From positions 5,270-69,269 of the forward strand of contig JAQVNC010000003.1 in the NCBI GenBank assembly GCA_028703305.1: DNA of 64,000 nt, in the 5' to 3' direction. The notes under the pieces were generated by a model that was not told the origin of the DNA, searched no databases, and saw only the letters and a list, made by a program, of their open reading frames with translations. The translations under genes and the position numbers were made by a program. The stretch is from Patescibacteria group bacterium. GTDB lineage: Bacteria > Patescibacteriota > Patescibacteriia > Patescibacteriales > GWC2-42-12. Below are positions 1 to 64,000 of this stretch, piece after piece; position 1 is the first letter of the stretch; each line of letters starts with the position of its first letter.

Positions 1-341
1 GTGCCATTATTTATTGTGCCGAAATTAATCTTACCGCCGCCGGCCGCGACATTGCCGGCCGCGACTATGGTTCCGGCCTTGCCGTAGGGGAAATCTGCTG
101 TATTGGCATCAACGCCATAAAAAGAAAATAGCGGTTTTAGACCATCTTTCTTGTTATACACGGTTTTTGTTAACGTAGACGACGTATTATTATTGTAACA
201 AGCGTCTTTATTAATAATGCTTTCTACCGGATCATCTGTCACCGACAAAGCTAAAGCTAATTTGTCATAATTTACCCCTAAAAAAACCGCTACCAAAATA
301 AAAAGGCCTAGAATTAATAAATAATTTTTTTTAATAATCAT
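1..341 (-). CDS. hypothetical secreted protein, N-terminal part only (gene runs off the window start)
   Basis: ATG at 341-339 (minus) opens MIIKKNYLLILGLFILVAVFLG..., a signal/anchor-like N-terminus. The frame stays open to position 1. Absent from the ORF track because it is truncated. Confidence 0.5.
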   Translation of the reverse strand, partial: MIIKKNYLLILGLFILVAVFLGVNYDKLALALSVTDDPVESIINKDACYNNNTSSTLTKTVYNKKDGLKPLFSFYGVDANTADFPYGKAGTIVAAGNVAAGGGKINFGTINNG

Positions 342-413
342 ATAAATATTGGGGAGCGGGAAAATTTACCCGATCACGATTATATTATTTAATTTTATAT
401 TATTTTTATATTA

Positions 414-422
414 TGCTATAAT
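414..422 (+). promoter_or_regulatory. extended -10 promoter candidate (TGcTATAAT) upstream of the 473 gene
   Basis: tgctataat at 414-422, about 50 nt upstream of the ATG at 473. Confidence 0.35.
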
Positions 423-472
423 TATACCAAAATCAGCCGCTGCGCGCAATAAGTCTATTTATTTATAAATAT

Positions 473-919
473 ATGAATAATATTATTACCGTAAAAAGAA
501 TAAATAACTATTTATTTTGGCTGGCCTCTTTAGTTTTAGTATTCATAATCATATCTAATTTTTATAATATACTGGCTTATGCCACCGGCATCCAGCAGTC
601 AGGCAATACGCAGATCGGCGGCAGAATAATCAGCGTTTCTCCAGCCGGCTGCCAATACCCTCCGCCTTCAGGCAGCGGGCCTGATTCGGTTTGCGCCGCG
701 GTCGGCTGCCTGCCTAATCCCTCGGTCAACGGCGTTATAATATATCCTTTTGGTTACAGCGCGACTGGTTTTTGCCCCTTAATGGCGATGAACACCACGC
801 TGGGCCCGATAACCGCGTCTAACGTAGGCTATGTATTTCTTGGGCTTTTCTCTGGAATCGTCCCCGGCGCCGGCATACCGTCAATTCCTCTGGGAATGCC
901 CGGCATGGCTCGGCAATAA
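473..919 (+). CDS. hypothetical small secreted/membrane-anchored protein
   Basis: 148-aa ORF with one N-terminal hydrophobic helix (YLFWLASLVLVFIIISNF) and a Gly/Pro/Cys-containing remainder. No family recognised. Confidence 0.5.
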   Translation: MNNIITVKRINNYLFWLASLVLVFIIISNFYNILAYATGIQQSGNTQIGGRIISVSPAGCQYPPPSGSGPDSVCAAVGCLPNPSVNGVIIYPFGYSATGFCPLMAMNTTLGPITASNVGYVFLGLFSGIVPGAGIPSIPLGMPGMARQ

Positions 920-965
920 ATTATTAACCGCTTAAATTTTAATTTAACGCGCCGCCAATAAAATT

Positions 966-2123
966 ATGATTAATAGAATATTCAACCGGACAAATTTAAA
1001 ATTTAATATTCTTTTAGCTTTGTTTATTTTAGCTTTGATTTCCTTGAAATGGTCTGACGCTATTATGGCCGACAATACTTTAGCCCAAAAATTGAAGGGT
1101 AAAATACTTTTGCAAGTAGAGGAAAATGGCGAAGCCTGGTATGTTTTTCCGGCTGACTTAAAAAGATACTATCTGGGCCGGCCGGCCGATGCCTTGAATT
1201 TAATGAAAGATCTTGGCTTAGGCATTACCAACGCCGATCTGGCTAAAATTTCCGCGGCTAAATTTGATTACGCAAACTTGGAAGATAGTGATAACGACGG
1301 CCTGCCAGACTTAATTGAAAACGCTTTAAAAACCGACCCGCGAAAAACCGACAGCGACGGCGACGGGCATAACGACGGCGAAGAAATTTATAATGATTAT
1401 AACCCGCTTGGCAATAATAAAATAGCCATAGATAAAACTTTGTCTAAAAATCTGGCCGGGCAAATTTTAATACAAATTGAAAGCGCGGGCGAAGCTTGGT
1501 ATGTAAATCCCGATAATTTAAAAAGGTATTATCTGGGCCGGCCGATTGATGCTTTAAATTTAATGAAAAAAATCGGCTTGGGCATAACTAATGAAAATCT
1601 GGCCAAAATAGACAAACTTATAGTTAAGCCGGAAAATACCAATGATTACATTGTTAAAAATTACACTTCCGCGAAAACCGACGGTACCAGAATCTATCAG
1701 GAACCGAATAACCTTTATTCATTCGCCTACCCTAATAATTGGAAAATCAAAAAATTTGACGCCTCGCCCGATGAAGTCCAGCTATCGGACGCCAATAGGG
1801 ATTTTATTGAAGAAGAAAAAGCCGTAATAACCATTCATAAATTTAGCACCGCCAGCAGTACTGAAGTCGGCCAGTTTAAAATTGCCGTTAGCGGCAGCCA
1901 GGTGATGAAAAAACAGGAAAAAGATTTTGAGGTAGCGAACAAGCCGGCCTTTGAAACTTCATATTTATATCCGTTGGCCTTTCAAAAAACCGCTTTAATT
2001 CAAATAGATGATAAAAATTTTCTAAGAGTGTCCCTTACCGCTTCAAAAAACAACTATTCTGGCTATGAAACTATTTACGATGCTCTGATAAAAAGCTTTG
2101 ATATAAAATCTTCTACAAATTAA
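966..2123 (+). CDS. secreted repeat protein with two copies of a ~57-aa 'GEAWYV...RYYLGRP' module and an acidic Asp-rich Ca-binding-like linker
   Basis: N-terminal anchor. Internal duplication LAQKLKGKILLQVEENGEAWYVFPADLKRYYLGRPADALNLMKDLGLGITNADLAKI versus LSKNLAGQILIQIESAGEAWYVNPDNLKRYYLGRPIDALNLMKKIGLGITNENLAKI. DSDNDGLPD...DSDGDGHNDGEE resembles thrombospondin type-3-like repeats. Confidence 0.7.
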   Translation: MINRIFNRTNLKFNILLALFILALISLKWSDAIMADNTLAQKLKGKILLQVEENGEAWYVFPADLKRYYLGRPADALNLMKDLGLGITNADLAKISAAKFDYANLEDSDNDGLPDLIENALKTDPRKTDSDGDGHNDGEEIYNDYNPLGNNKIAIDKTLSKNLAGQILIQIESAGEAWYVNPDNLKRYYLGRPIDALNLMKKIGLGITNENLAKIDKLIVKPENTNDYIVKNYTSAKTDGTRIYQEPNNLYSFAYPNNWKIKKFDASPDEVQLSDANRDFIEEEKAVITIHKFSTASSTEVGQFKIAVSGSQVMKKQEKDFEVANKPAFETSYLYPLAFQKTALIQIDDKNFLRVSLTASKNNYSGYETIYDALIKSFDIKSSTN

Positions 2124-2140
2124 AAATTAAACAGCAATAT

Positions 2141-2170
2141 AAAAAACACCTGTTGCGTTGGGTGTTTTTT
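2141..2170. terminator. bidirectional rho-independent terminator candidate
   Basis: aaaaaacacc-tgttgcgttg-ggtgtttttt: a stem flanked by an A-run and a T-run, between convergent genes. Confidence 0.55.
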
Positions 2171-2179
2171 ATTTTTTCT

Positions 2180-2602
2180 TTATTTGACCGTCAATAAAAC
2201 TATACTGATCGCTCCTAAAATCATGCCGGCTATAACTGTCGGACTTAAAGCCTCATTAAATAAAAAAACTCCAGCTAAAGCGCCTGCTAAAATCAAACCA
2301 ATCCCCTCTACCGGCATAGCCACGGATAATGGCGCGCCATATTTAAAAGCATAAAAGAAAAAAATCGTCCCCGAACCCAATAAAAGGCCAATCAATGCGG
2401 AAATGCCATAGCCCCTGGCTGAATGGTTTAAGCCGCCGTTAGACATAGCATAAATCACAAACGGGGCAACTATAATAACCTGGCTCACGGCCGCGACAAA
2501 CAAGGCTAAAAAATAGTTTATTTGATTGCCAATCACTTTAAAGAAAATATCATTGGCCGCCCAAACTAAAGTCGCTAATCCTAAAAAAATAACCCAAAGC
2601 AT
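2180..2602 (-). CDS. small EamA/DMT-superfamily-like integral membrane protein
   Basis: 140 aa, 4-5 predicted TM helices, Gly-rich helix pattern typical of single EamA-domain/SMR-like transporters. Confidence 0.55.
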   Translation of the reverse strand: MLWVIFLGLATLVWAANDIFFKVIGNQINYFLALFVAAVSQVIIVAPFVIYAMSNGGLNHSARGYGISALIGLLLGSGTIFFFYAFKYGAPLSVAMPVEGIGLILAGALAGVFLFNEALSPTVIAGMILGAISIVLLTVK

Positions 2603-2623
2603 AATTTTATTTTTATCATCAAG

Positions 2624-2721
2624 CTTGAGTTAAATTTACAAAATTTTCGTGCGAGGACTGTTTGAGCCCGAGTAATCTCGGGCGAGTTCCGCAGTAGAAA
2701 ATTTTATAAATTTAACTCAAG
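2624..2721 (+). repeat. family-A structured palindromic repeat, copy 1 (core ttttcgtgcgaggactgtttgag-hairpin-gagttccgcagtagaaaatt)
   Basis: The same core is seen at 25081, 25830 and 58580. The outer arms cttgagttaaattta/taaatttaactcaag are perfectly complementary. Confidence 0.9.
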
Positions 2722-2741
2722 GCCTACTGTCGTAATTAATA

Positions 2742-5579
2742 TTATTTAATCACAATATTTATTAATTTCCCTTTAACAAAAATTATCTTTATAACTTCTT
2801 TGCTCTCCAGCCATTTGTTAATTTTTTCGCTTTCTAAAGCGATTTTTTTCGCTTCATTTTCGCTAATATCAGCCGAAACTTCAATCATGTCGCGTACTTT
2901 GCCATTGATCTGAACTACTAAATTTATGGTTTCATCTTTAACCAAATCAGGATTAAACTCCGGCCATTTTTCTTTAAAAATACTTTCTTTATGCCCGATC
3001 CCAGACCACAGCTCTTCGGCCAAATGCGGCGCGAACGGGCTTAAAAGAATAATGAATAATGAATAATGAATAATGGAAATCTTTTCCTGTTCTCCCAACT
3101 TATTAGCCATTATCATTAAAGCTGAAATCGCGGTATTAAATTTAAAATATTCAATATCTTCACTAACTCTCTTTATGGTTTTATGTAATAATCTTTCTAG
3201 TTTATCATTCGTAATTCGTAATTCGTAATTCGTAATTCGTAATTGTAAATTAAAAACTTTTTCCAAGAATCTTCTAGCGCCGATAAGCCCGTTAGTGCTC
3301 CAGGCACAAGGCTGGGAAAACGGCCCCATAAACATTTCATAAACTCTCATGGAGTCAGCGCCAAATTTTTCCACGATTTCATCCGGATTAATTACGTTAT
3401 GCCAGCGCTTGCTCATCTTGCGGCCGTCCTCGGCTAAAATCAGACCGACATGCTGTAAGCGCGTAAACGGTTCGTCATAATTTACCGCGCCGATATCAAA
3501 CAAAAATTTATGCCAGAAGCGCGCGTAAATTAAATGCCGCGTGGCATGCTCGGCTCCGCCAACGTAAAAATCAACCGGCGACCAATATTTATCCTTGGCT
3601 TTATCAACCAGCGCTTTATCATTATACGGATCGATGTAACGCAAATAATACCAGCTTGACCCGGCCCATTGCGGCATGGTATTGGTTTCGCGCTTGGCAG
3701 ATCCGCCGCACTTCGGGCATTTTGTATTAACCCATTTTTCAATATTGGCCAGCGGCGACTCGCCAGTTCCGGTGGGCTCATAATTTTTTACTTCAGGGAG
3801 TTTTAAAGGCAGCTCATCACAAGGCACAGCCACATTGCCGCACTTAGGGCAATGCACAATCGGAATCGGCTCGCCCCAATATCTTTGCCTGGAAAATACC
3901 CAATCTTTTATTTTATAATTTATTGCTCGCTTGCCCAATTTTTTATTCTCCAGCCAGGCAGTCATTTTTTCTTTGGCCGCTTCAGTCTCCAGGCCGTTTA
4001 AAAAATCCGAATTAACACTAAGGCCATCGCCGCAATAAGCTGAATCTCCTTGTTTTAACCTTTGCCAAGCTAATTTTTGATTCCAAACATTAATAAAAGA
4101 TTCTATTTTTTCTTCCTCTACCCAAACTACTTCGTGTTGATCTTTTTCTTTTTGCGCCACCTCTTCTCTGCCCTCATTTTCCAATTCAAATAATAAATAC
4201 TTAAAACTGGCATAGACATTGGAATCTTTATGCGGTCGATAAAATTCAGCGAAAATTGAACCGCCGACTTGTTTAATAAATTTTAAATTTTTATAACCGG
4301 TTTCTTCTTTTACTTCACGCTTGGCTGCCGTAACCAAATCTTCGCCGTCCAGGCCACCGGTAGGAAAAGATTTCCAGTCAATGTTTTTCCATTTCAAACA
4401 TAAATACCGGTTATTTTTCAGATTTTTAACGATAGCCGTCACCACTTCCCGCTTTTCGGTTTCTTTATCCGGCCGCGGATCATCTTTTAAAAACGGAACA
4501 ATTACTTCCTTGATTGGTATATTATATTTTTTGGCGAACTCCCAATCCCGTTCGTCATGCGCCGGCACGGCCATAATCGCGCCGGTGCCATAGCCCATCA
4601 TCACATAATCGGCGATGTAGACCGGAATTTTTTCCCGGTTAACCGGGTTAATCGCGTAAGATCCGGTAAAGACGCCGGTTTTTTCTTTGGCTAATTCGGT
4701 CCTTTCCATGTCCGATTTGCCGGCGGCCGCTTTGATATATTTTTCCACTTCTTTCTTTTGTTCAGCCGTAGTTATTTTTTTAATTAGCGGGTGTTCCGGC
4801 GCCATAACAAAAAACGTCGCCCCGAATAAAGTGTCCGGCCGAGTAGTAAAAACCGTTGCAATTTCTTCGCCAATCTTAAAATTAACTTCAGCGCCTTCAC
4901 TCTTCCCAATCCAATTTTTCTGCATCTCTTTAATGGATTCTTCCCAGTCCGGCAGCTTTTCCAAATCATTCAACATTCTTTCCGCGTAATCGGTAATTTT
5001 TAAAACCCATTGGCGCATAGGTTTGCGTTCAATCACCGAACCGCAACGTTCACACTTGCCGTCTTCCAAATCTTCATTGGATAAAACGGTTTTGCAGCTC
5101 GGGCACCAGTTAACCGGCTCGTTTGATTCATAGGCCAAGCCGCGCTCAAACATTTTTATAAACGTCCACTGGGTCCATTTATAAAATTCCGGATCAGTAG
5201 TATTTATTTCCCGATTCCAATCATAAGTAAAGCCTAATTTTCCCAATTGCTTTTTAAAAGTATCAATATTTTTTTCCGTGGCGATTCTAGGATGAATTTT
5301 ATTTTGAATAGCGTAGTTTTCCGCCGGCAAGCCAAAAGCGTCCCAGCCCATGGGGTGAAGCACGTTATAGCCCTGCATCATCTTGGCGCGCGCGAAAATA
5401 TCCGTGGCGATATAACCTTTGGGATGCCCGACATGGAGCCCGGCGCCGGATGGATAAGGAAACATGTCTAAAATATAAAATTTAGGCTTGGTTTTATCTT
5501 CACCGGTCTGATACAATTTTTCTTTCTGCCAATGCTTCTGCCACTTTTGTTCTATTTTTTTATGGTCGTATTTCTCCAT
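2742..5579 (-). CDS. leuS: leucyl-tRNA synthetase with an inserted Nudix-like domain
   Basis: HVGHP (HIGH) motif, [12 protein letters not shown] editing-domain T-rich motif, [35 protein letters not shown]. Extra ~135 aa (aa ~375-510) carry REVKEETGY. Confidence 0.95.
3047..3074. repeat. (gaataat)x4 heptamer tandem run inside leuS coding sequence
   Basis: Direct reading. Translated in frame on the minus strand as ...IIHYSLFII... Confidence 0.9.
3207..3244. repeat. (attcgta)x5 heptamer tandem run inside leuS coding sequence
   Basis: Direct reading. Translated in frame on the minus strand as [12 protein letters not shown]. Imperfectly complementary to the 3047-3074 run. Confidence 0.9.
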
Positions 5580-5706
5580 ATATTTTTATCCTCCGTAGCT
5601 TTAGCGAAGGAGAACTATTTTTTTGTGATTATATTTTTCCATAATGAACTCATTTTATCCTAAAATTAGAGAAAATGCAAATTATAATACTTGGTAAAAA
5701 TTATCT

Positions 5707-5745
5707 TTATCGCGCATATGAAATTGTAGCATTTTTTTACAAAAA
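5707..5745. repeat. family-E repeat, left-arm-only copy (ttatcgcgcatatgaaattgtagcatttttttacaaaaa)
   Basis: 37 of 39 nt identical to 6226-6264. Ends exactly at the stop codon of the 5746 gene. Contains TGCTACAAT (minus strand, plus-strand coordinates 5723-5731), an extended -10-like box facing leuS. Confidence 0.8.
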
Positions 5746-6189
5746 TTATTTTTTATATACCAACCAATTTTTCCCATCTTTCAATTTAACTAAAACATAT
5801 TCTCCTTTTAATCTTTTGCCTTTCAAGCTAAATTTCATACTGCCACGAGCCAAATCTCCTTCCAACGCCTGCCATTTTCCTTTATCATATATTTCCATCG
5901 TGCCGGCGCCATATTCGCCTTCCGGAATACGGCCGGAAAAATTAATATACCTTACCGGGTGATCTTCAACCGCCACGGCCAGCCGCTTAACGCCGAATTT
6001 CTCTGGCACGCCTTTAGGCACGGCCCAAGATTTTAACACGCCCTCATGCTCAAGCCTAAAATCATAATGCAAATGGCTGGCTTGATGTTTTTGCACGACA
6101 AAACGCGACAAATTTCGTTTTTCAACTTTGCCCTTAGGCTCCGGCGTTTTGGAAAATTTTCTTTTGGCTTGATATTTTTCTAAAGACAT
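5746..6189 (-). CDS. stand-alone DNA ligase D 3'-phosphoesterase (LigD-PE) domain protein
   Basis: FVVQKHQASHLHYDFRLE...GVLKSWAVPKGVP...AVAVEDHPVRY..FSGRIPEGEYGAGTMEIYDKG matches the LigD PE-domain signature. Start placed at the MSLEKYQ ATG (6189) rather than the track's upstream ATG, which lies inside the repeat. Confidence 0.8.
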   Translation of the reverse strand: MSLEKYQAKRKFSKTPEPKGKVEKRNLSRFVVQKHQASHLHYDFRLEHEGVLKSWAVPKGVPEKFGVKRLAVAVEDHPVRYINFSGRIPEGEYGAGTMEIYDKGKWQALEGDLARGSMKFSLKGKRLKGEYVLVKLKDGKNWLVYKK

Positions 6190-6207
6190 GAATTTTAAAT
6201 TAAAATA

Positions 6208-6310
6208 GGCTCGGAGAGATTGCATTTATCGCGCATATAAAATTGTAGCATTTTTTTGCAAAAAAAAATGCACAAATTTTATCTAAGCGGAAATGTAATC
6301 TATCCGAGCC
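6208..6310. repeat. family-E repeat, full imperfect palindrome (~103 nt)
   Basis: Arms ggctcggagagattgcatttatcgcgcatataaaattgtagca / tgcacaaattttatctaagcggaaatgtaatctatccgagcc around a T7-gc-A9 centre. Minus-strand TGCTACAAT (6242-6250) faces the LigD-PE gene. Confidence 0.8.
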
Positions 6311-6324
6311 GATCTCTCAGATTT

Positions 6325-7695
6325 CTACCACCCAAATAACTTTCCAACCTCATCAGCCGTTTCACGACGGCGAGCTATGGTTAAGATGCCATTTTGCGCG
6401 ATTACTTTAGCCGGTGATGACAATAAACAATGGTGCGAAGCTAAGGCGTCTTGATATGCTCCTGAATCAAACAAGGCGATATATTGATAATCGCCATTGG
6501 CATCTTCCAAGCGAGGCAATAAGATCTGGCCGCCGCCGGCCGTGTAACAATCATCCGAATCGCAAGAAGCGCCGGCCAGCCAAATTCTTGATAACTTTTC
6601 CGCGGTCATATTATTAACCGGAACAATATGCCACTTTTGGCGGATCGCCCAAGTGTCAATCAAATCATTCATAAAACTGCCATCAATAACATACCACTTT
6701 TTGGCCATGGCTTTAGCAATCGGTTTTTGGCATAAAATTTTAAAAATCGTTATTTGAGCCGGGGCCATTATATATCTTCCCCATTCCGCTATTATATTCG
6801 GATGGGCTATTTCTTTATCGGAGCAAACCTTGCCGATGGTAGTGATTATCCGGTTAACTACATTGGCAGTGCTATAATGCTTCTTTTTTTCATAAGGAAT
6901 AGCCATGCCGCCGCCGATATTCAAAGTATCAAGAGTAGAATTAATTTTTTTCAACTTGGCATAAACCCGCGTTGCGGTTTTTACGGCTTCAATAATACCG
7001 TCCTGGCTCATACTCTGCGAACCCATGTGATAATGTAAAATCTTTAAATTGCGTATCCGCCCAAGATCATAAATCTCCTCGGGCGATAAGCCGTAGCGAT
7101 CGTTTTTTTTGTTCCAATGCGATTCGGTCTTTATTTCCATCTTCATCCTTACGCCGATATCGCCTTTGAATTTCTTTAAGGCTTCATACTCGGTAGCATC
7201 TTCTATAATAGGAATAATAAATAACCCCTTTTCTTTTAGCTCCTGGATCAGCCCTAAATATTTATCGGTTTTCGGACCATTGCAGATAACGCGGATGCGG
7301 GAATTAAACTGGTCTTGCTCCCAAAGCTTTCTAACCAGCCATAGCTCATTATACGAAGCGGTTTCCAGATTCGCCCCCTCGGAAATCAAAGGTAAAACGA
7401 ATTCCTTGTTTTGATTAACTTTCATGGGATAATGATAAAAAAATCTGCCTTTATAATTATGCTTTTTAATATAAAAATTAAAAATTTGGACCAAATCCAA
7501 ATAACGCTTTTCCACAATAAAAGGAAAAGCGATTTCTAACGGCGCGCCGAATTTCTTTACCAAATCAAAAATATTGTATTGGTAGTTTCCTTCGCGCACT
7601 ACCAGCTCGCCATCATTAGAAATGCCAAAAAATTCAGTATTAAACTGCTCTTCGCCTAACTTCCAAAAATTATAAAATTTTTTGTATTTTGTCAT
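6325..7695 (-). CDS. speA: biosynthetic arginine decarboxylase-like PLP enzyme (Orn/DAP/Arg decarboxylase fold, compact SpeA type)
   Basis: YPMKVNQNKEFV (compare SpeA YPIKVNQ), HYHMGSQ, LNIGGGMAIPY, EWGRYIMAP, FDSGAYQDALASHHCLL. Start moved to MTKYKKF (7695) because the track's GTG extension covers a hairpin. Confidence 0.7.
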   Translation of the reverse strand: MTKYKKFYNFWKLGEEQFNTEFFGISNDGELVVREGNYQYNIFDLVKKFGAPLEIAFPFIVEKRYLDLVQIFNFYIKKHNYKGRFFYHYPMKVNQNKEFVLPLISEGANLETASYNELWLVRKLWEQDQFNSRIRVICNGPKTDKYLGLIQELKEKGLFIIPIIEDATEYEALKKFKGDIGVRMKMEIKTESHWNKKNDRYGLSPEEIYDLGRIRNLKILHYHMGSQSMSQDGIIEAVKTATRVYAKLKKINSTLDTLNIGGGMAIPYEKKKHYSTANVVNRIITTIGKVCSDKEIAHPNIIAEWGRYIMAPAQITIFKILCQKPIAKAMAKKWYVIDGSFMNDLIDTWAIRQKWHIVPVNNMTAEKLSRIWLAGASCDSDDCYTAGGGQILLPRLEDANGDYQYIALFDSGAYQDALASHHCLLSSPAKVIAQNGILTIARRRETADEVGKLFGW

Positions 7696-7920
7696 ATTGT
7701 CTGAAAATTTTTCTGGTTTAATTTTCCAAAATTTTTTCCTATTAAAAATTAAGAGCCGCCCGAGCGGCACGAGTAATCTAATTATATAACTTTCAAATTA
7801 TTTTGCAATAAGGCGCCCCAGCCGTTTAACGGAAGTGCCGCTGACTTTCATCGACCCTTTTTTTCTTTTTTCCCGAGCCTTGAGCCGTTTTAAAAGCTCC
7901 AGCTCCAGCTTGTCCAGATT

Positions 7921-7949
7921 TTGTTTATTCACAAAATAAATGTTATAAT
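7921..7949 (+). promoter_or_regulatory. sigma70-like promoter candidate (TTGttt-N17-TATAAT with TGn extension)
   Basis: ttgttt 7921-7926, tgttataat 7941-7949, 40 nt upstream of the ATG at 7990. Confidence 0.35.
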
Positions 7950-7989
7950 ATTTATAACTTCATAATAAAACAGCTAAACAAAAATATCA

Positions 7990-8658
7990 ATGGAGAATAT
8001 TATTAAGCTTTGGCTTAAAACTTGGTGGGGCAAATTAATTGCCGCTCTTTTAACCATAATCTTGATTTTTATCGTGGCGGCCGGCTTTTATGTTTATAAT
8101 CTTGTTAAAACGGCTAAAAAGCAAGCCGGCATAAAATTAAGCGGGCAACAATATGATGCCGCTTCCGGAGATCATTACTGGCTGGGTTCGGCCAAAGCCC
8201 CGGTAACCATCGTTGAATTCGGCGATTTTGCCTGCGCCAACTGCGAGCAGGCTTTTTCTACAATCAGAGAAATAAGCTTAAAATATAAAAATGACGTAAA
8301 GTTTATCTGGCGAGACTACCCGGTAGTTTCTGAATATTCAGCTTTACTGGCTTTAGGTGGCCGCTGCGCCGGCGAACAAGGCTTATTTTGGCCCATGCAT
8401 GATAAATTATTTCAAAATCAAGGCATAAATACCGCTAGCCAGCTTATTGCCGCGGCCAAACAAATCGGAGCCGATACAACCAGATTTAATGACTGCTTAA
8501 CCAAGGAAAAATATCTTACGCAAATTCAAAAAGATCTGGCCGACGGTCAGGAATTCGGCATTACCGGCACGCCCGCCTATTTTATCAATGGCTATAAAAT
8601 TGAGGGCAATATACCTTATAATACTTTTATACAAATTATAGATGGATTAAAAAAATAA
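7990..8658 (+). CDS. membrane-anchored DsbA-family thiol:disulfide oxidoreductase
   Basis: N-terminal TM helix, thioredoxin-fold motif FGDFACANCEQ (CxxC), C-terminal GTPAYFING. Confidence 0.8.
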   Translation: MENIIKLWLKTWWGKLIAALLTIILIFIVAAGFYVYNLVKTAKKQAGIKLSGQQYDAASGDHYWLGSAKAPVTIVEFGDFACANCEQAFSTIREISLKYKNDVKFIWRDYPVVSEYSALLALGGRCAGEQGLFWPMHDKLFQNQGINTASQLIAAAKQIGADTTRFNDCLTKEKYLTQIQKDLADGQEFGITGTPAYFINGYKIEGNIPYNTFIQIIDGLKK

Positions 8659-8667
8659 TTATTCTTT

Positions 8668-8753
8668 GTCATTCCCGCGCAGGCGGGAATCCAGAAATTC
8701 ACCATTGGCCGATATTATGACAGTTCTGGATCCCCAATCAAGTTGGGGATGAC
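8668..8753. repeat. family-C palindromic repeat (gtcattcccgcgcaggcgggaatccagaa...ttctggatccccaa..ttggggatgac)
   Basis: Nested hairpins tcccgc/gcggga and ccccaa/ttgggg, closed by atccagaa/ttctggat and gtcat/atgac. A half copy lies at 14331-14359. Confidence 0.8.
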
Positions 8754-8764
8754 AAATAAAAAAC

Positions 8765-9307
8765 ATGATTCAAATTCGCATTCATGGCCGCGGCGGCCAA
8801 GGCGTAGTAACGGCCGCGGAATTAATCGCTATCGCCGCCTTTAAAAGCGGAAAACAGGCGCAAGCCTTCCCCTCTTTTGGCGTGGAAAGAACCGGCGCGC
8901 CGGTAGAGGCTTACGCCAGAATTGATAACAACCCCATTATATTAAGAGAACAAATTTATCAGCCCAATGTTTTAATCATTCAGGACGCCAGCTTATTGGA
9001 TAATTTTGACATGTCTAAAGGCGCGGACAAAAAAACCATTGCCATTATCAACACGGCCAAAGACAAATCAAACTTGAATATAAACTTGCCTAAAGCTAAT
9101 GTTTATACGATTGACGCCACTAAAATCGCCATGGAAATAATCGGTAAAAATATCGTTAACACGGTTATTTTAGGCGCTTTTGCCAGAATAACCGACCTGG
9201 TCAGCCTTGATGCCTTAAAACAGGCGATCGCGGAAAAATTCGCCGGGCATGATGAGCTAATCGCTAAAAACATAAAAGCCGTAGAGCAAGCTTATAAAAA
9301 CAATTAA
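8765..9307 (+). CDS. porG: pyruvate/2-oxoacid:ferredoxin oxidoreductase gamma subunit
   Basis: MIQIRIHGRGGQGVVTAAELIA..FPSFGVERTGAPV is typical of the POR gamma subunit. Confidence 0.85.
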   Translation: MIQIRIHGRGGQGVVTAAELIAIAAFKSGKQAQAFPSFGVERTGAPVEAYARIDNNPIILREQIYQPNVLIIQDASLLDNFDMSKGADKKTIAIINTAKDKSNLNINLPKANVYTIDATKIAMEIIGKNIVNTVILGAFARITDLVSLDALKQAIAEKFAGHDELIAKNIKAVEQAYKNN

Positions 9308-9311
9308 TTTT

Positions 9312-9578
9312 ATGAAAATCACCGTTCAGCCATCTTCCTCTATTATTAACAAAACCGGCCCTTGGCGCGCCAACCGGCCTAATTTTTTACACGATAAATG
9401 CACGGCTTGCGGAATTTGCTCGCGAATTTGCCCTGAAGGCATAATTTACCAAACCGATAAAACTAACGCCGCCGGCAAAAAATATTTTGCCTGCGATTTA
9501 ACCTATTGCAAGGGTTGTGGCTTATGCGCCATTGAATGCCCGTTTAAAGCCATAGAAATGGAGCTAGAAGAAAAATAA
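9312..9578 (+). CDS. porD: pyruvate/2-oxoacid:ferredoxin oxidoreductase delta subunit (2x[4Fe-4S] ferredoxin)
   Basis: CTACGICSRICP and CKGCGLCAIECP cluster motifs. Confidence 0.85.
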   Translation: MKITVQPSSSIINKTGPWRANRPNFLHDKCTACGICSRICPEGIIYQTDKTNAAGKKYFACDLTYCKGCGLCAIECPFKAIEMELEEK

Positions 9579-9582
9579 AACT

Positions 9583-10716
9583 ATGAACAACACAAAAAAT
9601 AACCAACAAATGCTAGAAGGCTCCCGCGCCATTGCCCTAACCATTAAAAATATCGGCCCAGCGGTAATTTCAGCTTACCCGATTACGCCGCAAACCCATA
9701 TCGTAGAAGATCTGGCTAAATTTAAAGCCGACGGAGAGGCAAATTATGAATACGTGCGCGCCGAGTCCGAGTTCGCGGCCGCTTCCATAGTTTTGGGCGC
9801 CAGCGCCACCGGTGTGCGCGCCTATAGCGCCACCAGCTCGCAAGGGCTTCTCTTAATGGCCGAGGTAATTTATAATATCGCCGGCATGCGCCTACCCATA
9901 GTCATGACTTGCGCCAACCGATCCATTAGCGCGCCCATTAATATTTGGAACGACCAGCAGGATGTCATGACTATAAGGGACGCCGGCTGGATTTTACTTT
10001 TCTCGGAAAACCACCAGGAAGCGGTTAATCAGCATGTTATGGCTTTTAAATTAGCCGAGCAATTAAAATTGCCGGTTATGGTAAACGTTGACGGCTTTAT
10101 TATGACGCACACTTATGAGCCGGTCATAATTCCGTCCGTGGAACAAATTAAAAAATATCTGCCGGACTATAGGCCGGAAGCTGGGCAATATTTAGACTCG
10201 GCCAGCCCGGCTACCTTAGGCGCTTTAGCCACGCCGGCGCATTATATGGAAATTAGGCAGGAGTTGCATGAAGACTTAACCGCCAGCCTTAAAACCATAG
10301 AACGAGAATTTAAAAATTTCACCGGCCAGGGTTTGATTGAATATTCCGGCCACAAAAACCCCGAGACTATCCTTATCGCCATGGGCTCGGTTATCGGCAC
10401 TATAAAAGAAACGGTTGGAAAATCGGATAAAATCGGCATTTTAAAAATAAAATGTTTCCGCCCCTTTCCGGCCGAGCAAATATTAAAAATAATTAAATCG
10501 GCTAAAAATATCGCGGTTATAGATAAATCCATCTCGCTCGGCCACATTGGCACCTTAGCTTCAGAAATTAAAGCCATTGCCCAAGGAAAAATTAAAGCTA
10601 ATATTAGCAGTTTTATTGTAGGTTTAGGCGGACGCGATATCACCAGAGAAATGATTAAAAAGATAATCAAATTAGCTAATAAAAAATCCGATAAAGCGCA
10701 ATTTATCGGAAAATAA
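9583..10716 (+). CDS. porA: pyruvate/2-oxoacid:ferredoxin oxidoreductase alpha subunit
   Basis: GSRAIALT...YPITPQTHIVE...SEFAA..GASATGVRAYSATSSQGLLLM is typical of POR alpha. Confidence 0.85.
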   Translation: MNNTKNNQQMLEGSRAIALTIKNIGPAVISAYPITPQTHIVEDLAKFKADGEANYEYVRAESEFAAASIVLGASATGVRAYSATSSQGLLLMAEVIYNIAGMRLPIVMTCANRSISAPINIWNDQQDVMTIRDAGWILLFSENHQEAVNQHVMAFKLAEQLKLPVMVNVDGFIMTHTYEPVIIPSVEQIKKYLPDYRPEAGQYLDSASPATLGALATPAHYMEIRQELHEDLTASLKTIEREFKNFTGQGLIEYSGHKNPETILIAMGSVIGTIKETVGKSDKIGILKIKCFRPFPAEQILKIIKSAKNIAVIDKSISLGHIGTLASEIKAIAQGKIKANISSFIVGLGGRDITREMIKKIIKLANKKSDKAQFIGK

Positions 10717-10717
10717 T

Positions 10718-11572
10718 ATGCTAAAATCTCTGCCAAAAATTATTGTAATATTTTTTCTAACTGTTTTTATTTTACAGCTGGCCTGTTTGCTATTTTTAAC
10801 GCTGGCGCCAAATATCAGCCAGGCGGCAGATCCGGCCACTTTCAAGCCCCAAATCCAAATTCCCGGCATGGCAGAGGAATTCGGGGCGACAGATAAAACC
10901 GGAGGCTATGCCATTCCCGGTTCCACCGCTTCCATCGCAAAATATATCAAAGTCATTTATAAATACGCTATCGGCATCGTCGGCATTTTAGCGGCCGTGG
11001 TCTTAATGGTCGGCGGGGTGATGTGGATTGTGGCCGGAGGCTCAAGCACTATGATCGGCGAAGCCAAATCTTGGATCGGCGCCAGCCTTACCGGTTTGAC
11101 TATAGCATTATTATCATATCTAATTTTAGCCACCATCAATCCGGCGTTGGTGGATTTGAAAACTACGCCAATACAACAAGTACAAAGTACTGCTACCGCT
11201 GACGATAATGTAGCTGGCTGCTGCAATTTCAAAGATCAAGGCGGAACAATTCAGCTTAATTTTTCCCGATGTGAATATAAAACTTACGGCGAATGCAAAA
11301 ACGCTTCCGGCTTTTACAGTTTTATAAAAAGCACCCAATGTTATAATGTTTCCGGCTGCCCGCAATATGGCAGTGCGTCATCACTTAAACAATGCTCAAA
11401 TAAACCAGACGGGATTACCTGCAATGTAAATGATGACCCAAACACTCCAGGAAAATGCAAAAATAACGAATGCGTTCAATGCATAAAAAGCGGCGGCGAA
11501 TGTAGCGGCTATGTATTTGGAAATGACGAATGTTGCAGCAACGACTGTTTGTTCGGCAATAAATGTAAATAA
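10718..11572 (+). CDS. T4SS-pilin-like (TrbC/VirB2-like, CPR 'pilin' type) membrane protein with a Cys-rich C-terminal extension
   Basis: Signal peptide ending ISQA. Two-TM core YKYAIGIVGILAAVVLMVGGVMWIVAGGSSTMIGEAKSWIGASLTGLTIALLSYLILATINPALV. 130-aa tail with many Cys, ending C-x6-C-x9-CC-x3-C-x5-C. Confidence 0.65.
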   Translation: MLKSLPKIIVIFFLTVFILQLACLLFLTLAPNISQAADPATFKPQIQIPGMAEEFGATDKTGGYAIPGSTASIAKYIKVIYKYAIGIVGILAAVVLMVGGVMWIVAGGSSTMIGEAKSWIGASLTGLTIALLSYLILATINPALVDLKTTPIQQVQSTATADDNVAGCCNFKDQGGTIQLNFSRCEYKTYGECKNASGFYSFIKSTQCYNVSGCPQYGSASSLKQCSNKPDGITCNVNDDPNTPGKCKNNECVQCIKSGGECSGYVFGNDECCSNDCLFGNKCK

Positions 11573-11586
11573 AAATCATTCATAAT

Positions 11587-12747
11587 ATGCTACCAAATTA
11601 TCCGGATAAATTAAAATGCAATTTAAATATTATCTTTTTTGCTTTTCTTTTTATTTTATTTTTTCAAATAAGCGCTGCGCAAGCGGCATGCAATTGGGCA
11701 TTTTTTGAAGACACAATTTTTACTAAACAATGCTCTAATTTAAATACAATCTGGAGAAACTGCGAAAATAGCGCCTGCGTAACCTCAGAACCTGCCAAAA
11801 AGACAGGCGGAGCATATAAATGCTGCTGTGAAAATGCCTGTCCCGCCGGATTAGAGGCAAAACCGGCCGCTGATACGCCAAAATTTACCATGCCAGATTT
11901 ACAGATTAAAATTCCCGGTCTTACTCTTACTGAAGCCAAGGTCATAAAATGCACCGAGACAAACGGTAAAAAAACCTGCAATATCCCTTGGATCGGCGAA
12001 TATGTCGCCGGCATCTATAAATATGCCATCGGCATAGTCGGCATTTTAGCGGCCGTGGTTTTAATGATTGGCGGTGTGATCTGGATAGTAGCTGGAGGCA
12101 GCGCCACCATGATCGGCGAAGCTAAGGCCTGGATTGCCGCCAGCCTTACAGGATTAGTTATCGCTTTATGCTCTTATGTTATTCTTTATCAAGTTAATCC
12201 GGCGCTACTGAATTTTAAGGGGTTAGATATTACTTTAGTAGAAAAAATTAAACAATTAGTTAGTGACAGAACTGGTGGAACGGCGGAACAATATAAAAGC
12301 ATGCCTTGTCCCAGTTCGGAAGAACTCGCAACGGGCGTTGATTTTTACGCTACAGGTTATATAAAGCCTGATAATGATAACAGTAAATATTCTCTTTGCA
12401 TGATTGCCATGAACTGTACTTGCCCTAGCGGCCAAGACACTTCGCAAAATTGCGATGAATATTTCCCCAATTATAAAAATTATCGCCCCTGTAAACCCTT
12501 TAGCGGAGACGACTATTGCAATAAAAATTCCAGCGGCAAAACACCTCAAATCGGCGATGTGGCGGTTGATTACAGTTGCTTTAACAAAGAACAACAAATA
12601 TGCGTAAATAAAAAAACTACCTATACGGCCAGAGACTCTGGCGGCGGAATTAAAGGAAGAAGAATTGACATCTGGAGCGGCAACGACATCTCTGCAGCCA
12701 ACAAAAATTCTGGCGTTGTTAATATTACTCTAGGCGCCTGCCAATAA
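11587..12747 (+). CDS. T4SS-pilin-like membrane protein with Cys-rich N-terminal region and C-terminal 3D (MltA/RlpA-like) domain
   Basis: Same two-TM core as the previous gene (YKYAIGIVGILAAVVLMIGGVIWIVAGGSATMIGEAKAWIAASLTGLVIALCSYVILYQVNPALL). The C-terminus GDVAVD...YTARDSGGGIKGRRIDIW matches the 3D-domain signature. Confidence 0.65.
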   Translation: MLPNYPDKLKCNLNIIFFAFLFILFFQISAAQAACNWAFFEDTIFTKQCSNLNTIWRNCENSACVTSEPAKKTGGAYKCCCENACPAGLEAKPAADTPKFTMPDLQIKIPGLTLTEAKVIKCTETNGKKTCNIPWIGEYVAGIYKYAIGIVGILAAVVLMIGGVIWIVAGGSATMIGEAKAWIAASLTGLVIALCSYVILYQVNPALLNFKGLDITLVEKIKQLVSDRTGGTAEQYKSMPCPSSEELATGVDFYATGYIKPDNDNSKYSLCMIAMNCTCPSGQDTSQNCDEYFPNYKNYRPCKPFSGDDYCNKNSSGKTPQIGDVAVDYSCFNKEQQICVNKKTTYTARDSGGGIKGRRIDIWSGNDISAANKNSGVVNITLGACQ

Positions 12748-12751
12748 ATAT

Positions 12752-12967
12752 ATGCTTTACTTTACTAAATACGCCGAAACAAAATTTGATTTGCTGAATA
12801 AGCACAAAGTTTATTTTACGCGCGAGCAGATTGAAGACGCGGTTGGCGCGCCGGATAAAGCCGGCAAAAAGGGCAAATTTTTAACGGCGCAGAAAGAGGA
12901 TATAAAAGTTATTTATAAAAAAGAGGCGGACGTTTTAAAAATAATTACATTTTTCCCCATAAAATAA
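12752..12967 (+). CDS. small DUF4258-like protein (possible toxin-like partner of the next gene)
   Basis: 71 aa, ending ...VIYKKEADVLKIITFFPIK. Only 4-nt gaps to its neighbours. Family assignment from memory and weak. Confidence 0.4.
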   Translation: MLYFTKYAETKFDLLNKHKVYFTREQIEDAVGAPDKAGKKGKFLTAQKEDIKVIYKKEADVLKIITFFPIK

Positions 12968-12971
12968 ACAC

Positions 12972-13181
12972 ATGCAATACGACATTGAGGCCAATATAAT
13001 AAGCTGGGAAATTACCAAGGATCCGATTAAGAATGCCCTTGAACTCGGTAATTTTATTATTCATCTTTCCAAGGCGAAAAAACCGGTTTTAATTGAAATA
13101 CTAAACGCCTCTAAATTCGTGGGGAAAATAGACAAAATAAAACTTGAGGGCATTAAAAGACAAATAATGGAAACAAGCTAA
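12972..13181 (+). CDS. DUF2283-family small protein
   Basis: MQYDIEANIISWEI...PVLIEILNASKF resembles the DUF2283 pattern (YD.e.D......vgIEIlnAS). Confidence 0.55.
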   Translation: MQYDIEANIISWEITKDPIKNALELGNFIIHLSKAKKPVLIEILNASKFVGKIDKIKLEGIKRQIMETS

Positions 13182-13264
13182 AATGAATAATGAATCACGA
13201 ATTATGAATAATGGGAAAATATTACATCAAAACTCCATAATTCATAATTCATTATTAATAATTC
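13182..13264. repeat. family-D heptamer-based palindrome (aatgaataatgaa...gg / cc...ttcataattcattatt)
   Basis: Arms built from gaataat/gaattat heptads facing their complements across a ~20-nt loop. Related to 59285-59370 and to the runs inside leuS. Confidence 0.8.
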
Positions 13265-13273
13265 AAATTAAAT

Positions 13274-14200
13274 ATGCCAATTACTATAAATAAATCTATA
13301 CCAACTCAGTCAAAATCTTTATTAGCGCCGGGGCATAGAGGCTGCGCCGGCTGCGGCCAGATGATCGCCGCAAGACTGGTGGCCGACACTTTAGGTTCGA
13401 ACACGATTATCGCTAATGCCACCGGCTGCCTTGAAGTAGTTACCACGCCTTACCCGGAAAGCTCCTGGGGCATGCCCTGGGTTCATTCTCTGTTTGAAAA
13501 CGCTTCAGCCGTAGCTTCCGGCGTTTACGCCGCTTTAAAAGCAAAAGGCAAAGACAAAGAAATTAAAGTAATCGCCCAGGGAGGCGACGGCGGCACTTTT
13601 GATATCGGTTTTGGCTTAATCAGCGGCATGTGGGAGCGGGGAGAAAATATTTTATATGTCTGCTATGACAATGAAGGCTACATGAATACGGGCGCCCAGG
13701 CCAGCGCGGCTACGCCCTGGGCCGCTAACACCACGACCACTCCGGCCGGAGCCGCTCCTGATATTAACGGCATCGGTTCTCATTTTATGAAAAAAGACAT
13801 GCTGGCCGTGGCTTTGGCGCACGGCTTAAAGTATGTGGCTCAGACTACGGTGGCTTATCCGTTAGACATAATAAAAAAGGTTAAAAAAGCCGTGGCCACA
13901 GAAGGCCCCTCATATCTGCAAATTTTAGTGCCTTGCATCCCCGGCTGGAAAATTGAGCCAAGCCAAACTATTGCTTTAGCTAAATTAGCCGCGCAAACCG
14001 GCATTTACCCGGTAGTGGAATATGTTAACGGCCAACTGGCCGAGGTGATAAAAACGCCGGCTAAGCGCCCGCCGGTAGAAGATTATTTAAAACCCCAAGG
14101 CAGATTTAAGCATCTATTCAAGAATGGCGGCAATAAAGAGCAAATCGCCTATATTCAAAAACTGGCTGATGAAAATGTGAAAAGATATAATTTATTATAG
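13274..14200 (+). CDS. porB: pyruvate/2-oxoacid:ferredoxin oxidoreductase beta (TPP-binding) subunit
   Basis: GHRGCAGCG, GGDGGTFDIGFG, YDNEGYMNTGAQ motifs. Confidence 0.85.
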   Translation: MPITINKSIPTQSKSLLAPGHRGCAGCGQMIAARLVADTLGSNTIIANATGCLEVVTTPYPESSWGMPWVHSLFENASAVASGVYAALKAKGKDKEIKVIAQGGDGGTFDIGFGLISGMWERGENILYVCYDNEGYMNTGAQASAATPWAANTTTTPAGAAPDINGIGSHFMKKDMLAVALAHGLKYVAQTTVAYPLDIIKKVKKAVATEGPSYLQILVPCIPGWKIEPSQTIALAKLAAQTGIYPVVEYVNGQLAEVIKTPAKRPPVEDYLKPQGRFKHLFKNGGNKEQIAYIQKLADENVKRYNLL

Positions 14201-14220
14201 CCCAAGAAAGGTTTGGGGTT

Positions 14221-14303
14221 GCTTTCCGAGCGCATACGAAATTGTAGCTTTTTTTCTAAAAATCTTTTAGAAAAAATGCCCAAATTTTATTTAAGCAGGG
14301 AAA
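14221..14303. repeat. family-E related palindromic repeat
   Basis: gctttccgagcgcatacgaaattgtagc - ttttttctaaaaatcttttagaaaaaa - tgcccaaattttatttaagcagggaaa. The arms are homologous to 6221-6290. Confidence 0.7.
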
Positions 14304-14330
14304 AATAATTTCCTTGAGCCAAGTAACTAA

Positions 14331-14359
14331 TTCTGGATTCCCGCTTTCGCGGGAATGAC
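14331..14359. repeat. family-C half copy (ttctggattcccgctttcgcgggaatgac)
   Basis: Shares ttctggat, the tcccgc/gcggga hairpin and atgac with 8668-8753. Confidence 0.75.
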
Positions 14360-14373
14360 AAAATAAGTTAAAC

Positions 14374-14409
14374 AAAAAAGCATTATAACTTTCGCTATAA
14401 TGCTTTTTT
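14374..14409. terminator. bidirectional rho-independent terminator between porB (+) and rpoC (-)
   Basis: aaaaaag-cattata-actttcgc-tataatg-ctttttt: 9-bp stem with an A-run and a T-run. Confidence 0.7.
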
Positions 14410-14439
14410 GTTTTCGTATCTTAAAGAACAAATAACAAC

Positions 14440-17400
14440 TTAATCCGCTTTCTGATGATAGCCTGTGCCTGCCGGAATCGGCCGGCCGATAATAACATTT
14501 TCTTTCAAACCTTCAAGATAATCAACTTTGCCGGTAACGGCCGCGTCAATTAAGACTCTGGCGGTCTCCTGAAATGAAGCTGCCGATAACCAGCTATTGG
14601 TAGTTAGAGAAGATTTGGTTATACCCAATAACATCTGATCACCCTTGGCCGGTTTTTTGCCTTTAACTTTAATTTCTTCATTAGTTCGGTCAAAAATCGC
14701 TTTTTCCACGATTTCTCCGGACAATAATTCAGTATCGCCGGCATCAGTGACATAAATGCGTCCGAACATCTGGCGGGCGATTATTTCTATATGCTTATCA
14801 TTCAATGGCTGGCCTTGCGATGAATAAACGTATTGAATTTCTTTAATAATATATTTTTGCGCTTCCAGCTTGCCGCGCAGCTGATATAATTGATGGAGAT
14901 CTAAAGAACCTTCGGTTAATTGGTCACCGATTTTAACTTCGTCGCCGTCTTTAACCCAAATGCCAAAACCTTTCGGCACAATATATTCTTTAACCTTTTC
15001 AACATCGCTAATGACCTTAATTAGCTTTTCGTCCAATTTTACCACGCCGGCTTTTCTAGCTTTAAAAACTTTCTTGCCAATGGCAAACAATTCGCTATTT
15101 TTAACGACTTCGGCGCCGTCCTTAACTAATATTTTTACTTCTTTCTTTTTATTGTCTTTATCCTCTGAACCGGCTTCTTTAGCCGCCTCGGCAAAATAAT
15201 ATTTGTCGCTTTCCGCGCCTTGGTAATATATCTTTAAAATTTTTGATTGTGGGTTGGAAATAATCATTTCTCCGGCTTCACCGGCAATAGTCCTTTGCGC
15301 GGTTTCAATTTTAACCTTGCCGGCAACATCAGCGATAAAAGCTTTTTTCTTCGGCGGCCGCCCTTCAAAAATTTCTTCTACGCGAGGCAGACCCTGGGTA
15401 ATATCTTCTTGTCCGGCCACGCCTCCGGTATGGAAGGTCCTCATGGTAAGCTGGGTGCCTGGTTCGCCGATTGACTGCGCCGCGATAATGCCTACGGCCG
15501 TGCCGATTTTAACCGTCTTATTATAGGCCAAATCGTAGCCATAGCATTTAGCGCAAATGCCGCGGTGAATTTTACAAGTTAAAACCGATTTAATTCTAAC
15601 TTCGGAAATATCTTCTTTGGCGATTTTTTCCGCCAACTCTTCGGTCACTAACTCCCCGGCTTTTATTAAAACTTTGCCGGTTTTATTTTTTAAATCAGCG
15701 GCTAAGAATCTTCCGGTCATGCGCCGGAGCAAGCTTTCGCCCATTTCTTCGCTTTCTTTTTTAACAATCAATAAGCCTTCTTTATCCCCGCAGTCATCTT
15801 TAACCACTATGATATCCTGGGAAACATCAACTAAGCGCCTGGTTAAATAACCGGCGTTAGAAGTACGAAGAGCCGTATCGGATAAGCCTTTACGCACGCC
15901 GTGCGTGGCGATAAAATATTCCAAAACCGAAAAGCCTTTTTTAAAATTACCCTTAACCGGCAATTCAATAATATCGCCGGAAGGTGAAGTTACTAAGCCT
16001 TTCATACCCAGAATTTGAGTTAACTGCGCCCAAGAACCGCGAGCGCCAGATTCAATCATGGAATAAACCGGGCCGTCTTTCGGCAAATGGTGGCGGCAAA
16101 TCTCCGTCACTTTTTCTTTAACCGTGGTCCAAAGTTCAATAATTTTGCTATAGCGTTCGCTGTCGGTTAAGAGCCCGTCGCGATATTGCTCGCTGATTTC
16201 TTCAGCTTGTTTTGAGGCATTAACCAGCATCTCATCTTTTTCATAAAGATGCGGTATATCATCCATGCCCCAGGACAAACCGCTCTTGGTAATATATTTA
16301 AAGCTGGTTTTTTTCAAATTATCCAATAAATCAATCGTTGGCTGTTCGCCATAAAATCTTAAACATTCTTTAACCAAGTTTTTTAATTTGCCTTTGCCGA
16401 CCGTATCATTGACAAAACGCAGTTTCGGCGGCAAAACTTCATTGAAAATAATCCGGCCGACGGTGGTAATTATTAATTTGCCGTCTATCATTACTCTTAT
16501 CTTCTGCTGCAGTTTTATATTTTTCATGTCATAAGACAATTTAGCGTCCTCGGCCGAGTAAAAACTTTTTAACTTTTTTTCATCGGCGTCCAAATAAGCC
16601 TGATCAATATTAGTGATATAAAAAGCTCCCCAAACTATATCCTGGTTGGGCGCCACTACCGGATCGCCGGTCGCCGGCTTTAATAAATTATGGCTGGCCA
16701 ACATGATATCGCGGGCTTCGCCGATCGCCTCTTCGGTCAAAGGCACGTGAACCGCCATTTGGTCGCCGTCAAAGTCGGCGTTAAAAGCCGTACAAACCAA
16801 AGGATTGATTTGAATGGCTAAACCTTCAATTAAAATCGGCTTAAAAGCCTGGATGCCTAAACGGTGCAAAGTCGGCGCGCGGTTTAGCATGACGTATGAT
16901 TTTTTAACGATATCTTCAAGAATATCCCAAACTTCGTCTTTGCCCGATTCAATATAACGGGAAGCGCTTCTGACATTATGGACAATTTCTTTATCAATAA
17001 GCCGGCTGATGATAAAAGGCTTAAATAATTCCAAGGCCATCCGTTTTGGCAAACCGCATTGGTCTAAATTCAAATTTGGGTTAACCACGATAACGCTGCG
17101 GCCGGAATAATCGATTCTTTTTCCGAGTAAATTCTGCCTAAATCTTCCCTGTTTGCCTTTTAACGAATCGGCCAGCGACTTAAGCATTCTTTTCTGGCCG
17201 GTGCTTGCCACTACCGTTTTTCCATGCCTGATGGAATTATCAATTAAAGCGTCAACCGCTTCCTGAAGCATTCTTTTCTCGTTGCGGCAGATAACTTCCG
17301 GCGCGTTAAGCTCAATTAATTGCTTCAAACGGTTATTGCGGTTAATAATCCGGCGGTATAAATCATTTAAATCCGAAGTGGCAAAGCGTCCGCCGTCTAA

Positions 17401-18384
17401 GGGCACCATCGGCCTTAAGTCCGGAGGAATCACCGGCACCATATTTAAAACCATCCATTCGGGTCTTAAATTATTGGCGCGCAAGCTCCTTAATAATTTC
17501 AAGCGCCTGACCATTTTATCTTTTTTTGAATCAATCGCCGTTAAAAGTTCTTTATCTATTTGAGCAATGGTTTTATCCAGATCAATTTTCTCCAAAAGTT
17601 TTCTAATGGCGCTGGCGCCGATATCGGCCGTAAAAATATGGCCGTATTTTAAGCTTAAATTTTGATAGATGCTTTCGGAAATTATAGTTAAAGGTTTTAA
17701 ATCTTTTAATTCTTTTTGCGCTTGGTCAAAAGCCTGCTCTAAATTATTAAGTTTATCATTTTTTATTTTCTCCAAGGCTTCAATCTCCTGGCTTAACATA
17801 CTTTCAATTTCAAATTCGCTTTTGCCTTGAGTCAATAATTTGCCTTTTTTATTTTTAATTTCATTAACCTGTCTTGAGAAATCGGCTTCAATGGATTTTC
17901 TCTTGTTTTTATATTCCTGCTTAATTTGCTCAATCGTAGCCAAGCGCAAATCTTCATTAACATCGGAAATGACAAAGCTGGCGAAATAAACCACCTTTTC
18001 CAAGGCTTGCATGGGCAAATCCAAAATCAAGCCGATCTTTGAAGAAGTGCCGCGAAGAAACCAAATGTGGCTGACCGGCGCTTCCAATTTAATATGGCCC
18101 ATGCGCTCGCGGCGCACCAAGCTCCTGGTTACTTCCACGCCGCACTTATCGCAAATTATGCCTTTATAGCGGATTTTTTTATATTTGCCGCAATAGCACT
18201 CCCAATCTTTTGACGGCCCGAAAATGCGCTCGCAAAATAATCCGTCTTTTTCCGGTTTTTGCGTGCGGTAATTAATGGTTTCCGGCCGAGTAACTTCGCC
18301 ATGAGACCAATGTAAAATTTCTTCAGGTGAAGCTAATTTTAATTTAATGGCGTCAAAATCAGTGGTTTTTATTGGATTAAGCAT
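14440..18384 (-). CDS. rpoC: DNA-directed RNA polymerase subunit beta'
   Basis: 1314 aa. [12 protein letters not shown] catalytic motif, zinc-binding [23 protein letters not shown], trigger-loop and bridge-helix regions. Confidence 0.97.
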
Positions 18385-18425
18385 AATATGTGGTATTTAA
18401 AATATATGTTAATAAATAAATTAAC

Positions 18426-21400
18426 CTATTCTTTCGCTTCCGCAAAACTCTGCTTTCTATCCCCTTCTTCCGCCGGCTTATCATCTCCCTGGCGCTCTAA
18501 GCTGACTACTTGATCGCCTTGCATAAGTTCAACATCCAAGCATAAGCCTTTTAATTCTCTAACCAACACATTAAATGATTCCGGCACGTTTAATTTTCTG
18601 ATCGGCTCTCCTTTAATGATTGACTCATAGGCTTTGCTCCGGCCCGGCACGTCATCCGATTTAATGGTCAAAATTTCCTGCAAGCAATGCGCCGCGCCAT
18701 AAGCTTCAAGCGCCCAGACTTCCATTTCACCAAAACGCTGGCCGCCGAACTGGGCTTTACCGCCCAAAGGCTGCTGGGTAATTAAAGAGTACGGGCCGAT
18801 TGAACGCTGGTGCATCTTATCTTCAACCATATGGTTAAGCTTCAACATATATTTATAGCCGATAACCACTTGATTGTCATAAGACTCGCCGGTTTTGCCG
18901 TCGTAAAGAGTTACTTTGCCATTAGTGGGTAAGCCGGCTTTTGCCAATTCTTCTTTAATTTGCGTTTCGGTAATTCCGTTTAACGGCGGCACGGCTATCT
19001 TATAGCCTAAAGTTTTAGCCGCGTAGCCTAAATGAGTCTCTAAAAGCTGGCCCAGGTTCATTCTTGAAACCACGCCTAAAGGCGACAAAATTATTTCAAT
19101 CGGCGTGCCGTCGGCCAAATAAGGCATGTCTTCAACCGGCACAATTTTAGAAATAACGCCTTTATTGCCATGCCGTCCGGCCATTTTATCTCCGATTTGA
19201 ATTTTTCTTAAGTTGGCTACGGTTACCTGGATTGACTGAATTACTCCGGCCGCCAGCTTATCGCCGTCTTCGCGGGAAAATATTTTAATATCAACCACTT
19301 TGCCGTGTTCACCATGCTCTAAATATAATGAAGAATCCCTAACATCTTTGGCTTTTTCGCCAAAAATCGCGCGCAAAAGTTTTTCTTCGGCCGATAATTC
19401 GGTTTCGCCCTTAGGCGTAATTTTACCGACTAAAATATCGCCTGAAGAAACTTCGGCGCCAATTCGCACAATACCACGTTCATCCAAATCTTTTAATTTT
19501 TCTTCGCTGATGTTGGGAATGTCATTAGTGATTAACTCCGGCCCGAGTTTAGTATCGCGCACGTCAATCGTGTAATTTTCTATATGGATTGAGGAATAGA
19601 CGTCTTCTTTCATTAAGCGCTCGGAAATAATCACCGCGTCTTCATAATTAAAACCTTCCCAACTCATAAAAGCCACTAACACATTTCTGCCTAAAGACAA
19701 TTCACCGTTATCTACGGCCGAACTGTTAGTTAAAACATCACCCCTTTTTACTTTGTCTCCCCGATCAACGATCGGGCGCTGATTTATGCAGGTTGAAGCG
19801 TTGGAACGTAAAAATTTATTTAAAACATATTTGGTGGTTTTGCCTTTTTTATCTTTTAATTCAATCGCGCCGCCGTCCATTTTAACGATTTCGCCGTCTT
19901 CTTCGGCTAAAATGATGTGCCCGGAGTCGGTGGCGGCTCTGGCTTCCATGCCGGTGCCCACGACAGGCGATTCGGCGGTAATTAACGGCACGGCCTGGCG
20001 TTGCATGTTAGTTCCCATTAAAGCCCTGATGCCGTCGTTATGCTCCAAAAATGGAATTAACGAGGTGGCAACGGAAACGATTTGATTCGGCGCCACGCCG
20101 ATTAAGTCAATTTTTTCAACCGGTTCTAATGACGGCTGGCCGTATCTTCTGGCCTCGGCTTTTTCTACCGTAAAATATCCATCGGCGTTAACCGGAGTGG
20201 TCGCGGCCGTGGTAATATATTTTTCTTCTTCAAAAGCGTCAAGATAAACGATTTTGTCACCTAAAACCGGCACAATCGGAATAGAAATATGGCCGATTTT
20301 TTCTTTAAGTTCAGCGGCGATCTTTTTATCAATTACCGCGCCGGCCTTGATTATCAATTTGCCTTTTTTATCGCCTTTGATTTCATAAATATCTTCACGG
20401 GCAATTTTATTTAAAGTTATGGCCGGATCATTTTCTACGTCATGCAAAACCTCGCGGTAAGGCGCTTCAATAAAGCCATAGCTGTTAAGCCTGGCATAAC
20501 TGGCCAAATGGCCGACCAAGCCGATATTCGGACCTTCCGGCGTGGCAATCGGGCAAATGCGGCTGTAATGGGTAGTATGCACGTCGCGCACTTCAAAGCC
20601 GGCGCGTTCGCGGGTTAAACCGCCCGGCCCCATGGCGCTAAGCCTTCTTTTATGTTCAAGTTCGGCTAAAGGATTGGTCTGATCCATGAATTGCGACAAC
20701 TGCGAAGACATGAAAAATTCTTTAACCACGCTTATGACCGGACGGGCGTTGATCAATTTATTCGGCGTTAAACTATCTATATCCATGATGCTCATTCTGT
20801 CTCTGACGATCCTTTCCATTCTGGCAAGCCCGACTCTGAATTTATTTTGGATCAATTCACCGATCGCCCTGACGCGGCGATTGCCCAAATGGTCGATATC
20901 GTCTTCTCTCTCTTGAGTAATATTTAATCTAACGACTTCTTTAACGATAGCGATCAAATCTTCTCTTCTTAAAACTCTGTTTTCTTTATTATTGGGAACA
21001 TTTTGGTTAAATCGCTTATTCATCTTATAGCGGCCGACGCGGTCAAAATCATAACGGTCAAATCTGAAAAACATGGAATGAATCAATTGCCTGGCATTAT
21101 CGGTCGTGGCTAAGTCGCCCGGCCTTATCCTCTTATACACTTCTTTAAGGCCTTCAGCCTCATTTTTGGCCGCGTCCTTAGCTAAAGTGGCTTCAATATA
21201 ACCGAGCAAAGTTTTTTCGCCTTCAAGGCCGGCAACTATATTGTCATCGCTAAATAATTGTTTTATTTCTTCGTCGCTTGAATAGCCGAAAGCCCTAAAT
21301 AAAGAAGTAATGGCGACTTTTCTTTTTCTGTCTATCCTAACCCAGACAACATCGTTCATGTCGGTCTCAATTTCAAGCCAAGCGCCGCGGTTAGGTATGA

Positions 21401-21869
21401 CTTTGGCGCCATAATATTTTTTGCCCTTGATAAATTCCGAGGTAAAAATAACGCCGGCGCTTCTAATTAGCTGCGAAACCACGACTCTTTCAATGCCATT
21501 GACGATAAAAGTGCCGTTTTTAGTCATTAAAGGGAAGTCGCCTAAAAATACTTCTTGCGTTACGCTTTGGCCGGTTTTTTTGTTTGATAATTTAGCCTTG
21601 ACTCTAAGCGAAGCTTCATAAGTAATATTTTTAGACTTGCTTTCGCTCTCGTCAAATTTAGGTTCGTCTAAATAATAATCTTCCAAAGATAATTCAAGAT
21701 TGCGGCCGATAAAATCGGTTACTGGAGAAATTTCTTCAAATAAATCCTTCAAGCCTTCGCGCAAAAACCAATCATAAGAATCTTTTTGAATTTCAATTAA
21801 ATCAGGCAGTTCAATCGCCGATTTAGTATCAGTAAAAAATTTTCTGGCCATTTGTTTATTTTTAGACAT
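18426..21869 (-). CDS. rpoB: DNA-directed RNA polymerase subunit beta
   Basis: 1147 aa. GRHGNKGVISKI, FGGQRFGEMEVWALEAYGA and SQLSQFMDQTNPL (rifampicin-region) motifs. Confidence 0.97.
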   Translation of the reverse strand: MSKNKQMARKFFTDTKSAIELPDLIEIQKDSYDWFLREGLKDLFEEISPVTDFIGRNLELSLEDYYLDEPKFDESESKSKNITYEASLRVKAKLSNKKTGQSVTQEVFLGDFPLMTKNGTFIVNGIERVVVSQLIRSAGVIFTSEFIKGKKYYGAKVIPNRGAWLEIETDMNDVVWVRIDRKRKVAITSLFRAFGYSSDEEIKQLFSDDNIVAGLEGEKTLLGYIEATLAKDAAKNEAEGLKEVYKRIRPGDLATTDNARQLIHSMFFRFDRYDFDRVGRYKMNKRFNQNVPNNKENRVLRREDLIAIVKEVVRLNITQEREDDIDHLGNRRVRAIGELIQNKFRVGLARMERIVRDRMSIMDIDSLTPNKLINARPVISVVKEFFMSSQLSQFMDQTNPLAELEHKRRLSAMGPGGLTRERAGFEVRDVHTTHYSRICPIATPEGPNIGLVGHLASYARLNSYGFIEAPYREVLHDVENDPAITLNKIAREDIYEIKGDKKGKLIIKAGAVIDKKIAAELKEKIGHISIPIVPVLGDKIVYLDAFEEEKYITTAATTPVNADGYFTVEKAEARRYGQPSLEPVEKIDLIGVAPNQIVSVATSLIPFLEHNDGIRALMGTNMQRQAVPLITAESPVVGTGMEARAATDSGHIILAEEDGEIVKMDGGAIELKDKKGKTTKYVLNKFLRSNASTCINQRPIVDRGDKVKRGDVLTNSSAVDNGELSLGRNVLVAFMSWEGFNYEDAVIISERLMKEDVYSSIHIENYTIDVRDTKLGPELITNDIPNISEEKLKDLDERGIVRIGAEVSSGDILVGKITPKGETELSAEEKLLRAIFGEKAKDVRDSSLYLEHGEHGKVVDIKIFSREDGDKLAAGVIQSIQVTVANLRKIQIGDKMAGRHGNKGVISKIVPVEDMPYLADGTPIEIILSPLGVVSRMNLGQLLETHLGYAAKTLGYKIAVPPLNGITETQIKEELAKAGLPTNGKVTLYDGKTGESYDNQVVIGYKYMLKLNHMVEDKMHQRSIGPYSLITQQPLGGKAQFGGQRFGEMEVWALEAYGAAHCLQEILTIKSDDVPGRSKAYESIIKGEPIRKLNVPESFNVLVRELKGLCLDVELMQGDQVVSLERQGDDKPAEEGDRKQSFAEAKE

Positions 21870-22171
21870 AATATTTATGCCCCCGCTAACATCAGGGGTA
21901 AAGCAAAGATTTTAATTAAAAAAAACAAAAAAACCCAATCGGTTGGTTCTTTTTGGCTAACGGTAAATATTTAATTAATGAGATAAGTTTCCACTTATTT
22001 AAGTTTTAAAATATGCACGGGGATTTTAAAATCTTCTATTTTATAACAAAAAAACGGCTAGACATGATATTCCTTTCCGCTATATTCTTTCATCGCGGAG
22101 CCGTTTGATTTTCTATCAGTTATTTTAAACGTAAAGTTTGCTAAATATTACCTCGAGTAAAAACTTATTAA

Positions 22172-22200
22172 ATACTAACAACAATTATTAAGCTTGTCAA
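22172..22200 (-). promoter_or_regulatory. sigma70-like promoter candidate for rpoBC (TTGACA-N17-TAGTAT)
   Basis: Minus strand: ttgaca (22200-22195), 17-nt spacer, tagtat (22177-22172). About 300 nt upstream of the rpoB ATG. Confidence 0.35.
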
Positions 22201-22325
22201 GGGTTTTTAACCTAAATTTTTTATTTTTTCAAGTTTATTTAACTTCTTAGCTAATATTAAATAATAATTTTCTATTTTCCATTATTATAAAGACGCAATC
22301 ATAATTAAAGTTATCCACACATCAT

Positions 22326-23732
22326 CTAAAATTTTTGTTTTATATTATTTCTATCAATCAACTCTTTGACCGCTTCTCTATCATCCCAGGGAATTTTTAC
22401 GCCGCCGGCCACGCAAATCGCCTGCTCACAACCTTTGCCGGTAATTAATACCACATCATTCTCGCGCGCCAAAGCCAGAGCCTTTTTAATCGCCTTCCGG
22501 CGGTCTTCAATTTTGAATAAATTTTCATTTTCCATTTTGCCGGCGTTCATCGCTCCGGCCGCCACTTGATCAATAATTAACTTCGGGTCGTCGTCATATG
22601 GATCTTCGTTGGTTACGATTACAATGTCGGCTTTCTTTCCGGCTAAAGCGCCGAGCTTTGGCCGCCGCGCCATATCGCGCCCGCCGCCGGCCGAACCTAA
22701 CACATGAATTATTTTACTGTGCTCTAAATTCAGAATAGTATTATATATTTTTTTTAAAGCTTCGGGCTCAAAAGCATAATCAATTATAACAGTAAAATCT
22801 GGTTCGCGGTTTTTTATTAGCTCCATCCTGCCAGGCACGCCCTTGATTTTTTCCAGGCCAACTTTTATTTTTTCTAATTTTATTCCCTGGCTTAGGCCTA
22901 GAGAGACCGCGTTCATGGCATTAGCCGCGTTATACTCGCCCAATAAATTTAATTTAATTTTTGCCTTATCATCAATCATAAACTCAACGCCATCTTTAAC
23001 TAACTTAATATCGCTATACCCGATAATATTATCACTTTTAACTTTTGACTTTATAACTTTATAACTAACTTTCTCTTCAGCCCAAAAATCTAAAAAATAA
23101 TCAGCGTATTTATCATCGCCGTTAACAATAATGGTTTTTTTAACTCGATTGGCCCCTATTTTTTTAAAACCATTTTCAGCGCTGATAACCCGCTTCTTAT
23201 CATTGGCATATTTGGTTTTACATTGCTTTAAATGAGAAAACAGCCTAGCTTTAGCCTGCTTATAATTTTCAAAGCCGCCATGAGCTTCAACATGCTCCGG
23301 ATAAAGCCCGGTAAAAATTAAAATATCATAATTTATAAATTTATGGCGGAATTGTTCAATACCCTGCGAAGTGGTTTCAACTATGGCGTACTGGCAGTTA
23401 TTTTTTACCATTTTTTTAAGCATTTTCTGGGTAAAGAACCTGCCGGCCATGGTCATTTTTTTATTATTCAGCCATTCAGTCTGACCATCGCTAAAAATGG
23501 CGGTTGAAGTAAAGCCGGTTTTAAAACCCGCCGAGGCTAGCATCTTGGAAATTAAATATACGCTGGTGGTTTTGCCGGTGGTACCGGTTACGCCGATAAC
23601 AATCAATTTATTGGACGGCCAGCCATGCCAAGCCGCCGCGGCCGAGCTTAATAAAAAATGATAAGCCGGTTGCAAGGCCTTAAATAATTTTGCGGGGATA
23701 TATCTCTTTAATATGTTTAATATTTGTTCCAT
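22326..23732 (-). CDS. murE: Mur ligase, MurE-like (UDP-MurNAc-L-Ala-D-Glu:diamino acid ligase)
   Basis: GVTGTTGKTT P-loop, ETTSQGIEQFRH, FTGLYPEHVEAHGGFENYKQAKARLF, DYAFEPEAL, GSAGGGRD..RRP..G. Confidence 0.75.
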   Translation of the reverse strand: MEQILNILKRYIPAKLFKALQPAYHFLLSSAAAAWHGWPSNKLIVIGVTGTTGKTTSVYLISKMLASAGFKTGFTSTAIFSDGQTEWLNNKKMTMAGRFFTQKMLKKMVKNNCQYAIVETTSQGIEQFRHKFINYDILIFTGLYPEHVEAHGGFENYKQAKARLFSHLKQCKTKYANDKKRVISAENGFKKIGANRVKKTIIVNGDDKYADYFLDFWAEEKVSYKVIKSKVKSDNIIGYSDIKLVKDGVEFMIDDKAKIKLNLLGEYNAANAMNAVSLGLSQGIKLEKIKVGLEKIKGVPGRMELIKNREPDFTVIIDYAFEPEALKKIYNTILNLEHSKIIHVLGSAGGGRDMARRPKLGALAGKKADIVIVTNEDPYDDDPKLIIDQVAAGAMNAGKMENENLFKIEDRRKAIKKALALARENDVVLITGKGCEQAICVAGGVKIPWDDREAVKELIDRNNIKQKF

Positions 23733-23746
23733 AATTTATCCTTTTT

Positions 23747-23797
23747 GTAACTCATAGCTCGCAACCCGCAACTCTTAAGTTACGAGCTATGAGTTAC
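23747..23797. repeat. 15-bp perfect inverted repeat built from gagttac-type heptads
   Basis: gtaactcatagctcg ... cgagctatgagttac, followed by gagttgtgag. Lies between the murE start and the femX-like stop. Confidence 0.8.
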
Positions 23798-23808
23798 GAG
23801 TTGTGAGG

Positions 23809-24903
23809 CTAAAATGTCCTTCTAACCTTTCTAACCATTTTATAAATATTATACCAGCCGGGGTCAAAAACCAGATCAAAGGTTCCGGGATATTTTACGG
23901 CTTGGCCGTTAAAGCCCATTTTAAAACGAGTCACCCCCGGCCATTTAACCTCGTCAATGCCGTGAAAATCATAATATTTATAGCCTAGCTGCTTGGCCAA
24001 TTTAATAGTCTGCCACTGCATGGCATATGGCGCCATGGCTTCGCGATTATCATTGGAAGAGCCGCCATGGATATAGGTAGCGGTGTCGCCGAAAAAAACC
24101 ACTAAATTGCCAGCCAACGTCTTGCCCTGATATTCGGCAAATAATAATTTTACGAAACTATTATCCATTTTTATCATAGCCTGATAATAGCTGCGGCCAT
24201 GGAGGTTAAAATTATCGCGATCGCCGGTAGAAGCCAAAAGCTGCCAAAATTCTTCAAAACGTTCCGCGCCCGCCTCTACAATTTTTACGCTCTTTTTTTC
24301 CGCCAGCCGAATATTATAGCGGGTTTTTTGATGCATGGCCTGCAAAATTTCCTCTTCTGATTTGGTTAAATCTAAAACCAGCGTTTGGCTCGGCTGGACA
24401 TCAATGGTTTTTGTTAATTGCCAATCAATGAGATGGCGGATAATTTCCGCTTCGCTGAAAATATGGCCGGAAAGAGACTCCCAGGTCGGCTCAAACCGCA
24501 AAAACATTATTCCCTCCTCTGCGGCTATCTTTTTTATTTCATTAAATAACAAATTTATTATTTCTTCTCTCTTCTCGGCTAATCTTTCGGGAGAATTTTC
24601 CGGCTGCTTGGTTAAAACTCCGGCGAGCCGCGCGACAGGATTACTGACTTCCAGCCCTCGGGATTTTAAAATCGGCCCGCGACCGCAATAAAAATAACTT
24701 CGCCCCATGGGCAATTGTTTTTTAACTAATTTAGCCGAAGCTAATAACTGCCCATCATCTTCCAGGACGCCGATTCGCCAAATAAAGCCGCTGACTTCTC
24801 TTTGAAATTCTCCCCATTCCCAAGATTGTAAAAATTGGGCATGCTCGTTGCCGGCCACAAAATCATTCAATTGTTTTTTGTCTGTTATTTTAATTATTTT
24901 CAT
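23809..24903 (-). CDS. FemAB-family peptidoglycan interpeptide-bridge aminoacyltransferase (FemX-like)
   Basis: FLQSWEWGEFQ, ATYIHGGSSN and APYAMQWQTIKLAKQLGYKYYDFHGI are typical of FemABX. Confidence 0.8.
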   Translation of the reverse strand: MKIIKITDKKQLNDFVAGNEHAQFLQSWEWGEFQREVSGFIWRIGVLEDDGQLLASAKLVKKQLPMGRSYFYCGRGPILKSRGLEVSNPVARLAGVLTKQPENSPERLAEKREEIINLLFNEIKKIAAEEGIMFLRFEPTWESLSGHIFSEAEIIRHLIDWQLTKTIDVQPSQTLVLDLTKSEEEILQAMHQKTRYNIRLAEKKSVKIVEAGAERFEEFWQLLASTGDRDNFNLHGRSYYQAMIKMDNSFVKLLFAEYQGKTLAGNLVVFFGDTATYIHGGSSNDNREAMAPYAMQWQTIKLAKQLGYKYYDFHGIDEVKWPGVTRFKMGFNGQAVKYPGTFDLVFDPGWYNIYKMVRKVRRTF

Positions 24904-25080
24904 ATAATTGACAAAATTATTCTAATCACCTAAATTATCACTAACAGGATTAGGTGCAATGCGGCATTAAAACAAATGACAAAGCTCAAACCCATTGAAA
25001 GCGAGTGGGTATGCTTACGTCAAAAAGATGCCAATGACCATTTAATCCTGCTTTTCTTTTTTGCAGATATCGCTTATGGA

Positions 25081-25178
25081 TTGGGGATAAATTTGTAAAA
25101 TTTTCGTGCGAGGACTGTTTGAGCCCCGCGGTAGCGGGGCGAGTTCCGCAGTAGAAAATTTAATAAATTTATCCCCAA
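25081..25178 (+). repeat. family-A structured palindromic repeat, copy 2
   Basis: Same core. Apical stem gccccgc/gcggggc. Outer arms ttggggataaattt/aaatttatccccaa. Confidence 0.9.
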
Positions 25179-25194
25179 TCATCACATAATAATT

Positions 25195-25773
25195 TTATTT
25201 CCCCAGCTTTTTTAAAGCCTGCCTAATACGTTCTCCCGAATCTTTTATTTTCGCGTCCACGCCGTTTAAAGCTTCGCGCGCCTGCGAGAGCGAATAGCCT
25301 AAGGCCATTAAGGCATCAATTTCATCGCTTGAACCTAGCTGGCTCGGGCTGAATTTATCGCCATCAACGGCCAGCTTAACGATTTTTTCCCTTAATTCCA
25401 AAACCACTCTTTCCGCGGTTTTGCGCCCGATGCCGGAAACTTTGGTTAAGAGCGCCGGATCGCCGCGGCCAATTGATTCTTTAATGTCGGCCACGGTAGC
25501 GATTGACATAACACCTAAAGCCGACCTTGGGCCGATGCCGGAAATGGAAAGCAATAATTCAAACATTTGCAGATCGGCCACACCCTTAAAGCCATACAAA
25601 TTTAAAGCGTCTTCCCGCACCTGCTGATAGGTATAAAATTCAACTTCCTGGCCTATGTTTAGATCGGCATAAAGCAAAGGCAAAATAAAAACCTGATAAC
25701 CGATATTATTTACCTCTAAAATTACAAAACTGTTGCTTTTATGCTTAATTTTTCCTTTTAAATAGGCTATCAT
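25195..25773 (-). CDS. ruvA: Holliday junction branch-migration complex subunit RuvA
   Basis: MIAYLKGKI..., tandem HhH motifs (LLSISGIGPRSAL, LTKVSGIGRKTAERVVLEL), C-terminal domain III. Confidence 0.9.
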   Translation of the reverse strand: MIAYLKGKIKHKSNSFVILEVNNIGYQVFILPLLYADLNIGQEVEFYTYQQVREDALNLYGFKGVADLQMFELLLSISGIGPRSALGVMSIATVADIKESIGRGDPALLTKVSGIGRKTAERVVLELREKIVKLAVDGDKFSPSQLGSSDEIDALMALGYSLSQAREALNGVDAKIKDSGERIRQALKKLGK

Positions 25774-25829
25774 AATACTCTTATTTTTACATATTAAAAC
25801 TAAAAATGCAATTAAGTATTATTATAAAT

Positions 25830-25929
25830 AATGGGGCTGAATTTGTTAAATTTTCGTGCGAGGACTGTTTGAGGCCGCCGACAGGCGGCCGAGTTCCGCA
25901 GTAGAAAATTTAATAAATTCAGCCCCATT
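25830..25929 (+). repeat. family-A structured palindromic repeat, copy 3
   Basis: Same core. Apical stem ggccgcc/ggcggcc. Outer arms aatggggctgaattt/aaattcagccccatt. Confidence 0.9.
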
Positions 25930-25950
25930 TATCTGTTGTCATTTAAAAAC

Positions 25951-26934
25951 TTACGCCTTCACCATATTATTAACTACCCTAACCAGCTTGCTAATTCCGC
26001 TTTTTTTCTCAAGCTCTAAAAACAAACCCGTCCAAGAAGAAATCTGGAAAACCGCCAAAGCCGCTCCGGCCATAACCACAATGAATAAAAAGCTGGCAAA
26101 AGCCAAGGCGGCGATCAGCCAAGAGCCAACCAAAGAAAAAGAATAATAAAATATTAAGCCCAAGAACAAAAACGGCACGGCTAAAACTAAAATCGCCAAA
26201 ACTATGACCAGGCCGATTAGTAAGTTTATAAAAAATAAAATTATCGCCATCTCAAAGCTGATCAGCCAATTTTCTTTAAATAACTGAAAGCCTTGCTTAA
26301 TCGCCACGGCCACTTTGCTTTTATTAATAACTACGTAAGCCACGGCGTACTTCATAATAAAAGATAAAATTATGGCCACCGGCACGGCAACCACTAAAGC
26401 AATAATATAAAAGAGCTTAGCGCTAAAGCTGGTTTGGTAAAAAATTACCGGCAAACTTATTGCCGCCAACAACACATAAATCGCGGCTTTTATAATAATA
26501 TTTAAGGCCAGTACCGGCCAAAAATTTAACATGCCGGAATTAAAGCCGTCTTTAAGCGCGTGTTTTTTTTGCTTGATAATAAGGGATGAATTGTTGACTA
26601 TGGCCGCCTGCGAAACTATAACCAGCCAAATTGCGAGCAAGCAAATAGCTAAGGCTATCAAACAAGCGACCAGTACTAAAATCATATTTAGAGTATCTTG
26701 TCTGAATAAATTTCCGATATTGGTTAAAGTATGGCCGCTAAATAGCCCTGTAGAAGCGATTCTCTGCCAAGCGGGAAACAATGACTCTCCGGGGTTACCG
26801 CCGTTATTATTAAATAAAATTTCAAATTCACCGCCGTTGCCTAAGAGCGCGGCAAAAATGCCAAACCACCAAAGATATTTATTGCGCCAGGTTAATTGCC
26901 AGGCTTGTTTTAAAATATTTCTATAAAATGGCAT
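25951..26934 (-). CDS. hypothetical polytopic integral membrane protein
   Basis: 327 aa with about 7 hydrophobic helices. No family recognised. Confidence 0.6.
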   Translation of the reverse strand: MPFYRNILKQAWQLTWRNKYLWWFGIFAALLGNGGEFEILFNNNGGNPGESLFPAWQRIASTGLFSGHTLTNIGNLFRQDTLNMILVLVACLIALAICLLAIWLVIVSQAAIVNNSSLIIKQKKHALKDGFNSGMLNFWPVLALNIIIKAAIYVLLAAISLPVIFYQTSFSAKLFYIIALVVAVPVAIILSFIMKYAVAYVVINKSKVAVAIKQGFQLFKENWLISFEMAIILFFINLLIGLVIVLAILVLAVPFLFLGLIFYYSFSLVGSWLIAALAFASFLFIVVMAGAALAVFQISSWTGLFLELEKKSGISKLVRVVNNMVKA

Positions 26935-27045
26935 AAAATCCTCCTTTCGCCGCTAAGAGCGAGATTTAATTATTAGTATTTATATTATACCACAAAGCAT
27001 ATTTGAAAAACAGTAAGGCTTTTACCAATTGTCTAAATATTATTA

Positions 27046-28875
27046 TTATTCTTCTTTTTTCTTCTCCCCGACAATTTTTTCAAACTCCTCTTTTTCCAAA
27101 GTTTCTTTAAGCATAAGCTCGCCCACGACTTTTTCCAATAAGTCGGCTTGAACTTTAATTAAGCCTTTGGCTTGATGCGCGGCTTTATCAATGAAGTTGG
27201 ATATCTCTTTATCAATCTGCTCGGCTACTTTTTCGCTGTAGTCGCGCTGTTCATGGATTTCCCGGCCTAAAAATATCATCTCGTCTTTTTCGCCGAAAGT
27301 GCGCGGGCCCAAAGAATCGCTCATGCCAAAATCGGTAATTAACTTTCTGGCCAATCCGGTAGCGCGCCTTAAATCCGAAGTGGCTCCGGTAGTAACCTCG
27401 CCGAAAATTTCCTGCTCGGTAATATACCCGGCGAGCAACACCGCGATTTCCTCAACATATTCGGTTTTGGAATACATGTGCTTGTCTTCCAGAGGTATCT
27501 TTAAAGTATAGCCGCCGGCTTGGCCGCGGGCGATAATAGAAACTTTTTGCACCGGATCGCTATGAAGAGAAAAATGCGCGACAATCGCGTGGCCGGCCTC
27601 ATGATAGGCGGTTATTTTCTTTTCTTTATCGGACAGAATGCGCGACTTTCTTTCCGGGCCGAGCATAACCTTTTCAATGGAAGAAAAAATTTCTTCCAAA
27701 TCAATTATTTTTTTATTTTTCATGGCGGCTAGAATCGCGGCTTCATTTAAAAGGTTGGCTAAATCGGCGCCGGTAAAACCAGGGGTCCTCTCGGCCACTC
27801 TTTTTAAGCTAACGTCTTTGCCTAGCGGTTTTTTCTTGGAATGAACCTTTAGAATGGCTTCGCGATCGGCTAAATCAGGCTCGTCTAAAATAACCCGGCG
27901 GTCAAAACGCCCGGGCCGAAGTAGCGCCGGATCCAAAACATCGGGGCGATTAGTGGCCGCTATAACAATAACATTAGTGGTAGGGTCAAAGCCGTCCATT
28001 TCCACTAAAATTTGATTTAAAGTCTGCTCGCGCTCATCATGCGAGCCGCCGAGTCCGGCGCCGCGCCGGCGGCCGACCGCGTCAATTTCGTCAACAAAAA
28101 TTATGCAAGGCGCGCTTTTCTTGGCTTTGCGGAATAAATCCCTAACGCGCGATGCGCCCACGCCCACGAACATCTCCACGAACTCGGAACCGGAAATGGA
28201 AAAAAACGGCACACTGGCCTCGCCGGCAACGGCGCGAGCCAATAAAGTTTTGCCGGTTCCCGGACTGCCTAATAAGAGAACGCCGCGCGGCGTGCGCGCG
28301 CCCAGCTCGGAAAATTTATTGGGATTTTTTAAAAACTCAACCACTTCCGATAATTCTTCCTTAGCCTCTTTGGCCCCGGCCACATCTTTAAAAGTCACCT
28401 TGCCTTTAAATTCCTTGCCGGTTTCCCTGGCCTGGGATTGGCCGAACATCATGGCCTTGGAATTAGCGCCCTGGACCGAACGCATCATAAAATAAATAAA
28501 AACGCTGATTAAGAGAAAAGGAATCAGAAAAGGCAAAATCGCGGCCAGCCAATAATCCATTCCCTGATTATCTTGGACTTCAATGGCTAAACCGCTTAAT
28601 TTGCCTTGGTCAACGTTATAATTTTTAATGATCTGCGAAAAAGTGTCGCCAGGCTCTTTTTTAACCACTTCGCTTTTACCGTCCTTTAATGTCGCCCTTA
28701 TTTCATTGCCCACAATAACAATTTTATTTATTTCCTGATTATTTATCTGCCCGATTAAAGTTTCCACCCCGACTTGCTCGGTTTTTTGGCCGCTACCGCC
28801 CAAAAAGCTGAAAAGCGCGGCAATCAGCAAAAATACCGTAAAAAATATTAAAAAGTTTTTAATTAAGTTTTTCAT
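27046..28875 (-). CDS. ftsH: ATP-dependent zinc metalloprotease FtsH
   Basis: [17 protein letters not shown] (Walker A), IIFVDEIDA (Walker B), HEAGHA zinc site. Confidence 0.95.
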
Positions 28876-28999
28876 TTGTTTATTTTTTGTTATTCCCGCG
28901 TAAGCACTCAGTTATCTTTTTCAGCACCGAGGCTAGCACCGAGGAGTAATCCATTTCCTTAATTTAATAAATTATAAAGCATTTATTCCCCTTTGGCAA

Positions 29000-30403
29000 T
29001 CAGGCGGAAAATTTATCCTTAAAAAAATTCTCCAAGTCTGATATTTTAATTCTTACCTGCTCCATGGTGTCGCGGTCGCGCACGGTAACATCGCTTTTTT
29101 CCAAACTGTCAAAATCAACGGTTACGCAAAAAGGCGTGCCGATTTCATCCTGCCGGCGGTAGCGTTTGCCAATATTGCCGTTATCATCAAATTCGCAAAT
29201 ATAATCTAATTTTAATTTGTCATAAACCTCTTTGGCTTTTTTTACCAGCTCTGGCTTGTTTCTTAGTAAAGGAAAAACCGCGATTTTGATCGGCGCTAAG
29301 GCTTTAGGAAATTTCATGACCACCCTGGTTTCGCCGTTGACATCTTCTTCGGCGTAAGCAAAATCAAGAAACATCAAAAGCATCCGATTAAGCCCGGCCG
29401 AGGTTTCCAGAATATGCGGAATAAATTTCTCGCCGCCATCATCCGTATAATTTAATTCAACGCCGGAAAATTTCGCGTGCTGGCTTAAATCCCAATTGCC
29501 CCTGGCATGAATGCCTTCAATCTCGTCAAAACCGCCCAATGATTTAAAGCCATATAAAATATCATAAGCCTCGGTCGCGTAATGGGCCAGTTTTTCATGC
29601 TGATGCCATTTTATTTTATCTTTGGGGATGCCATTATCCAAATACCACTGCCACCTTAATTCCTTCCACATTTTATATTTTTCCTTCATCATGCTCGGCT
29701 GGAGAAAATATTGCATTTCCATTTGCTCAAATTCACGAGTCCGGAAAATAAACTGGCGCGCCACAATTTCATTTCTGAAAGCTTTACCGACCTGGGCAAT
29801 GCCGAAAGGAAGTTTCTTATGTAAAGAATCAACCGTATTTTTATATTCCAAGTAGATGCCGCCGCAAGTTTCCGGCCTTAAATAAACGACGTTTTCTTCC
29901 GTAAATTCTTCAGTCGGCGAGCCGATATTTGATTTTACCATTAAAGAAAATATTTTCGCTTTTGTAAGGTTGGTTGAGCCGCAATTAGGGCATTTTAATT
30001 TCCCTTGCTCGCGCAGCTTATCCAGATGATTATTGATTTCTTCTAAAGTAGCCTTATCCGCGTCAATCCCATACTCCTTTAAAAGATGGTCGGCCCTGAA
30101 TCTATTTTTGCATTTTTTGCAGTCAATTTGGGGATCATTAAAGCCGCCGACATGTCCGGAAGCAACCCAGGTTTTCGGGTGCATAAAAATCGCGCTATCA
30201 AGGCCGACAACGTCATCGCGCATTTGAACCATGCTCTTCCACCAGGAATCGCGGATATTATTTTTTAATAGCGTGCCGTAGTGGCCATAGTCATAGATAG
30301 CGGCCAAACCGCCGTAGATTTCCGAAGACGGATAAACAAAACCTCGCCTTTTACACAAAGAAACGATTTTTTCTAAGGTTGTATCATCCTTTTTATTAGT
30401 CAT
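29000..30403 (-). CDS. glyQS: glycyl-tRNA synthetase (class II, alpha2 type)
   Basis: RRGFVYPSSEIYGG, FRNEI..R.FIFRTREFEQMEMQYF, EGIHARGNWDLSQH, ETSAGLNR. Confidence 0.92.
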   Translation of the reverse strand: MTNKKDDTTLEKIVSLCKRRGFVYPSSEIYGGLAAIYDYGHYGTLLKNNIRDSWWKSMVQMRDDVVGLDSAIFMHPKTWVASGHVGGFNDPQIDCKKCKNRFRADHLLKEYGIDADKATLEEINNHLDKLREQGKLKCPNCGSTNLTKAKIFSLMVKSNIGSPTEEFTEENVVYLRPETCGGIYLEYKNTVDSLHKKLPFGIAQVGKAFRNEIVARQFIFRTREFEQMEMQYFLQPSMMKEKYKMWKELRWQWYLDNGIPKDKIKWHQHEKLAHYATEAYDILYGFKSLGGFDEIEGIHARGNWDLSQHAKFSGVELNYTDDGGEKFIPHILETSAGLNRMLLMFLDFAYAEEDVNGETRVVMKFPKALAPIKIAVFPLLRNKPELVKKAKEVYDKLKLDYICEFDDNGNIGKRYRRQDEIGTPFCVTVDFDSLEKSDVTVRDRDTMEQVRIKISDLENFFKDKFSA

Positions 30404-30417
30404 ATTTTTTGGTTACA

Positions 30418-30553
30418 GTCATTGCGAGGAGCCTGTAATCAGGCGACGCGGCAATCTCACGTACTATTTATTAAAATGATAGATTATTCCTGCAATGAAG
30501 GTTTATTTTTATTTAATCATTTGTGAGATTGCTTCGCTTACGCTCGCAATGAC
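30418..30553. repeat. family-B palindromic repeat (gtcattgcgagg...gcaatctcac / gtgagattgcttcgcttacgctcgcaatgac) with a ~70-nt AT-rich insert in its centre
   Basis: Terminal 11-bp arms gtcattgcgag/ctcgcaatgac and inner arms gcaatctcac/gtgagattgc. A second copy lies at 37867-37950. Confidence 0.8.
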
Positions 30554-30593
30554 AAATATTACTCATTATAGCATTTTTTTGCATATTTGCAAT

Positions 30594-30627
30594 AAAAAAC
30601 GCCTCTAAATTTTTAGAGGCGTTTTTT
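30594..30627. terminator. rho-independent terminator downstream of rpsA (bidirectional form)
   Basis: aaaaaacgcctctaaa-tt-tttagaggcgtttttt. Confidence 0.8.
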
Positions 30628-30640
30628 ATATTATCTGAAT

Positions 30641-31945
30641 TTATTTTTCTTTTTTCTTTTTTGCCGGCTTGTCTTTCTTCTTGTCCTCCGCAGCTTCGGC
30701 AGAGGAGGATTCTTCCGCTGCTTCAGTTTTTTCTTTCTTGACCTTTTTAGTTTTATTTTTTTTCTCGCCCTCTTCTTTATCTTTCTTTTCATCTTCTTTC
30801 TTTTTGCTTTTAGCGGCCGGCTGTTCGGCTTCAGTTGAAACGGACAGGCCTAAGCGATGGTCTTTCGGTTCAATAGAGACAATGGTAAAATCCTTTTTTT
30901 CTCCGGAATGAAAAACCTCGCTGATTTTTTGCCCGGGCGCTAAGCCAATCTGGCTGACATGCGCCAAGCCGTGAATATCAGGATCCAATTCAACAAATAA
31001 GCCAAACGGATTAACTTTTAAAATAATGCCGGAAACTACCTGGCCGACTTTATATTTAGTTTCCACATCATGCCAAGGATCGGTTAAAAGCTTCTTGGCT
31101 GATAAAAATATTTTAGAGCCTTCAATGGAAATTATTTCGGCTTTGATTTTATCTCCAACCTTGAATAAGTCTGACGGATCGTCAATTCTTTGCCAGGCCA
31201 ATTCGGAAATATGAATTAAGCCTTCTAAATTTTCTCCGAAACTGACGAAAACCCCGAAATCGGTTAAAGCTGTAATCGCGCCTTCAACTTGGCTCCCAAC
31301 TTTATATTTGGAAATTATGTCTTTTTGCTTTTCCTGCCAAGCTTCTTTCTCGCTGACGATTAATTTTTCATCTTTTTCGTCCAAGGTCATAATTTTAACT
31401 TCAAAATCAGTGCCGACAAAAGATTTTAATTTATCCAAAATTCTGCCTTTATCGCCACCGTTGACTCGCGGATAATTTTCCGGCGCCAATTGCGAAACCG
31501 GCAAAAATCCCTGAATTTGTCCGTAGCTAACCAATAAGCCGCCTTTATTGGCATCTTGAACCCTGAATTTCAAAATTTTCCTATTTTCATAAGCATCAAA
31601 TAAAGCGCTCCAGGCCTTTTGCTGGCCGGCGCTTCTAAATGACAGCTCCAAATCTCCATTTTCATTTTCTTCTTCAATTATAGTCGCTTCAACTTCATCA
31701 CCCGGCTTTAAATTCGCGTATTCCTCGGCTTCAAAATAAAGCTCGCGGCCGCGCACTACGCCGGTAGCGATGCCGTCAATATCAAGCTTAACCTCGGCTT
31801 TGGAGGCGGACAAAACTACGCCCTTAATAATATCCCCGACCTGGGGAATTTTGGCATTTTCCGCGTCCAATAGCTTTTGGAATTCTTGGTCGCTAGCCTG
31901 GTCAAATTGCGCGTTAGCGCCGTTATTTTTAGTTTCTTCTGTCAT
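30641..31945 (-). CDS. rpsA: 30S ribosomal protein S1 (four S1 domains plus Lys/Glu-rich tail)
   Basis: Repeated S1 motifs (GDIIKGVV, ANKGGLLVSYGQIQGFLP, ALTDFGVFVSF..EGLIHISEL, VNPFGLFVELD..HGLAHVSQI). Start placed at MTEETKNN. Confidence 0.85.
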   Translation of the reverse strand: MTEETKNNGANAQFDQASDQEFQKLLDAENAKIPQVGDIIKGVVLSASKAEVKLDIDGIATGVVRGRELYFEAEEYANLKPGDEVEATIIEEENENGDLELSFRSAGQQKAWSALFDAYENRKILKFRVQDANKGGLLVSYGQIQGFLPVSQLAPENYPRVNGGDKGRILDKLKSFVGTDFEVKIMTLDEKDEKLIVSEKEAWQEKQKDIISKYKVGSQVEGAITALTDFGVFVSFGENLEGLIHISELAWQRIDDPSDLFKVGDKIKAEIISIEGSKIFLSAKKLLTDPWHDVETKYKVGQVVSGIILKVNPFGLFVELDPDIHGLAHVSQIGLAPGQKISEVFHSGEKKDFTIVSIEPKDHRLGLSVSTEAEQPAAKSKKKEDEKKDKEEGEKKNKTKKVKKEKTEAAEESSSAEAAEDKKKDKPAKKKKEK

Positions 31946-32042
31946 AAAATAAAAAAACACTTCTAACCGCTCTTTTCAGAACAGCCTCTCGGCCACCTGT
32001 ACCAAGAGATAAATTATAGGTGAATATTTAATTTGTCTTTAT

Positions 32043-32070
32043 ATTATACACTATTTTATAATAAATGCAA
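32043..32070 (-). promoter_or_regulatory. sigma70-like promoter candidate for rpsA (TTGCAT-N16-TATAAT)
   Basis: Minus strand: ttgcat (32070-32065), 16-nt spacer, tataat (32048-32043). Confidence 0.4.
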
Positions 32071-32139
32071 GCGCTAAAAACCTCGCTATATAAGGTATCG
32101 TTTTATAAAAGCAACTAATCTGCTGAAAGGAGGAAAGCC

Positions 32140-32697
32140 ATGGAAAAAGTTGTTGATTTGAGCACATTTCAAAAACGACAGCGGAAAGAAAAAGAGCGGG
32201 AAAAAACTCTAACAGAACTGCTAAAAGAAGCAACGATTCTGCGGCAAGGCATGGAAGAAATAAAAGAAGCCGTAAAAGTGGTGGATTTTGAAGGCTTAAG
32301 GCGTGTCTTTGATGTCAGGCTCTCCAACATTGTTCTGACAAAAAGAGATGTCGGAGTTGATTTCTTCCTTTGCGGCAATTATGTCGCCACCTTGCTTACA
32401 GAAGCCGCCAACGCCCCTCCGGAGAGCTGGTACGCGGTGGATTATTTTATAAGAGCCGAAGAAGAAAATGATCCGGCCGCTTTAAGGCAAGGAGCTAACG
32501 TCTGCTTCCTGATCTACGCAGTTTTTCCGCCAAGAGGGCAGATAAGATGCATGAGGCTGGATGATTATGAAGCTATGGGCAGAAGTATGTATTATGGCTA
32601 TTACGGCCAAACCGGCACAGTGGTCGCTTACTATATGAGCCAGCAATTCAAGCCCATGGCTGAAATAACTAAGGAGTGCGTTAAGGAGTTAAAATAA
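32140..32697 (+). CDS. hypothetical protein (only plus-strand gene in a ~28-kb minus-strand run)
   Basis: 185-aa ORF, strong SD aaaggagga 6 nt upstream, own terminator, visibly more GC-rich than its neighbours. No family recognised. Confidence 0.6.
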   Translation: MEKVVDLSTFQKRQRKEKEREKTLTELLKEATILRQGMEEIKEAVKVVDFEGLRRVFDVRLSNIVLTKRDVGVDFFLCGNYVATLLTEAANAPPESWYAVDYFIRAEEENDPAALRQGANVCFLIYAVFPPRGQIRCMRLDDYEAMGRSMYYGYYGQTGTVVAYYMSQQFKPMAEITKECVKELK

Positions 32698-32721
32698 AAC
32701 TACGTTTTTACATTGTTTTAC

Positions 32722-32750
32722 ATCAGCACACATCACGTGCTGATTTTTTT
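32722..32750 (+). terminator. rho-independent terminator of the 32140 gene
   Basis: atcagcac-acatcac-gtgctgat followed by ttttttt. Confidence 0.7.
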
Positions 32751-32754
32751 ATAC

Positions 32755-32785
32755 AAAAAACACCGCAGGCAAAGCGGTGTTTTTT
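32755..32785 (-). terminator. rho-independent terminator downstream of the 32798 minus-strand gene (bidirectional form)
   Basis: aaaaaa-caccgc-aggcaaa-gcggtg-tttttt. Confidence 0.65.
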
Positions 32786-32797
32786 GTTATGAAAAAT

Positions 32798-33184
32798 TTA
32801 TTTTTTAAACTTTTTAATCACTAAATTTATTAGCCAACCTATCAGACCGCCAGCGAGCGTAAAGATAAAAAACCAAAGAATATGCTTACTGCCTTCGGCT
32901 AAAACCATAGTAAAAGGTACAAAAATTAAAATTAACCACGATAACCATTGCTTTCGCGAAACAAATACCATGATGAATAAAGGCAGGAAAAAAAGATAGG
33001 CAAAAATAATCGCTCCAACAATTAATTCCTCGCCCCTCCCATAGAACAAACCGTAACCGCCATTAGAGGGATTTAAAATTTTATCATAAAACAATTTAAA
33101 TAACGAAGAAAAGATAAACGAACTAATTACAGCGGCAATAAATGAATAAACTACTTGCAAAAACACTGATTTTTTTTCCAGCAT
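32798..33184 (-). CDS. small 4-TM membrane protein, paralog A
   Basis: 128 aa. The C-terminal half SRKQWLSWLILIFVPFTMVL..GSKHILWFFIFTLAGGLIGWLINLVIKKFK is nearly identical to the 34353 gene. Confidence 0.7.
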   Translation of the reverse strand: MLEKKSVFLQVVYSFIAAVISSFIFSSLFKLFYDKILNPSNGGYGLFYGRGEELIVGAIIFAYLFFLPLFIMVFVSRKQWLSWLILIFVPFTMVLAEGSKHILWFFIFTLAGGLIGWLINLVIKKFKK

Positions 33185-33188
33185 ATTT

Positions 33189-33371
33189 TTATAAATTAAT
33201 TCTTAAATAATTAATATCACTTAATATTATATCATATCCGGCCTGATTTATCTGGTTTTGCTTTTTAACTAGGTTAAGCAGCTTAATTATCACGTCCAAA
33301 CTTTTATCAATCGCTTCAGCCCGATTCTTTTCTAATTTATCAAGATTTTTGTTATATTGTTCAATCAATCT
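33189..33371 (-). pseudogene. duplicated 3'-terminal fragment (last ~60 codons) of the 34768-37326 gene, with no start codon
   Basis: Translates as RLIEQYNKNLDKLEKNRAEAIDKSLDVIIKLLNLVKKQNQINQAGYDIILSDINYLRINL*, compared with KLIEQYNKNLNKLKENRIKAIDKSLDAIVKLLNLVKKKNQINQAGYDIIINDINYLRNNL* in the full gene. Preceded by an in-frame stop. Confidence 0.8.
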
Positions 33372-33394
33372 TCATGTTTGCGGAGTTGATAACT

Positions 33395-34345
33395 TTAATT
33401 ATTACTTTTAAACAACTCGTCTACCGGCTCGATTATCCCATGTAATGAAATACCAAAATCGCTTGACTGTAAAATTTTAGATAATTCTGGATCTGTTGGA
33501 TTTTCTGTTTTCTGCATAGTCGGAGATTCAATTGATTTGATGATAGCTTGTATTTTATTTTTTATAAACAACCGCAATTTATCATTATCATGCGAAATAT
33601 CCGCACCTTGTTCATCTTTAATTAGATGGCCGGTAATTTTATAATAATTAATTAAAATATCAATAATCTTCTCCTCCCCCAAATTTTTACACATCTCCTC
33701 GGCCGTTACCTGACCTTTGAGATTTGAGCACCAACTAACACTATTAATCGAATAACCAGTTAAAACTGATTTAATAAAAAAACTGGCGGCTAAACTTTTC
33801 GCCAGATTCTGATAATAATAAAATCGTGCTACTTTTGCTTGAACCTGATAATAATTTACCAATAAACAGTTGGAATATTTATCAAGAGCTAACGCTATCG
33901 CCATATCTCTTGAAAATGATTCCTGATTCAAGGCGTTAAAAAATATTGGCGATTCACTAATATAATTTTGACCGAAATCACTAATATCTGTTTTACCTTT
34001 GTTTATGCAATCTTCAAAAAACGCCAGTTGCTCCATGTCTTTAACTAACTGATTTTCTGATGACTTTTTATAGCCATCTTCCATTTCTTTTCCTAAATTC
34101 ATCAAAGTATTGCCATTTAAATTCGAAACTACTTTATTGATAGTCGGTGGCGTTAAAACAGCATCGCTTTGATTTTCATTTATATTTTTAACCACCGGCT
34201 TTGAGCCGGAGGCTTTGCCGCCGTTTTCAATATCTTTCTTCTCTGTTAAATCTTTTCCTTGGCTGATAGGAGATTCTTTTTCGCCAGTATTCAAAACGCA
34301 AGAAGTAAGCAAAAACAATACTAAAATTATATTTAACTTTTTCAT
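33395..34345 (-). CDS. hypothetical lipoprotein
   Basis: MKKLNIILVLFLLTSC lipobox (start moved to the second ATG). The remainder is hydrophilic. Confidence 0.65.
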   Translation of the reverse strand: MKKLNIILVLFLLTSCVLNTGEKESPISQGKDLTEKKDIENGGKASGSKPVVKNINENQSDAVLTPPTINKVVSNLNGNTLMNLGKEMEDGYKKSSENQLVKDMEQLAFFEDCINKGKTDISDFGQNYISESPIFFNALNQESFSRDMAIALALDKYSNCLLVNYYQVQAKVARFYYYQNLAKSLAASFFIKSVLTGYSINSVSWCSNLKGQVTAEEMCKNLGEEKIIDILINYYKITGHLIKDEQGADISHDNDKLRLFIKNKIQAIIKSIESPTMQKTENPTDPELSKILQSSDFGISLHGIIEPVDELFKSNN

Positions 34346-34352
34346 ACTTATA

Positions 34353-34754
34353 TTAAACTTTAACTTCACTTTTAAATTTTTTTATCGCTAAATTAATTAG
34401 CCAACCTATTAAACCACCGGCGAAAGTAAAGATAAAAAACCAAAGAATATGCTTACTGCCGCCGACTAAAACCATAGTAAAAGGTATAAAGATTAAAATT
34501 AACCAGGATAGCCATTGCTTTCTAGATACAAAAAACATAATAAATAATGGCAGAAAAAATATATAAGCAAATATGGAGTTTTGAATTACTCCAAGGGCAA
34601 TATTGCAATCAAGCCCTGAAAAACCACACGTCGGGATTGGATTAAATAAAAATAAATATAATTTACCAAACAATGAAGAAAAAATTAATGAACTAATAAT
34701 TGCGGCAAGCAAAGAATAAACTGAAGTTAATAACACTGATTTTTTTTCAAACAT
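34353..34754 (-). CDS. small 4-TM membrane protein, paralog B
   Basis: 133 aa. Paralog of the 32798-33184 gene. Confidence 0.7.
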   Translation of the reverse strand: MFEKKSVLLTSVYSLLAAIISSLIFSSLFGKLYLFLFNPIPTCGFSGLDCNIALGVIQNSIFAYIFFLPLFIMFFVSRKQWLSWLILIFIPFTMVLVGGSKHILWFFIFTFAGGLIGWLINLAIKKFKSEVKV

Positions 34755-34767
34755 ATTTTTTTATTAA

Positions 34768-37326
34768 TTATAAATTATTTCTTAAGTAATTAATATCATT
34801 TATTATTATATCATATCCGGCCTGATTTATCTGGTTTTTCTTTTTAACTAGATTAAGCAGCTTAACTATCGCGTCCAAACTTTTATCAATCGCCTTAATC
34901 CGGTTCTCTTTTAATTTATTTAGATTTTTATTATATTGCTCAATCAATTTCTGCTTCTGCTTATCCGATAATTTTTTATCGTCCCGCGTTTTTCTAATTA
35001 ACTTTTCTAATGAAGCCTGCTCTTTTTCAAAATATTTAGCTTCTATCTTTAAAAGCCTAAAAGCGCTAGCCAGTAGCGGCTTATAAATTCTGCCCTTTAG
35101 CCAACCGCGGCTATGAATTTCTTCAATATCGCTAATTGTACTATCTATATTGGCGATTATTTCAAATTTAATTTGTGCTTGCGCTTGATTGCCTGATTTA
35201 TCGCTGGCCTGAATTATTAAATCATGCCGTCCTAAAGAATAATCAAATAAATCAATGGTCGTAGTAGCTAAAATCTGATCATCTATCATTATGGCCGTAA
35301 TAGCCAAGCCGGAAAAATCATCGGTAGCAATATAATCTACTATTAAATTATCGCTATGCAGATATTTTTCGTTTTCTGTCGGCTTATTAATTATCACTAC
35401 CGGCGGCACGGTATCTATGGGCTCTAAATCGCTGATTGGATTTTCAGGCGCGGCCGAATAAGTTATACTAAATTCCCTTATCTGATCCGGCGCGATAGCG
35501 CCTTTAAATTCTTTACTAATTTCCGAATTGCCATTAATTATGCTACCGGCTAAAATATACTCTCCGCCGTTATCCACGCCTTTTAGCTCAACCTTATATT
35601 CCCCGTCAATTGGATTAGGAATCAAAACAAACTCGGCGTGATCATTAAAACCGCTATAAAAAGCGTCTGGGATTTCATTAATTTCCGTGTTATTATTAAA
35701 ATCTTTGCCTATTTTATCGCCGTTAGGCGCTATTATATTAAAATCAACCGGCGAATAGACTCGGAAAAAAGCCCAGCGCTTGAAAGTTGAAGTAAGTCTG
35801 CTGTTATAATAATTTTCCGGCAATTTTCCCGTAAGCGATTTAATAATCTCTTTTTGCATAATAGTAGGCAGATTTTCATGATCAGAAATTCCGGACATTA
35901 CGGTCTCGACTCCATTCAAACTATTAGCACTATTAAAAGGCACAGTACCATCGCCATTGCCCATTTCTAAACTATCTAAATTTATAGCTAAATTTTCCGG
36001 ATAACCGCTTTGCCATTTATTATCAGTCGCGTCCGGATCAGGTATAACTTTAATATTATTTAAAGTACTATTACCTCCTAAATCGCTTACAATATTGGTA
36101 ATTTTTACTCTTTGCTTCAATATATTAATATTTGCTTGATTATTTAAATTCTCCAGATAATTATTTTGCGGATAATTTAATGGATAGGTTCGTAATAGCC
36201 AGGAATTATCAGATTGTTTATCTTTTAAGTAATCAAATATGGGCAGAAGTTGCTCTGCTGATAACACTTGTGCTTTAATATAATCAACTAAATCAAAATA
36301 ACCATTAATGGCAGCTTCCGTTTGAAAAAAATATTCTTGCAACCATGATCGTGGTCCTCTAAATTCTGCTCCCTCATATTTTAAATAACTTTCCGGCGAC
36401 CCTAAATGCGGCGTGCCTAAAAATACTACTTGGTCGATATCATTTTGGTAATCGCTCCCTTCAACATACGACCGCGTTACCAACCCGCCCATACTATGGG
36501 CGATAATATCCACCTTATCCCGTCCGCTGATTTCTTTAACCTGTTGAATCTTCTCTTTAAGTAAATTCGCCGTGATATTATTATCCGCCCGCCAATTATA
36601 GGGAAAGGTAAATAAAGTCGGCTTATCTTCATTTAAACTATTTTCTTTATAGCCGGCGGCGATTAACGCTTCCACCAGATTGTCGTAAGTATGAAATATC
36701 GGATCAATCTGCCAACGACCGGAAATGTTATAACTCCCCATAATCCCCGGAACTATTATCACCGGATCCGGTTCTGGCTCGTCAATGGCTATAATAGTCT
36801 TTATGCCAGCGCCGTTGAATCCGCCTTGATCGGAATAGCCGCAATATGGGCTAGTCCCGTCAGCTTGAACTCCGCACATAGAAATTGCGTGCTCATTATG
36901 ATAATTAAAACAAGATAAAATGCCGTCTGTTTGAAAATAATAATCCGCTCCGATTTCCAAGGCATAACTGCGCGGTAAAATAAATTCGTAATAGCCGCCG
37001 CCAATGCTTTTGCCCTGCATTACGCCCTGAAAAACAACCGTGGAATTCTCACAATTTTTATTATTTAATAAATTATTCGCATCTAACGTTCCCTTGCATA
37101 AATACCATGGCGTGGCGCCTAATTTTTGCGCGATAAAGCCTCGGATGGCGTTGGCTTTAGGCTTAAATTTATGGAAAACATAGTCCCTGCCAAAAACGCC
37201 CGAATTAGACGGGCAGCTATAATCAAGGTCAAAGGAATATTCAGCGGCCCACGCGCTTCCGCCGAAAACAAAAAAACATGCCAAAAGCATAATCGGCATG
37301 CTAAGTAAAAAAATCCTCCTCTTCAT
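34768..37326 (-). CDS. large secreted alpha/beta-hydrolase (lipase/LCAT/PGAP1-like) protein with C-terminal Ig-like and coiled-coil regions
   Basis: Signal peptide. VIIVPGIMGS, FPYNWR, nucleophile elbow IIAHSMGGLV (GxSxG), FLGTPHLGSP. Confidence 0.7.
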   Translation of the reverse strand: MKRRIFLLSMPIMLLACFFVFGGSAWAAEYSFDLDYSCPSNSGVFGRDYVFHKFKPKANAIRGFIAQKLGATPWYLCKGTLDANNLLNNKNCENSTVVFQGVMQGKSIGGGYYEFILPRSYALEIGADYYFQTDGILSCFNYHNEHAISMCGVQADGTSPYCGYSDQGGFNGAGIKTIIAIDEPEPDPVIIVPGIMGSYNISGRWQIDPIFHTYDNLVEALIAAGYKENSLNEDKPTLFTFPYNWRADNNITANLLKEKIQQVKEISGRDKVDIIAHSMGGLVTRSYVEGSDYQNDIDQVVFLGTPHLGSPESYLKYEGAEFRGPRSWLQEYFFQTEAAINGYFDLVDYIKAQVLSAEQLLPIFDYLKDKQSDNSWLLRTYPLNYPQNNYLENLNNQANINILKQRVKITNIVSDLGGNSTLNNIKVIPDPDATDNKWQSGYPENLAINLDSLEMGNGDGTVPFNSANSLNGVETVMSGISDHENLPTIMQKEIIKSLTGKLPENYYNSRLTSTFKRWAFFRVYSPVDFNIIAPNGDKIGKDFNNNTEINEIPDAFYSGFNDHAEFVLIPNPIDGEYKVELKGVDNGGEYILAGSIINGNSEISKEFKGAIAPDQIREFSITYSAAPENPISDLEPIDTVPPVVIINKPTENEKYLHSDNLIVDYIATDDFSGLAITAIMIDDQILATTTIDLFDYSLGRHDLIIQASDKSGNQAQAQIKFEIIANIDSTISDIEEIHSRGWLKGRIYKPLLASAFRLLKIEAKYFEKEQASLEKLIRKTRDDKKLSDKQKQKLIEQYNKNLNKLKENRIKAIDKSLDAIVKLLNLVKKKNQINQAGYDIIINDINYLRNNL

Positions 37327-37394
37327 AAAATAATTATTTAAAATTATTACGCTTTAATTATAGCATAATTTATTTTAAACTCAACTTCAGCGCT

Positions 37395-37871
37395 TCAATT
37401 TGGCGTTAAATTATTTTTAACTGCCGTTAAATATTTGCCACAACTAGCTATTTCACTCTTATTAACTAGCTCAAAAATCAATTTACTGTCTCTTAAAGGA
37501 ATAACCACCGACGCGTTGGCAACAGCGGTCCGTTTAACTTTATCCGCGTTTAAATAATAATGCTTGATTTCGCATTTCTTTACTCCGGCTTCTTCCATAA
37601 AAAAACTAAGATTTTTCGCGCCGGCTGTTTTAAAGCCTTTGGGCAAATCAAAGCTGTAGCCCATTATAACATTGCCTATGATTAAACCGTCTTCGGTTTC
37701 GGTTATGGCATAAGGCGAGGCTTGGTGAACTATTTGCGAACTAATCCAATCAGCGCTTTCTTCGCGCATTAAAGCATACCAGATAGCGAAAATGCCGGCG
37801 AAAGTCGCCAAAAACAAAATTAAAATTTTAAGAGTATAGTTTTGCTCGCGCATAATCAATGCGTTTGTCAT
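37395..37871 (-). CDS. hypothetical membrane-anchored protein
   Basis: 158-aa ORF with one N-terminal TM helix. The first ATG lies inside repeat B2; the alternative start MREQNY is at 37853. Confidence 0.5.
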   Translation of the reverse strand: MTNALIMREQNYTLKILILFLATFAGIFAIWYALMREESADWISSQIVHQASPYAITETEDGLIIGNVIMGYSFDLPKGFKTAGAKNLSFFMEEAGVKKCEIKHYYLNADKVKRTAVANASVVIPLRDSKLIFELVNKSEIASCGKYLTAVKNNLTPN

Positions 37872-37950
37872 TGCGAGGAGCTTCAGCGACGAAGCAATCT
37901 CTGGTTAAGCGCCACGTACGTGAGATTGCTTCGCTTACGCTCGCAATGAC
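37867..37950. repeat. family-B palindromic repeat, compact copy
   Basis: gtcattgcgaggagcttcagcgacgaagcaatctc...gagattgcttcgcttacgctcgcaatgac. Confidence 0.8.
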
Positions 37951-37998
37951 AAGGAGAATTTAAAATCTTATTTCAATTATACCAAAATTTTTTCAAAC

Positions 37999-38024
37999 AA
38001 AAAAGGGCGCCTTAAGCGCCCCTT
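37999..38024 (-). terminator. rho-independent terminator of the 38042 gene
   Basis: Minus strand: aaaggggcgc-ttaag-gcgccc-ttttt. Confidence 0.7.
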
Positions 38025-38041
38025 TATATAAAATTATTTTA

Positions 38042-39010
38042 TTATTGGCAGCTCGCGTCTGAACCTCCGGTAGCGCTGCCCGCGCCAAAACCGGCCGCCG
38101 GAGAAGCGCTTGATAATTGTTGGGAGCATTCCGCCGGAACATTATTAAAAGCCGCGCAAATACCGGCTAAATAAGCGGCCGAGTCGCGCCCGGCACTGGA
38201 CTGGACTCCGTTGATCACTAAAGTCGGGCTGCCGCCAATACCTTTAGCTTGAGAGTTTGCTTCTTCCGCCGCGTATAATGATGCCCCGTCGGTTTTTATA
38301 CAAGCATCTATGGTTGATTTGGAAATTCCAAGTTTAGCAAATAACGCGCTTACTAAAGGCTCTGAACATTGGGCGTCGGAATCGCAGGCTCCGATTCCGG
38401 AATCAAGCGCGAAGGCCAGCGTATAATCTAAATATTTTGCGGGATATTTTTTCTCAATGCATAATTGCCTTTGAGCTTCAATTTTCTCATGGTCTCCGTG
38501 CATTGCTCCGATTTGCCTTATTTTAAAATCAATCTTGCTGCCTAATAATTTTACCGCGGGAATAATTCCTTTCTCGGACTGGGTTCCGTAAGGGCAATAA
38601 GTAAATACATATAATTCAACCTTGGGCTTGTCGCTTTTCGGAACTTCGGCGGCCGGAGCGGCTTGAGTATTGTCCGCCGAAGCGGCGGCTTGGGCTTTTT
38701 GCTCTTCGGCAAAAGTCGTCATATTGATGCCGCTTTGAAAGAATTTAGATCCGTCCTTAGACATATAAGAAGTGTAATCCTGGCCGCCTACGTTTAGGCT
38801 GATATTGTAAACATCACCTTCGTCGGTTACGTTTTTTATGGTAGCCGTAGCGCCGGCTGCCAATAAATTTTCATTGATAAATTTTTCCGCTGTGGCTTTA
38901 GCTTCTTCCGGGCCAAGAATCTTTTTAGCGGTTTTTACCTTAAACATAGCGAATGATCCGGCGCCAAGCAATAAAACAACAAGCAAACCTAATAATATGA
39001 ATTTTTTCAT
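38042..39010 (-). CDS. secreted thioredoxin/DsbA-fold protein with a single-Cys CPYG motif
   Basis: Signal peptide. VELYVFTYCPYGTQ and GGSPTLVINGV are thioredoxin-fold landmarks. There are several additional Cys residues. Confidence 0.6.
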   Translation of the reverse strand: MKKFILLGLLVVLLLGAGSFAMFKVKTAKKILGPEEAKATAEKFINENLLAAGATATIKNVTDEGDVYNISLNVGGQDYTSYMSKDGSKFFQSGINMTTFAEEQKAQAAASADNTQAAPAAEVPKSDKPKVELYVFTYCPYGTQSEKGIIPAVKLLGSKIDFKIRQIGAMHGDHEKIEAQRQLCIEKKYPAKYLDYTLAFALDSGIGACDSDAQCSEPLVSALFAKLGISKSTIDACIKTDGASLYAAEEANSQAKGIGGSPTLVINGVQSSAGRDSAAYLAGICAAFNNVPAECSQQLSSASPAAGFGAGSATGGSDASCQ

Positions 39011-39067
39011 TTTTTTAAATTAAGAGTTATTATAGTAGATTAGCAAAATTTTTTTTATAAGTCAAAA

Positions 39068-41230
39068 TCACTTTACCGGCAGCTCAAAGCAGAATTTACT
39101 GCCCTTGCCCTCGCCGTCCGATTCGGCCCAAATTTTGCCATGATGCGCCTCAATCATCATGCGAGCCACATATAAACCCAGGCCGGTGCCTTCGGTATGG
39201 ACGAGTGAAGTGCCCTTGCCGCGGGAAAATTTCTTAAACAGGTTAATCATGTCTTCCGGCCTGATGCCCATGCCTGAATCGGCCACGGAAAATTTAATTT
39301 TCTTTTCACGTTGCTCCAGCTTCACCGTAACACTGCCCTGCTTGGTGTATTTTATGGCGTTATCTATTAAATTCATTACTACCTGCCTGATTTTTTCATC
39401 ATCCAGCTTAATTATGGGCACGGGCTTAACCGGCGTTTTATACTGCAATATCAAACTTTTCTTTTTGGCATTGCCGGACAATTCCTCCATGACGCTTTCA
39501 ACCATTTTGTTTAAATCAACCTCCTTAAAATCAAACTGCAGGCGGCCGGATTCAATGCGGGAAATATTCAATAAATTCTCCACTAGCTGAATCAGCCGCT
39601 CATTGGATTCAAAAACTTTTTCCAATGATTCCAATTCAAGCTTGGTTAGCTCGCCGAAATTGCCTTCAAGCATCATGGAAATATAGCCTTTAATCACGGT
39701 TAGCGGGGTGCGTAGCTGGTGCGAAGCAATGGAAATAAATTCGGATTTGGCCGCGTCCAGCTTTTTTAACTGCACGTTAGCTTTCCTTAAATCCCGCGTA
39801 GCCTTTTCCACTTCTTTCTCCAGCTTGATGTTAAAATTCTTGGTTTCTTTATAAAGCAAAGCGTTTTCCAAAGCAATGGCGGCTTGCGCTCCGATTACTT
39901 CCAGAACCTTTAAATCCTCATCATTATACATATCGCCGGACTCTTTAGGGCCTAAGGCGATTAGCCCGATGGTTTTATCTTTAACATTTAACGGCGCCAA
40001 AATTTCCACTTTAAATTTAGCAAGCAATTCAACGGTCGGATTTTTTTCAAATAAATTAAGGCGCTTAACTTCTTCGGTAACGATAATTTTATTTTGCTTA
40101 ATGAACATCTTATCTAATTTTTCATCTTCCAAAAAATCATTTTGCCCGCCGATCTTAAAACCCTGGTTATACTGTATAATATAATTTTTTCCTTCTTCTT
40201 TATGGGTTAATACCCCAAAAGCTTTAACATGAAAAGCATTGGACAGAGTATTAAAAATATATTCATAAATTTTTTCTGCTTCAAGAGTGGAGCGCAATTT
40301 GTCGGATAGGCCGGCGATGACTTCGCTTGAATCATACAGAGATGAAAAAAAGTATTTATTAGACAAATGGTAAAAATAATTTCTGATGGAAGGGTAGGCG
40401 GAAATTGAAGCTAGTAAAATAAAAAAGTCAATTAAAATTGAATACTGGCTGAAATATAGATCGCTAATATATCTAATAGTAATCGCTAACAGTAAAATAA
40501 CCGTTAAGGACATTAAATTAACCGAATAGCGCCGCATGACCATTTTAACATCCATTAGGCGGCGAGTAATAATTGTATAACCAAAAATTCCCAAAAAAAT
40601 TAATATAAAAACAAAACCAAAAGGATAAAATCCATATCCATAATTTACTATAAAATCGGAAGCGGAAAAAATATAAAATATTAAAGCTGCCAAAACAAAT
40701 TTTAACTGAGAAAATTTATAAATATTAGAGTATCTACTTTCTTTAAGTTCTATATATAATAAGTAAATAATCCTTGAAGATAATAAAAAAAGTAATAATA
40801 AATAAATAGGGTGGAGAATTCCGGCTTTCGGATAATACCCCCAGGAATATTGATAAAAACCTTCAATAAAATAATTAGAAAACAAATCAAAAAAAGTAAA
40901 AACTGTGCCAACTAAATATGCTAAATAGACCAAATAAATATCAAAACGTTTCTTAAGATCCAATAAATGAACGAAAAAATTAAAAAAAGTAACTGGTATA
41001 AAAATAATTCCTACATAGCCTATTTTAACTAAATATAAGGCGAAAAATTCGCTACTTGAGCTAAATAAAACGAACCAACTAAACTGCCACCAAAAAGTTA
41101 CTAAACAAACAAGAAAAAATGAAAAATTTACTTTAGAATCTCTATTTTTTGAGTAAACAAAAAATCCCAAGACAAAGAATAAGACTGAACTAATCAGGGG
41201 TAGCAAATTGTAAATATTAAAAATAACCAT
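39068..41230 (-). CDS. sensor histidine kinase (N-terminal 7TM domain, GAF, HisKA, HATPase_c); no adjacent response regulator
   Basis: SHQLRTPLT H-box and N/G boxes (DNAIKYT, DSGMGI, GTGLGL). ~240 aa of TM helices at the N-terminus. Confidence 0.85.
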   Translation of the reverse strand: MVIFNIYNLLPLISSVLFFVLGFFVYSKNRDSKVNFSFFLVCLVTFWWQFSWFVLFSSSSEFFALYLVKIGYVGIIFIPVTFFNFFVHLLDLKKRFDIYLVYLAYLVGTVFTFFDLFSNYFIEGFYQYSWGYYPKAGILHPIYLLLLFLLSSRIIYLLYIELKESRYSNIYKFSQLKFVLAALIFYIFSASDFIVNYGYGFYPFGFVFILIFLGIFGYTIITRRLMDVKMVMRRYSVNLMSLTVILLLAITIRYISDLYFSQYSILIDFFILLASISAYPSIRNYFYHLSNKYFFSSLYDSSEVIAGLSDKLRSTLEAEKIYEYIFNTLSNAFHVKAFGVLTHKEEGKNYIIQYNQGFKIGGQNDFLEDEKLDKMFIKQNKIIVTEEVKRLNLFEKNPTVELLAKFKVEILAPLNVKDKTIGLIALGPKESGDMYNDEDLKVLEVIGAQAAIALENALLYKETKNFNIKLEKEVEKATRDLRKANVQLKKLDAAKSEFISIASHQLRTPLTVIKGYISMMLEGNFGELTKLELESLEKVFESNERLIQLVENLLNISRIESGRLQFDFKEVDLNKMVESVMEELSGNAKKKSLILQYKTPVKPVPIIKLDDEKIRQVVMNLIDNAIKYTKQGSVTVKLEQREKKIKFSVADSGMGIRPEDMINLFKKFSRGKGTSLVHTEGTGLGLYVARMMIEAHHGKIWAESDGEGKGSKFCFELPVK

Positions 41231-41276
41231 GAGTAGAAATTATATTTAAATTTTAGCATATTTTAATATTATAGAC

Positions 41277-41309
41277 AAAAAAAGAAGGGCTATCATTACA
41301 ATAGCCCTT
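41277..41309 (-). terminator. rho-independent terminator of the hotdog-protein operon
   Basis: Minus strand: aagggctat-tgtaatg-atagccctt-c-ttttttt. Confidence 0.75.
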
Positions 41310-42216
41310 AGTTATTCGAGAATTTGACTCTTTGCCGGCCGAAAGTATGCTCTTGGCCGGTCCGGTCGAAGAAGCTTGCCTTAAATACAGTTTCGCCCCC
41401 TTTGACCTCGGCGTAAAGCTCAATAAATATTATGTCGCCAAAGTAAAAATCACGATGATATTTGTAGTAAGCATCTTCCACCATTAAAGAACGTGCCAGG
41501 ACATCTTCTTGCCGACTAAGCAAAAATAGCTCAATCGCTTGCGTCATTATTTTGGCATACTCGTCATGGCTGACGTTCTTTTCCGCGTTTGTCATCCCTG
41601 AAGTGACAACAACTCTATGATGAAACACCGCCGCTCCATCATTTTTGTTGATGTTTTTTCTTTCTTCCGCGTCTACGCCTATCGAACAAGAAAACTCAAG
41701 CAAAATCTTAAGCCACTTGGGAAATCTTGTCGGCCTACCCTGCATATTAGCGTAGGCAATCGTTTGAAATGCGGTAACGCAGATTTTACCGGTTCTTTTG
41801 TTAATAAACCGGCCACGAAGCTTAAAGCTGGCTCCGTTAACTTCAACAACATCAATCACGGTTTTGATTGTATCGCCGAAGTGGAAATCAGCTTCATGGT
41901 AGTATTCCGCGTCGCAGGTCTTTAAAAGATACTTCTGGCCTGCATCCTTGGTAAAACCTGGAATTCGACTTATTCCGAATAATTCCCTGGCCGTTCCGAA
42001 CAGATGAGCGAATTTGTCATGACCGACAATGCCAGAGCCGCTGGTTAAGCCAAACGTCACCTTAGTCTCAACTGTAAACCTCTGTAAGACAGGTAGCAAT
42101 TTACCGATAACCAAGGCTATCTTTCGGATAATCAACATCTTACGCCCAACACCAGATAAGGTGCCGGACACGACCGTTTTCTGTTTTGTTTCCTTACTAT
42201 AATCTAACCATAACAT
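41308..42216 (-). CDS. tandem (double) hotdog-fold protein, 4HBT/YbgC thioesterase-like
   Basis: Two repeats of the hotdog pattern (GIVGHDKFAHLFGTARELF...DFHFGDTIKTVIDVVEVNGASFKLRGRF; NVSHDEYAKIMTQAIELFL...DFYFGDIIFIELYAEVKGGETVFKASFF). Start placed at MLWLDY, preceded by SD gggaggtg. Confidence 0.6.
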   Translation of the reverse strand: MLWLDYSKETKQKTVVSGTLSGVGRKMLIIRKIALVIGKLLPVLQRFTVETKVTFGLTSGSGIVGHDKFAHLFGTARELFGISRIPGFTKDAGQKYLLKTCDAEYYHEADFHFGDTIKTVIDVVEVNGASFKLRGRFINKRTGKICVTAFQTIAYANMQGRPTRFPKWLKILLEFSCSIGVDAEERKNINKNDGAAVFHHRVVVTSGMTNAEKNVSHDEYAKIMTQAIELFLLSRQEDVLARSLMVEDAYYKYHRDFYFGDIIFIELYAEVKGGETVFKASFFDRTGQEHTFGRQRVKFSNN

Positions 42217-42245
42217 CTCCGACACCTCCCTTCTCACTTTTGAAT

Positions 42246-42425
42246 TTAAACAGCACCTTTCGCCTCATGTTTTTTATCCACCAACCGAAAAATCGGCCGA
42301 CTGGCAGAAATAGCCAATAAGGCCACCCCGCCAATGATTGTCTTAAATAAATCAACAACGTTTTCACCGACTGCTTTCGCAATCGCCGGAACCAATATTC
42401 TAAATCGCAGATCGACGACAAACAT
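42246..42425 (-). CDS. 59-aa small membrane protein
   Basis: MFVVDLRFRILVPAIAKAVGENVVDLFKTIIGGVALLAISASRPIFRLVDKKHEAKGAV. SD gggggtga lies 5 nt upstream. 29 nt upstream of the hotdog gene. Confidence 0.5.
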   Translation of the reverse strand: MFVVDLRFRILVPAIAKAVGENVVDLFKTIIGGVALLAISASRPIFRLVDKKHEAKGAV

Positions 42426-42569
42426 AGTCTTCACCCCCAAATTTTTTATATATACACCCTTTTCGAGTGTTTAAATGAGCTCGTTGTTATTTTCAATAGC
42501 TTTCCCCTATGAAAAACTACTAATAACAATTTTTTCTTAATTTTAACAGGCTAATGTTAAAACTAAATT

Positions 42570-42597
42570 AAAAAGTGTTATTCTAAATAACACTTTT
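42570..42597. terminator. rho-independent terminator downstream of the DUF952 gene (bidirectional form)
   Basis: aaaa-aagtgttat-tctaa-ataacactt-tt: 9-bp stem flanked by A and T runs. Confidence 0.6.
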
Positions 42598-42663
42598 ATA
42601 ATAGTCTAAATCTTAAATTTTGTCAAGGGTGGCTAATGTTAAATAAAAAAACTACCATAAAAT

Positions 42664-43056
42664 TCAAATTAAAAACTTACCATCTTTACTTCGTTTGACC
42701 TCAAAAACCTTAAATGATTTTTTAGATAGCCGCCCCCATATATGGTGATAGATATAATCATTGATAATTGAGTAAGTTATTCTAGTCTTAAGCATTCGCG
42801 TGTCAATTTCTAAAAGCAAAAATTTTTCTTTAAGAGAATAATCAGCCCAATTCGTGTCAGCCACCCTTTCTTTAAGCTGTTGCCTGCTTAGTGTAGTATG
42901 AATAAATGGAGAATTATTACCCCATTCTTTTTTATTTCGACAATCGTAATTACCGTTAATATCGCTGAATTCAACGAAAAGTTTTCTAGGAACAAGATGA
43001 TATAAAAACTTGGGCAAAATTGAATTGTCTTTAATTTCAATTTCTTGATTAATCAT
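42664..43056 (-). CDS. DUF952-family protein
   Basis: LYHLVPRKLF...SPFIHTTLSRQQL...FLLLEIDTRML...YHHIWGRL follows the DUF952 pattern (YH....W....GFIH.S...Q......ll.id...l......PHiYG.l). Confidence 0.6.
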   Translation of the reverse strand: MINQEIEIKDNSILPKFLYHLVPRKLFVEFSDINGNYDCRNKKEWGNNSPFIHTTLSRQQLKERVADTNWADYSLKEKFLLLEIDTRMLKTRITYSIINDYIYHHIWGRLSKKSFKVFEVKRSKDGKFLI

Positions 43057-43145
43057 AAAAACTAATAAATATATTAAGCTATGTAATAATTTTACTATTT
43101 ATATTAAAAAAGTAAAAGAGACTGGCTAGTTTTAGGTAAAATTTT

Positions 43146-43174
43146 TTGACAAAATTAATAAAAAAATGTAAGTT
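43146..43174 (+). promoter_or_regulatory. sigma70-like promoter candidate for the sORF/radical-SAM operon (TTGACA-N17-TAAGTT)
   Basis: ttgaca 43146-43151, taagtt 43169-43174. The -10 element is weak. Confidence 0.35.
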
Positions 43175-43182
43175 AAAATATT

Positions 43183-43203
43183 AACAGGGAATAGCTTCCT
43201 GTT
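43183..43203 (+). promoter_or_regulatory. 8-bp hairpin in the 5' leader of the sORF
   Basis: aacaggga-atagc-ttcctgtt (one G-T pair), with no U-run. Could be an operator or leader structure. Confidence 0.3.
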
Positions 43204-43248
43204 TCAAAATGCTCTTTAACTTAAACTTAAAAGAGGAGGTATCAAGCT

Positions 43249-43371
43249 ATGGGTAAATCGATTTACGAAGTCTGGGCATTATGCTCCTCCGCATACAACA
43301 AGTTAGCCCCAGCCAAACCAAGCCACACCGCCAATGATGACACAGCGCTAATTAAAACGAAAGGAGCTTAA
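43249..43371 (+). CDS. 40-aa sORF, candidate radical-SAM-modified precursor peptide
   Basis: MGKSIYEVWALCSSAYNKLAPAKPSHTANDDTALIKTKGA. Strong SD agaggagg 8 nt upstream. The stop is 1 nt before the radical-SAM ATG, and the SD for that gene (aaaggag) lies inside its last codons. Too short for the ORF track. Confidence 0.6.
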   Translation: MGKSIYEVWALCSSAYNKLAPAKPSHTANDDTALIKTKGA

Positions 43372-43372
43372 A

Positions 43373-44317
43373 ATGTACATAATTTGGAACCTAACACGAG
43401 TATGCCCATGGAATTGCGCTTTCTGTTGCGTCTCGGCTGTTTATGCAAAAGGTAAAGAAAGAACACAAATCATCGCCGAACAGAAGAAAAAAGAACTTTC
43501 TTTCGCTCAAAAACTAGGAGTGCTCAAAATGATCGCCGGAAAAAATATGATCATTGACTTTTCTGGCGGCGACCCCCTTTACTCCGAGGATGATTTGGCG
43601 ATTGTTCAGAAGGCCATTGAGTTTCTTCCGCCCGAGAAAATCAATATCAGCATGACGGGGTGTGAGCTAACTCAATCCAAGATCGAACTTCTGAAGAAAA
43701 TCAACATGGTAGAATTTACTCTCGATAACCTACCGGATAGAGAAAACCCATTTCGTCCTCGCGGCTTCAATCGTGCTTCAATGAAAGCTATGAGGCGATT
43801 GGTAGAATCCGGCATCAAGGTGTCGGCTGTAACTATTCTCTACAATATCACTATCACAGAAGAAAACCTGCGAAGCATATACGCCTGGCTTTGCAAAAAT
43901 GGAATTCAGGAATGGGACATATTGAAATATATTCCAGTTGGTAGAGGTATGGACTACAAGAAAATTATCCCGACGGACGAGCAATATCTGTTCACGATGA
44001 AATTCTTGCGCAGTCTCAACGGTTCGACGCATATTTCTTTCCAACATTCATTGAGAGTAATTGAGGAAACATCAAAATGCCATGCTACAATCAATTCTTT
44101 TGGTGTCCTTCCAAACGGAGAAGCTATCGCCTGCGCATGGGCTCTGGACAGAAATGGCTGTACCTTTGACGGTTTCCAAATCGGCAAGTTGCCCGATGAA
44201 AGTCTTGATGTTATTCTAAAGAGAGCTCGTGAAAAACTTGGGTTTAACCATCAGACTAGTTACTGCCGGGCAAACTTATGCGCCATGTCCATGCAGCAAC
44301 ACAAGGAGAGAATATGA
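43373..44317 (+). CDS. radical SAM enzyme with C-terminal SPASM/twitch-like Cys-rich extension
   Basis: CPWNCAFC (CxxxCxxC) at aa 11-18, FSGGDPL, C-terminal CHATINSFGVLPNGEAIAC (C-x12-G-x4-C) plus the additional Cys pair CRANLC. Confidence 0.8.
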   Translation: MYIIWNLTRVCPWNCAFCCVSAVYAKGKERTQIIAEQKKKELSFAQKLGVLKMIAGKNMIIDFSGGDPLYSEDDLAIVQKAIEFLPPEKINISMTGCELTQSKIELLKKINMVEFTLDNLPDRENPFRPRGFNRASMKAMRRLVESGIKVSAVTILYNITITEENLRSIYAWLCKNGIQEWDILKYIPVGRGMDYKKIIPTDEQYLFTMKFLRSLNGSTHISFQHSLRVIEETSKCHATINSFGVLPNGEAIACAWALDRNGCTFDGFQIGKLPDESLDVILKRAREKLGFNHQTSYCRANLCAMSMQQHKERI

Positions 44318-45114
44318 AAATATGTGAGATACAATGTAAAACCGTTCTAATTAAGAGCAAATTGCCGGAGTCGGACTATTGCATTAACCCTTACGTCGGG
44401 TGTATGCATAGTTGCGCCTACTGCTACGCCAGATTTATGAGGCGGTTCACTAACCATCCCGAGAAGTGGGGTGAATTTGTTGATATAAAAATCAACGCGG
44501 CCGAAGTTTTGAAAAAACAGTTAACCCATAAACCTAAAAGAGGAGTTATTTTGTTGGGCAGTGTTACTGACGCCTACCAACCCCCGGAAAGGAAATACGG
44601 AATAACTCGCGATATTCTCAAAATTCTCCTGCGCTATGATTTCCCCATCTCAATTCTCACTAAATCAGATTTGGTAATAAGAGACGTTGATCTTCTAAGG
44701 CAATTTAGCGCATGCGAAGTCGGGTTTACAATTACTACACTGGATGAAAAAGTGGCCAGAAGTTTTGAACCCCATGCTCCGTCGCTAGATAAAAGGCTAA
44801 AAGCACTTAAAGTCGTCCATGAAGCGGGGATAAAAACATATGCTTTTGTAGGCCCTATTCTCCCGGGTTTTACTGATCTTCACACGATTTTCAGCGCCCT
44901 ACAAGACAAAGTCGATTTTATTATGGCGGAATCTCTAAATGCAAAATGTGGTAATTGGGAGAATCTAAAAGAAATTCTTGAAAGAGACTTTCCCTCCTCC
45001 TTATTATTCTTCCAATCGAGGCTAAACAAGGAGTATTGGGCCAAGGTTGAATCTGAAGTAAGACAACTGAGCGAAGAGTTTGGCTTATCTTTAAAAAACT
45101 TCTACAAACATTAA
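44314..45114 (+). CDS. radical SAM enzyme, SPL/'DNA repair photolyase' (COG1533)-like
   Basis: INPYVGCMHSCAYCYARFM (CxxxCxxC), GSVTDAYQPPE, ILTKSDLVIRD. ATGA start/stop overlap with the upstream gene, and SD aaggagag. Confidence 0.75.
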   Translation: MKICEIQCKTVLIKSKLPESDYCINPYVGCMHSCAYCYARFMRRFTNHPEKWGEFVDIKINAAEVLKKQLTHKPKRGVILLGSVTDAYQPPERKYGITRDILKILLRYDFPISILTKSDLVIRDVDLLRQFSACEVGFTITTLDEKVARSFEPHAPSLDKRLKALKVVHEAGIKTYAFVGPILPGFTDLHTIFSALQDKVDFIMAESLNAKCGNWENLKEILERDFPSSLLFFQSRLNKEYWAKVESEVRQLSEEFGLSLKNFYKH

Positions 45115-45124
45115 CCCACAATAC

Positions 45125-45157
45125 CGCCGAGTGTCGCTTGATCACCCGGCGATTTTT
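45125..45157 (+). terminator. rho-independent terminator of the radical-SAM operon
   Basis: cgccgagtg-tcgcttgat-cacccggcg (9 bp, one A-C mismatch) followed by a-ttttt. Confidence 0.6.
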
Positions 45158-45194
45158 ATTCTAAAATTAATCTATAATTTTAAAATTCTATAAT

Positions 45195-45662
45195 ATGAAC
45201 AAAAAAAAATTAGCAAACTTTTTAGTAAAGGCAAAATTAAACACTTATGCTTCTAGCGGCGAAGGGGAGGAAAAAATTATTATTGATGGTAGCAAAGAAT
45301 TAACATTTGAAGAAAAAAAAATAAAATATAAAGATTGCTACTTCGGATACAATCCCTTTATTGGCGAAGAAATTGTCTGGGAAAATAATAAAATAATTTG
45401 GGGTATGAATTATTATGGGCAAGTTATTTCAAAAACAGTTCCCTCCGCAAAAATTTATAAATTTTTGAAAGAAGCTTTAAAAACAGTTAAAGAAAATAAA
45501 CCATTTAGAGGGGCTAATAAATATAAAAGGGGGGATTTTGAGTATATCAATAAAATTGAAGGGGATATAAAAAATTTCAAAGGCAAAGAAAAAATTTTTT
45601 GTAATAATAAACTTGCGTATATTCTAACTTATCATGGAGGATTTATTCAGAAAAAAATCTAA
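45195..45662 (+). CDS. DUF5680-like protein
   Basis: LANFLVKAKLNTYAS...YKDCYFGYNPFIGEEIVW...WGMNYYG...FLKEAL...PFRG...YHGGFI matches my recollection of DUF5680. Confidence 0.5.
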   Translation: MNKKKLANFLVKAKLNTYASSGEGEEKIIIDGSKELTFEEKKIKYKDCYFGYNPFIGEEIVWENNKIIWGMNYYGQVISKTVPSAKIYKFLKEALKTVKENKPFRGANKYKRGDFEYINKIEGDIKNFKGKEKIFCNNKLAYILTYHGGFIQKKI

Positions 45663-45865
45663 TTTTATAAATAATAAATTACAAACAACTGCATAATTTT
45701 TAAATAACTATTTCTATTATATAATTTAACTATAAATATCTACTTAAACAAATTCATAGATACTAAATTCAAAGATCCTGGTAATGCCCTAAATTTGGGA
45801 GCCGGGGACTTTTCTGATATTACTGATTTGAAAAAATCAAGCTGAAATGGCGAAGGCGTGGATAT

Positions 45866-45893
45866 AAAAACCGACAATCTACTGTCGGTTTTT
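45866..45893. terminator. bidirectional rho-independent terminator
   Basis: aaaaaccgaca-atctac-tgtcggttttt. Confidence 0.7.
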
Positions 45894-45911
45894 AATTTTC
45901 TACTACTTCTT

Positions 45912-46409
45912 TTATAAAACCTTGGCGTATAAATAACAATCTTTCATCTCTCCGTCTTTGCCTCTTACCGCTTTACGCATCTTCCCCTCTTTAATATAGC
46001 CGTTCTTTATGGCTACCTTTTCACTGGCTTTATTCTCCGGCTGCATAATTATTTCAATCCGCTTAAGTTTCAGCTTTTTAAAACAAACGGCTTCAATTAA
46101 TCTTACCGCCTGGCTGGCAATACCCTTACTCCAAAATTTTTCATCTATAAAATAACCGATTTCTCCGACATATTTTCTATGATAATTTATTTTTACGCCG
46201 ATGCCGCCGACAATCTCTCTGCCGTAAATAATCGTATAATTCCAATTAGTATTATCTTTTCTGCGCTTGATATTATTTTTTAAGAATTCTTTTTCGGCCG
46301 CGATTGATTTGGGGCGCGCGCCAAAATAACTGAAATGGTCATTATCCAAAATTTCAAAAAATCTTTTGGCATCGCTTACTTTTTGCAATCTTAATTTTAT
46401 TTTTGGCAT
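45912..46409 (-). CDS. GNAT-family N-acetyltransferase (RimJ/RimL-like)
   Basis: 165 aa. GYFIDEKFWSKGIASQAV and the ENKASEKVAIKNGY acetyl-CoA region. Confidence 0.75.
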   Translation of the reverse strand: MPKIKLRLQKVSDAKRFFEILDNDHFSYFGARPKSIAAEKEFLKNNIKRRKDNTNWNYTIIYGREIVGGIGVKINYHRKYVGEIGYFIDEKFWSKGIASQAVRLIEAVCFKKLKLKRIEIIMQPENKASEKVAIKNGYIKEGKMRKAVRGKDGEMKDCYLYAKVL

Positions 46410-46413
46410 AAAA

Positions 46414-46704
46414 TTAAATGATATTTAATTTATATCCATTAACTTCTTCCAATAATTTCAAGGTAGCAACTACCGACGGATTATCTGATTGCTCTATAAT
46501 AAATCTTTCGCCATACTTTTTTACCAATGGAGTTAAAAACTCATCGCCCCAAGACGGCAAAAAAGTATTAACTCCATCAAAGTCAACCTCAATTATTTCT
46601 GTTTTGCCTGTGGCGGATAATGAAGGCAAAAAAGCCGATAAAGCTTCTTTACCTAATTGCCTTGAATTTAGAGTTTGGCCAAATTTAATTAATTTAATTA
46701 TCAT
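46414..46704 (-). CDS. STAS-like DUF4325 domain protein
   Basis: 96 aa. IEVDFDGVNTFLPSWGDEFLTPL resembles the DUF4325 pattern (ldF.gV....sf.dEf). Confidence 0.5.
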   Translation of the reverse strand: MIIKLIKFGQTLNSRQLGKEALSAFLPSLSATGKTEIIEVDFDGVNTFLPSWGDEFLTPLVKKYGERFIIEQSDNPSVVATLKLLEEVNGYKLNII

Positions 46705-46722
46705 ATTATTTGAAGCCTTGGT

Positions 46723-47778
46723 TTATTTAAAATAATTATCAAGCGAAAATTTAAATTGCTCTATAAAAAGCTCTTTAAACAGGCGAGCGCTGTTTTGTTC
46801 GTAAAACAATATCATGGCCTTTTTATAATCACTTTCATTTATACTTCTAAAAGATAATGGGCAATAATCGTCGGCCAGTAGCAAAGCGTTACCGACCAGT
46901 CTGGAAGTTCTTTTGTTGCCATCTTCAAACGGCTGAATATAAGCAATCATTAAATTGGCCACCAACGATTTTTCAAGCGGATTTTTTAATTTGTTTATCG
47001 CTTTTACCATTTTTTCCAAAGCCTCTCTAATTTGATGCTGATTATCTAGCGGCCGATAGCTTGTCCCCGTTATACCCACTATATTTTTTCTTAAACCTTT
47101 ATTAATATTAAGATTTTTTATCAATAGCCCATGAACATTTTCTATAAATCTAATTGATAGCTTTTTTATCTGTTTTTTTTCTGAAAAAATGTAATCTAAA
47201 GCCGTTTTATGATTAAGAATCATTATTGCCTCTTCCCTTTTGTGCCCACTAGCCTCCCGCTTTTCTTTTATTAAAATTTCAGTATCAATTAAAGAATAAG
47301 TATTGCCCTCAATTTGTGATGATTTCCAGCTAAATTCAATCATGAGCCTCTCAATTTCTTTTTTTAATATTGCCTCGGGCATTTTTTTAATCCGATTTTG
47401 ATATTTTTTGTTAAGCAGCTCCGATTCGCTTAACTCGGTTTTACTAAAAATACCTGCCAATTTAGAGAAGAGATTAAAATTAAACCTGCTAAATTTTAGC
47501 TCCCTTGCGTCAGGGCCTTTAGAAAAATATTGCTCGGCGTCAAAAAAACCCAGCAAGTCATTGCTTAAATATTCTTTATAGGTGACATTCCTGCCCTTGC
47601 CGATTCTTTCAACCAGCTTTAATTTTAGCAATTTGTCTATATCTCTAACAACAGTAATTCTCGATAAAGTTTCGCCGTTTATTTTTTCTAAATACTCTTT
47701 AATGGCCTGGTTTGGCGTATTATTATTTTTTCTAATAAACTGCAAAATCAACGCCTGTCTTTTAGATATTTTTAGCAT
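46723..47778 (-). CDS. Fic-family protein with N-terminal wHTH; catalytic His of the Fic motif replaced by Gln
   Basis: Fic motif region IQPFEDGNKRTSRLVGNALLL (canonical HPFx[D/E]GN[G/K]R). Inhibitory-helix-like SSQIEGN. Confidence 0.75.
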   Translation of the reverse strand: MLKISKRQALILQFIRKNNNTPNQAIKEYLEKINGETLSRITVVRDIDKLLKLKLVERIGKGRNVTYKEYLSNDLLGFFDAEQYFSKGPDARELKFSRFNFNLFSKLAGIFSKTELSESELLNKKYQNRIKKMPEAILKKEIERLMIEFSWKSSQIEGNTYSLIDTEILIKEKREASGHKREEAIMILNHKTALDYIFSEKKQIKKLSIRFIENVHGLLIKNLNINKGLRKNIVGITGTSYRPLDNQHQIREALEKMVKAINKLKNPLEKSLVANLMIAYIQPFEDGNKRTSRLVGNALLLADDYCPLSFRSINESDYKKAMILFYEQNSARLFKELFIEQFKFSLDNYFK

Positions 47779-47843
47779 ATTTTATTGTTTCATTATTATA
47801 TTCTAATTGTATCATTTTGCAACAATTAAGTCAAGGCGAAAAT

Positions 47844-47888
47844 AAAAACCCGAGGGCAAAAAGTTTTTTAAACTTCTCGCGCCTCGGG
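47844..47888 (-). terminator. long-hairpin terminator downstream of hisG
   Basis: Minus strand: cccgagg...(aagttt/aaactt inner stem)...cctcggg followed by tttttatttt. Confidence 0.5.
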
Positions 47889-47909
47889 TGATGGGCTGGT
47901 TCGGACTTC

Positions 47910-48749
47910 TTACAATAATATATTAAAGTCCTGAACGATTATGCCGGTTGCTCCGGCAAGCTTAAGCCGAATTAACTGGTTAGCCAACTCATCTTTTAAA
48001 AGAACTGTCTCAATGGCAAAATCGCCATTGCTTAGGCTGGAAACGGTCGGAGCGTCAATCGCCGGCAACCAAGCCAGAATCTCTTCCTTCGCCTGGCTGC
48101 TGCAATCAAATTTAAGCAATGCCTGCTTCTCTGCCGCTAAAGCCCCGGACAGAATATCGCCAAGAATTCTTATTTGCGGCGCTTCTTGCTTGGCGATTAA
48201 AATTGTAGGGGAATCTAAAATCGTTGCAACAATTTTAAGGCCGTTGGCTTTAAGGCTGGCGCCGGTTTCGGTAACGCCGATTCCATAATCATACCCGCCA
48301 TAGAGAACCTTAGCTTCGGTACACCCATGGGAATAGGCTATCTTGGCCTTTTTGAAAATCAGCCCGGCCAGATTTAGATATTCCGTGGCGACCAAGATGT
48401 TTTCGTTATCCTCTAGCCGATCAGTCTTACCGAAAACCACCACCTTCGCGACATTTCTGGACTTTTTGGCGTACTTTAGTTCAATGATTTTCGCTAGTTT
48501 CGCCTCAAGACCGCTTTCAACAACGCAATCCCAGCCGCAGACACCGGCATCATATGCTCCCATCACAATCCCCATGGGAATGTCTTGTGGCCTGTCCAAA
48601 ACGAAGATTAACGTTAGATTACCGCTTTCCACACTGGCCATAAATTCCCTGTCGTTGAATTTAATGGCAATCCCAATCCTTTTAAACAAAAGCAATGTTG
48701 CCTCAAAAAGACTGCCGCTCGGTATGGCTATTCTATACTGTTTTTTCAT
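47910..48749 (-). CDS. hisG: ATP phosphoribosyltransferase, long form (catalytic plus HisG_C regulatory domain)
   Basis: YRIAIPSGSL.E.TL.LF...G, RPQDIPMGIVMGAYDAGVCGWDCVVE, GVTETGASLKANGL, C-terminal PTVSSL...LAGATGIIV. Start placed at MKKQYRIAIP (48749). Confidence 0.75.
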   Translation of the reverse strand: MKKQYRIAIPSGSLFEATLLLFKRIGIAIKFNDREFMASVESGNLTLIFVLDRPQDIPMGIVMGAYDAGVCGWDCVVESGLEAKLAKIIELKYAKKSRNVAKVVVFGKTDRLEDNENILVATEYLNLAGLIFKKAKIAYSHGCTEAKVLYGGYDYGIGVTETGASLKANGLKIVATILDSPTILIAKQEAPQIRILGDILSGALAAEKQALLKFDCSSQAKEEILAWLPAIDAPTVSSLSNGDFAIETVLLKDELANQLIRLKLAGATGIIVQDFNILL

Positions 48750-48783
48750 AATTACTTCCTTTCCCTTTAAATTTTTAAGGTTC

Positions 48784-48812
48784 AAAAAACCCTTCTTGGC
48801 TTTCAAGAAGGG
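48784..48812 (-). terminator. rho-independent terminator between the YerC-like gene and hisG
   Basis: Minus strand: cccttcttg-aaagc-caagaaggg-tttttt. Confidence 0.65.
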
Positions 48813-48841
48813 TGGAAGTTTGATTATGTTAAAATAAAAAC

Positions 48842-49162
48842 TCAACTCTTCTTAAAAGCATGAGAAGAGTTATGATGAGAATTTTGCCTGTCCAGCATTA
48901 AGCGATAGCCGCCGGCGCCATTATTAAGCCATAAAGCCACGCGCGCTACGGTCGTTGTGCTAACGCCCAGCTTTTTCGCGATTTCGCGGTACGGCAAGCC
49001 TATATTTACCATTCTGGCGATTTGCCAGCGTTCGCTCATCTCTCTTATTTCATCAATGGTACATAAATCACAAAAAAAAGACTCGGCTTCTTTTACGGTT
49101 TTTAAGCTAATTATAGCTTTAAACAATTTATCGGTTTTTTTATTAAATTTGAATTTTTCCAT
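48842..49162 (-). CDS. TrpR-like YerC/YecD-family DNA-binding protein
   Basis: FFCDLCTIDEIREMSERWQIARMV..G..YREIAKKLGVSTTTVARV is typical of YerC/YecD (Trp-repressor fold). Confidence 0.75.
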   Translation of the reverse strand: MEKFKFNKKTDKLFKAIISLKTVKEAESFFCDLCTIDEIREMSERWQIARMVNIGLPYREIAKKLGVSTTTVARVALWLNNGAGGYRLMLDRQNSHHNSSHAFKKS

Positions 49163-49248
49163 ACGTATTAGCTTAATTTTGTATCACTATATTAATACAT
49201 TAGCACAAGAGGAAAAAGCTGTCAAGGGATTATAGTATTTAATAAAAA

Positions 49249-50139
49249 TTAATCAAACAGATCCGTGCTTAAATACTTTTCTCCCCTGTCCGGGAATAAT
49301 GCCACAATTTCGCCGCTTGCCATTTTTTTAGCTTCTTCCATGGCGGCATACATGGCCGCGCCGCTGGACACGCCGATGAAAATTCCCTCTTGGAGCGCCA
49401 ACTGCCTGGCGGTCTCGTAAGCCGGTTCGTTATATACCACGACTTTTTTATCCAATTCGGCTTCGTTATAAATTTCAGGCACAATTGCTTCTTTCATATT
49501 TTTTAGCCCGGCGATCTTGTGGTTAAATTGCGGTTCCACGCCTAAAATTTTTATATTGGGATTATGCTCTTTTAATCTTCGGCCGATGCCCATTAAGGTG
49601 CCGGATGTTCCCATGCCGGCCACAAACATAGTAATGCCCGGCAAATCTTTAATTATTTCTTCGGCCGTGCCTTTATAGTGGGCCAAAGGATTATTCGGAT
49701 TGCCAAACTGATTGGGCAACCAATAAAGACCCGGGTTGGCGCCATACAGTTCACGCGCCTTGATAATCGCCCCGTCCGTGCCTTTAAGCGGGTCAGTTTC
49801 TATTAACTCGGCGCCCAGAGCTTTTAGCATTCTTTTTCTTTCCTGGCTCATGCCGGCCGACATGGTTAAAATAATTTTATAGCCTTTAACCGCGGCGACC
49901 ATAGCCAAGCCGATGCCGGTATTGCCCGAAGTCGGCTCAAGAATAATTTTATCGCGGGTTAACTCGCCGCTTTTCTCCGCGGCTTCAATCATAAACAAAC
50001 CGATTCTATCCTTGGTTGAGCCGCCTGGATTTTGGCCTTCAAGTTTCGCGTAAATATTAACTTTTTTATTGGGATTGATTTTGTTTATTTTTACCAATGG
50101 CGTCTTGCCGATTGCTTCTAAGATATTTTGATATAACAT
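49249..50139 (-). CDS. cysK: cysteine synthase (O-acetylserine sulfhydrylase family, PLP-dependent)
   Basis: GKTPLVKI, EGQNPGGSTKDRI (PLP Lys), EPTSGNTGIGLA, GTSGTLMG. Confidence 0.88.
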   Translation of the reverse strand: MLYQNILEAIGKTPLVKINKINPNKKVNIYAKLEGQNPGGSTKDRIGLFMIEAAEKSGELTRDKIILEPTSGNTGIGLAMVAAVKGYKIILTMSAGMSQERKRMLKALGAELIETDPLKGTDGAIIKARELYGANPGLYWLPNQFGNPNNPLAHYKGTAEEIIKDLPGITMFVAGMGTSGTLMGIGRRLKEHNPNIKILGVEPQFNHKIAGLKNMKEAIVPEIYNEAELDKKVVVYNEPAYETARQLALQEGIFIGVSSGAAMYAAMEEAKKMASGEIVALFPDRGEKYLSTDLFD

Positions 50140-50155
50140 ATAATTTTTATTAATT

Positions 50156-50183
50156 AAAAAACTCCCGGCGATCCCGAGAGTTT
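50156..50183 (-). terminator. rho-independent terminator 16 nt upstream of the cysK ATG (attenuator terminator candidate)
   Basis: Minus strand: aaactctcgg-gatcg-ccgggagttt-ttt. 10-bp stem with one G-U, followed by a T-run. Confidence 0.7.
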
Positions 50184-50208
50184 ATTGGCTGAAATATGGC
50201 TGATTGAT

Positions 50209-50298
50209 TTAACTACATAAGCTACAACAACCAACTCTCGAGATAAATACGAGAGTAGAGCAACAGAAATTTAATTTTACTATTATTGCTTTGTTCAT
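50209..50298 (-). CDS. 29-codon Cys-rich leader mini-ORF (MNKAIIVKLNFCCSTLVFISRVGCCSLCS)
   Basis: The ATG sits 6 nt after the -10 box, so it would be leaderless. 5 of 29 codons are Cys (CC, CC, C). It overlaps alternative hairpin segments upstream of cysK. Confidence 0.5.
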   Translation of the reverse strand: MNKAIIVKLNFCCSTLVFISRVGCCSLCS

Positions 50299-50304
50299 AG
50301 TTTT

Positions 50305-50333
50305 AATATATAGCTTGATTTTAGTCATGTCAA
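50305..50333 (-). promoter_or_regulatory. sigma70-like promoter (TTGACA-N17-TATATT) driving the Cys-rich mini-ORF and cysK leader
   Basis: Minus strand: ttgaca (50333-50328), exact 17-nt spacer, tatatt (50310-50305). Confidence 0.55.
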
Positions 50334-50450
50334 GATATTTACTGTAACGTTCGCGATATACAACAATTCTTGTTATTTGTTTATTTAAATTTCCAATAAT
50401 TACTCTGGTATTTATAGCTAACTTCATTATCATAATTACCAAAAATTTAT

Positions 50451-50487
50451 ATAAAAAAGGTGCCACGATAAAACTAATTGGCACCTT
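50451..50487 (-). terminator. rho-independent terminator of the HEAT-repeat gene
   Basis: Minus strand: aaggtgcca-(13 nt)-tggcacctt-ttttat. Confidence 0.6.
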
Positions 50488-50498
50488 ATCTAAAAAAT

Positions 50499-50882
50499 TT
50501 ATTTCGTTTGCCCTCTGATATACTGAAGACATAATGGCGATATTTCTTTTTCGATAAAAGAAATTATTTCGGTTCTTTCGCGTATTTGAGGATCAATCTT
50601 TAACAAACCCCAAAAAGCCGTCCCACGTATTGATGCTTCCATATCACACAAAAGCCGAAATAATGATTCTTCAAATCTTTTATCTCCTGTTTCTGAAACA
50701 AACCTCGCCGCTGCTAACCGTACTTTTTTAGAGCTATCGTTTTCGAGAATATTGATCAGAATTGTATCAATTTTCTCGTCTCTAACCCCTGCATGTTGAA
50801 GAATGTAAATTGCATCTTCACGAGCAATCGGATCAGGATCATCCATCTGTCTTTTTATGAGCCCCCAATCCACTTTTACCAT
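50499..50882 (-). CDS. HEAT-repeat (PBS-lyase-like) protein
   Basis: DPDPIAREDAIYIL, DSSKKVRLAAARFV and ASIRGTAFWGL helical-repeat signatures. SD ggaggg. Confidence 0.6.
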   Translation of the reverse strand: MVKVDWGLIKRQMDDPDPIAREDAIYILQHAGVRDEKIDTILINILENDSSKKVRLAAARFVSETGDKRFEESLFRLLCDMEASIRGTAFWGLLKIDPQIRERTEIISFIEKEISPLCLQYIRGQTK

Positions 50883-51396
50883 AAGACCCTCCTTCCAATA
50901 ATAACCTAAGTTCCTTTATTGTTTCATCGATATGATAGATTTGAATACCTACAAAGGGAATGTGAAAACCTTTCTGACGCATTAATTCCTTCAGCTCTTC
51001 AATAAAAATTCCTTGACCTCCTTGATAAGAGCCAGGCCGATTACCGGTTAGCCGCTTGACAGCGCAAGATGGAGAAAAATCTACCCCAATTATCACTTCT
51101 ATACTTTTGCCATTTTTAAGGAGCATCTCCATAAACCAAATACTCTCCATAGCAACCTTTCTGCAAATTCGATGATTTTCTTCAGTATCATATTTCGGTT
51201 TACCGCATGGTCTACGATTGAAAAAGTCAAATACCAATTCGGGGCACCTCATCTGAATAATGTTGACCTTATGTTCTATTAATAACTCAACGACTGGCGT
51301 TACAACTGAAGCATAATGCTTCACTATACCTGAAGCTCTCACTCCCTGCGCCAGCAAACAAAAAGGAACAAATACATATTTATGGCTTCTTATCAT
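50839..51396 (-). CDS. divergent DUF523/TudS-like Cys-motif protein
   Basis: Retains three landmark motifs in the order of the neighbouring DUF523 protein: PFCLLAQG, MRCPEL, FSPSCAV. SD gaggagg. Confidence 0.5.
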   Translation of the reverse strand: MIRSHKYVFVPFCLLAQGVRASGIVKHYASVVTPVVELLIEHKVNIIQMRCPELVFDFFNRRPCGKPKYDTEENHRICRKVAMESIWFMEMLLKNGKSIEVIIGVDFSPSCAVKRLTGNRPGSYQGGQGIFIEELKELMRQKGFHIPFVGIQIYHIDETIKELRLLLEGGSYGKSGLGAHKKTDG

Positions 51397-51439
51397 TACT
51401 TTTCCTCCTCTTTTTTAATTTTTGCTAAATTAAATATTA

Positions 51440-51892
51440 TTACAATTCTTCAATTTTGTCAATATTATTAATTTTTAATATTGCGGCAAGCACTCCGCAA
51501 CCTTTTATCTTTTTACCGTTAAATTCTCCCGAATATATTTTATTAACACCGCAAGAAGGACTGCCAGATTTTAATATAGCTCTTCTAATATTATGTTTTT
51601 TAACAACATTATTAAAAATAATTTTTGCTCCTTCAATAAATATTTTTGTATAATTATTTCCTTTTTTATCTATTACCAAAGCTTTACCATCCATAACATC
51701 AAAACCATTTCCGTTAACTATTTCGCACGCTGGTCTTGGAGTTTTTTGCCCAGCTGATATTTCCGGACAAACTAAAATAGAATTTCCTTCTAAAAATAAT
51801 TTTAGTGCTTTTTTATTTATTTTAACCTTTTTGTTATACCTACAAGGTATACCTAAAAGGCAAGCGCTTATAATTGTGTCATACTTTTTCAT
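51440..51892 (-). CDS. DUF523-family protein (TudS-type [4Fe-4S] thiouracil desulfidase family)
   Basis: ISACLLGIPCRYN, LVCPEISAGQKTPRPACEI, ILKSGSPSCG, GCGVLAAIL. Confidence 0.75.
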   Translation of the reverse strand: MKKYDTIISACLLGIPCRYNKKVKINKKALKLFLEGNSILVCPEISAGQKTPRPACEIVNGNGFDVMDGKALVIDKKGNNYTKIFIEGAKIIFNNVVKKHNIRRAILKSGSPSCGVNKIYSGEFNGKKIKGCGVLAAILKINNIDKIEEL

Positions 51893-51919
51893 AAATAATA
51901 ATATAATAATTAAATTTTA

Positions 51920-51953
51920 TAAAAAAATGGGGGCGGTAAAAAATAGCCCCCAT
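51920..51953 (-). terminator. rho-independent terminator downstream of the PP-loop gene
   Basis: Minus strand: atgggggc-tattttttacc-gcccccat-ttttttt. Confidence 0.7.
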
Positions 51954-51960
51954 GGCGAAA

Positions 51961-52725
51961 TCAAATATTGGGTTCTTGAATATCCCCCGGTCTAAGAACC
52001 ATATCGAAATTCTGAATGATCTCGGTTGTTTTATAGAGATATTTCTTAATTTCCTCTTCTTTTGCGACAGAAAAGGCATCTGACCACATACAGACCGCTT
52101 CCTGTTTCAGAATGCTTACGCCCAATTCTCTGATAGTGTGGTTTACCTTCTCTTTATCACTTAGAAAACTATAGAGCGGGGAAGAATAGAAAAGCCCATT
52201 CTTCTGAAACAAATCTCTGGCGAAACTCATAAATATCTCAGTCTGCTCCGGGAAGCCGGATTGACGTTCGGCGTAACCATCCATTATAATATCTACGCCT
52301 ATCTCCTTGGCGAATCTTATTGCAGCGAAATTCATGACGAGTTTACAGGCAACACATATAAGGAGCGTGGAAAAGCCGTGCTCCTTAAAATCTTTTTCTA
52401 TCTGCTGCATGCCGGCAATCCTCATTATTTGGCTTACGCGCCGCATATGAAATTGGACATCAGTAGAAGAAAAGATGCTTTTAATATGAGCTGCCTGCCT
52501 TTCAGGAGATCTGACTCGACTCAATAAACCGTTATCCAAAAAAAGAAGATATAATTGACTCTGTGGGAAGGCGTGACAAAAAGCCGCGGCTACAGCAGTA
52601 CTATCTCTACCGCCCGAAAACAGTAAAATAGCTCTGCCACTAAATCCCTTTGGCAATTCGTTTAGAGCTCTCGCGACATCTTCAATTGCCTTTCGCGCCA
52701 TTGGTCCATACTGCTTATTTTCCAT
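51961..52725 (-). CDS. PP-loop ATP pyrophosphatase, TtcA/TtuA-like (three-Cys arrangement)
   Basis: LFSGGRDS PP-loop. C124-x2-C127 (ICVACK) followed by EIGVDIIMDGY, and C212 about 85 aa later. SD aaggagg. Confidence 0.65.
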   Translation of the reverse strand: MENKQYGPMARKAIEDVARALNELPKGFSGRAILLFSGGRDSTAVAAAFCHAFPQSQLYLLFLDNGLLSRVRSPERQAAHIKSIFSSTDVQFHMRRVSQIMRIAGMQQIEKDFKEHGFSTLLICVACKLVMNFAAIRFAKEIGVDIIMDGYAERQSGFPEQTEIFMSFARDLFQKNGLFYSSPLYSFLSDKEKVNHTIRELGVSILKQEAVCMWSDAFSVAKEEEIKKYLYKTTEIIQNFDMVLRPGDIQEPNI

Positions 52726-52787
52726 ATCTCGCCTCCTTATCCCTTTCTGTAATGTAGTTATTTTATTGTTAATTTTATCTATATTTT

Positions 52788-52816
52788 ATATTAATAAATA
52801 TAAAAAATTTTGTCAA
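52788..52816 (-). promoter_or_regulatory. sigma70-like promoter (TTGACA-N17-TAATAT) for the PP-loop gene
   Basis: Minus strand: ttgaca (52816-52811), 17-nt spacer, taatat (52793-52788). Confidence 0.45.
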
Positions 52817-52893
52817 ATTAAATTTATTATTTGTGCCAAGAACAAAAGACAGGACAAACATTTCTTCGCTAATGCAAATTGTTTTTAAAATTT

Positions 52894-54588
52894 TTACTTC
52901 AAATTCAAATATTCCCCTAAATTTTTTATCCCCACAATCTCACTCTTTTTACTATCTCTCCTCTTTACTTCCACCCCACCGGCCTTTAAAGATTTTTCGC
53001 TCACCACCACGCGCCAAGGCAAACCGATTAAATCCGCGTCCGCGAATTTTTCTCCGGCCATAACGTCAACCCGATCATCATACAAAACTTCTATGCCCTG
53101 TTTTAATAAATCTTCGTAAATCTTCTCCGCCTGCTTATAGATTTTTTCATCTTTGCCTAAAGCAATTAAGTGCGCTTTAAAAGGCGCGGCTACTTCCGGC
53201 CAAACTATGCCATTATCGTCGTTATATTTTTCCACGATCGTCGCGATAGTCCGATCTATGCCGATGCCGTAGCAGCCCATGTAATATAATTTTTCCTTGC
53301 CATTTTTATCCGTAAAAAAAGCTTTCATTTTTTCACTATAATGATAGCCTAACTGAAAAATATTACCCACTTCAATGCCTTTGCCAGCCAGCAGCTCTTT
53401 CCCCTGCTCATTCTTAAAACCTTGTTCCGCCATGGCAATATCGCCTTCCAGGCTAGGCTTATAATCCCTATCTATATTAATATTTAGCAAGTCAACATCT
53501 TTTTTATTAGAACCGCCATAAGCGTTTTTTATGGTTCTTAAAGAATCGTCGGCCGCGACTATAACTTTTTTATCAATCCCGACCGGAGAAATAAAGCCCG
53601 GCTCGCTTCCTAAGCCTCTGATTTCTTCATCAGTGGCATGGCGCAGTTCAACCGCCTTAGTTATATTTTTTAATTTGGTTTCATTAACATTTAAATCGCC
53701 GCGGATAATTGCCAAGATAAATCTACATTTTTCGTCAATGAACATAACGTCTTTTATCTGCCGCCATAATGGCAGTTTATGAAATTTTACGCCGTCCTCC
53801 ATAGTATTACCCCGAGGCGCTTTCACTTCAATTAATTTTTGTTCTTTTTCTTCTATATTTTTTTCCTCTTTTAAAAATTTGGCCACGTCTTCATGCGCCG
53901 CGTAAGAACCGTCTTCAGTATAGAGAAAACGGCTTTCACCAACCTCGCTTTCAACAATAAACTCATGGCAATATTCGCCGCCGATATAGCCGTTATCCGA
54001 TTCAACCATTAAAGTAACGAGTCCCAACCTTTTAAAAATATCACTATAAACTTTTTTCATTTTCTCATACTCTTTTTTAAAATCCTCTTCGTCGGCATGA
54101 AAAGAATAGCCGTCTTTCATTAAAAATTCCCTTAAACGCAGTAAGCCGCCGCGCGCCCTTAGCTCATCGCGGAATTTAGTGGAAAACTGATAAATATGAA
54201 ACGGCAAATCATTATAGCTAATATTAAATTTCTGCGCCAAATCAACCATCATTTCTTCGGCCGTGCCGCCCAAAGCGAATTCCGAGCCGTTTCTATCTTT
54301 AACTTTCATTAACTCAAAACTAACCGATTCGGTGCGATTGGTTTTTTCCCATAATTCCAAAGGATGCAAAACCGGAGCCAGCATTTTTTGCGCCCCGCTC
54401 TTATCCATTTCTTCTTCAATAATTTTTACAACTTTATCCCGGACAATCATGCCTAAAGGCAGATAATAATACCGGCCAGCCACCGATTCCCTGATAAAAC
54501 CGGCCTGATAGAGATATTTATTGCTGGCCAGCTTTAAATCGCTGGAAACTGTTTTTGTTGTTCGCCCGAATAATTTTGAGTATTTCAT
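52894..54588 (-). CDS. proS: prolyl-tRNA synthetase (bacterial type)
   Basis: 564 aa. QAGFIRE..AGRYYYLP, FRDE.RARGGLLRLREF, GCYGIGIDR, C-terminal anticodon-binding domain. Confidence 0.92.
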   Translation of the reverse strand: MKYSKLFGRTTKTVSSDLKLASNKYLYQAGFIRESVAGRYYYLPLGMIVRDKVVKIIEEEMDKSGAQKMLAPVLHPLELWEKTNRTESVSFELMKVKDRNGSEFALGGTAEEMMVDLAQKFNISYNDLPFHIYQFSTKFRDELRARGGLLRLREFLMKDGYSFHADEEDFKKEYEKMKKVYSDIFKRLGLVTLMVESDNGYIGGEYCHEFIVESEVGESRFLYTEDGSYAAHEDVAKFLKEEKNIEEKEQKLIEVKAPRGNTMEDGVKFHKLPLWRQIKDVMFIDEKCRFILAIIRGDLNVNETKLKNITKAVELRHATDEEIRGLGSEPGFISPVGIDKKVIVAADDSLRTIKNAYGGSNKKDVDLLNINIDRDYKPSLEGDIAMAEQGFKNEQGKELLAGKGIEVGNIFQLGYHYSEKMKAFFTDKNGKEKLYYMGCYGIGIDRTIATIVEKYNDDNGIVWPEVAAPFKAHLIALGKDEKIYKQAEKIYEDLLKQGIEVLYDDRVDVMAGEKFADADLIGLPWRVVVSEKSLKAGGVEVKRRDSKKSEIVGIKNLGEYLNLK

Positions 54589-54632
54589 ATAGCTATATTC
54601 TATAAAAATCTTGGCTAACTGTCAATAAAATT

Positions 54633-56138
54633 TTACTTAAACACCTGCGCCGTAAATATTAAAATTTGCGTGTCTTTATCTTTGTAGCAGCCGGGCGAGA
54701 GTCCGGCCTTTTGCCAGCAAAGCTCGGACAAAAATTCTTCTAAACTCCAGCTGGTTTCCGTGGCTACTTGCGGTAAAAATACGCCGCTCCGGCCGCTCTT
54801 CTTTATTATCACGCCATGTTTGCCTAATTTAATTTTACGCCAGTCATCAATTGGTTCGGGCGTTGATAAAACGCTTATTTCGTATTTCAGCTTGCTTAAT
54901 TCATCTTTACTTACCGGATTAAAACGGCCGTCTTCACTGCAAGCGGCTACAGCCATGTCGCGCACCACTTGCCACAGCGGTTCGTCGGTCGGCACAATCT
55001 GGCCGATACAACCGCGCAGTTGCCCGCCCTTAGTTAAGGTCACGAACGCGCCCTGCTTTTTATTTAATCCTTCATCACTAATTTCAAATTCAGGCATCTC
55101 GCCATTATTTAAGAAATTTTCCACTGTCTGTTTAGCAATATTTAAAAGTTTTTTCTTTTGCTCATCGCTTAACTCATTTTGCATTTTGATATTTGCATTT
55201 TTCATTTGAGCGATAGCGACCGCACCATACCCAACCACTTGGCTTTTGTCGCCAACGCCGGGCGCGTCGCCGCTATTTAAGTATTTTAAAATTTCAATTT
55301 TATCCCAGCCGGCCAAATTTGCTAATTCCATAACCGTCTTAACCGCGTCAATGCCGCAAAGCGCGGTTTGCTCATTAGCATAATCTGAATTTTCCACGCT
55401 GTCCACATAATCGGCCAAAGCTTCAACCTTGCCGCTTTTTATTTTCTCTAAAGTTTCCTTATCAATTTTATTGGCGTCTTCATATTTCGGGTAATGCGAC
55501 ATGTCGCTGGAAATAATTACCAGATCATCCGGCCCTAAATTATCTTTTAAGCTTCTGGCTAATTTTTTATACGTTCCGTCGTCTTTATTGCCAACCTCAA
55601 TCGGCACGATTTTAAAATCATTTTTTAAAACAGTCTGTAAAAACGGCAATTGGACTTCAATGTTATGGTCTTTTTGATGAACCGCGCCGTCGTATTTAAT
55701 GGCGCTATTGGCCTTAACTAATTTGTCGGCCAAAACTTTATCAACCGCAACTTGGTCTAAAGGCGTCTGCCAGGCATCGCTTGAATCAATGGCCGCGCCG
55801 TCAAAATAAGCCTGATGGGAATTGCTGATAATCACGGCTGTATTTATTTTTTTGCCTGCGCCTTCAAGCGCTTTAAAGGCATAAGCCGCCACCAAGCCGC
55901 TAAAATCATAGCCGGCATGCGGCACGATTATAGCCTTAATCTCACCTTCAATCTTTTGCTTCGGCGCTTGTTTTAAATATCTCTGGATTTGCTCGGTGAT
56001 CGCGCCCGGCTCTTTAGGATAAAATTGCCCGGCCACGGCGGCCGATTTGATTTTTTTAGGCATATTATTAGTCGCCTGCTTCTGGCCGCAGGCGGTTAAA
56101 AATATTAAAGCTAACAATAAAAATAATAATTTCTTCAT
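54633..56138 (-). CDS. MEMO1-like (AmmeMemoRadiSam protein B) / AMMECR1 (protein A) fusion with lipoprotein-type signal
   Basis: N-terminus MKKLLFLLLALIFLTAC. Memo part AGQFYP...IVPHAGYDFSG...SSDMSHY. AMMECR1 part GAFVTLTKGGQLRGCIGQI...DGRFNPV...GVFLPQVA. Confidence 0.8.
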   Translation of the reverse strand: MKKLLFLLLALIFLTACGQKQATNNMPKKIKSAAVAGQFYPKEPGAITEQIQRYLKQAPKQKIEGEIKAIIVPHAGYDFSGLVAAYAFKALEGAGKKINTAVIISNSHQAYFDGAAIDSSDAWQTPLDQVAVDKVLADKLVKANSAIKYDGAVHQKDHNIEVQLPFLQTVLKNDFKIVPIEVGNKDDGTYKKLARSLKDNLGPDDLVIISSDMSHYPKYEDANKIDKETLEKIKSGKVEALADYVDSVENSDYANEQTALCGIDAVKTVMELANLAGWDKIEILKYLNSGDAPGVGDKSQVVGYGAVAIAQMKNANIKMQNELSDEQKKKLLNIAKQTVENFLNNGEMPEFEISDEGLNKKQGAFVTLTKGGQLRGCIGQIVPTDEPLWQVVRDMAVAACSEDGRFNPVSKDELSKLKYEISVLSTPEPIDDWRKIKLGKHGVIIKKSGRSGVFLPQVATETSWSLEEFLSELCWQKAGLSPGCYKDKDTQILIFTAQVFK

Positions 56139-56147
56139 GCAAAAAAA

Positions 56148-56921
56148 TTATTTATTCATTGCCCTTAAAATCTGCGTCTGCACTTTGCCGTTGGAAGCCG
56201 CGATATCGGAATCGCCTAAACGCCAGTCTCGGCCGGTAAAATCAGTTACTTTGCCGCCGGCTTCGCGCACTAAAAGCACGCCCGCGGCTACGTCCCAGTC
56301 GTGCGTGCCCGGCGCCACGAACGATTCCACTCGGCCGGAAGCCACGTAAGAGAGCTCCAGCGCCGCCGAACCCATCTGCCGGCAATCCAATTCGTTTAAT
56401 TTTTGCTTGCGCCAATAAGCCAAAGCTTTTTTAATATCAACATCTTCACGGCCATGGCAAAAAGTATTTAGAACTTTTCCTTGGCTGATTTTAGAAACAA
56501 AAATTTTTCGGCCGTTTAGCTCGGCGCCCTGGCCGATTTGAGCAATATATATTTCTTTAAGCATGGGCGCGTAAATCAAACCGAAAATCAATTCATCATT
56601 TTTAGCCAAGGCCATGGAGATTGACCACAACGGATTATGCATGGAAAAATTAGTGGTGCCGTCAATCGGATCAAGATACCAACAATATTCGGAATAATTT
56701 TTTTCATTGGCCTTTTCCTCGGAAATAATGCCATGCGCTGGAAAATACTTTCTAATTTCATTAATTAGAATTTCCTGTGACATTAAATCGCACTTGGTTA
56801 AAATTTCATGGTGCGATTTTAACATAATTTGCCCGCGGTCAAATTTCTCATATTCTCTTTTTAACATCTCGCCGGCTGGCTTAGCCGCGCTTAAAGCCAC
56901 TTTTTTTATTTGTTTGTCCAT
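56148..56921 (-). CDS. inositol monophosphatase family protein (SuhB/CysQ-like)
   Basis: WYLDPIDGTTNF and DWDVAAGVLLVREAGG motifs. Confidence 0.85.
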   Translation of the reverse strand: MDKQIKKVALSAAKPAGEMLKREYEKFDRGQIMLKSHHEILTKCDLMSQEILINEIRKYFPAHGIISEEKANEKNYSEYCWYLDPIDGTTNFSMHNPLWSISMALAKNDELIFGLIYAPMLKEIYIAQIGQGAELNGRKIFVSKISQGKVLNTFCHGREDVDIKKALAYWRKQKLNELDCRQMGSAALELSYVASGRVESFVAPGTHDWDVAAGVLLVREAGGKVTDFTGRDWRLGDSDIAASNGKVQTQILRAMNK

Positions 56922-56922
56922 A

Positions 56923-57411
56923 TTATAATAATTCTAATATTTTTAACTCTAAATTATTACTTTCACTATCATAAACCGCGAAACTGGCTTTATTAAACAC
57001 GCCGCCCAAAGTTCCCGGATTGGCCGTAATCAGGCCGTCTTTTTCACTAATCCACGGCTTATGCGTATGGCCGTAAAAAATCAGCGAGCAAGGCTTAATT
57101 TTTAAAACGCTCTCAATATACCAAGGCTCATGGCATAAGCCGATAATTTTTCCGTCAAGTTCAAACACGCCCAGCCGGCCTAAATAATTGATATTTTTGT
57201 ATTTTTTTATTTCCGGCTCTTCGTAAATCTCCAAGTTGCCGCGCACTAGATAAATAGTTTTAAAATTCTCGGCCAGATATTTTAAAGTTTCCGCGTTCAC
57301 CACGTCGCCGCAGCAAATCGCGTTTTCCATATTTTCACGCCTGCCCCAACTAACGCATTTTTCCAAATTAACCAAATTGTCATGGATGTCGGATATAACT
57401 AAAAATTTCAT
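56923..57411 (-). CDS. YfcE/MJ0936-type metallophosphoesterase
   Basis: MKFLVISDIHDN, CCGDV, GHTH. Start moved to MKFLVISD. Confidence 0.75.
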   Translation of the reverse strand: MKFLVISDIHDNLVNLEKCVSWGRRENMENAICCGDVVNAETLKYLAENFKTIYLVRGNLEIYEEPEIKKYKNINYLGRLGVFELDGKIIGLCHEPWYIESVLKIKPCSLIFYGHTHKPWISEKDGLITANPGTLGGVFNKASFAVYDSESNNLELKILELL

Positions 57412-57422
57412 AATATTAATCT

Positions 57423-58559
57423 TTATTGCGAAATCATCCAAATTTCATAAATAACGCCCAAAATAAAACATGATGATAAAACATAAGCCAGCGGTTTATT
57501 TAATTGGCATTTTATGCAGGAAACCTTTTCTGGTTCAGACTTAACTTTTAATACCAGCCAAATTAAAATAATTCCCGATAATCCTCCGGTGATTGCGCCG
57601 GTAAAACTTATAATTTTAATCAAATCGCTCCAGCCGATTAAAAATAAAAAATAAGGTATAAATCCGGCGAGAAACCATGATAATTTATTGTTTAATTTTA
57701 AATCCCAGCTATATATCTCTTCGGTAGCTTGAGCGGTGACTATATAAGAAGTAATTATAGCTAACAAACCGAAAATTAAAGAAAAAGTAATAACACCATT
57801 TTTTAATATAAATCCTAAACCGGTAAGAGCGTCCGGCGTAGTAGATGATCCGGTTATGCCTAAATTTATTAAAACAAAAATCAAAGTTAAAACGGCCGGT
57901 AAAAAAGTTCCCCAAGCAATCGCGCTTTTAATCTTATCTTTCTGCCTGTCTAATAAACGGCAAATTTCCGGAATAGCTGCCCCGCCTCCAACCGCGAAAA
58001 ATATCGGCCCATAAGGCAAAAAAATATTTTTCCAATCTATCAGATGGTAATTGCTTAATTGAATATAATTAAAACCGCGCCAGGCGATTAAGCCTATAGC
58101 GATAACTAAAAAAGAAGTTAAAATTAATTCTGTTCCGGCAATTAACTTTATATCATAAAAAGCAATTAGAGAAACAAAAATAAATATAACTGTTGAATAT
58201 ATAAAAACATTACCGCCGCAATAAGGAGCTAAAAGCTGATGCAAAAAAATTCCACTCATGATTATATAAGCTAAGATTGATCCATAGGCTCCAATAATAT
58301 CTATAAAGAAAGTCGCTAGCTTGCTTTTAGCATTGATATATTTGCCTACGAAACCGGGCAAGCGATGCTTTTCTTTTGTAGATAAAATTATTTCAGCAAA
58401 AAGAGTGTGCAAAAAATATTGTATAAAAGTTAAAACGATAATATAAAAAAATAATGGAATAATACCGGCTTTATTAATAACATAAGGGATGGTAAATAAG
58501 CCTACCCCGATAATCGTGCCCATTAAAGTCGCTACGGCTAAAAAATAATTTTTTGACAT
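57423..58559 (-). CDS. amino acid permease-like transporter (APC superfamily, Trp/Tyr-permease-like)
   Basis: 378 aa with about 11 TM helices and an N-terminal GTIIGVGLFTIPY motif. Confidence 0.65.
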   Translation of the reverse strand: MSKNYFLAVATLMGTIIGVGLFTIPYVINKAGIIPLFFYIIVLTFIQYFLHTLFAEIILSTKEKHRLPGFVGKYINAKSKLATFFIDIIGAYGSILAYIIMSGIFLHQLLAPYCGGNVFIYSTVIFIFVSLIAFYDIKLIAGTELILTSFLVIAIGLIAWRGFNYIQLSNYHLIDWKNIFLPYGPIFFAVGGGAAIPEICRLLDRQKDKIKSAIAWGTFLPAVLTLIFVLINLGITGSSTTPDALTGLGFILKNGVITFSLIFGLLAIITSYIVTAQATEEIYSWDLKLNNKLSWFLAGFIPYFLFLIGWSDLIKIISFTGAITGGLSGIILIWLVLKVKSEPEKVSCIKCQLNKPLAYVLSSCFILGVIYEIWMISQ

Positions 58560-58579
58560 AAATATGCTCTCTATTAACT

Positions 58580-58679
58580 AATTGGGCTAAATTTGTTTAA
58601 TTTTCGTGCGAGGACTGTTTGAGCCCGAGTACTCTCGGGCGAGTTCCGCAGTAGAAAATTTAATAAATTTAGCCCAATT
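58580..58679 (+). repeat. family-A structured palindromic repeat, copy 4
   Basis: Same core. Apical stem gcccgag/ctcgggc with loop tact. Outer arms aattgggctaaattt/aaatttagcccaatt. Confidence 0.9.
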
Positions 58680-58707
58680 ATCGTGTATTTTATTTTAACT
58701 AAAAAAC

Positions 58708-59280
58708 TTATTTCCTTAAATTTATCTCGTAATTTATCTGCTCAATTTTCCTTAAATGGCCCTTGGCCTGATCATATTTGGTGCGCAGATAGCTTCTCAT
58801 ATCAAATTCCACCAATTCCGCCATAACATCATCCGCGATTTTATGAATTTTTTTAACTTCTTCATATTTGCCTAAAGTGGCCATCTTGACGGCCCAACGG
58901 ACCAACTCGCCCAGCAAGTCGCTAATGCCTCCGAGATAACTTTCATAGTCAACTTCCAGGCCTTTAATTTTATCAACCGTCTTGCCGGTCATCACTAGAA
59001 AAAACATCTTAGCTTCAACATATTCTTCGGCGGCCGCCCTGTACGCGCCCTCTTCTCCGAGCCGCGAATAGCTGAATTTTTTTTGCAAATTTTTTAAGAC
59101 GCCGTCAATTTCCTCAAGCGTTTTGCCCGCTCCGGACAAATCGCCGCGGTGCAATGAAAAAATCGCTTTTTTAGCATCATGCAAAACTACATTGGATAAA
59201 CCGATAATTTGCTGGCGCTCTTTGCCGTGAGCATCAAACTCTTTTTTTAACTGCTGAATGAATTTTTTGTTAATCATCAA
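58708..59280 (-). CDS. translin-family protein
   Basis: AAEEYVEAKMFF, SYLGGISDLLGELVRWAV and LRTKYDQAKGHLRKIEQINYE follow the translin pattern (qEyvEA..f...YL.Gl.DltGEl.R..LR.K.D). Confidence 0.6.
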   Translation of the reverse strand: MMINKKFIQQLKKEFDAHGKERQQIIGLSNVVLHDAKKAIFSLHRGDLSGAGKTLEEIDGVLKNLQKKFSYSRLGEEGAYRAAAEEYVEAKMFFLVMTGKTVDKIKGLEVDYESYLGGISDLLGELVRWAVKMATLGKYEEVKKIHKIADDVMAELVEFDMRSYLRTKYDQAKGHLRKIEQINYEINLRK

Positions 59281-59284
59281 ATTT

Positions 59285-59370
59285 GAATTATGAATAATGA
59301 ATAATGAATTATGGGCGAATGCTTATATTTCGGCATTTTACCATTATTCATTATTCGTAATTCATTATTC
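59285..59370. repeat. family-D heptamer-based palindrome
   Basis: gaattatgaataatgaataatgaattatgg - 26-nt loop - ccattattcattattcgtaattcattattc. Confidence 0.85.
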
Positions 59371-59377
59371 ACAATTT

Positions 59378-61081
59378 TTATTCCGACACTCTAAATATTT
59401 CTTCAACGCTGGTTATCCCATCCAAGGCTTTAAGCAAACCGTCCTGTACCATGGTAATCATGCCATTTTTCTTGGCATTATCCCTTATGTCATATTCACT
59501 GACAGAACCGCTTAAAATTAATTTTTCAATTTCCTTGTTCATGGTTAAAACTTCATAAACGCCGATTCTGCCTTTATAGCCGATGCCTTGGCAAGCGTCG
59601 CAGCCCTTGCCCATGAAAAATTTTAAATTATTAAAATCAATTTTTTTCTTATCCTCTTCCAAAAGCTCATTAAGCGAATCCTTAACCCTTTTTAAAACTT
59701 CATCTTCCAGCTTTACCTCATGCTTGCATTTTTGGCAAATTTTTCTAACTAGCCTCTGCCCGATCATGGCATTTAAAGCCGGCGCCAATAAATACGGCTT
59801 GGCTCCCATGGATAAAAATCTGGGCACGGTGCCGGCCGCGTCATTGGTATGAATAGTGGATAGAACCAAATGGCCGGTTAAAGCCGCCTGGATGGCGATT
59901 TCAGCCGTTTCCAAATCGCGAATTTCGCCAACCATGACAATGTCAGGATCTTGGCGCACGATTGAGCGCAAGCCCTGGGCAAAAGTATAGTTTTTGCTGG
60001 TTTGCGACTGATTTACTCCGGCAAGCTGATATTCTATCGGATCCTCAATAGTAATAATTTTTGTCTCCGGATCATTTAATTTTTTCAATATCGCGTAAAG
60101 CGTGGTAGTTTTACCTGAACCGGTCGGACCGGTGGTAATAATCATGCCATTAGGACGTTCAACTTCTCTTTTTAATTGGTTAAAAGCCCGATCGCGAATG
60201 CCTAAATCATTGAATTCCAAACCAACCGAGCTGGAGCGGAGCAGCCTCATAACTACGCTCTCGCCGAAATTAGTCGGCAAGAAAGAAGCTCTGATATCAA
60301 CCCGATCGTCTTTAAGAAAAATTGATAGCCGGCCGTCTTGAGGCTTGTCGGTCACGTTTATTTTTACCGCGGCCAGAAGCTTCATGCGGGAAATAATTTT
60401 TTCCCAAGACGACTTATCAAGGCTGGCTACGTCGTGTAAAACCCCGTCAATTCTAAACCTGACTTTTATTAATTTTTCCTCGGCTTCAATATGAATATCC
60501 GAAGAATCGGATTTTATGGCCGCCGCCATAATCATGGTGACAATTTCGGTAATTTGCGCTTTATTTATTTCCGCCTGCAAATCCTTAAAGCTTGAAAGTT
60601 TTTCTCCATACCTGTTTAACTCTTCTTCGGTCACTTTGACTCCTCTGATAATTTCCCTTACCTTAGGTATGGCCCGATACATTTCCAGGCCGTAATTAAA
60701 ACTACTTTCGGTAATTAAATAAATACTAATCTCGGCAAAATATTTTTCCGATAAATTTTTAGCTAAACTTATAACATTTTCATCCCGCGGCTCTAAACTG
60801 CCCAGGCGCATGTTTTTCCCGTCATAGTAAAAACACAAAGTTTTTAGCGCTTTGGCTTCTTCTTCGTCAATTAATACCAAGGCTTCCGGACTGATAGGAA
60901 AACCGGCTAAATCAACATAAGGCAAGCCGGCCGCGTCCGCCGCCTGCTTGGTTAATCTTTCTAACTCTTTTATTTTCAGCTTTTTTTCTTTAATCGCAAA
61001 TTTAGCCGCCGCGCTCTCATCGTTGGGAGATTGCCCGAACGCGTCGCTAAATAAATCCTTAATTGATTGGTTATTTGTCAT
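59378..61081 (-). CDS. pilB: type IV pilus assembly / type II secretion ATPase (PilB/GspE family)
   Basis: GPTGSGKTTT Walker A, VGEIRD, tetracysteine CQKC...CDAC, N-terminal T2SSE_N-like domain. Start placed at MTNNQSIK. Confidence 0.9.
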   Translation of the reverse strand: MTNNQSIKDLFSDAFGQSPNDESAAAKFAIKEKKLKIKELERLTKQAADAAGLPYVDLAGFPISPEALVLIDEEEAKALKTLCFYYDGKNMRLGSLEPRDENVISLAKNLSEKYFAEISIYLITESSFNYGLEMYRAIPKVREIIRGVKVTEEELNRYGEKLSSFKDLQAEINKAQITEIVTMIMAAAIKSDSSDIHIEAEEKLIKVRFRIDGVLHDVASLDKSSWEKIISRMKLLAAVKINVTDKPQDGRLSIFLKDDRVDIRASFLPTNFGESVVMRLLRSSSVGLEFNDLGIRDRAFNQLKREVERPNGMIITTGPTGSGKTTTLYAILKKLNDPETKIITIEDPIEYQLAGVNQSQTSKNYTFAQGLRSIVRQDPDIVMVGEIRDLETAEIAIQAALTGHLVLSTIHTNDAAGTVPRFLSMGAKPYLLAPALNAMIGQRLVRKICQKCKHEVKLEDEVLKRVKDSLNELLEEDKKKIDFNNLKFFMGKGCDACQGIGYKGRIGVYEVLTMNKEIEKLILSGSVSEYDIRDNAKKNGMITMVQDGLLKALDGITSVEEIFRVSE

Positions 61082-61107
61082 AATTACATTATAACGTATT
61101 TTTTCAA

Positions 61108-61134
61108 TAAAAAAAAGACGGGCCAATGCCCGCC
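61108..61134 (-). terminator. rho-independent terminator downstream of the M18 aminopeptidase gene
   Basis: Minus strand: ggcgggc-attg-gcccgtc-tttttttt. Confidence 0.75.
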
Positions 61135-61146
61135 TTTTAATTAATT

Positions 61147-62529
61147 TTAATTTTCTATAAATGTTTTATAGGCCAGATACGCGCAATATAAATCAGCCTT
61201 GGAAGAAATTTCCAACGGCGCGTGCATGTTAAATAAAGGCACGCCCGCGTCAATTACTTCCATATTGCGGTTGGCTAAATATTTAGCGATAGTACCGCCG
61301 CCGCCCTTATCAATTTTGCCCATGCCTCCGGCCAGCTGATAGATAATATCCTTATTCTTATTGTATAAAGTAATTAGCCCTCGTAAAAATTTTCCCGAAG
61401 CCTCGCTGGTTGAATATTTGCCGCCATGGCCGGTATATTTTTCTATGGCCAAGCCAAAACCTAAACGGCAAGCATTGCGAACATCAAAAGCGTCTTTATA
61501 ATCAGGGTCAAGGCCGGCTGTAACATCCGCGCTAATGGCTTGGCTTTTGGCGAAAATTTTGTAGACATGATCAAGATCATCTTCCCCGTCCACCAGTTCT
61601 GATAAATCAGAAACAAAAGTCTCTAAATAATATGAATTGGCTCCGGTATTGCCGGCCGAACCGATTTCTTCTCGGTCCACCATGGCTAAAATTTGTGTTT
61701 TTTCGCCTACTTTTGATTCTATAATACTCATTAGAGCCGCGTAAGCGCAAATCAAATCATCTTGGCCAAAAGCTGAAATCAAACTTCGGTCAAAACCTAG
61801 ATCTCTGGCCTTTTCACAAGGCACCGCATGAAGCTCGGCGCTGGCCAAATCAATTTCTTTCATGCCATATTCATTCCATAAATATTCTAAAATCGCCAAT
61901 TTAACTTTTTCTTTTACTTTTTCATCTTTAACCGGAATTGAGCCAACCACTAAATTTAAATCCTCGCCTTGCACGTCTCTTAACTCAACTTTCGCGCCTG
62001 GAGCGCCATGGCGATCTATGTGAGGCAGCAAATCAGTAATCATAAAAATCGGGTCGCTGTCTTTTTCGCCGATATTAATTTCTACTTTTTTGCCATTCTC
62101 CAAATAAACCTGGCCATGCAAGGCTAAGGCGATAGTCGGCCATTGGTATTTTTTTATGCCGCCATAATAGTGGGTCTTTAAAAAAGCCAAACTTTCATCT
62201 TCGTATAAAGGCACAACTTTTAAATCAAGGTGGGGCGAATCAATATGCGGCATCACCATATTAAAACCCCGGCCTAAAGGCTTTTTGCCGATCTTCGCCA
62301 AAAATAAATTTTTATCTCGGTTAACCGCGTAGACTTTATCGCCGGCTTTAAGCGACTTAACGGCCGCCATATCTTTAAATCCGGACTGCCTGGCCAGCTC
62401 AATGCTTGAAGACACGGCTTCACGTTCGGTTTTTGATTTATTTAAAAATTTTTTATACCCTTCGGAAAATTTAAAGGCCGACTGTTTAGTTTTCTCATCC
62501 CAAACCTCCCAAGCATTTCTCTTTTGCAT
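61147..62529 (-). CDS. M18-family aminopeptidase
   Basis: NAWEVW..., FSEGYKKFLNKSKTEREAV, PHIDSPHLDLK, DREEIGS, MHAPLEISS. Start moved to MQKRNAW to remove a 40-nt overlap. Confidence 0.85.
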   Translation of the reverse strand: MQKRNAWEVWDEKTKQSAFKFSEGYKKFLNKSKTEREAVSSSIELARQSGFKDMAAVKSLKAGDKVYAVNRDKNLFLAKIGKKPLGRGFNMVMPHIDSPHLDLKVVPLYEDESLAFLKTHYYGGIKKYQWPTIALALHGQVYLENGKKVEINIGEKDSDPIFMITDLLPHIDRHGAPGAKVELRDVQGEDLNLVVGSIPVKDEKVKEKVKLAILEYLWNEYGMKEIDLASAELHAVPCEKARDLGFDRSLISAFGQDDLICAYAALMSIIESKVGEKTQILAMVDREEIGSAGNTGANSYYLETFVSDLSELVDGEDDLDHVYKIFAKSQAISADVTAGLDPDYKDAFDVRNACRLGFGLAIEKYTGHGGKYSTSEASGKFLRGLITLYNKNKDIIYQLAGGMGKIDKGGGGTIAKYLANRNMEVIDAGVPLFNMHAPLEISSKADLYCAYLAYKTFIEN

Positions 62530-62531
62530 GG

Positions 62532-63287
62532 TTAGCTTTTTTTCCAAATCTTTATAATTTGTTTTTGGCATATGGTTGTAATTATTAATTTATAATTTTC
62601 ATTGATATAGAAATCAATTTCACTGCGCATGCCGAACTTATTTTTAAAATAAATTCCCGGTTCAATCGTATAACCGACGTTAAGCGGCAGCGACTGCCTG
62701 CCCTTTCGGCTAATTCTGGTTCTTGTTCCGTGAGGGCTAACAAAGCCCAACGAATGTCCGGTGCTATGCAAAAATTTGTCGCCATGGCCATGTTTTACTA
62801 AATAATTTCTGGCCACCGCGTCAATTTCTTTGCCAATCGGCGCTGTTTTTTTTGCCAAATTATTCTGCAAATACTTTACAACTTTATCTCTGGCTTTTAC
62901 CACAATCTCAAGGGCGTTAGCATGCTGTTTTGGCAGCTTCCTGCCATAATACAACATCCAAGTAATATCCGCAAACGGCGCGCCCTTTTTATCTAATCTT
63001 GCCCAAATATCAATCATTATTAAATCGCCTTTCTTTAGCTGCCGCGGCTCCTCGGCATAATAGTGAACCTGCGCCGTATTTTTGCCAAACGCCACGATTG
63101 AGCCCTGCTTATCTGATTTTAAATGGTATTTTTTATATTGTTTTTTTATAAATTGCCTAATATCTACATCAGTCGTTTCCGGATTACATTTTATAAATTC
63201 AACAATTTTTTTTATTATCTCATTTAAGGCTTGCGCCGCTTGCTTATGCTGTTTAATTTGTCGGCTCGTCCAGATCATATAAATCAT
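62532..63287 (-). CDS. M24-family metallopeptidase (Xaa-Pro/creatinase-fold)
   Basis: DIWARL..., HSTGHSLG..HG and GYTIEPGIY metal-ligand landmarks. Confidence 0.8.
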   Translation of the reverse strand: MIYMIWTSRQIKQHKQAAQALNEIIKKIVEFIKCNPETTDVDIRQFIKKQYKKYHLKSDKQGSIVAFGKNTAQVHYYAEEPRQLKKGDLIMIDIWARLDKKGAPFADITWMLYYGRKLPKQHANALEIVVKARDKVVKYLQNNLAKKTAPIGKEIDAVARNYLVKHGHGDKFLHSTGHSLGFVSPHGTRTRISRKGRQSLPLNVGYTIEPGIYFKNKFGMRSEIDFYINENYKLIITTICQKQIIKIWKKS

Positions 63288-63294
63288 TTTATTA

Positions 63295-63801
63295 TTAAGG
63301 CTGCCAATTCGCGATTACATAATTATATCCGCTTGGCCGATAAGGCCCCACCGGCCAAACCGCGGGATCAACATTGCCTGACGAACCTTCCATTTTAGCC
63401 CAAAGAGTGTAAGTTTGGCGATCATAAGCGCCGGAATATTTTTGGCAATATTGATAAGAATAAGGCAAAGATCCTTGCCATAAAGGATCTGCTGGCAGCT
63501 TGCTCAAATGAGGAGCGAGCCAGCTCGCTGAAGCGCTGGTAAGAGCGGAGCAATAAGTTGAACCCGGGCCGCTGAAGACCGATGGATATAGGCTATTAGC
63601 GTCATAATATAACTGCAACGCCGAATAAATTTGCCTTAAATCAGCGGTTCGCCTGGAATCCCTGGATTTGATTCTGGCAATATTGACGATAATCATAGTG
63701 GCGCTAGCCAAAAACGCAATAATGGAAATTACCACTAAAAGTTCTATCAGGGTGAACCCCGATTTTTTATTTTGACAGTTATCTCTGTTTGCTAAAAGCA
63801 T
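63295..63801 (-). CDS. type IV pilin-like protein (prepilin N-terminal cleavage/methylation domain)
   Basis: KSGFTLIELLVVISIIAFLA class-III signal. Start placed at MLLANRDN, because the track's upstream extension overlaps the next gene in another frame. Confidence 0.8.
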   Translation of the reverse strand: MLLANRDNCQNKKSGFTLIELLVVISIIAFLASATMIIVNIARIKSRDSRRTADLRQIYSALQLYYDANSLYPSVFSGPGSTYCSALTSASASWLAPHLSKLPADPLWQGSLPYSYQYCQKYSGAYDRQTYTLWAKMEGSSGNVDPAVWPVGPYRPSGYNYVIANWQP

Positions 63802-63820
63802 ACTATAAAAAAATCTTATT

Positions 63821-64000
63821 TCACCAACTCCCGCTTGAGCCGCCGCCGCCGGACGACCCGCCGCCGAATCCGCCGAAACCTCCTCCGAATCCGCCCGAGC
63901 CGCCGCGTCCGCCGCCAATCCACCAAGGAAAAATGCCGCTGGCTTTACCGGCTTGATATTTTTTGGAAACTATATAATCAAACAATAAGCCCAACGGAAT
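63821..64000 (-). CDS. C-terminal end of a TPM-domain/YgcG-like membrane protein with a Gly-rich tail (partial, gene runs off the window end)
   Basis: Translates ...IPLGLLFDYIVSKKYQAGKASGIFPWWIGGGRGGSGGFGGGFGGFGGGSSGGGGSSGSW*. This Gly-rich tail ending in SW is characteristic of that family. Confidence 0.55.
   Translation of the reverse strand: MPLGLLFDYIVSKKYQAGKASGIFPWWIGGGRGGSGGFGGGFGGFGGGSSGGGGSSGSW

Follow-up and report, generated by a model that had tools for sequence, protein, structure and literature searches.

Interspersed extragenic hairpins (REP, REPIN, BIME and MITEs) are known, and each family is confined to a narrow lineage. The known DNA hairpin systems, namely REP/RAYT, attC and the ends of IS200/IS605, are lineage-specific in sequence. 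CPR genomes, at about 1 Mb, are expected to be poor in repeat DNA and, as far as we know and could find, no interspersed hairpin family has been reported from them. REPINs and REP sequences, which are mobilised by RAYT (TnpA_REP), can persist vertically (PMC3116915, PMC8266576). Here we describe a family of non-coding hairpin repeats of ~100 bp that, in several genomes of Patescibacteria, occupy the short spaces immediately downstream of stop codons. It is an interspersed extragenic hairpin repeat of a new kind in Patescibacteria, closest in its logic to REPIN, BIME and attC. The centre of the element is an old module that recurs in other bacterial phyla, where it is part of many hairpin repeat families, each with its own lineage.

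The window, a stretch of 64,000 nucleotides from a Patescibacteria MAG that was analysed at its full length, contains four copies of the element, all on the + strand and at the coordinates given in an earlier note on this DNA. Copy 1 (2624–2721) lies 20 nt downstream, in the sense of the gene, of the LeuRS stop codon (2742) and 21 nt upstream of the start of an EamA-family gene (2602). It comprises the 5' half of a universal core, GAGGACTGTTTGAG (2653–2666), a variable apical hairpin P2 of sequence GCCCGAG-TAAT-CTCGGGC (2666–2683) that recurs as the same variant in L021, L032 and L040, and the 3' half of the core, CGAGTTCCGCA (2683–2693), both halves being exact matches. Copy 2 (25081–25178; core at 25110–25123 and 25140–25150) is located 16 nt past the RuvA stop, copy 3 (25830–25929; core at 25860–25873 and 25890–25900) 21 nt past the stop of a DUF7544 gene, and copy 4 (58580–58679; core at 58610–58623 and 58640–58650) 28 nt past the stop of a translin-family gene. 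The right-hand gene's stop codon is thus 16–28 nt from the end of every copy. Each gap separates two co-directional minus-strand genes, as the earlier note had observed (LeuRS/EamA, RuvA/FemAB, DUF7544/RuvA and translin-family/amino-acid permease), and the copies are spaced 0.7–33 kb apart among housekeeping genes (LeuRS, RuvA, FemAB).

The two invariant segments described in the earlier note, a 23-mer (TTTTCGTGCGAGGACTGTTTGAG) and a 21-mer (GAGTTCCGCAGTAGAAAATTT), are each found once in every copy and nowhere else in the window; no further copies were found there at up to three mismatches, and the expectation by chance was zero in 100 shuffles. A covariance model was built from 36 family members, and an unfiltered search of the window with it recovered the four copies, the remaining matches being noise. 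The apical 7-bp stems and the outer stems of 8–11 bp both differ in sequence among the window copies and pair perfectly within each. The predicted fold of every copy is one long hairpin, with energies between -45.6 and -61.4 kcal/mol (z -8.9 to -11), and a strong fold is also obtained for the gene-sense strand (-41 to -52 kcal/mol).

The core consensus is C-GAGGACUGUYUGAG-[hairpin]-CGAGUUCCGCA-G, and the universal unit can be written as P1 - GA - [GGACU] - GUYUGA - [P2] - G - [AGUUC] - CGCA - P1'. The element therefore consists of a variable base helix P1 of ~25 bp, an invariant asymmetric centre and a variable apical P2. In the centre, a 5-bp helix that includes a G·U (G·T) pair is bordered by two asymmetric internal loops, one on each strand. 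The register of P1 was derived from 167 instances, in which the position just 5' of GAGGAC is paired with the one just 3' of CCGCA (C-G in 153, U-A in 9 and G-C in 1); the next two P1 pairs covary too (95% and 86% paired), and all other registers fail. It follows from this cross-family covariation that the fixed loops are GA opposite CGCA and GUYUGA opposite G. The second of these agrees with the gtttga-opposite-g loop drawn initially, whereas the companion loop, g opposite gta, has to be replaced; the accompanying tgcg/cgca pairing, from which the base helix is set one register away, can form in the CPR subfamily without holding for the element at large. The GGACU/AGUUC helix never varies in the present data, so covariation speaks neither for nor against it.

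In the alignment of 36 CPR copies, 93.5% of the cells were paired and 24 of the 39 pairs showed double changes, values that were reached by none of 500 shuffles; sliding the partners by 1–3 columns brought pairing down to 54% or less. Variability among the columns is highest in the outermost 10 bp, and the centre is invariant. The invariance of the core arises partly by construction, as the collection scans demanded an exact core; the 3' core, however, lay outside the pattern used for the genome scan and yet was intact in 33 of the 36 aligned copies. Natural variation that the pattern did not force is seen as GTCTGAG, which is common, GTCCGAG and CCGTAG; such variation is limited to two positions of the loop (GUCUGAG, GUCCGAG) plus CCGUA. 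A micro-ORF (UUG...UAG, 11 codons) that is in frame in the window copies was dismissed because P2 lengths elsewhere differ by non-multiples of three. Beside the C-G pair that closes P2, a tandem G·A pattern (G46·A76, A47·G75) is present and invariant. G46-A47 and G75-A76 could form tandem sheared pairs in the manner of a kink-turn (5'-...C-NNNNN-GA-G / C-GA-G...3', with two possible sheared G·A pairs by a helix closed by C-G), a likeness of sequence pattern in which the variable positions fall in the bulge; this bulge has 5 nt, in contrast to the usual 3. We know of no L7Ae-type partner in most of the phyla that carry the core.

The likeness to REP and REPIN sequences lies in extragenic, multi-copy hairpins of ~100 nt after genes that are non-autonomous and biased in orientation and whose structure is kept by paired changes; REP hairpins, too, are thought to act as folded single-stranded DNA. 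The present element is extragenic and present in high copy, with structure-preserving changes. A REPIN is made of two inverted, conserved REPs of 20–40 nt around a variable spacer, whereas here the arms vary and the centre is conserved and asymmetric, and two inverted REPs with a terminal GTAG/CGTC tag were not found: GTAG is present only in the CPR subfamily (as CAGTAG), on the 3' side, with CAGCC and other sequences elsewhere. REP sequences are moreover species-specific and the present core spans phyla, and no RAYT (the Y1 HUH transposase, whose gene usually has REPs on its flanks) was detected among the 40 window proteins scanned or among the ORFs within 2.5 kb of copies. With attC sites the element has in common an imperfect hairpin of one strand, fixed unpaired or extrahelical bases that give strand choice, a terminal structure of very different lengths, a position right after a stop codon, and a folded strand that is antisense to the gene and on the leading-strand template. 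The conserved part of attC, however, is at the base of the hairpin and not at its centre. An integron attC was rejected for lack of RYYYAAC ... GTTRRRY boxes, the bases of the CPR hairpins being (A)G(A/T)TTGG...CCAA(T/A)C(T) and those of the others differing in every family. A cassette array was likewise rejected, as the copies are scattered among housekeeping genes rather than arrayed beside intI and no integrase was seen in the scanned ORFs. BIME, ERIC, Correia-type elements and MITEs resemble it as intergenic palindromes that form module mosaics in some lineages and differ in presence between close relatives, but they are confined to single genera or families, and the present element has neither conserved terminal inverted repeats nor a visible target-site duplication.

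Comparisons with described RNAs gave no match. The earlier note had recognised no known RNA family, and this held at the gathering threshold of Rfam 15 over the whole window; at E<10 the window returned noise only, around copies 2 and 3. The 30 loci of other lineages (Motiliproteus, GC-rich and human-gut-metagenome families) gave nothing at gathering or permissive thresholds. No relevant description was found in the literature of the core sequence, as DNA or as RNA, or under CPR repeats and structured RNAs, and the Minerva preprint concerns other elements. To our knowledge there is no convincing likeness to tRNA, tmRNA, SRP, RNase P or an rRNA fragment. An intrinsic terminator was rejected: no U-run follows the hairpin at any window copy on either strand, at least five U within the next 8 nt were present in 7 of 73 clusters on the + strand vs 10 of 73 on the - strand, and genuine intrinsic terminators occur elsewhere in the window. 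Across the 73 clusters, terminator-like U-tracts are enriched on neither strand. The small self-cleaving ribozymes (hammerhead, twister, pistol, hatchet) share an invariant loop core between variable stems, optional stems and scattered occurrence in metagenomes; they differ in that no Rfam ribozyme was matched and that the long perfect outer helix would be atypical of them. The hammerhead itself was rejected, since the core here reads CUGUYUGA ... GAGUU vs CUGANGA ... GAAA around a three-way junction, the order CUG..GA-[stem]-GA.. differs at the catalytic positions, and no Rfam hammerhead match was obtained.

An exact scan with the 5'-core 19-mer, using one genome per species, returned 41 loci. 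About 36 of these are true copies in seven CPR MAGs (Falkowbacteria JACQYU, 'ELA500' JBAXOH, Parcubacteria JACPHD and LCCP01, JAUSGE, JAUSEG and JAZDFM), one is in a Motiliproteus chromosome, and four look like chance, about four being expected for a 19-mer; additional divergent copies exist in CPR beyond the 36. The variants reveal which parts are dispensable. P2 is expanded to ~70–100 nt in L003, L013 and L035, and an optional extra stem is inserted exactly between GAGTTCC and GCAG in L017, L029 and L004:3218-3368, a three-way junction being confined to rare variants. A minimal form, CTGTTTGAG-[P2]-CGAGTTC, retains the inner loop only (L011:391-481, L090:7403-7485), and there are two more arm subfamilies, ...TAATGGCAAATTT and ...TTTTGAAGT/CAACGAAAA. 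The 'long' variants in L003, L013, L035 and L029 were considered as a full-length parent element and set aside, as they have only an enlarged P2 or added stems and no ORF.

Placement in CPR genomes is strongly biased: in 33 of 40 copies the right neighbour is on the opposite strand with its stop codon 4–40 nt away, and at CPR-like loci coding is mostly opposite to the element strand in 50 cases and on the same strand in 7. In CPR the + strand of the element is antisense to the adjoining genes. In the window the + strand has a negative GC skew throughout, even in a block of + strand genes. Taken with the gene strands, this means that the + strand serves as template both for the leading strand and for transcription, and is hence the strand least exposed as single-stranded DNA.

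The behaviour of individual sites was examined in the RuvA neighbourhoods of four relatives (RuvA identity 82–86%, same gene order) by comparing intergenic gaps. In the DUF7544-ruvA gap, where the window has copy 3, L089 carries a copy of the GAAGT subfamily, and in L162–L165 this place is taken by an ordinary intrinsic terminator (AAAAGAGC...GCTCTTTT), with spacers of similar length on both sides. In the ruvA-femAB gap, which holds copy 2 in the window, L051 and L089 have orthologous copies with similar arms and a wholly different P2, and L162, L164 and L165 are empty. In the gap between femAB and the mur ligase gene, the window has a different hairpin and only L162 has a copy, again of the GAAGT subfamily. 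The orthologue of copy 4 in L022, set in flanking DNA that is 67–84% identical, has arms and a P2 closer to those of copy 2 than to those of copy 4; the core is 100% identical at orthologous sites with flanks of this divergence. Similarly, L003 and L005 have different arm subfamilies at one orthologous site, and the P2 sequence CCCGAGTAATCTCGGG, or one arm sequence, recurs at unrelated sites in different genomes.

The presence, absence and replacement of copies at orthologous sites mark the element as turnover-prone repeat DNA and not a fixed gene; judged by the behaviour of its sites, it is spreading, replaceable repeat DNA. Because variants recur at non-orthologous sites and subfamilies are swapped at orthologous ones, the covariation is the mark of a repeat family that spreads under the requirement to form a hairpin. 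For the most part, the differences among the window copies that had been taken as compensatory lie between subfamilies, all of them bound by this requirement, and did not arise in place. The classical MITE that the earlier note argued against was also rejected here: there are no conserved terminal inverted repeats, the termini being the least conserved part, and no target-site duplication, direct repeat or clean boundary was visible at the two empty orthologous sites (window vs L162–L165).

The core reaches well beyond CPR. A metagenome scan with the pattern GAGGACTGTTTGAG-N(8-38)-CGAGTTCCG returned at least 120 loci, and together with the other loci these give at least 169 distinct core instances in at least 86 clusters at 80% identity, at least 26 of which are CPR-like and at least 60 not CPR-like. 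The GC content of the core-bearing loci listed ranges from 0.27 to 0.66, and the contigs, some labelled human gut metagenome, are up to 2.6 Mb long. In all instances found, the core is inside a longer hairpin, and the element is always intergenic; outside CPR its orientation to genes is mixed. The GC content of the arms tracks that of the locus (r=0.77), so the arms had time to adapt in each host with the core unchanged. The copy in the gammaproteobacterium Motiliproteus has unrelated arms, the same core of 19+12 nt and the same architecture. On these comparisons the core is not lineage-specific, the asymmetric 25-nt centre being identical in otherwise unrelated hairpin repeats of many other bacteria. 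It was absent, with chance partial matches only, from 5,426 E. coli genomes, 50,697 phage records and 72,556 plasmids, and absent from 2.9 million IMG/VR contigs; it is therefore not a phage or plasmid feature.

A companion of the element was sought in its surroundings. Among 1,108 ORFs within 2.5 kb of copies there was no recurrent protein family, the largest cluster consisting of spurious ORFs across the repeat, and no transposase, integrase or HUH enzyme was present in the 40 of about 55 window genes that were scanned. Inverted pairs about 1.4 kb apart in L061 and L114 were considered as a parent transposon and rejected, since ordinary hypothetical genes and no transposase lie between them. 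One GC-rich family has direct CGAG-NNN-CGCAG boxes, resembling the 3' core, on both sides of the hairpin, and in several lineages a second cross-lineage hairpin module, GGTTACTTTCTTTTGG...CAAAAGAAAGTAAC, follows the element; this module is also present in the CPR relative L164. When the longer GC-rich mosaic element was compared with plasmids, only an unrelated module was matched, in Ilyobacter. Three tandem units of the element were observed in L055.

The + strand, which the earlier note had singled out from the G-T pair, folds better than its complement in three of the four window copies and in 14 of 18 other families. Mismatches were tallied by folding all instances without allowing G·U pairs and counting the isolated 1x1 mismatches that lie beyond the core. 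These comprised 60 G·T/T·G vs 26 A·C/C·A (35 vs 16 when one per cluster was taken), and they were spread over 29 clusters vs 10. The better folding of the + strand and the G·T excess together indicate that the fold of the single-stranded + strand is under selection, though a strand-biased mutation spectrum may be an alternative source of the excess. Among 141 distinct P2 hairpins, 66 of 130 apical loops were triloops, 32 of which were of the type C(GNA)G (GCA in 19, GAA in 8 and GTA in 5), and GNRA and UNCG tetraloops were rare. These C(GNA)G triloops and the invariant G·T of the core likewise point to a fold of the single-stranded + strand. The d[C(GNA)G] mini-hairpins are said, from the thermodynamics of Hirao and Yoshizawa, to be exceptionally stable in DNA, and the variable stems of natural RNAs are usually rich in GNRA and UUCG. 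The arms are near-perfect palindromes of 20–30 bp. We weighed the GNA triloops and the long near-perfect arms as better suited to a DNA hairpin than to RNA; the lack of a U-tract excess (promoters were read by eye at the window copies) and the turnover weigh on the same side. Conversely, asymmetric loops in which 25 nucleotides stay unchanged across phyla, a wobble pair that never varies and an optional stem with a constant point of insertion resemble what is typical of structured RNA. Of the original interpretation, a structured RNA or a protein-recognised cruciform, the hairpin with an invariant asymmetric core and paired variable stems is upheld; the DNA-type triloops and palindromic arms fit an RNA less well than a DNA hairpin.

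We tentatively prefer, with slightly more doubt than belief, to regard the four copies as non-autonomous DNA hairpins of a REPIN/BIME-like kind, the core of which would be recognised as folded single-stranded DNA, both the single-stranded state and the partner being part of the proposal. The + strand would fold as single-stranded DNA, and the two fixed internal loops with the fixed G·T would be the handle for recognition of the hairpin and for the choice of strand. Recognition would be by a putative conserved trans-acting protein, a single-strand-specific recombinase, transposase or nuclease, by analogy with IntI-attC or RAYT-REP, and would drive the copying, replacement or maintenance of the element; the arms would need only to pair and so would drift to the base composition of the host. 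Several observations weigh against this DNA reading: no partner recurs near copies and no transposase, integrase or HUH enzyme is encoded by the scanned window genes; neither a target-site duplication nor a clean boundary marks the two empty sites; the + strand is the one least exposed as single-stranded DNA here; a core of 25 nt that does not differ between CPR and Gammaproteobacteria is more typical of structured RNA than of the known DNA hairpin systems with their lineage-specific sequences; and the optional stem with its precise place in the core, like the P2 expansions to ~100 nt, is also typical of RNA families.

Those last features are what a structured RNA module on the + strand would explain, either a kink-turn-like protein-binding element or a new self-cleaving ribozyme, carried by the repeat families or having spawned them. 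We consider this rather unlikely, though it is the main rival. In its favour are the invariance of 25 nt of asymmetric internal loops across phyla between flanking helices that both covary, the invariant G·U with G·U exceeding A·C elsewhere, variation confined to the two loop positions and CCGUA, a minimal variant that keeps the inner loop only, a third stem inserted at one fixed position, and one family in human-gut metagenome contigs with a terminal U-tract on the + strand; bacterial hammerhead and twister ribozymes are also scattered and multi-copy. It has to contend with the lack of an Rfam match of any kind, terminator-like U-tracts that are not enriched across the clusters, apical loops that are DNA-type GNA triloops, near-perfect arms of a kind seldom found in functional RNAs and liable to attack by RNase III, and a bulge that for a kink-turn is two nucleotides longer than usual. 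Transcription in CPR would, moreover, run antisense to housekeeping operons from gaps of 20–60 nt. On this last point the RNA reading answers that copies in the sense orientation would carry the active fold into the mRNA, so that most of those that survive lie antisense to operons; survivorship of this sort can explain the orientation bias under either the DNA or the RNA reading, copies persisting where the active fold rarely forms.

If the minus strand were the active one, the element would be a cis element of the gene-sense mRNA, an intercistronic stabiliser, processing site or terminator substitute as has been proposed for REP, ERIC and BIME. Such a role accords with the fixed orientation and short distance from the stop codon of 33 of 40 CPR copies, with the strong fold of the gene-sense strand, and with the exact coincidence of copy 3 with the site of an intrinsic terminator in four relatives, the spacers being similar. 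It appears improbable nonetheless, since there is no gene-sense U-tract and normal terminators occur elsewhere in the organism, all strand-specific signals favour the other strand, a stabiliser has no need for a 25-nt invariant asymmetric core, close relatives lack the element at the same sites, and in lineages other than CPR both orientations occur. Template switching that corrects quasi-palindromes can keep arms complementary without selection, and it could maintain the pairing of the present arms in palindromes that have neither function nor partner, that were spread or homogenised by recombination or template switching and whose core is a frozen accident of descent or horizontal transfer; the replacement of subfamilies at the same sites does resemble gene conversion. 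Template switching would, however, erase the three asymmetries of the core, which are invariant in at least 86 clusters while the arms drifted to host GC, and flanking genes at orthologous sites are 67–84% identical with a core that is 100% identical, which leaves this explanation highly improbable.

The preferred reading as a REPIN/BIME-like DNA hairpin concerns the copies in the window. For the motif itself, GAGGACUGUYUGAG...CGAGUUCCGCA, we propose, with doubt outweighing belief, that it is an undescribed ancient motif, either a new structured RNA (a ribozyme or a protein-binding element) or the hairpin recognised by a single-strand recombination system that has so far gone unnoticed; the motif extends from Patescibacteria to Gammaproteobacteria and gut-metagenome bacteria and has seeded lineage repeats repeatedly. 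That the arms drifted to host composition in at least 86 clusters around a 25-nt centre identical across phyla implies a conserved partner or activity that has yet to be named. If the partner is a protein that acts on single-stranded DNA, it would belong to a widely distributed mobile-DNA system; if the module is RNA, Rfam lacks a common motif, which would be a candidate ribozyme or protein-binding element. The repeat would also account for a class of spurious ORFs over these elements in GC-rich genomes.

The ~100-nt core element (Family-A), a plus-strand hairpin with an invariant asymmetric 25-nt centre, shares its surroundings with further repeated sequences. A second hairpin module that crosses lineages, GGTTACTTT(C)TTTTGG...CAAAA(G)AAAGTAAC, was found at loci L081, L082, L060, L120 and L164 (in the last, for example, in the gap at 2486–3001), often 30–120 nt away from the core element. 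Its host loci range from 27 to 59% GC and also include one relative from the Patescibacteria and their kin (CPR), and the module gives rise to spurious ORFs. In the GC-rich families, direct CGAG-NNN-CGCAG(G) boxes, similar in sequence to the 3′ half of the core (CGAG-TTC-CGCAG), were observed on both sides of the core hairpin, with three or four boxes of this type per unit, all in the same orientation (L042, L047, L052, L061, L081, L104, L107, L112–L114, L118, L125, L153, L155 and others).

Larger units are repeated as well. At L055, three tandem units of at least 400 nt, each carrying a core hairpin (9751, 10448 and 10876), lie downstream of a two-component system, and the neighbour-ORF cluster of its putative kinase/regulator, assigned by reading the sequences, takes in six further loci (L027, L053, L058, L068, L115 and L136). 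The association of the core hairpin with a two-component kinase/regulator may be due to chance. A non-coding unit of ~190 nt is duplicated in the Motiliproteus locus L009 (2640–2833 and 3082–3326), the copies being ~440–490 nt apart within a 1.4-kb region devoid of genes; the core hairpin follows the first copy only, and the unit had no match in Rfam.

Within the window, a second hairpin repeat family with ATGAATAATGAAT-type arms (59280–59368, −38 kcal/mol; 13185–13257, −15 kcal/mol) is unrelated to the Family-A core; it was noted in intergenic gaps other than those of Family-A. A third family (6200–6318 and 14237–14289) has the common arms AAATTGTAGC(A/T)TTTTTT...AAATTTTAT, and its copy at 6200–6318 is nested within a perfect palindrome of ~120 nt (−51.5 kcal/mol).

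Among the protein-coding genes, the minus-strand leucyl-tRNA synthetase (2742–5579, 945 aa) displayed a NUDIX-domain match at residues 398–492 (E=5.8e-12), directly after the editing domain. The window also encodes a Memo-AMMECR1 fusion and an inositol monophosphatase (54633–56921). Both genes are missing from the relative L022 (compared at 3312–3364), with synteny otherwise kept.

The gap between FemAB and the Mur ligase contains a near-perfect hairpin of 60 nt (23741–23803) in the window. In the relative L162 this gap is occupied by the core element, in its GAAGT-subfamily form, and in three further relatives it is empty. The ruvA-femAB gap, home of Family-A copy 2 in the window, is occupied in one relative (L163, 3626–3698) by a hairpin with Family-A-like arms, AAATTTTAT...ATAAAATTT, but another centre, AGCGGGCAAAGCCCTACGGCC; it may represent a sibling family with a different core. 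A conserved minus-strand leader of ~150 nt lies 5′ of the FemAB-family gene (24904–25050), with a counterpart in L165 (3590–3740), a relative lacking copy 2. The leader had no match in Rfam. It shows the long-range pairing CAGGATTAA...TAATCCTG and is a possible cis-regulatory RNA controlling a tRNA-dependent peptidyl transferase.

Follow-up and report, generated by a model that had tools for sequence, protein, structure and literature searches.

Analysis of a 64,000-nucleotide stretch of DNA from a Patescibacteria bacterium (the window) revealed a short open reading frame (ORF) rich in cysteine codons directly upstream of cysK, a gene encoding a cysteine synthase. Judged from the sequence, this ORF and the RNA segments around it probably constitute a ribosome-mediated transcription attenuator that would make cysK expression depend on how much charged tRNA-Cys is available (probability of about 0.8). 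An earlier note on this DNA had proposed an attenuator of the trp/his type at this position. This reading is supported by conserved leaders at related loci, by covariation between RNA segments 2 and 3, and by a hairpin followed by a U-run in every leader. The presence and conservation of the elements, the covariation of the 2:3 helix, and a shift of the energy balance upon masking of segment 1 were obtained by computation; transcription start, translation of the short ORF, ribosome stalling, termination, and read-through are what we infer from them. Patescibacteria (CPR) are mostly uncultivated bacteria with reduced genomes, and little is known about their gene regulation.

The gene that would be regulated is located on the minus strand at positions 49249 to 50139 and encodes a protein of 296 amino acids of the CysK/CysM family. 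It has no Shine-Dalgarno sequence. The deduced protein matched TIGR01136 (cysKM) with 361.5 bits (cut-off, 344.15) and also matched PF00291; the gene thus belongs to the pathway of the amino acid proposed to be sensed. A homology search with the window CysK revealed a 100% identical Patescibacteria protein, and an exact-sequence look-up gave no match. A search for tRNA genes within the window found none.

A search of related genomes for a Cys-rich short ORF and a terminator upstream of cysK orthologs, as suggested in the earlier note, recovered 13 homologous leaders (L082, L081, L161, L162, L163, L165, L083, L001, L167, L177, L169, L173, and L178). All of them are positioned directly 5' of cysK orthologs with 74 to 89% protein identity. 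A lack of conservation at such loci would have spoken against the attenuator, and the opposite was found. The genes upstream of the leader loci are unrelated to each other and include a HEAT-repeat gene, a divergent acetyltransferase gene, proS, dCTP-deaminase-family genes, a transposase gene, and, in L001, a gene that from its sequence we take to be IspG-like. Scanning of 971 kb with an nhmmer profile of the leader gave no other match. Within the near group, pairwise identity was 0.94 for segment 2, 0.91 for segment 3, 1.00 for the terminator T-run, and 0.77 to 0.87 for the Cys clusters, compared to 0.62 for the N-terminal codons of the leader ORF, 0.54 for the spacer, and 0.62 for third codon positions of cysK. 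The N-terminal codons and the spacer thus change about as fast as the cysK third codon positions. The T-run columns retained an identity of 0.95 across all 14 leaders. At locus L037 from Parcubacteria, an unrelated MKTFKNQLICCCCCEL leader with a terminator showed the same four-segment layout, including an 11-bp 2:3 complement (shuffle p = 0.000). L037 is an independent analogue of the window leader.

Scanning of 3 kb (positions 48500 to 51500) for promoters revealed 11 promoter-like sites, compared to 8.7 expected. The top site, of the sigma-70-like type, matches the consensus at 11 of 12 positions and corresponds to the promoter described in the earlier note. It consists of the -35 hexamer TTGACA (50328 to 50333, minus strand) and, after a 17-nt spacer, the -10 hexamer TATATT (50305 to 50310, minus strand). 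The ATG at 50298, likewise at the place described, follows 6 nt past the -10 box. The spacing from the -10 box predicts a transcription start at the A of this ATG or at an adjacent nucleotide. The same 6-nt distance was found in seven close relatives (L081, L082, L083, L161, L162, L163, and L165), and the 6 nt themselves differ. Across these eight leaders the arrangement TTGACA, 17 nt, -10 box, 6 nt, ATG is constant while the bases in between vary, which supports the proposed leaderless start. TTGACA (TTGACC in one case) precedes a -10-like hexamer by 16 to 17 nt in 11 of the 13 homologous leaders. In L001, L167, L169, and L177, the ATG lies 9 to 12 nt past the -10 box, so these four leaders are not strictly leaderless. 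A genome-wide leaderless signature was also sought through -10-like hexamers upstream of other window genes, but the A+T content made the signal too noisy to show one; a clean arrangement (TTGACA, 17 nt, TAGAAT, 8 nt, ATG) was seen for proS alone. At 30% G+C, short ORFs and hexamers resembling promoter elements occur frequently.

The cysK unit is preceded by a gene assigned to the HEAT-repeat proteins by a family match, with its stop codon at 50501-50499. This gene is followed by a hairpin and T-run (GGTGCCA, 13 nt, TGGCACC, and then TTTTTT; 50451 to 50487, minus strand), which is predicted to insulate the cysK unit from upstream transcription. The terminator claimed for this site is thus present as a hairpin with a T-run, but its stem comprises 7 bp and its loop 13 nt, and the terminator scan passed over it because the loop exceeded 8 nt. 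Between the leader terminator and the cysK ATG, the scan gave no promoter-like site, which indicates that cysK depends on read-through.

The ATG at 50298 opens an ORF of 29 codons, MNKAIIVKLNFCCSTLVFISRVGCCSLCS (50209 to 50298, minus strand), which ends with a TAA stop codon at 50211-50209 and has homologous ORFs of 24 to 29 codons at the 13 other loci. From its position at the predicted transcript end, the ORF is probably translated from a leaderless mRNA. As the earlier note had counted, five of the 29 codons encode Cys. Cys accounts for 1.15% of residues in the long ORFs of the window, and at least five in 29 codons would occur by chance with P = 2e-5. The first cluster, TGT TGC at codons 12 and 13 (50260 to 50265, minus strand), is the proposed sensing site. 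CC or CCC was found at codons 10 to 15 in 14 of 14 leaders, and L037 also has CC or CCC. A second, conserved cluster (50215 to 50229, minus strand) is formed by codons 24 and 25 (50229-50224) and codon 28 (50217-50215) and is positioned just 3' of segment 2. The frame is open further upstream to an ATG at 50532 (107 codons). This extension was dropped, since it has no family match and the homologous loci carry different upstream genes.

Segments 1 to 3 and the terminator were located on the minus strand at the positions given earlier. Segment 1, ACTCTCG (50250 to 50256), the arm of the anti-antiterminator, begins 3 nt past the first Cys cluster, not 5 nt as had been claimed, and a ribosome stalled at this cluster would cover it. 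Segment 2, with the core CGAGAGTT (cgagagtt, 50240-50233) in a region of extended pairing (50227 to 50241), is a partner of either segment 1 or segment 3. Segment 3, AACTCTCG (aactctcg, 50175 to 50182), is common to the antiterminator (2:3) and the terminator (3:4), and the two helices are mutually exclusive. The predicted intrinsic terminator between the leader ORF and cysK (50159 to 50183) is a 10-bp hairpin with a 5-nt loop, five G-C pairs, and a free energy of -13.8 kcal/mol; its T-run (50156 to 50161) ends 16 nt 5' of the cysK ATG at 50139. Folding of the 161-nt leader, as the earlier note had advised, gave a minimum free energy (MFE) structure with the 1:2 and 3:4 hairpins at -39.9 kcal/mol, compared to -24.5 +/- 3.4 kcal/mol for shuffled sequences (z = -4.5, 0/200). 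The best complement to the 5' arm of the terminator reached -15.0 kcal/mol, a value attained by 0 of 500 dinucleotide shuffles. A permissive Rfam scan of the leader region and a scan of the whole window at gathering thresholds revealed nothing credible. The best Rfam match, STnc180 (18.5 bits versus a threshold of 50), was driven by the terminator and was rejected.

Comparison of the 14 leaders revealed that the 2:3 antiterminator is paired in 93.5% of cells, compared to 26 to 53% with the partner columns slid. Its pairing and covariation scores were reached by 0 of 500 shuffles, and RNAalifold, unaided, predicted only this helix. Pairs 65-136 and 66-135 change from C-G or G-C to A-U or G-U. 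The G-U pairs speak for pairing of RNA and against a DNA palindrome. Since the compensatory changes trace to about four diverged lineages, they represent few independent events. The 2:3 pairing sequesters 6 of 6 to 8 of 10 nt of the terminator arm. Each of the 15 leaders, L037 included, has a terminator-like hairpin of -7.6 to -13.8 kcal/mol with a U-run after it. The terminators were scored per sequence; column-wise analysis of 3:4 covariation was abandoned because the 3' arm of the window is in another register than that of the relatives (CCGGGAGTTT versus CCCGAGTTTT). The 1:2 helix has -10 to -11.5 kcal/mol in the window and most relatives, where it begins 3 nt past the Cys cluster. It is weak in L001 and L173 and weak or re-registered in these two and in L167 and L177. 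In a fixed register, 80.6% of 1:2 cells are paired, with covariation not above the shuffle control.

In the proposed mechanism, transcription would begin at or beside the A of the ATG at 50298, and a ribosome could bind at the 5' end with no need for a Shine-Dalgarno sequence. With plentiful Cys-tRNA, the ribosome would traverse the 29 codons and segments 1 and 2 would pair behind it, leaving segment 3 free to pair with segment 4, so that RNA polymerase would terminate at the T-run 16 nt before cysK. With scarce Cys-tRNA, the ribosome would stall when a codon from the first Cys cluster occupies its A site and would cover segment 1. Segment 2 would then capture segment 3 as it emerges, the terminator would not form, and the polymerase would continue into cysK. 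A ribosome stalled at the second Cys cluster would cover segment 2 and favor termination, an effect that lies outside this simple model. The second cluster might represent a two-threshold logic absent from classical attenuators. A polymerase pause site was not identified in the leader.

To model the stalled ribosome, about 15 nt on either side of the first Cys-cluster codon were masked in 15 leaders (the window, the 13 homologues, and L037). On the MFE fold, the antiterminator won in the four closest relatives tested and not in the window, and constrained energies were compared because the MFE fold of the window did not flip under the mask. The free RNA preferred 1:2 plus 3:4 in 14 of 15 leaders. 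Masking shifted the balance toward 2:3 by about 1 to 10 kcal/mol in all 15 leaders, and by at least 3.8 kcal/mol in 13 of them. In 9 of 15, the antiterminator then equalled or exceeded the terminator in stability. In the window, the terminator was still ahead by 5.2 kcal/mol (-5.2) with segment 1 masked. A switch in the window must accordingly be kinetic and, in this model, would need co-transcriptional trapping of the 2:3 helix.

Control of cysK at the level of translation has a precedent. Mycobacteria possess leaderless polycysteine short ORFs, including Rv2334A upstream of cysK1-cysE, in which a C-terminal Cys tract base-pairs with the Shine-Dalgarno region of the following gene; regulation acts on translation, and there is no terminator/antiterminator pair (Canestrari et al. 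2020, 10.1101/834739). The window leader resembles them in its apparently leaderless start, its consecutive Cys codons, and its position upstream of a gene of cysteine metabolism, which in both cases includes cysK, and the sensing of charged tRNA-Cys via ribosome stalling, as in mycobacteria, is also proposed here. A stall at the Cys tract could thus open a structure that blocks cysK initiation, with no role for termination. The hairpin is near the cysK start, initiation without a Shine-Dalgarno sequence could be sensitive to nearby structure, and leaderless polycysteine short ORFs do work in this way in Mycobacterium smegmatis (10.1101/834739). In the window leader, however, the first cluster is located in the middle of the ORF, there is no Shine-Dalgarno region with which it could pair, and no pairing of the Cys tract with the cysK start region was found. 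The predicted folds leave the 16 to 25 nt directly 5' of the cysK ATG unpaired, and this stretch is A/U-rich and shows little conservation. The structure present is a terminator with a covarying antiterminator, 4 to 7 U directly follow the hairpin in all 15 leaders, and the T-run is the most conserved element, as fits intrinsic termination. We consider a translational attenuator of the mycobacterial type unlikely.

The ORF could instead encode a functional Cys-rich micropeptide, for example one binding metal or sulfur, with cysK read-through being incidental. The conservation of the ORF, of its Cys residues, and of an S/R-R-V/A motif agrees with this, and the ORF also has its own strong promoter and terminator. 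It is nevertheless very improbable, because the N-terminal 10 to 11 codons evolve as fast as the cysK third positions, and the conserved codons for 'SRV' show no synonymous changes and fall on the RNA segment whose bases covary with those of segment 3. In addition, the element occurs only upstream of cysK, cysK has no promoter of its own in the scan, and the L037 peptide is unrelated while its RNA layout is the same. There is also little probability that the repeats are bound without a ribosome, either by a protein, as an operator for a TrpR-like YerC/YecD regulator, or by a ligand, as an unrecognised riboswitch. TCTCGAGA within segment 2 is a perfect DNA palindrome, and a TrpR-family gene is located just 3' of cysK in the window and after cysK in five related loci, but this gene is missing at the leader-bearing loci L163, L167, L169, L173, and L177. 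Moreover, G-U and compensatory pairs matter only in RNA, the repeats are positioned 45 to 125 nt 3' of the promoter, no Rfam family matched, and the conserved in-frame ATG, tandem Cys codons, and stop codon would be left without a reason. A chance ORF with chance complementarity in A/T-rich intergenic DNA, for which the frequency of promoter-like sites and short ORFs could speak, is scarcely credible given the comparative data, which contradict it: the element is kept at 13 loci and contains islands conserved well beyond the neutral rate, and the fold and complement exceeded their shuffles. Short ORFs with CCC were found at 20 cysK-upstream loci compared to 5 elsewhere in about 1.9 Mb of scanned strand.

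The reading as a transcription attenuator places the cysK leader beside the classical leader-peptide attenuators, which include those of trp, his, thr, leu, ilv, and pheA in Proteobacteria and of trp and ilvB in Actinobacteria. It shares with them a short ORF with tandem codons for the amino acid end product of the pathway, four segments that pair 1:2, 2:3, or 3:4, an intrinsic terminator immediately 5' of the biosynthetic gene, and the masking of segment 1 by a ribosome stalled on the regulatory codons. In contrast to them, it would sense cysteine, appears to be leaderless and without a Shine-Dalgarno sequence, and has two separate Cys clusters. Its stop codon is too far 3' for a terminating ribosome to cover segment 2, its host is a Patescibacteria bacterium, and it has no sequence similarity to the Rfam leader families.

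Among the cysteine-related leaders, uORFC-8-2 upstream of cysS in Rhodobacterales comprises two tandem Cys codons at about positions 14 to 15, two stems, and a 3' U-run and is predicted to be a ribosome-mediated transcription attenuator responding to Cys-tRNA (Brewer et al. 2021, PMC8632094). The Cys-codon upstream ORF, the two stems, and the 3' U-run are common to both. However, uORFC-8-2 controls cysS, is confined to alphaproteobacteria, has a single Cys cluster, and is not described as leaderless. Its Cys codons are located inside the first stem, whereas those of the window are 5' of segment 1 and outside the 1:2 stem. The two were compared by description, and no Rfam model matched the window. 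With cysK as its gene, a Patescibacteria host, and Cys codons outside the first stem, the window leader falls outside uORFC-8-2. In other Actinobacteria, short ORFs with runs of Cys codons precede cys operons and cbs; no terminator hairpins were reported for them, and the mechanism was suggested to depend on Rho (Seliverstov et al. 2005, PMC1262725). The window element shares the Cys-codon run in a short ORF but has an explicit terminator and antiterminator. The novelty asserted in the earlier note therefore holds in part: no report of such a mechanism was found for cysK or for Patescibacteria, but a Cys-codon upstream ORF with a terminator had already been predicted before cysS (PMC8632094). 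A literature search for leader-peptide attenuation in Patescibacteria found no papers.

The charging of tRNA is also the signal sensed by the T-box (RF00230), which binds tRNA directly and needs no translation. T-box-like leaders were detected at the same position in the sister loci L084, L175, and L002 (39.5 to 42 bits, E of about 1e-7), where they precede cysK or a ParB-like gene and cysK. A T-box identity of the window leader was ruled out, since matches occurred only in these sister loci and none, including to the conserved AGGGUGGNACCGCG box, was found in the window at E up to 10. T-box and poly-Cys leader appear interchangeable within this cysK clade.

Archaeal-labelled relatives (Woesearchaeota and 'Methanosarcinales' MAG labels) carry the short ORFs MKHTINFRCCC, MINGICCCR, and MKRNREINKKNITKKLVSYSCFCCC. 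The short ORF of L003 and L006 begins 22 to 23 nt past a TATA-like box, so that it would again be leaderless if used. T-runs without a hairpin follow it, and tRNA-Cys, a ParB-like gene, and cysK lie downstream. The short ORF of L004 is located between tRNA-Cys and cysK. Folding of these regions gave no structure above shuffles (z = +0.5, +1.3, and -0.9). That the poly-Cys leaderless mini-ORF is a regulatory module moving with this cysK clade across domains is conceivable, though rather doubtful. If Cys-tRNA is the signal for the archaeal mini-ORFs as well, these would represent archaeal leader-peptide attenuators that work without a terminator hairpin, of which we know no described example.

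In the searchable literature, no earlier cysteine leader peptide upstream of cysK has an explicit, covarying terminator/antiterminator like that of the window leader; of the known cysteine cases, those of mycobacteria act on translation, those of other Actinobacteria lack a terminator, and that of Rhodobacterales precedes cysS. For the annotation of such elements in metagenomes, the window leader provides a short, recognizable pattern: TTGACA, 17 nt, -10 box, 6 nt, ATG, then CC(C), then a terminator. In the sister lineages, the T-box and the poly-Cys leader would be two sensors of tRNA charging that replace each other at one locus. A conserved attenuator of this kind would imply that Patescibacteria couple transcription with translation, that they use leaderless initiation, and that they actively tune cysteine synthesis to tRNA-Cys charging, beyond host supply alone.

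All features that the earlier note had listed upstream of cysK were found on the minus strand, where that note had placed them. The promoter consists of a -35 box, TTGACA (50333-50328), a 17-nt spacer and a -10 box, TATATT (50310-50305). It matches 11 of 12 positions and was ranked by a promoter scan as the top sigma-70-like site of 48500-51500. The leader ORF, MNKAIIVKLNFCCSTLVFISRVGCCSLCS, begins at an ATG at 50298, 6 nt past the -10 box, and ends with a stop codon at 50211-50209. It is followed by the terminator hairpin AAACTCTCGG-GATCG-CCGGGAGTTT (50183-50159) with a 10-bp stem and by a T-run that reaches 50156. After another 16 nt comes the ATG (50139) of a 296-aa ORF (cysK; 49249-50139, minus strand), which passes the NCBIfam model TIGR01136 (cysteine synthase CysK/CysM) with 361.5 bits (cut-off, 344.15) and matches, at 100% identity, a protein at NCBI from a MAG labeled "Patescibacteria group bacterium". 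Cysteine accounts for 1.15% of the residues in the long ORFs of the window, and the probability of five Cys in 29 codons is 2e-5. The leader features are not chance products. No Rfam family was matched in the region or the whole window, and no tRNA gene was found within the window. The leader frame is open for 107 codons upstream (50209-50532, minus strand), across the promoter and the preceding terminator, from an ATG overlapping the end of the HEAT gene, and gene callers might annotate this extension. It is probably accidental, because it has no family match and other genes lie upstream at the homologous loci.

Related loci were gathered by CysK scans of genome and metagenome collections, supplemented with the contigs of the closest CysK homologues. 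A homologous leader was found directly 5' of a cysK ortholog in 13 further distinct loci, so that the leader is conserved in related MAGs, as its interpretation in the earlier note presupposed. The CysK identities to the window are 89% (L082), 88% (L081), 87% (L161), 86% (L162), 85% (L163), 84% (L165), 82% (L083), 79% (L001), 78% (L167), 75% (L169 and L177) and 74% (L173 and L178). Their leader peptides include MKKSTIKKVNFCCCTLAFISRVGCCCLCS, MRMTNNNSIPVCCCKSSIFLRVDYCRLK, MILLTLQTNVCCCPLVNVRRACCCN and MKKMAVQFSCCCALKTYVLRVHFC. Leader and cysK remain linked despite changing upstream genes (the HEAT gene, a divergent acetyltransferase, proS, dCTP-deaminase-family genes, an IspG-like gene or a transposase). 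Beyond these leaders, an nhmmer profile of the leader found no match in the 971 kb of sequence that had been gathered, and it matched the window only once. When 154 cysK loci were scanned blind, short ORFs with Cys runs within 350 nt upstream turned up at 8 loci in the sense orientation versus 4 on the reverse strand; over all loci, CCC short ORFs were present at 20 cysK-upstream loci versus 5 sites elsewhere. In L178 (508-672), about 140 additional nucleotides, holding a long A/T-rich inverted repeat (ccacaaat...atttgtgg), separate the leader terminator from cysK.

Mean pairwise identity was determined per region for the nine closest leaders and for all 14 leaders. The third codon positions of cysK reached 0.62 and 0.52, respectively, the N-terminal leader codons 0.62 and 0.47, and the spacer from the stop codon to segment 3 0.54 and 0.42. 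The corresponding values were 0.77 to 0.87 and 0.75 for the Cys clusters, 0.94 and 0.74 for segment 2, 0.91 and 0.83 for segment 3, and 1.00 and 0.95 for the T-run. This pattern indicates selection on the Cys codons, on RNA segments 2 and 3 and on the U-tract of the terminator, but none on the peptide sequence.

The leader RNA is more stable than shuffled sequences (z = -4.5; 0/200), and its minimum-energy structure includes the 1:2 (anti-antiterminator) and 3:4 (terminator) hairpins. Segment 2 is the best upstream complement of the terminator 5' arm (-15.0 kcal/mol), a value reached by none of 500 dinucleotide shuffles. Across the 14 leaders, aligned with MAFFT, standard pairs fill 93.5% of the cells of the 2:3 (antiterminator) helix, compared with 26 to 53% after a shift of the 3' partner columns by 1 to 3 positions. 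The pairing and covariation scores were not reached in any of 500 column shuffles, and RNAalifold, given no hint, returned exactly this helix and no other. In the L167, L177, L169 and L173 lineages, A-U or G-U replaces C-G or G-C at pairs 65-136 and 66-135. Since G-U pairs carry much of the maintenance of 2:3, the constraint lies on RNA rather than on a DNA palindrome. In each leader, a U-run comes after a hairpin of -7.6 to -13.8 kcal/mol. The 1:2 helix begins 3 nt past the first Cys cluster (codons 12-13). It is well formed in the window and in most of the related leaders, but it adopts another register in L167 and L177 and is weak in L001 and L173; no significant covariation was detected for it among the aligned leaders.

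Constrained folding of 15 leaders, including that of the unrelated Parcubacteria locus L037, showed that free RNA favors 1:2 plus 3:4 by 1.6 to 12.6 kcal/mol in 14 of them. When a ribosome was represented by masking about 15 nt on each side of a codon of the first Cys cluster, the balance shifted toward 2:3 by about 1 to 10 kcal/mol in all 15 (by at least 3.8 in 13), and the antiterminator became equal or favored in nine. With segment 4 withheld, as during transcription, 2:3 formed in all masked folds inspected (window, L082, L167, L178 and L037). In the window, the unusually long 10-bp terminator was still 5.2 kcal/mol better under the mask. The decision there must therefore be kinetic: segment 2 would capture segment 3 before segment 4 has been transcribed.

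The second Cys cluster (codons 24-25 and 28; 50215-50229, minus strand; identity, 0.87) lies immediately 3' of segment 2. Of the 14 leaders, 10 have CC or CCC there, and the others keep at least one Cys. A ribosome stalled there would mask segment 2 and favor termination, which does not fit a simple attenuation model. This cluster may provide a sharper threshold or may be retained for RNA pairing.

TTGACA (in one case TTGACC) lies 16 to 17 nt 5' of a -10-like hexamer in all but two of the 13 further leaders. Exactly 6 nt separate the -10 box from the ATG in eight leaders, those of the window and of seven relatives, although these nucleotides differ (aaaact, aaaacc, gagatt, tttagt, aaacta, aaaatt, aatatt and tatatc). 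In the usual sigma-70 geometry, transcription would then start at the A of the ATG. The gap widens to 9 to 12 nt in L001, L167, L169 and L177, which still leaves no room for a Shine-Dalgarno sequence. Among the 56 long ORFs of the window, only 10 carry a Shine-Dalgarno-like motif 4 to 20 nt upstream, and several window genes have a -10-like hexamer 0 to 8 nt from the ATG, e.g., proS (TTGACA, 17 nt, TAGAAT, 8 nt, ATG). The scarcity of Shine-Dalgarno motifs and the proS layout make Shine-Dalgarno-free or leaderless translation plausible in this organism and suggest that such initiation is frequent among the window's genes.

The Parcubacteria MAG locus L037 (CysK identity, 46%) carries an unrelated leader, MKTFKNQLICCCCCEL, with the same four-segment logic. 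Its segment 2 (GGTTGGTTTTT) almost duplicates segment 4 and complements segment 3 with -11.6 kcal/mol (0/500 shuffles). The sister loci L084, L175/L176 and L002 (CysK, 73 to 75%) lack the short ORF and have a divergent T-box-like leader at the equivalent position, 5' of cysK or of a ParB-like gene plus cysK (L084:2221-2436, L175:405-635 and L002:2426-2560). These leaders score 39.5 to 42 bits (E ~1e-7), below the Rfam gathering score of 93, and contain the AGGGUGGAACCGCG box; CPR T-boxes may be overlooked at the Rfam default threshold. GGGGUUGCGC is conserved in L084 and L175, and the UGC within it is a candidate Cys specifier codon. The presence, within one clade, of two different tRNA-charging sensors at cysK gives the proposed function strong circumstantial support.

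Analysis of the cysK neighborhood revealed further features. Directly 5' of the leader (50499-51892, minus strand) lie a small HEAT-repeat gene and two genes for TudS-like 2-thiouracil desulfidases (50839-51396 and 51440-51892), and a HEAT_2 gene and a 2-thiouracil desulfurase gene also adjoin cysK in L169 (2869-3891). The TudS-like enzymes may feed cysteine synthase with sulfide from thiolated bases. A YerC/YecD-type TrpR-related gene (TIGR02531, 85 bits; 48842-49162, minus strand) lies 3' of cysK, as in L081, L161, L162, L165 and L001, often with hisI and hisG next. A small ParB_N-like gene (PF02195) repeatedly adjoins the cysK clade (L169:2388-2774, L175:699-1088, L177:1265-1651 and L003, ~2574-2990) and is fused to cysK in P0036 and P0072. 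A gene read as tRNA-Cys (GCA anticodon) adjoins many cysK loci. In archaeal loci it is directly upstream (L006:2887-2959; with an intron in L004:2733-2857 and L009), and in Patescibacteria it is just downstream on the opposite strand (L175:2034-2105, L171:2436-2508, L084:3459-3530 and L002:3948-4019), with cysS next in L171 and L175. Together, these genes would form a compact "cysteine supply" locus. With 45.5% G+C, cysK (49249-50139) is above both the window (39.6%) and the leader (30%), and its closest relatives are spread across Patescibacteria, DPANN-type archaea and a Bdellovibrionales-labeled MAG (L001), which suggests lateral transfer or binning or label errors.

Archaeal-labeled relatives carry poly-Cys mini-ORFs: MKHTINFRCCC (L003:2462-2497), MINGICCCR (L006:2828-2857) and MKRNREINKKNITKKLVSYSCFCCC (L004:2889-2966, same as L085). 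Those of L003 and L006 begin 22 to 23 nt past a TTTAATAA or TTTAAATA box, are followed by T-runs and look leaderless; by eye, the two leaders are alike near the TATA-like box and just past the stop codon. No significant secondary structure was found on folding these regions. These mini-ORFs could be more surprising than the window's leader.

Mycobacterial cysteine genes are under the control of leaderless polycysteine short ORFs, one of which precedes cysK1 (Canestrari et al., 10.1101/834739); the earlier note had mentioned such ORFs. Control there is translational, via an unmasked ribosome-binding site, and the same study states that upstream-ORF attenuation was unknown for cysteine. Cys-run leader peptides have been predicted in Actinobacteria without terminators (Seliverstov et al., PMC1262725), and uORFC-8-2 combines tandem Cys codons with a terminator before cysS in Rhodobacterales (Brewer et al., PMC8632094). 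The window's leader resembles the mycobacterial short ORFs in its putatively leaderless poly-Cys sensor and uORFC-8-2 in its pairing of Cys codons with a terminator, but it lacks the family-defining features of both. From this comparison, it would work like a trp/his-type attenuator. No paper combining Patescibacteria with leader-peptide attenuation was found in the literature search.

Comparative and folding data thus support the interpretation in the earlier note, and the most likely reading, to which we assign a probability of roughly 0.8, is classical transcription attenuation, mediated by the ribosome and responsive to Cys-tRNA(Cys). The predicted steps comprise transcription start, short-ORF translation, stalling, termination and read-through. 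Such a leader-peptide transcription attenuator would be new in its host phylum, target gene and combination of features. The mechanism is textbook attenuation; the element is well conserved and apparently unreported, and it sheds light on gene regulation and on leaderless translation among CPR bacteria.
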